NCBI GenBank assembly: GCA_016840425.1
Contig: JAEOSI010000036.1
Coordinates: forward strand, 1 to 13,373
Length of the DNA stretch: 13,373 bases
Reading direction: 5' to 3'
DNA from: Candidatus Wukongarchaeum yapensis
GTDB taxonomy: Archaea; Asgardarchaeota; Wukongarchaeia; Wukongarchaeales; Wukongarchaeaceae
Below, one piece after another: positions 1 through 13,373 of this stretch; positions within the stretch are counted from its first letter, which is position 1; each line of letters opens with the position of its first letter. The position numbers were made by a program, and so were the translations under genes. A model generated the notes under the pieces. It made no database searches. It was not told the origin of the DNA and saw nothing but the letters and a program-made list of their open reading frames with translations.

Positions 1-1
1 T

Positions 2-184
2 GCGCTTTTTTTCGCGATTTCTCTTCTGTCTTGTGATGAAAAACCGTTCGTCAAGGTTAAAAATATGGGCACATTACCTATAGCGTTGAGCATAACAAAT
101 AGATTAAAAAAAGCAATGGAAAAATCTCCTAAAAAAGAAGACAAACAAAACACCCCCAAAGATAGGAAAAAATTAGTTCATTAA
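2..184 (+). CDS. 3' end of an upstream hypothetical protein (partial, runs off the left edge)
   Basis: Frame 2 is open from base 2 to TAA at 182-184 (...ALFFAISLLSCDEKPFVKVKNMGTLPIALSITNRLKKAMEKSPKKEDKQNTPKDRKKLVH*). It has a Lys-rich tail like other genes in this window and is followed by an AT-rich intergenic stretch. No family recognised. Confidence 0.45.
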   Translation, partial: ALFFAISLLSCDEKPFVKVKNMGTLPIALSITNRLKKAMEKSPKKEDKQNTPKDRKKLVH

Positions 185-345
185 ACTTTTATTAAAATAT
201 TAATATTTTGGATCTAACTTGTTTAAATTCGGTCAAAAGCTTTAATAGCCTTTATCTGATCATTCACCGAATTACTCACCTTCATAAAAATCCACACAAG
301 AAAGATCAATCAAATAAAAAACAATCAATAAGTTTTATCTATCTT

Positions 346-470
346 TGGAGCCGGGGGCCGGATTTGAACCGGCGTAAGACGGATAACCACCCAAAAAACA
401 CAAAAAGCAATCAACGGCTTCAAACCGCATTAAACTGCAGTCCGTTGCCTAACCTCTAGGCTACCCCGGC
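346..470 (-). tRNA. tRNA-Cys(GCA) with a 50-nt intron at position 37/38 and encoded CCA
   Basis: Minus strand reads GCCGGGG TA GCCT AGAGGTT AGGC A ACGGA CTGCAG [intron] A TCCGT CTTAC GCCGG TTCAAAT CCGGC CCCCGGC T CCA. All four stems pair, the anticodon is GCA, and the discriminator is U73 (Cys identity). Exons are 470-435 and 384-346. Confidence 0.97.
385..434 (-). other. tRNA intron with bulge-helix-bulge splice motif
   Basis: The anticodon stem ACGGA/TCCGT is followed by a 3-nt bulge (tt^a), a 4-bp helix CTGC/gtgg (two G-U pairs), a 3-nt bulge (AG^t) and an outer helix ttaa/ttgg. There is an internal hairpin gcggtt-tga-agccgt. Confidence 0.9.
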
Positions 471-493
471 CGCTCGAAAACCACCCCCAGAAG

Positions 494-514
494 CCTTTAA
501 ACGCGATTTTAAAG
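494..514 (-). promoter_or_regulatory. Probable TATA box(es) of the tRNA-Cys promoter
   Basis: TTTAAAGG lies at 501-494 on the minus strand, 24-31 nt upstream of tRNA +1. It is part of an inverted repeat CTTTAAA-N6-TTTAAAG (495-514). Confidence 0.55.
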
Positions 515-676
515 ACTTTGATCCTTTGAGGGTGTTTTCTTCAGATCGCAAACCTTCGAAAGTAGACGAACCTTCATTCTTTATAAAGTCTACGACAGCG
601 CATAACGGCTGTTTGCGCCTAGCGCTACGATTCTCACGTAGTTCTTCAGCGTTTTCGAGGACCGAATAAGTTTTTC

Positions 677-976
677 TTATTTTATTTCTTTTATCTTGAA
701 TTTTGGCGGAATTATTTTTTCTTTTTTACATTTTGGACATTTGCTTGGGTATTTTGGTTTTTTTAGTCCTTTAAAAACGAAGCCACAAACCTTACATTGA
801 GGAGGGAGCATTACTAGTTGGAATTTTCCCTTCCCTTTAAGCGTCTTTGCTATGTGTGATAAATCTTCTATAACTGTTTTTTTATCAATAAAAATTTCGT
901 CAGCAATGTAGTCGAGTGATAAGGGGTTTTTGTTCTCGGTTAATAGTTTGATTATGAGTTGTCGCCGTGTCATCAT
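677..976 (-). CDS. Archaeal HTH plus Zn-ribbon transcriptional regulator (COG3357-like)
   Basis: N-terminal TRRQLIIKLL...LSLDYIADE...KTVIEDLSHIAKTL is a wHTH. It is followed by PPQCKVCGFVF and PSKCPKCK (two CxxC). Confidence 0.85.
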   Translation of the reverse strand: MMTRRQLIIKLLTENKNPLSLDYIADEIFIDKKTVIEDLSHIAKTLKGKGKFQLVMLPPQCKVCGFVFKGLKKPKYPSKCPKCKKEKIIPPKFKIKEIK

Positions 977-1016
977 TTTTTCATAACCTTTTTGAAAAGT
1001 ATTATCAATTTTTGTT

Positions 1017-1646
1017 TTAGCATTTTAGAAGTTCTCGCCTTTCTATTTTTCCTCTGGGTGTTTCTTCTTCGAAGATAACGCTTTGAAAGCTGTAGATTTT
1101 TGTTCCTTCAACAAGCCATGCATCGGGAGGTAGACCTGCTTTCATACAAGTATGGGCGAGGAATTCTTCTTTATCCCAGTTAAGGTCTATAGGTACTTGG
1201 GGTAAAAGCAATCCTCTTGCATAGTTCCCTCTTTCAACTATTAAGCCGTCTTGTCCTATAACTATTTTTTCAAAGTATTCTTTTGGTGATTTCACTTCAA
1301 TTAGTTTAGGGGGAGTGAGGACGGTTACAGTTACAGATATTTCATCCATTTCAGGCATTCTTACTGGGGGAAACCTGGGATCACTTGTTGCTGAACTTAT
1401 AGCAGAATCTATTGTAGCAGATACTAAAGGTGAATCAGGGTAAGGATGGCCTATACATCCCCTGAGATTTTTTGTTCCTCCAGAGATCTTTTCAAGAGTT
1501 ACAAATACTCCTGATTTTTCTTTAAGTTTTTCAGGGGTATTTTCAGGGGAAGGAATTACCTGCCTTTTCTCTAAGTATTTTTCGATGGCAGTTCTTGAAA
1601 GCTTTACGAGAAATTCCCCTTCTTCATCATTATACTCCTTTGACAT
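1017..1646 (-). CDS. AMMECR1-domain protein (TIGR00296 family)
   Basis: Signature LRGCIG, SGVFVTL, A..DPRF, G.DGL, GLLLPQV and C.KAGLP.DAW motifs. SD-like GGAGAGG lies upstream. Confidence 0.95.
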   Translation of the reverse strand: MSKEYNDEEGEFLVKLSRTAIEKYLEKRQVIPSPENTPEKLKEKSGVFVTLEKISGGTKNLRGCIGHPYPDSPLVSATIDSAISSATSDPRFPPVRMPEMDEISVTVTVLTPPKLIEVKSPKEYFEKIVIGQDGLIVERGNYARGLLLPQVPIDLNWDKEEFLAHTCMKAGLPPDAWLVEGTKIYSFQSVIFEEETPRGKIERRELLKC

Positions 1647-1883
1647 CTGTTAAACCTCTCCGTCTTCTAATCCTGCTTTTAATATTCCTCGGCGGGAAGT
1701 CCCCTTGCGAAAAGTGGGGAATGAAAGCCGAACAATGGTTCTTCTTCGATTTACATTGGATGGATAATTTTTTAGGGTAGAGCCCCCCAAGCGATGTTGG
1801 AGGTGGTAATGATATTCTCATTACTTATCGCCTTGGGAGCTCTAAAGATCTTTAATGATTTTGTTGGTTCTTTAACTTTTTTG

Positions 1884-2354
1884 TTACGGTTTTTCCCTCC
1901 AGAAAGCGTGGTGAAAATGTTCTAAGAGGAAGGTTTTTGACTGTTTTTTCCTCGTTATGATGTAGTAGTTTATTATCTTTTTTCTTTTTTCATTAAGTTT
2001 TATCAGACGGTGTATTATGGCCTTTAAGATGGTGGATTTTCTCCTAAAAAGTCTTTCTGGTTCGTAAAATATTACAACTTTGATGTTTGGTCTTGCTTTT
2101 CTCCAGTAAATCAGGTTATTAAACTTCTCATAACTCATTACAAGAACATCCATCCCCTTACACTCCTCTTCATCCCTCCAGGAAACTACATCTAAAACCT
2201 TAACTTTAGAATATTCTGAAACAATTTTACTGGTAAAATGCTTCACCTCATCGATCCATGGAACTACTAAAGCACAACATTTCCCGCAAGCTTTAGAAAA
2301 GGCCGCACAAGCCACTGCTACCCCCTCCCTTCTTTCTTTATTCCCAGAAGCCAA
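1884..2354 (-). CDS. Hypothetical protein resembling an isolated, motif-degenerate RecA1 domain of a Hel308/Ski2-like SF2 helicase
   Basis: ALVVP matches motif Ia, DVLVMSYEKFNNL matches motif Ib (DIIVxTxEKxDxL), VVIFYEPERL sits at the motif II position, and terminal WREKP sits at the domain-1/2 linker position. The frame is open upstream to 2411, so the true start is uncertain. Confidence 0.55.
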   Translation of the reverse strand: MASGNKERREGVAVACAAFSKACGKCCALVVPWIDEVKHFTSKIVSEYSKVKVLDVVSWRDEEECKGMDVLVMSYEKFNNLIYWRKARPNIKVVIFYEPERLFRRKSTILKAIIHRLIKLNEKRKKIINYYIITRKKQSKTFLLEHFHHAFWREKP

Positions 2355-2414
2355 AACAAACCCCTCACCCCCTTCATAGAGTAACCTTGCAACATCAAAA
2401 AGTTTGTAAGGTTA

Positions 2415-2467
2415 CATGTTTGTAGTCTTATTGCATATGTAAAAACCCACTCCATGTTTGTAGTCTT
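2415..2467. repeat. 15-bp perfect direct repeat CATGTTTGTAGTCTT (2415-2429 and 2453-2467)
   Basis: Read directly from the sequence, with a 23-nt spacer. The second copy abuts the start of tnpB homology. Confidence 0.9.
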
Positions 2468-2606
2468 GAAAAGGGGTTTAGAAGAGGTGCTAGGGCAGAG
2501 ATTGTCCGAATTTACGCCTGTGGAGATAGAACCTCTACCGAGAGAAATCTCGGCATGTTCAGTCGTTGAACCAGGAAACTCCCCGCGATAGCTGGGAGTA
2601 GTTCAC
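2466..2606 (+). mobile_element. IS200/IS605-family remnant: tnpB 3' tail and right end (non-autonomous)
   Basis: The + frame reads (V)LKRGLEEVLGQRLSEFTPVEIEPLPREISACSVVEPGNSPR* (stop 2589-2591), like the TnpB C-terminus after the RuvC DRDxNAAxN motif. A subterminal hairpin ACTCCC-c-GC-GATA-GC-t-GGGAGT (2578-2599) is followed by AGTTCAC, a typical Y1-type right end. The left boundary is not resolved; a 12-bp hairpin at 2381-2415 may belong to it. Confidence 0.8.
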
Positions 2607-2621
2607 TATTCCTCTATTGGT

Positions 2622-3107
2622 CTATTTATTTGTGTTTACTGATTTACTGATTTTTTGTAGGGTTTTTGATATGTTTTTCCAGTGGATTCCCGGCCAAAAA
2701 ATTTTACCGCACTTTTGACATTCCCAAAATTCGTTATAAGCCTTGAGTGATCGTTTAGGTACTTTTTGAGTGAGGAACTGTTTTGAAACTTTTACGAGCA
2801 TCCCATTGCATATGGAGCAGCGGGTTGGATTAAGTTCTAAGGATATTTTTAGACGGATTGCTATCTCTTTTAGTTGTTTCGTGATTTTATCATTTTTCAG
2901 AAGTATAGCGTTTAAGCTAGTTTTTATAGCTTTTTGAAAAAGCTCTTTATCTCGAGTAACTATTATTCGGCCGCGTTTTCTTCCCTCTTCCAAGAGGGCA
3001 GTATCAGTTACTTGTGGGTCATAAGTTACATCATGACCGAGCATTCTTAGCCATCGGGCAAGCTTTCCAAGATGAGCGTCCAAGGCAAAACTGTGCTCCT
3101 GCCCCAT
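2622..3107 (-). CDS. Mut7-C RNase domain protein (PIN fold plus Zn ribbon; COG1656/DUF82)
   Basis: ALDAHLGKLARWLRMLGHDV, D..LL, IIVTRD, RCSICNG and WECQKCGKIFWPGIHW motifs. SD AAGGTG lies 7 nt before the ATG. Confidence 0.93.
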   Translation of the reverse strand: MGQEHSFALDAHLGKLARWLRMLGHDVTYDPQVTDTALLEEGRKRGRIIVTRDKELFQKAIKTSLNAILLKNDKITKQLKEIAIRLKISLELNPTRCSICNGMLVKVSKQFLTQKVPKRSLKAYNEFWECQKCGKIFWPGIHWKNISKTLQKISKSVNTNK

Positions 3108-3127
3108 GGGAATACACCTTTTTTGAT

Positions 3128-4480
3128 CTAAAGTTTGAGCATTTTGCCGCTTCCAGGTTTCATCATGATTTCGCCTTCTTTATAAGCAAGTTCTCCTCCA
3201 AGATAAGTGGCATAAACTTTCGCTTTCACTGTTCTTCCAGCGAAGGGAGAATGCTTGGCTTTGCTTTGAAATTTTTCCGGGTTGATTTTTTCTTCTTTTC
3301 CTGTTTGTACAAGAACTAAATCTGCTTGGTTTCCCTCAATTATTTCTCCTTTTCTTTTTATTCTGTAAATTTCTGCTGGGCGTTTGCAAACAAGTTCAAG
3401 GAAGCGTGAAAGGGAAATTTTGCCCTTTAAAACTTCAGTCATCACTAGAGGGAGCATTGTTTCAAGGCCACAGATCCCGTTGGCTGCTTCTTCAAATTTT
3501 CTGCTTTTTTCTTCTAAGGAGTGGGGAGCGTGGTCTGTTGCTATTGCGTCAATTGTTCCATCAATTAAGCCCTTCCATAATGCTTCTATGTCGCTGGATT
3601 TTCTTAGAGGAGGTAACATTTTCGCGATCCCTTTCCATCGCCGTAATTCCTCATCCGTTAGAAGAAGATGGTGGGGGGTAACTTCACAAGTGATTTTTTG
3701 CCCTCGTTTTTTGAGGGTTTTTATCTCTTGAACACTTTTTTGCGTACTCATGTGGACAACATGGATCTTTGTATTCGTATTTTGAGCTATTGATGAGAGC
3801 CATTTTATAGCCTCTAACTCATTATTTTCTCCGTGTTTTTTGAGGAAAAAATCTATGGGATCGTCAGGAGGTTTTGTATCATGGTTTAAAAAGCTATTTT
3901 GCTGTAAATCTGGGTGAAAAGCGAGGATTTTATCACTCTTTTTTATCTCTTTTAAAAGGAGGGTCAGTTTTTCCTCATCATTTAAAATGTTTTTTTCGTG
4001 GGGAGAAAGTGGGGAGTGGGGGTATGTTTTGAATCCGCAAACACCCGCCTTTGAAGCTTTAAAAATTTCTTTAGTGTTTTTTGGTATTCCGAAGAAAAAT
4101 CCTACATCCGCAACGATTTTTTCTGATGCTTTTTGCATCTTTTCTAAAAGAGTGTTTATGGAAACTACTGGGGGTTTATTGTTTGGCATATCAAGTAAGG
4201 TTGTTACTCCCCCCGCAAGGGCTGCGGAAGTCCCGGAAAGGAAATCTTCTTTATAAGCGGCTTGCATGTCCCGTAGGTGTACGTGTATGTCGATTAATCC
4301 GGGTAATAAAAGACAGCCTTCAGCATCATGAGTTTCTGAAGCATTAAAGGGCTTGTTTTTTGATATTTTGAAGATTCTTCCGTTGTTTATAGAAATACAA
4401 GCTTTTACGATATTTTCATTCCAAAAAAGCTTTACATTTTTTATGGTTAGATCCATTACAGGCAAAGTTTTAAACCCCAA
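3128..4480 (-). CDS. pyrC: Dihydroorotase (amidohydrolase superfamily)
   Basis: PGLIDIHVHLRD (HxH), AALAGGVTTLLDMPNNKP, GFKTY (Lys for carbamylation), AFHP, HVVHMST, CEVTPHHL, PPLR, IATDHAPH, KAKHSPF. The ATG at 4456 (MDLTIKN) is an alternative start to TTG 4480. Confidence 0.92.
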   Translation of the reverse strand: MGFKTLPVMDLTIKNVKLFWNENIVKACISINNGRIFKISKNKPFNASETHDAEGCLLLPGLIDIHVHLRDMQAAYKEDFLSGTSAALAGGVTTLLDMPNNKPPVVSINTLLEKMQKASEKIVADVGFFFGIPKNTKEIFKASKAGVCGFKTYPHSPLSPHEKNILNDEEKLTLLLKEIKKSDKILAFHPDLQQNSFLNHDTKPPDDPIDFFLKKHGENNELEAIKWLSSIAQNTNTKIHVVHMSTQKSVQEIKTLKKRGQKITCEVTPHHLLLTDEELRRWKGIAKMLPPLRKSSDIEALWKGLIDGTIDAIATDHAPHSLEEKSRKFEEAANGICGLETMLPLVMTEVLKGKISLSRFLELVCKRPAEIYRIKRKGEIIEGNQADLVLVQTGKEEKINPEKFQSKAKHSPFAGRTVKAKVYATYLGGELAYKEGEIMMKPGSGKMLKL

Positions 4481-4520
4481 AAAATTGTAGAAAGAAAATA
4501 AAAAGTTTGTAAAACGTTTT

Positions 4521-5357
4521 TTAAGGGGAATTTTTGCTTACAAAATGCGCTATATCCGTCTGGGTTAATACGCCAGTTAGCTTATCTTCGGAGTCCAACA
4601 CTGGTAAACCTTTCAACGTTTGATTTCTCATGATTTTTGAGGCTTTAGATAAGGACATGTCCATTTTGAGGGTTTTTGGATTTTTTATCATTATTTGTTC
4701 TACCAAAAGATGTTTAATCGCTTCTTCCTGATGTTCTGGTCGTGTTTTTGTTTTGAATCTTGCTAAAGCAAAGGCGATCATTCTACTGTCAATTGCTCCG
4801 GCGACTCTTCCCCTGTCTAACACGGGTAAAAAGGAAAATCCTCGTTTAAGCATCATGCTACGAGCGCGAATGATACGGTCAGTCGAACTTATCACTAGCG
4901 GTCTTTTACTCTTTTCACTCATTAATTGATCAACATAAACAGACTCTACATCATCAAAACATTTTAGGAAATCACTTTTTGAAAAGATGCCTAAAAGTTC
5001 GTCCTTTTCCACAACAGGCAAGCTACTGATTTTCTTACTCAGCATAATTTTAGCTGCCTCAGATATATCTGTGTCAGGAGTTATTGTGATAGGGTCTGTG
5101 GACATTCCGCTGCTCACGTGGAATCTGCTTGGACTAATTGATCCTGTCCTTCTTTTGCCTAAAAGGTCTGTAATGTCACTGATAGAGATTATGCCTACAA
5201 GTTTCCCATTATCAACGGCAATTAAGTGGGAGACACTGTTTTTCTCCATAAGCTCTAAAGCATAGGAGATCCTTTGATCCTTGTCTATCTTAACAATATT
5301 CTCTTCAGTCATAATCTCGCTAACAATCTTCATAACAAAAACCCCATAAACCAACAA
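4521..5357 (-). CDS. CBS-domain protein with four CBS repeats (two Bateman modules)
   Basis: Four repeats of the type V.xIM...A..xM......LPVxD.xxLxGIx(S/T)xxD. The likely start is ATG 5333 (MKIVSEIM). Confidence 0.9.
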   Translation of the reverse strand: MLVYGVFVMKIVSEIMTEENIVKIDKDQRISYALELMEKNSVSHLIAVDNGKLVGIISISDITDLLGKRRTGSISPSRFHVSSGMSTDPITITPDTDISEAAKIMLSKKISSLPVVEKDELLGIFSKSDFLKCFDDVESVYVDQLMSEKSKRPLVISSTDRIIRARSMMLKRGFSFLPVLDRGRVAGAIDSRMIAFALARFKTKTRPEHQEEAIKHLLVEQIMIKNPKTLKMDMSLSKASKIMRNQTLKGLPVLDSEDKLTGVLTQTDIAHFVSKNSP

Positions 5358-5429
5358 AAGAATTAATTTCCCATATTCAACGTTTTATTTACGGGATATT
5401 CCCTCTTTTTTGCGCTATCATGTTCCCAC

Positions 5430-7490
5430 TTAAATTATTGACCTTTTTTTTCTCTTTAAGGTTTCCGTTTCTGCTATCTTGGAGGGACCGGGGATGAAAG
5501 TTATTATCTCGTTTAGATCTATAACTTTTACTTTTTCTTTATCTTCATCTTCAACATTTTTCAGGAAAAAATCTTTTATTTTCCTAGCTATCTTTCCCTT
5601 GGGTTCATTGTTAGGCTTAATTAAAACGTAAATTCTGGATTGTTTTTGGATGGCTGTTAGTGGTCCTCCAACAATTTGGGCAAAATCTTCACGAATATCA
5701 AGTCCTATGCCAAGTTCTAGGGGCATTCCTTTTAAATAATTTCTCTCGCCATAGATCATTACCCCGCCTTTTGGGAGATATTGACCGCTTGGGGCTGAAA
5801 AAGAAACCTGGCTTGGTTTAACCCAATAGGCATCTACAGCACCAAGCTTTTCTTTCCAACCCTTTGAATAAGAGACAGCAAATTGAGCGGCCTCACTTAA
5901 AGTGATTTCAGGAACAGTTTCTAACTGTTCTAGTTTGATTATGGTGTGAGGGGCACCGTGAACTTCTGCATGAAGAAAGATATCCTTTTCCTTTAGATGT
6001 TTTTTAACAAGCTCTTCGTTGGTTTTTGCATCGCGCCCGCCGATTACGAGAACTCCATCAGAAGATATAAACCAGTGATACTTCTCGTACCATTGTTTTT
6101 GGCGCTTTTTTACCGGTTTTATCTCCTTTTCTTCGAGGACTATTCTGCCAGATTTATGTTCTTCTATTTTTTTCAACGTCTCTTCTAAAGCCTTTTTAGC
6201 TGAAGGTATTTTCTTTGCAGCCTTTTTTGCAGATTGATAGTATTTTGTCGCATTTTCAGTAACCGACTTTGTTATATCGATTTCAACAGTTAAATCATCT
6301 ATTTCAACAATCATAATGCCCTTTTTTGGTACCATGGATTTGACTATTTCTGCTAGTTTAATCCCTTTTTCCGCTCCCTCTTTTAACCGCTCAACAATCT
6401 CTTCCCATGAAAAGCCTTCCCTTCTTACTTTGTTTAAAGTCTGTAAAATCTCTTCCAATTCGTGGGCATGATTGTATATAGCATCACCTATTTTTCGATA
6501 ATTCTCCGCGATATATTCAATCTCTTTTAGTCTATCTTCTTGTTTGTCTAAGATTTTTTCAAGTTTTTTAACTTCTGATGCTATTTTATCTACTTCTTTT
6601 CCAATGTCTTTCTTCAAATAAAGTCGAGAAAAATATTCATCACAGGCTTTGTTAAAAGATGGAGATTTCTCCATTTTCAAGCCTTTATCTTCATAAATTT
6701 TAAGCCTTATAGGAGTAACATCAATCACTTGATCATCAGTTAACACAATTACAGACTCAAAATCTTTCTCCATTATTTTTTTACCTAAAAATTCGATGGC
6801 GAGATATACCGCCCTAATCTCTTCATCAGAGAGCTCTTTAGCGGGTTTCATAGGGTCAATGTTTGCCCGCATACATATCTCTTCCCCATATAAACCTCCG
6901 ATATTTATCTCTTTTACAAGGGTTCTTATGATGTCTATTTCAGAAATAGATAACAGGTTTTTCAGATCACTAACACCTATGGTGAAAAAATCCGATCCAC
7001 GGGCAGGAGCAAACTCAAACTTTGCTTTGGGTATAAGATCACGATCACGCATTTTCCTGTAAAATTTTGCCATCAAAATTTTTTCTTCTTCATCAAGAAG
7101 AATCAAGTTCCCCCTGCCGAAAAGTTCAATAATCATTCTGAAATGTTTATCCCCACGTTTGAGATCAAGCACGATTATTCTGTCAAAACGCCATTGCTCA
7201 ATGTTTATTATATGGGATCCCCTCACATGTTTTCTCAAAGCTGAACAAAAACCAGGAGGTATTTTGGGAAAAACGTAAGAAAACTCGGTTAAATGAAACC
7301 TTTTACCAAGTTCTATTAGTAGTAAGTAAGAGCCACCATGACGAGGGCGAAGCTTAAAAAAGAATAAATCATTTACTTGGCAAAGTTGGTAAATATTATC
7401 AATAAATGCATCGATCAAAAGTGGTTTAAGCTCTTGAACCAATGCTGCTACATCTACATTAGAAAATTCAGTTTTAATTTTTAGACTCAT
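5430..7490 (-). CDS. rqcH: Ribosome quality-control protein Rqc2/NEMF/RqcH (NFACT family)
   Basis: NFACT-N (DVAALVQEL, IDNIYQ, FDRII, ELFGRGNLIL), an HhH region, a long coiled coil, and NFACT-R (KYHWFISSDGVLVIGGRDAKTNE, HAEVHGAP, VDAYWVKPSQVS, GQYLPKGGVMIYGERNY). Confidence 0.93.
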   Translation of the reverse strand: MSLKIKTEFSNVDVAALVQELKPLLIDAFIDNIYQLCQVNDLFFFKLRPRHGGSYLLLIELGKRFHLTEFSYVFPKIPPGFCSALRKHVRGSHIINIEQWRFDRIIVLDLKRGDKHFRMIIELFGRGNLILLDEEEKILMAKFYRKMRDRDLIPKAKFEFAPARGSDFFTIGVSDLKNLLSISEIDIIRTLVKEINIGGLYGEEICMRANIDPMKPAKELSDEEIRAVYLAIEFLGKKIMEKDFESVIVLTDDQVIDVTPIRLKIYEDKGLKMEKSPSFNKACDEYFSRLYLKKDIGKEVDKIASEVKKLEKILDKQEDRLKEIEYIAENYRKIGDAIYNHAHELEEILQTLNKVRREGFSWEEIVERLKEGAEKGIKLAEIVKSMVPKKGIMIVEIDDLTVEIDITKSVTENATKYYQSAKKAAKKIPSAKKALEETLKKIEEHKSGRIVLEEKEIKPVKKRQKQWYEKYHWFISSDGVLVIGGRDAKTNEELVKKHLKEKDIFLHAEVHGAPHTIIKLEQLETVPEITLSEAAQFAVSYSKGWKEKLGAVDAYWVKPSQVSFSAPSGQYLPKGGVMIYGERNYLKGMPLELGIGLDIREDFAQIVGGPLTAIQKQSRIYVLIKPNNEPKGKIARKIKDFFLKNVEDEDKEKVKVIDLNEIITFIPGPSKIAETETLKRKKRSII

Positions 7491-7505
7491 CGGAGGTCCA
7501 CCTAA
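7491..7505. promoter_or_regulatory. 15-bp divergent spacer carrying an SD on each strand
   Basis: + strand GGAGGT lies 8 nt before ATG 7506. Minus strand AGGTG(G) lies about 7 nt before ATG 7490. Confidence 0.65.
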
Positions 7506-7844
7506 ATGAATCCAACTTTACGTGAAAAGATTCAAAAACTAAGTACTGGTGATAAAATATACTACATTAAGGTAGGCTTAGCCTCTATAGCTGGAACTAT
7601 ATGCGCTGTTTTAAATATCACTAACTTTCCTGGTTTTATTATAGCAGCCTTCTTTTTATCTATTCCATTTTTATTAGTCAAAATGAACGTATTAGTCCTT
7701 GAGATGGCAGAGGAGGTAAAAGGGAACAAGCAAATATTTAAAGAAACTGTTTTAAAAAACGGGTTTTTTACGTTTTTTTTCGTATTTATGGTGGTATGGG
7801 CATTTATATGGAATATAATTTCTAGTAATGCAAAAAAACTTTAA
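7506..7844 (+). CDS. Three-TM EMC6/RAB5IF(OPTI)-family membrane protein
   Basis: Three hydrophobic segments (IYYIKVGLASIAGTICAVLNI; FPGFIIAAFFLSIPFLLV; GFFTFFFVFMVVWAFIWNII). The C-terminal K.GF.T.F..FMV.W pattern matches my recollection of RAB5IF (KEGFMTSFALFMVIW), and the GFI in TM2 matches EMC6. Confidence 0.65.
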   Translation: MNPTLREKIQKLSTGDKIYYIKVGLASIAGTICAVLNITNFPGFIIAAFFLSIPFLLVKMNVLVLEMAEEVKGNKQIFKETVLKNGFFTFFFVFMVVWAFIWNIISSNAKKL

Positions 7845-8035
7845 AAAGTTTAAAAAATTCACATATTTTTAGAAATCATTTATTATTTTTTTCAATTGAT
7901 TTTGTAATAAATTCAAATTATTGGTAAGGAATAATTAAAAAATTGGAACAACTACCGTTACTTTTTGCGAAAAATTAAAAAAGAATTTAAAGCTTACTTT
8001 TAGCTGAATCTTTAGAAGATAAAAATGGGATAAAA

Positions 8036-8554
8036 ATGGATGAACTTGAGATAGATGAATTAGATTTAAAAATATTGCAAATTTTGTATGAGGACTCAAG
8101 AACCGCTTTTACAGAAATAGCTAGGATATTGGATGTTCCAGACACAACGGTTCATTTTCGTGTAAAAAAAATGAAAAAACAGGGAATTATTAGCAGATTC
8201 ACCATAAATATTCCACCGCAAAAATTAGGTTTTGAACATATGGCTCTACTGATTATAGATCTTGAAGAGCTCGCAATACCTGCCATCTCTAAAAAACGAA
8301 CAGAGGATTTTTGCGTAAAATTTGCTGAGGAAAAGGAGATAAGGTTTGTAGCACTTGATGAAAGCGGCTCAAAGATTGTCATGATGACAATTGGAAAAAC
8401 TATGGAGGAAATCGAGGAATTTATAACAGGCATTAGAAAAATTCCTGACGTTGAAAGTGTTAAAGTAGAAAAACTTATTAAGATTTTCAAGGGTTTAGAA
8501 TTTACTATTCCGCCTCTTAAAGAAAAAGAAATACTAATAAGTAAAGAAACATGA
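8036..8554 (+). CDS. Lrp/AsnC-family transcriptional regulator
   Basis: IDELDLKILQILYEDSRTAFTEIARILDVPDTTVHFRVKKMKKQGIISRFTINI is the Lrp wHTH, followed by a C-terminal RAM-like domain. Confidence 0.92.
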   Translation: MDELEIDELDLKILQILYEDSRTAFTEIARILDVPDTTVHFRVKKMKKQGIISRFTINIPPQKLGFEHMALLIIDLEELAIPAISKKRTEDFCVKFAEEKEIRFVALDESGSKIVMMTIGKTMEEIEEFITGIRKIPDVESVKVEKLIKIFKGLEFTIPPLKEKEILISKET

Positions 8555-8556
8555 AA

Positions 8557-8562
8557 AGGAGG
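8557..8562 (+). promoter_or_regulatory. Shine-Dalgarno of the KaiC-like gene
   Basis: AGGAGG lies between the Lrp stop (8554) and ATG 8568, which supports an Lrp-KaiC operon. Confidence 0.8.
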
Positions 8563-8567
8563 ATATT

Positions 8568-9308
8568 ATGCTGAAAACTAATAAAAAGGAGAGAGTAAAG
8601 ATAGGAATACCCGGCCTGGATAGTATAGTCCATGGGGGATTCTTGAGGGGATCAAATATACTGATCTCTGGGGGTACAGGCACAGGCAAAACCATTTTTT
8701 GTATGCAATTTTTATACAATGGTGCTACAAAATACGATGAAAATGGGGTTTTTGTCACCCTTGAAGAAAGACCTAAAGAATTAAGAACAGAAGCCGCAAA
8801 ACTAGGGTTCGAGTTTGAAGCCTTAGAAGAGGAAAACAAGCTGATTATTATAGACGCAGCTTCAAGCCGGGCAAGTCTCCCCTCCATGGAAAAATACGCT
8901 GTGCGGAGAGGATTCGATATCAACACCCTCGCCCAAGAAATATACAGGGCAACAAAAGACCTAGGAGCCCATAGAATCGCTATAGATTCCCTATCCGGTT
9001 TAGGCATAAAATTTGAAGGATTATTGGAAATAAGAACAGCCATATTTAAACTCTCAGCCCTTCTAAATGAGTTAGAATGCACATCAGTAATGACAAGCGA
9101 AATACCAGTAAGCAGTTCATGGTCCAGATTCGGCGTCGAAGAATTCATAGCACAAGGAGTTGTAATCCTCTTCCTAGACGAAGAGAAGGGAGAACTGAGA
9201 AGAAGTTTCGTAGTGCGAAAAATGCGGGGAACCAGCCACAGCCTTAAACGTTTCCCCTTCGAGATAACGGATCATGGAATTGTTGTCATGCCTGGTGGGG
9301 AATTATGA
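8568..9308 (+). CDS. Single-domain KaiC/RecA-superfamily ATPase (COG0467)
   Basis: RVKIGIPGLD, Walker A GGTGTGKT, QFLYNG, FVTLEE, Walker B IAIDS, GVEEFIAQGVV, and VRKMRGT.H (Arg finger) followed by PFEITDHGI. Confidence 0.93.
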   Translation: MLKTNKKERVKIGIPGLDSIVHGGFLRGSNILISGGTGTGKTIFCMQFLYNGATKYDENGVFVTLEERPKELRTEAAKLGFEFEALEEENKLIIIDAASSRASLPSMEKYAVRRGFDINTLAQEIYRATKDLGAHRIAIDSLSGLGIKFEGLLEIRTAIFKLSALLNELECTSVMTSEIPVSSSWSRFGVEEFIAQGVVILFLDEEKGELRRSFVVRKMRGTSHSLKRFPFEITDHGIVVMPGGEL

Positions 9309-9435
9309 CTGTAGGTAATATTTGTGACTTTCATTCATAAATACCAGTATTTAAAAAGATTTCACCCCCCAAATTTTCTCTTATTTTTTATCTAACTTTT
9401 TTCTGTTTTTTAGAGTTATTTCTAAGCTTTTTTCG

Positions 9436-10242
9436 GTGTTTTTCGTGGAAAAAGATAATAAAGCGGCTAATAATCGCGTTTTTGAAGGTGATTATGTCAC
9501 TATAGCGCTTGATCAGAAAAGAAAGTGGGTAGTGAGAATAGAAAAAGGGAAGGAATTACATACTCATAAAGGCGTTATAGATTTGGGAAACATCATAGGG
9601 TTAGAGTTTGGTTCAAGAATAAAAAGTTCAGGCGGAACAGTTTTTTACGTTTTCAGACACTCTTTACCAGAAGCTATTTACAAGTTTAAGCGTGCAACCC
9701 AAATAGTCTACCCCAAGGACTATGGTCTCATTTTGATTTTTGGAGAAGTAGTACCTGGAAGTCGTGTTATAGAGGTTGGGGTGGGAAGCGGGGCTTTGAC
9801 GGCGGTAATTGCCACTTATGTAGGACCTTCTGGGAGAGTTTATGGTTATGAGATAAATGAAAAAAATTTGAAAATTGCTGAGAAAAATCTTGAAAAACTT
9901 GGGATTTTAGACGTTGTAGAGTTGAAAATAAAAGATGCAACGGAGGGCTTTGATGAAAAAAACATAGATACTGCTATAGTTGATATGGGCGATCCTTGGG
10001 AGGTGATTCCCAAAGTCTATAATATTTTACTTGGTGGGGGTAATATTGTGGTTTTTGTGCCAACTTTTAATCAGATCGAACGTGTGGTTCAAAGTTTGGA
10101 GGAGAATAATTTTGGCTTTATAAGAGCTGTTGAATGTCTACTTAGAGATATAGAAGTTAAAAGAGGGGCTATTAGGCCTTCTATGAGAATGATTGGTCAC
10201 ACAGGCTTTATAATACACGCTAAAAAACTCGTAAAACATTAA
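9436..10242 (+). CDS. trmI: tRNA (adenine-57/58-N1)-methyltransferase
   Basis: HTHKG, QIVYPKD, SAM motif VIEVGVGSGALT, VYGYE, DMGDPW, PTFNQ and RPSMRMIGHTGFI motifs. GTG start. Confidence 0.95.
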   Translation: MFFVEKDNKAANNRVFEGDYVTIALDQKRKWVVRIEKGKELHTHKGVIDLGNIIGLEFGSRIKSSGGTVFYVFRHSLPEAIYKFKRATQIVYPKDYGLILIFGEVVPGSRVIEVGVGSGALTAVIATYVGPSGRVYGYEINEKNLKIAEKNLEKLGILDVVELKIKDATEGFDEKNIDTAIVDMGDPWEVIPKVYNILLGGGNIVVFVPTFNQIERVVQSLEENNFGFIRAVECLLRDIEVKRGAIRPSMRMIGHTGFIIHAKKLVKH

Positions 10243-10263
10243 ACATTCCCTAAAAGCAATTTT

Positions 10264-11355
10264 CTACGTTTTTTTAATTTTTGGGGGAGTTATAAGTTTG
10301 AGTTTAAGTTTAAGCGGTTTTTTTAAGCGTTTTTTATCTGTTACAAAGAATATTGGTTTTTTCTCTTTTGAGAGTCTTAGTGAGCGCATTTTAGTGCTTT
10401 TTTCAAGGATTTTTCCATGGAATATGATCTCGGGTTCTATCAAGTCATATGCGATGATTAAACGGTAAAGTATCGCCTCTATTGTTTCATCAAGATCAAC
10501 GGGGAAATCTATTTCCTCAAGCTTTATCTTTTCCCCACATACTGGACACCCAGGATTAAGGCTTAATGGCACATAGGTAAACCTTGAAGCTAATCCATCA
10601 TAAAACATGTAGGATCCAAGTGGTGTTCCAAGGCCTTTTATGAGCAGTTTAACAACTTCTTGACTCATTAGACCTCCGATAATCGTTGATAAAGTGCTCA
10701 CCGCGGGAGCAGGAGGTGGAGGAGGTTCTTCTATTTCTCTTTGAGCCTCTCTTTCTTCACCCCAAGGCGTACATGCCTGTGCAACTACCTCTTGAGGGAG
10801 CAGGGGACTACACATTAAACAAGGTGTTTTACCCGGTATAACCACTTGAATCTGCCCCAAAAAACCATCCATTCCCCCGCTTACCATTGGTTTTTTTAAT
10901 CTTACAGCTATTGCGTTTAACCAAAGCCTACCCTCGAAATTATCCAACGCAGAAACAAGAACATCAGCTTTTTTAAAAACATCTTCATCAAGCTCTTCTA
11001 ATCTACGAGCATACCATTTAATTTTCACATCACGGTTCATAGAACGCAAACGATTAGCTACAATCTGAGCCTTCTTTTTTCCCACATCTTTCTCACGAAA
11101 AAGCAATTGACGATTAAGGTTAGAAAAAGCTACGGTGTCCATATCAACCAAAATAAGCTTCCCTACGCCAGATAAAGCTAAATTCACACCAATAAAACTC
11201 CCAATAGCCCCCACCCCTGCAACAAGCACCTTAGCCCTAGTAAGGTCTTCTTGATACCACCCAGCGACACGTTTTTGACGATCATATCTATCTTCCTCGA
11301 ACAACAGAACCACCCTTCCTATTAAGATTTCTACCACTCCAAAGATTTTAAACAT
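10264..11355 (-). CDS. E1-like ubiquitin-like-protein activating enzyme (ThiF adenylation domain, catalytic Cys, C-terminal ubiquitin-fold domain)
   Basis: DRYDRQ, GVGAIG, VDMDTVAFSNLNRQLLF, LDNFEGR, GGMDGFLGQIQV, CLMC179-182, ACT (Cys195), PAVSTLSTIIGG, CPVC270-273, then a beta-grasp-like region at residues ~279-354. The real start is probably GTG 11313 or TTG 11304. Confidence 0.9.
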   Translation of the reverse strand: MFKIFGVVEILIGRVVLLFEEDRYDRQKRVAGWYQEDLTRAKVLVAGVGAIGSFIGVNLALSGVGKLILVDMDTVAFSNLNRQLLFREKDVGKKKAQIVANRLRSMNRDVKIKWYARRLEELDEDVFKKADVLVSALDNFEGRLWLNAIAVRLKKPMVSGGMDGFLGQIQVVIPGKTPCLMCSPLLPQEVVAQACTPWGEEREAQREIEEPPPPPAPAVSTLSTIIGGLMSQEVVKLLIKGLGTPLGSYMFYDGLASRFTYVPLSLNPGCPVCGEKIKLEEIDFPVDLDETIEAILYRLIIAYDLIEPEIIFHGKILEKSTKMRSLRLSKEKKPIFFVTDKKRLKKPLKLKLKLITPPKIKKT

Positions 11356-11620
11356 AATTTTATCACATCATCCCTTCAAAAATTTAACTAAAACTCAACT
11401 ACGACCACCTAAAGAAAGTGGCTCAATTATCCGGTAAAATCCACTTCCTCCGGGAGCTATTATCCAATTTAATTCTCATTCATATTTGAGAAAAATAAAT
11501 CGACAACTATTTACCAAAAGTTTTTAATAAAACACTATTTAACCTAAAAGGAAGAAGTTATTACAAAGGAAAGATTGTATTATATTGTTTGAATTTGTTT
11601 AAACAGGGGAAATGTAGCCT

Positions 11621-12280
11621 ATGGAGCCTAAGTCCCCAGTCATGGAAAAAAGGCATACCCTAAAAGACAAAGACCCTAATAAAGAAACTAAAATACCAGA
11701 AAAAACGGAACTTATAAATGAATTTTCTAAAATCCATGAGAAAATATTGCTACTAGCTTTAAGAGAAGAAATTCAAAGAAAAACAGACCCAGAAAGCTTG
11801 AACAAGCAACTTTATGATTATACAACTTTTCTTAAGATCCAAAAAAATACTGTAAAACGAGTGTTAAACCAAATTCAGTCATGGTTCGATGAACGTGCTT
11901 TCATTCATAAACTTATGATAAATTTTGTTAAAAACCTTCAATACGAGCCTATAGAAACTGTTGTTAGTGAAAAATACGGGAAATTATTCCTTTTAAATGA
12001 TTTTATCGAGTTTATTTCTAATGTTGATAAAAATAGAGAAAAGATCGTAGAGCTGCTTATATCTACTGCAGAACTTGAAAACGTAATAGAAAGTGCAAAA
12101 AGAGACCAAGAGAAAATGGAAAGTTACTTGGAAATCATCGAGTATGATGAAGAGAAAAAGGATTCATTAGTTGAACGCTTCCTGAAATTTTTTGTAAATG
12201 ATAAACTCTCAGAAGCGAGATCAATCATTCAAAAACTAAAGGAAAATTATAAACACTTCATCAAAAAAACTACTTTTTAA
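11621..12280 (+). CDS. Hypothetical protein, predicted mostly alpha-helical
   Basis: 219-codon ORF with genome-like Lys/Glu-rich usage, filling the gap between the E1 and polB genes. No motif recognised. Confidence 0.7.
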   Translation: MEPKSPVMEKRHTLKDKDPNKETKIPEKTELINEFSKIHEKILLLALREEIQRKTDPESLNKQLYDYTTFLKIQKNTVKRVLNQIQSWFDERAFIHKLMINFVKNLQYEPIETVVSEKYGKLFLLNDFIEFISNVDKNREKIVELLISTAELENVIESAKRDQEKMESYLEIIEYDEEKKDSLVERFLKFFVNDKLSEARSIIQKLKENYKHFIKKTTF

Positions 12281-12311
12281 CTTTAAACGTATTTTCAGTT
12301 TTTTACTGTTT

Positions 12312-13373
12312 TTAGACGAAAGTATCTAGGCTTGTAAGGCCTAAAACTTCTGTAAAGCTTATACCTAAAGAGTCTAAAACTTGGCTGAAAGTTGTTTGTA
12401 TGTGCTCCTTGTATTTTGGGACATCGATTTCATATTTGTTTGCTTGGCTTATAGGTACCACTGTTTGGGATCCTTTTACTTTCACAAAGTTTATTATATC
12501 GCCCCTCTTAATCGTTCTTCCTGATTGTTCTAAAAGCTTGGCTGCCTTCACATGCTGGGGGGTTGTTTTTACATACTCTGCTGGTGCTTTACTGAGCTGG
12601 ACCGTGAAAGAGAGATCTTCATAGGAGTATTTTCCATTTTCGAGTTTCCGGTAACATTTTCTAACTATTTCCCTTATCTTTTCTTTTGCTTTTTCAAACT
12701 CCTCTATAGAAGTTACTTTTCCAAGTTCTTCGAGCATGGTATAAAAGGCTTCTCTTAAGAATTTCGGCGTGTTTCGCTTCTTACCCATAAGGCCTTTAAC
12801 GTCCACATAACCATCTTCATGAACGCCTAAATAATTCTTTTTCCGCGCGCTTAATGCCACATATCGATAAACTTTATCTACCTCAAGATCCAACCCTAAC
12901 TCTTTGCGACACCATTTAATCAAGCCATTAATTTGTTCAGTTGTGGGGTTTTCAATGAACAGCGAGTCAGTGTCACCGTAAAGAACCTTGATACCGATTT
13001 CTTCTGCTCTTTTTATTGTTTGAGTTATAGCGTATCTACCGATGGCGGTAGTGCTTTCAGCAACGGGAGGACAATAGAGAGGAAAAGTTTCCGCTCCGAA
13101 AACGCCATAACTTGCGTTTACAAAAACTTTTACCGAACGTTCTACCACAGAATAAAGTTCCCTTTGCGATTGCATCAACCCTTTATCCTTGGACTTAGGC
13201 TTGAACCAAAGAACCCTTATATCCCTTAGAAAGCCGATTATTAATGACATGATTCCATCATTTTTCTCGCAAACCCAATGGGAGGTATCTGGCACTTTTT
13301 CTTTTCTACAATCTGGATGGGAACAATTAACTGTCTCGTAAGAAAGATTATAGGTCTTGATTATGCTTGGATA
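12312..13373 (-). CDS. polB: Family B DNA polymerase, archaeal B1-type, C-terminal part (5' partial)
   Basis: The frame is open to the right edge: YPSIIKTYNLSYETVNC...HWVC (B1-type), KVFVNASYGVFG, YGDTDS, RKKNYLG, DVKGL, PQHVKAA. It ends with a PIP-box-like TSLDTFV. The track start at 13295 is internal. Confidence 0.96.
   Translation of the reverse strand, partial: YPSIIKTYNLSYETVNCSHPDCRKEKVPDTSHWVCEKNDGIMSLIIGFLRDIRVLWFKPKSKDKGLMQSQRELYSVVERSVKVFVNASYGVFGAETFPLYCPPVAESTTAIGRYAITQTIKRAEEIGIKVLYGDTDSLFIENPTTEQINGLIKWCRKELGLDLEVDKVYRYVALSARKKNYLGVHEDGYVDVKGLMGKKRNTPKFLREAFYTMLEELGKVTSIEEFEKAKEKIREIVRKCYRKLENGKYSYEDLSFTVQLSKAPAEYVKTTPQHVKAAKLLEQSGRTIKRGDIINFVKVKGSQTVVPISQANKYEIDVPKYKEHIQTTFSQVLDSLGISFTEVLGLTSLDTFV

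Follow-up and report, generated by a model that had tools for sequence, protein, structure and literature searches.

Sequence and structure predictions point to a ubiquitin-activating E1 with a short cysteine loop in an Asgard archaeon

The window analyzed here, a 13,373-nucleotide stretch of Candidatus Wukongarchaeum yapensis DNA, carries on its minus strand an E1-like open reading frame, P0001 (10264..11355, 363 residues as listed, stop codon at 10264-10266), in which a ThiF-type adenylation domain is joined to a long C-terminal extension. The locus raises the question of whether the encoded protein is a true E1 that charges an E2, or an activator of the MoeB/ThiF/UbaA type. A preliminary description of this DNA favored the former and took the protein as a candidate minimal ancestral E1. 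The fold of the C-terminal domain, the linkage to an E2, the partner genes in the genome and a tree position outside MoeB and ThiF together give the E2-charging E1 good computational support, and we consider it likely that the gene encodes the ubiquitin-activating enzyme of this Asgard archaeon, acting by the whole mechanism proposed below.

Gene structure and translation start

The frame is open over its entire length, but the ATG at 11355, originally taken as the start, is probably upstream of the real one. A TTG at 11304-11302 (11302..11304, minus strand), residue 18 of the listed frame, is the better fit, because homologues begin 2-5 residues before the RYxRQ motif, residues 1-19 of the model have a pLDDT below 50, and an SD-like GGAAGGGTGG precedes this codon. 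Initiation here would yield a protein of about 346 residues. An AT-rich intergenic region (11356..11620, no strand assigned), presumably the promoter region, separates the E1 frame from a divergent 219-aa ORF, for which an Atlas search gave no match. The neighbors of the E1 in this genome are TrmI, this unknown ORF and PolB, and the window contains no tRNA genes.

Adenylation domain

A Pfam search, one of the checks proposed in the preliminary description, matched ThiF (PF00899) to residues 34-272 of P0001 with E = 6e-59 and a score of 199.5 bits (cut-off, 28.1). The adenylation (ThiF/Rossmann) domain covers residues 20-275 (10531..11298, minus strand, as for all following features) and contains R26, D73, N79/R82/Q83, K95 and D138, together with the ATP-binding glycine loop G47-x-G49-x-x-G52 (11200..11217). 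It also contains two zinc pairs, C179-x-x-C182 (10810..10821) and C270-x-x-C273 (10537..10548). A script check found these four cysteines and C195 (codon 10771-10773) exactly where they had been listed, and likewise confirmed TPWGEE...PPPPP (residue 196) and PAVSTLSTIIGG (residue 217). Beyond the second CxxC, about 90 residues remain (93 by segment count).

In a family alignment of 35 Asgard sequences, G47, G49, G52, D73, N79, R82, Q83, K95 and D138 are invariant, as are the four zinc cysteines, C195 and P217; P0001 is thus a member of a conserved family and not a chance pattern. It shows the features of the PF00899 superfamily, namely a Rossmann-type domain with the GxGxxG loop and the catalytic residues, and passes the gathering threshold; the invariant catalytic residues suggest that the Asgard E1 is active in adenylation. 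Among PDB sequences, the family profile matched UBA1 best (200 bits), followed by UBA7 and UBA3 (178), with ThiF at 170 and MoeB at 165. Structural similarity search of the whole model using Foldseek gave UBA3 in the Ubc12-trapped complex (2nvu_B) as the top match, with E = 3.6e-25 over 409 columns. UBA5 structures also match the adenylation domain, beyond which P0001 continues into a folded ubiquitin-fold domain.

C-terminal ubiquitin-fold domain

AF2 predicts the C-terminal ~80 residues of P0001 to form a beta-grasp. This ubiquitin-fold domain (UFD; residues about 278-356, 10288..10524) has a pLDDT of 84 and no GG end, and is followed by a Lys-rich tail (residues 357-363, 10267..10287) of low pLDDT that is not conserved in the family. 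Comparison of the UFD with 48,161 PDB chains using VIA-align returned the UFDs of UBA3 and SAE2 (UBA2) as the top six matches, with Z scores of 8.0-9.8 over 72-83 residues, compared to Z scores of at most 7.9 over 62-65 residues for ubiquitins. Foldseek with the isolated UFD also points to E1 UFDs but is marginal (best E = 1.3e-3), so that VIA-align is required for a clear ranking. An E2-binding-type domain, as claimed earlier for this region, is therefore borne out by the predicted fold.

Neither ubiquitin nor E2_bind was matched when P0001, or just its last 89 residues, was scanned against Pfam as a single sequence. The E2_bind search that had been suggested thus failed for P0001 alone and succeeded for two of the 35 family members, among whose C-termini 16 matched PF00240 and two UAE_UbL. 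The UFD family profile matches ubiquitin, NEDD8 and RAD23 UBL sequences, and this profile and the predicted structure together point to a UFD in P0001. An hhalign comparison of the UFD profile with the genome's own ubiquitin is weak (probability 27%, E = 6.7e-4), too weak to show that the UFD derived from a fused ubiquitin gene.

At the sequence level, the profile of the domain is closer to ubiquitin, NEDD8 and RAD23 UBLs than to Pfam E2_bind, which, with the weak hhalign match, would suit a beta-grasp that acts as a UBL signal tethering the E1 to UEV-Vps23/ESCRT-I or the proteasome, or as an autoinhibitor of the adenylation site, instead of docking an E2. Asgard UEV domains do bind ubiquitin (PMC9192718). 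Such a role is nevertheless very improbable, since the closest structures are E1 UFDs, which align over more residues than ubiquitins do, the domain follows the second CxxC like the UFDs of UBA3 and UBA2, the E2-E1 operon is conserved, and the predicted UFD-E2 complex passes weakly.

That complex prediction, also proposed in the preliminary description, scored 0.40 for the UFD with the genome's E2, against 0.01 for the best control. Of the 80 solved complexes, 58 pass the mark applied, as do 2 of the 110 mismatched pairs; passes at or below 0.60 comprise just 7 of the 80 solved complexes, yet both passing mismatches, and the result is a weak pass. Between runs, at least 93% of contacts recur, with a partner pLDDT of at least 87. 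As UFD-E2 complexes are already solved, the pass may reflect likeness only, and it is homology that suggests docking of the E2 on the UFD.

Partner genes and genomic linkage

The genome, which is 92% complete, encodes the E2 on which the reading of the preliminary description depended, as well as a ubiquitin. The ubiquitin (77 aa, contig C109) has a GG end and adjoins RING-H2 and Vps28-like genes. One of the two UQ_con matches (contig C135) is a 161-aa UBC-fold E2 with the HPN motif and the catalytic cysteine, and the other (C109) is a Cys-less UEV. The genes for ubiquitin, E2, RING proteins and ESCRT-I all lie on contigs other than that of the E1. Three ThiF-fold genes are present, namely this E1, a 256-aa MoeB-like gene and a JAB-E1 fusion (C119) with a small E2-like gene of its own next to it; apart from P0001, the genome has no suitable E1. 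P0001 would thus be the one enzyme able to start a ubiquitin-E2-RING-ESCRT pathway whose partners are scattered over other contigs. An inactive partner subunit of the NAE1/SAE1 type was not found in the 92% complete genome, which, together with homology, suggests that the Asgard E1 forms a homodimer. The RYxRQ arginine (R26) sits on this same chain, as in homodimeric MoeB.

The family is Asgard-wide, with members of about 330 aa. A full-length family E1 occurs in 28 of 41 related genomes, and a single UBC-fold E2 family accompanies it in 28 of 28; 12 genomes lack both the E1 and the E2 family, and the remaining one has only a weak E2 match, which adjoins a long-type E1. Of the 28 genomes with both, 21 have the E2 gene directly upstream of the E1 gene, in the same orientation and 15-145 bp away. 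The ubiquitin gene is close upstream of the E1 in four of five homologue contexts, once within an ESCRT cluster, and a natural Ubl-E1 fusion (P0089) exists. Linkage with ubiquitin, UBC E2 and RING genes is therefore a property of the family, the partners in this genome sitting on other contigs.

Distinction from sulfur-carrier activators

The top NCBIfam names of P0001 are MoeB and ThiF, databases name such proteins 'ThiF family adenylyltransferase' or 'HesA/MoeB/ThiF', and the position of the crossover cysteine is common to ThiF and MoeB. These points would fit a MoeB/ThiF/UbaA-type enzyme that activates a sulfur carrier or a SAMP-like modifier independently of any E2, with the C-terminal domain as an unrelated appendage. 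We find this barely credible, because the NCBIfam scores fall far under their cut-offs (MoeB, 152.6 vs 449; ThiF, 132.1 vs 275; UbaA, 118.4 vs 450), the genome has its separate MoeB-like gene, the tail past the second CxxC measures 93 aa compared to 5-14 aa in MoeB-like proteins, and the E2 is operonic in 21/28 and co-occurring in 28/28 genomes, with ubiquitin adjacent in 4/5 contexts.

The phylogeny argues in the same direction. In the ML tree, P0001 falls inside a clade with eukaryotic E1s supported at 100/99, which excludes E. coli MoeB and ThiF, the MoeB-like paralogue of this genome and other MoeB-like proteins of ~250 aa; the JAB-E1 fusion (C119), with only 87 mergeable columns, was left out. 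On the strength of the tree, the NCBIfam scores and the E2 linkage, the earlier assignment to the ubiquitin/E2 type stands, and the grouping with MoeB that would have spoken against it is not seen.

Crossover segment and Cys195

The crossover segment (residues 183-216, 10708..10809) is acidic and then Pro-rich, with a pLDDT of 49-65. It spans 35 residues from C182 to P217, compared to 85-86 in UBA3, so that the short cysteine-bearing segment reported earlier is real; only ~21 residues lie between C195 and the next helix. The corresponding lengths are 29-48 aa in this short Asgard family, 82-87 aa in a second, long Asgard family, 183-202 aa in UBA2 and mostly 11-20 aa in MoeB-like proteins. The helix after the crossover begins with PAVSTLSTIIGG (residues 217-228, 10672..10707; model helix 219-238), starting at the invariant P217, and is the counterpart of the PAIATT helix in E1s. 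A separate catalytic-Cys domain was not detected: P0001 has no PF10585 match, and the PxxPEHC-type motif (PRxPEHC) is absent.

Cys195 (10771..10773), the candidate thioester cysteine in the QAC-T-P context, is invariant in 35/35 sequences. Its profile column holds a cysteine in 24/24 short-family rows, in 15/18 long-family rows and in UBA3. Of the PxCT-type cysteine claimed in the preliminary description, the Cys-Thr pair is present but the PxCT pattern is not, the motif being A-C-T here and QAC[TS]P in the family consensus. Invariance, position and homology suggest that C195 carries the thioester.

The crossover position alone is no proof of this role, because MoeB of E. coli does not require its corresponding cysteine, and MoeB-type enzymes function without a loop cysteine. 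Furthermore, P0001 lacks a Cys domain that could move the cysteine to the site of adenylation, and the C195 loop is short and poorly ordered in the model. One could thus imagine that ubiquitin is adenylated but no E1~Ub forms, the cysteine of the UFD-held E2 attacking the adenylate and C195 having a structural or regulatory function, such as redox sensing. This route is unlikely, given that C195 is invariant in 35 divergent homologues and aligned with the catalytic-Cys column of UBA3, and that UBA5 and ATG7, which have no Cys domain, rely on a cysteine in the crossover loop.

Short and long Asgard E1 families

The long Asgard E1 family has members of about 410 aa, the named ones from Helarchaeota and Ranarchaeia; cluster look-ups gave names for 4 of 20 representatives of this family or the outgroups. 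A profile of the long-family insert picks up the corresponding region of UBA3 with E values of 2e-8 and 5e-7, and a C-T...P-R-x-x-E-H-C motif is common to the insert and UBA3. Some genomes hold both E1 types, each beside its own E2, which makes the short and long families paralogues. Asgard archaea thus hold two E1 designs, with or without a UBA3-type Cys-domain insert, each paired with its own E2.

Two readings of the short loop can be weighed against the tree. The short-loop family may be a secondarily reduced E1, for which a UBA3-like archaeal ancestor with a Cys segment of ~85 aa lost ~50 residues, leaving a derived paralogue of the same function. The UBA3-like crossover length of the long family, the homology of its insert to that of UBA3, the coexistence of both types as paralogues, and the free ML tree, which joins the long family to eukaryotic E1s (91/92), all favor such a loss. 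Against it, three groups meet in an 89/90 polytomy, namely the short family, the long family joined with eukaryotes, and a third group of 16 rows, and a constrained clade of the short family and eukaryotes is not rejected (p-AU 0.55, lnL 2.7 higher), so that the adenylation-domain tree cannot separate an ancestral from a reduced short loop. Moreover, the crossover segment is short, 11-34 aa, in every outgroup, whether MoeB/ThiF-like or one of three further prokaryotic E1-like groups, which makes the short state the parsimonious ancestral one. We regard the reduction as possible though doubtful.

The other reading is likewise tentative. The short-loop family might represent a distinct E1 class, one that forms a crossover-Cys Ub~E1 like UBA5 and ATG7, hands over to a UBC E2 by means of the UFD, and retains the state before the Cys domain. 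If so, the coupling of UFD and E2 would be older than the catalytic-Cys domain, and this pre-insertion state would precede the line to the long Asgard E1s and eukaryotic UBA1/2/3. The 'minimal ancestral form' of the preliminary description is accordingly one possible reading of the short loop. Biochemical comparison of both designs would bear on the need for a Cys domain in E2 charging and on the order in which the eukaryotic E1 was assembled.

Proposed mechanism

Building on the fold, motifs, gene linkage and phyletic co-occurrence observed computationally, we propose that P0001 works as a ubiquitin E1. In a probable homodimer resembling those of MoeB, ThiF and UBA5, the ThiF-fold domain would bind Mg-ATP and the 77-aa ubiquitin and adenylate its C-terminal glycine. 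Ubiquitin would then pass as a thioester to Cys195 in the crossover loop, which is short and flexible. In the third step, the UFD would dock the 161-aa UBC-fold E2 from C135 to allow transfer of ubiquitin to the E2 cysteine. Finally, RING proteins would steer ubiquitin to targets, which may include ESCRT-I UEV-Vps23.

Comparison with known systems

P0001 belongs to a published class of archaeal E1-like proteins with a C-terminal UBL, within a subfamily without the catalytic-Cys insert of ~50-60 aa. The novelty implied in the preliminary description was overstated: this class was described in 2017 as clusters I and II by Hennell James et al. (PMC5654768), and P0001 is not new in kind. As such archaeal E1s are already established, the present finding adds detail and leaves the picture unchanged. 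Like clusters I and II, P0001 has a C-terminal UBL and a tree position apart from ThiF/MoeB/MoeZ, and linkage to genes for ubiquitin, a UBC E2 and RING proteins is common to its family and these clusters; the P0001 gene itself stands apart from its partner genes, unlike the linked archaeal E1-likes. In vitro function has been shown for the E1/E2/RING cascade of Caldiarchaeum (C. subterraneum; PMC5654768) and for one from Helarchaeia (bioRxiv 10.1101/2023.07.25.550441). According to the description in a review, the Caldiarchaeum E1 has a separate Cys domain of ~60 aa (PMC11354881), compared to ~21 residues from C195 to the helix in the P0001 subfamily.

The long Asgard family shares with P0001 the adenylation domain, zinc sites, Cys column and C-terminal UFD, and its E1 adjoins a UBC E2 in several genomes. 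They differ in the UBA3-sized insert, which the short family lacks, and no long-family member is found among the three ThiF genes of this genome.

UBA3 is the best match of P0001 for both the whole model and the UFD (2nvu_B, 1y8x_B, 3gzn_B), and the UFDs of UBA2/SAE2 match as well (5fq2_B, 6cwy_D). UBA3, UBA2 and P0001 have the same order of elements: first CxxC, Cys-Thr, helix, second CxxC and UFD. Of the features of a canonical E1, P0001 shows the Cys-Thr after the first zinc pair and the predicted UFD fold. By contrast, it has neither the catalytic Cys-domain insert of UBA3 and UBA2, with its PRxPEHC motif, nor, among the three ThiF-fold genes of the 92% complete genome, an inactive IAD/NAE1/SAE1 partner for a pseudo-dimer.

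UBA5 and ATG7 resemble P0001 in having a crossover-loop cysteine, no Cys domain and a homodimeric form, which for P0001 is the probable one. UBA5 recruits its E2 by a C-terminal peptide and ATG7 by an N-terminal domain, neither by a UFD. Their E2s (UFC1 and ATG3/10, respectively) also differ from the UBC E2 of P0001.

MoeB, ThiF and UbaA have in common with P0001 the Rossmann adenylation fold, two CxxC pairs and a cysteine ~12-13 residues past the first CxxC. However, they lack both a UFD and an E2 partner, and lie outside the 100/99 clade of P0001, which in turn neither reaches their NCBIfam equivalog scores nor shows their early end or rhodanese domain.

Overall features of the E1-like protein

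The uninterrupted E1-like open reading frame at 10264-11355 (minus strand) encodes a 363-residue protein, P0001, with a ThiF domain at residues 34-272 (Pfam, E = 6e-59); no other Pfam domain scored above threshold in the single-sequence scan. A script confirmed every position named in the preliminary description, namely C179/C182, C270/C273, C195 (codon 10771-10773), PAVSTLSTIIGG at residue 217 and an acidic/Pro-rich stretch, which starts at 196. The described C-terminal extension is also present, as ~90 residues follow the second CxxC. The true start probably lies downstream of the listed ATG: residues 1-19 have a pLDDT <50 in the AlphaFold2 model, and homologues in a 35-sequence family alignment start just ahead of the RYxRQ motif. 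A candidate start is the TTG at 11304-11302, with a GGAAGGGTGG stretch ahead of it.

A search of 5.8 billion proteins yielded 290 matches. Among the best 120 of these 290, the named sources are Heimdall-, Thor-, Loki-, Freya-, Jord-, Sigyn-, Hel-, Kari- and Hodarchaeota, and most homologues have 325-345 residues, covering 90-94% of the query including its C-terminal region. The 35-sequence alignment shows no variation at G47, G49 and G52 of the ATP loop, D73, N79, R82, Q83, K95 and D138, nor at the four zinc cysteines, C195 and P217. P0001 scores far under every curated cut-off of the NCBIfam MoeB, ThiF, UbaA and Ube1 models, and is therefore no equivalog of a named enzyme. In one relative, P0089 (417 residues), an N-terminal ubiquitin domain (PF00240, PF11976) is naturally fused to an E1 of this short family (~330 residues); P0089 sits among the Heimdall-type members in the tree.

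The window also encodes a Mut7-C RNase-domain protein (2622-3107, minus strand), a 686-residue NFACT/Rqc2-like protein (5430-7490, minus), a single-domain KaiC-like ATPase (8568-9308, plus) and a family-B DNA polymerase, of which only the C-terminal portion falls inside the window (12312-13373, minus); a PolB gene lies near E1 in one Heimdall homologue context as well. A 112-residue membrane protein (7506-7844, plus) matches Pfam EMC6 (ER membrane complex subunit 6; E = 6.5e-8, above the gathering score), a membrane-insertion component of eukaryote type, here encoded by an archaeon. Divergent from E1 across a 265-bp AT-rich spacer is a Lys/Glu-rich 219-residue frame (11621-12280, plus), with no Pfam match and no usable Atlas neighbour.

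Predicted structure of the C-terminal ubiquitin-fold domain

The AlphaFold2 model built on the family alignment (pLDDT 84, pTM 0.73) has a low-confidence crossover loop (~183-216) and a confident β-α-β-β-β-β module at residues 280-355. Foldseek matched the whole model best to UBA3 within the Ubc12-trapped NEDD8 E1 complex (2nvu_B, E = 3.6e-25, 409 columns), followed by UBA5, ThiF, MoeB and SAE2. Modelled alone (pLDDT 84), the C-terminal domain found the ubiquitin-fold domains (UFDs) of UBA3 and UBA2 as best Foldseek matches, with marginal E-values. A scan of 48,161 chains that did not rely on Foldseek ranked six E1 UFDs first, with 72-83 residues aligned: UBA3 (2nvu_B, Z 9.8; 3gzn_B, 9.5; 1y8x_B, 9.1), SAE2 (6cwy_D, 9.1; 5fq2_B, 8.9) and Arabidopsis SAE2 (6gum_B, 8.0). 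Ubiquitins ranked below them (Z ≤7.9, 62-65 residues aligned). The sequence profile of the domain family matches ubiquitin, NEDD8 and RAD23 UBLs, and Pfam matches among the 35 members are ubiquitin (16), E2_bind (2) and UAE_UbL (2). The domain has no GG end and is therefore not itself a modifier. The β-grasp-type UFD was borne out by the predicted structure. Of the expected profile matches, ThiF was clear, and E2_bind appeared in those two family members, not in P0001 alone.

Complex prediction from the UFD alignment and an 18-sequence E2 alignment scored 0.40 (best control 0.01). Of 80 solved complexes, 58 reached the mark, as did 2 of 110 mismatched pairs; at scores ≤0.60, only 7 of the 80 reached it, along with both passing mismatches. 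Runs agreed on at least 93% of contacts, with partner pLDDT of at least 87. The prediction weakly supports a putative UFD-E2 contact; as such complexes have already been solved, it indicates likeness at most.

Conjugation partners and E1-E2 linkage

The source genome assembly, of 2.16 Mb and 92% completeness, yielded two UQ_con matches. The expected E2 was found on contig C135, a 161-residue protein with an HPN motif and the catalytic Cys, whose gene adjoins that of a 252-residue protein with PEPVSE and PQPK repeats (1757-2515, minus). The other, a 271-residue protein on contig C109, has Ser where the catalytic Cys is expected and is thus UEV-like (a Cys-less E2-like protein); its gene adjoins those of a 77-residue ubiquitin ending in GG and a RING-H2 protein. 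By reading of the sequence, a putative Vps28-like gene also lies beside the UEV-like gene, and a putative small Ras/Rab-like GTPase gene (2787-3113, plus) next to the active E2. Only three ThiF-fold genes are present, and since the other two encode a 256-residue MoeB-like protein (contig C63) and a JAB-E1 fusion, P0001 is the sole candidate E1 for the ubiquitin/UBC-E2/RING set. The JAB/MPN-E1 fusion (contig C119, 1-1656, minus), truncated by the contig end, and its own small E2-like neighbour (147 residues, 1752-2195, minus) form a further conjugation module, of bacterial type, in this genome.

A full-length short-family E1 (>320 bits across profile positions 1-331) occurs in 28 of 41 related genomes, and each of these 28 also has the E2 family; twelve genomes have neither, and one has a weak E2 match only, adjoining a long-type E1. 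In 21 of the 28, the E2 gene directly precedes E1 in the same orientation (gap 15-145 bp); the genes are apart in the source genome, its genus-mate and five others. These genomes are non-independent samples, but the linkage extends across many family-level groups. A ubiquitin gene is close upstream of E1 in four of five contexts read in detail; one context has the order Ub-E2-E1, and one lies inside an ESCRT cluster (Vps4, ESCRT-II, Vps28, UEV). Besides the short E1-E2 pair, several related Asgard genomes have another E2 paralogue whose gene adjoins a long E1 with an open frame of 389-428 residues (G027:C406:520-1592; G037:C1:1910297-1911373; G009:C61:139439-141221), and these pairs are two parallel E1-E2 systems.

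Phylogeny and the crossover segment

For the tree, eukaryotic UBA1/2/3/6/7 sequences, further prokaryotic E1-likes and MoeB-likes were gathered by a profile search (1.84 billion representatives) and a "longer" search; the root sequences, E. coli MoeB and ThiF, were taken from annotated records. The IQ-TREE analysis (LG+C20+F+G4, 94 rows, 255 adenylation-domain columns) placed P0001 in a clade (100/99) separate from MoeB/ThiF and from the MoeB-like paralogue of this genome. Together with the UFD fold and the E2 linkage, this separation agrees with the proposed E2-charging enzyme rather than a sulfur-carrier activator. That P0001 is a ubiquitin E1 charging a UBC E2 via its UFD is therefore well supported by computation and quite likely. 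Such an enzyme would use C195 as its thioester Cys, act as a homodimer and contact E2 through the UFD.

Within the clade, the short family (24 rows) is supported at 96/92, and eukaryotic E1s (100/92) group at 91/92 with the ~410-residue long family (named members from Helarchaeota and Ranarchaeia); the tree gives no branching order among the short family, this eukaryote/long set and a third group. The crossover segment, which runs from the second cysteine in the first CxxC up to the conserved Pro, spans 29-48 residues in the short family, 82-87 in the long family, 85-86 in UBA3, 183-202 in UBA2 and mostly 11-20 in MoeB-likes. The tail beyond the second CxxC has 79-106 residues in both Asgard families, 92 in the intact UBA3 sequence and 5-14 in MoeB-likes. 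A profile built from the long-family insert matches the same UBA3 region (E = 2e-8 and 5e-7), and both have the C-T...P-R-x-x-E-H-C motif; the inserts are therefore homologous, a derived character that the long family has in common with eukaryotic E1s.

The short segment was proposed to be a minimal ancestral form. Its shortness stands, and short-loop outgroups favour ancestry, but the insert links the long family, not the short one, with eukaryotic E1s. Against this insert-based grouping, the AU test did not reject a tree uniting the short family with eukaryotes (p = 0.55; constrained tree 2.7 lnL units better). The short loop may thus be ancestral; as long and short paralogues coexist in some genomes, the short-family E1 may instead be a reduced form.

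In a long-E1 subgroup (P0229, P0230, P0119), the insert is equal in length and different in sequence, without the PRxxEHC motif; by eye it looks helix-hairpin-helix-like (G-V/I...A-R/K-K-L-F...K-T). Five metagenomic proteins of ~435-490 residues (P0288, P0317, P0322, P0351, P0367) have tandem ThiF-like halves, the N-terminal degenerate and the C-terminal active; each seems to be a pseudo-dimer within one chain, recalling UBA1 IAD+AAD.

Comparison with known archaeal E1 systems

Archaeal E1-likes bearing a C-terminal UBL domain, apart from ThiF/MoeB/MoeZ in phylogeny, were already described by Hennell James et al. (2017, PMC5654768). E1/E2/RING cascades have been reconstituted from Caldiarchaeum (by the same authors) and, in a preprint, from Helarchaeia, with ubiquitination of UEV-Vps23 (10.1101/2023.07.25.550441); this kind of enzyme is therefore already known. 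Asgard surveys relied on the ThiF InterPro entry to count their E1 genes (PMC9192718). Our literature search found no explicit account of the split between short loop and UBA3-sized insert, though one may be published. The Cys domain of the Caldiarchaeum E1 has 60 residues according to a review (PMC11354881).
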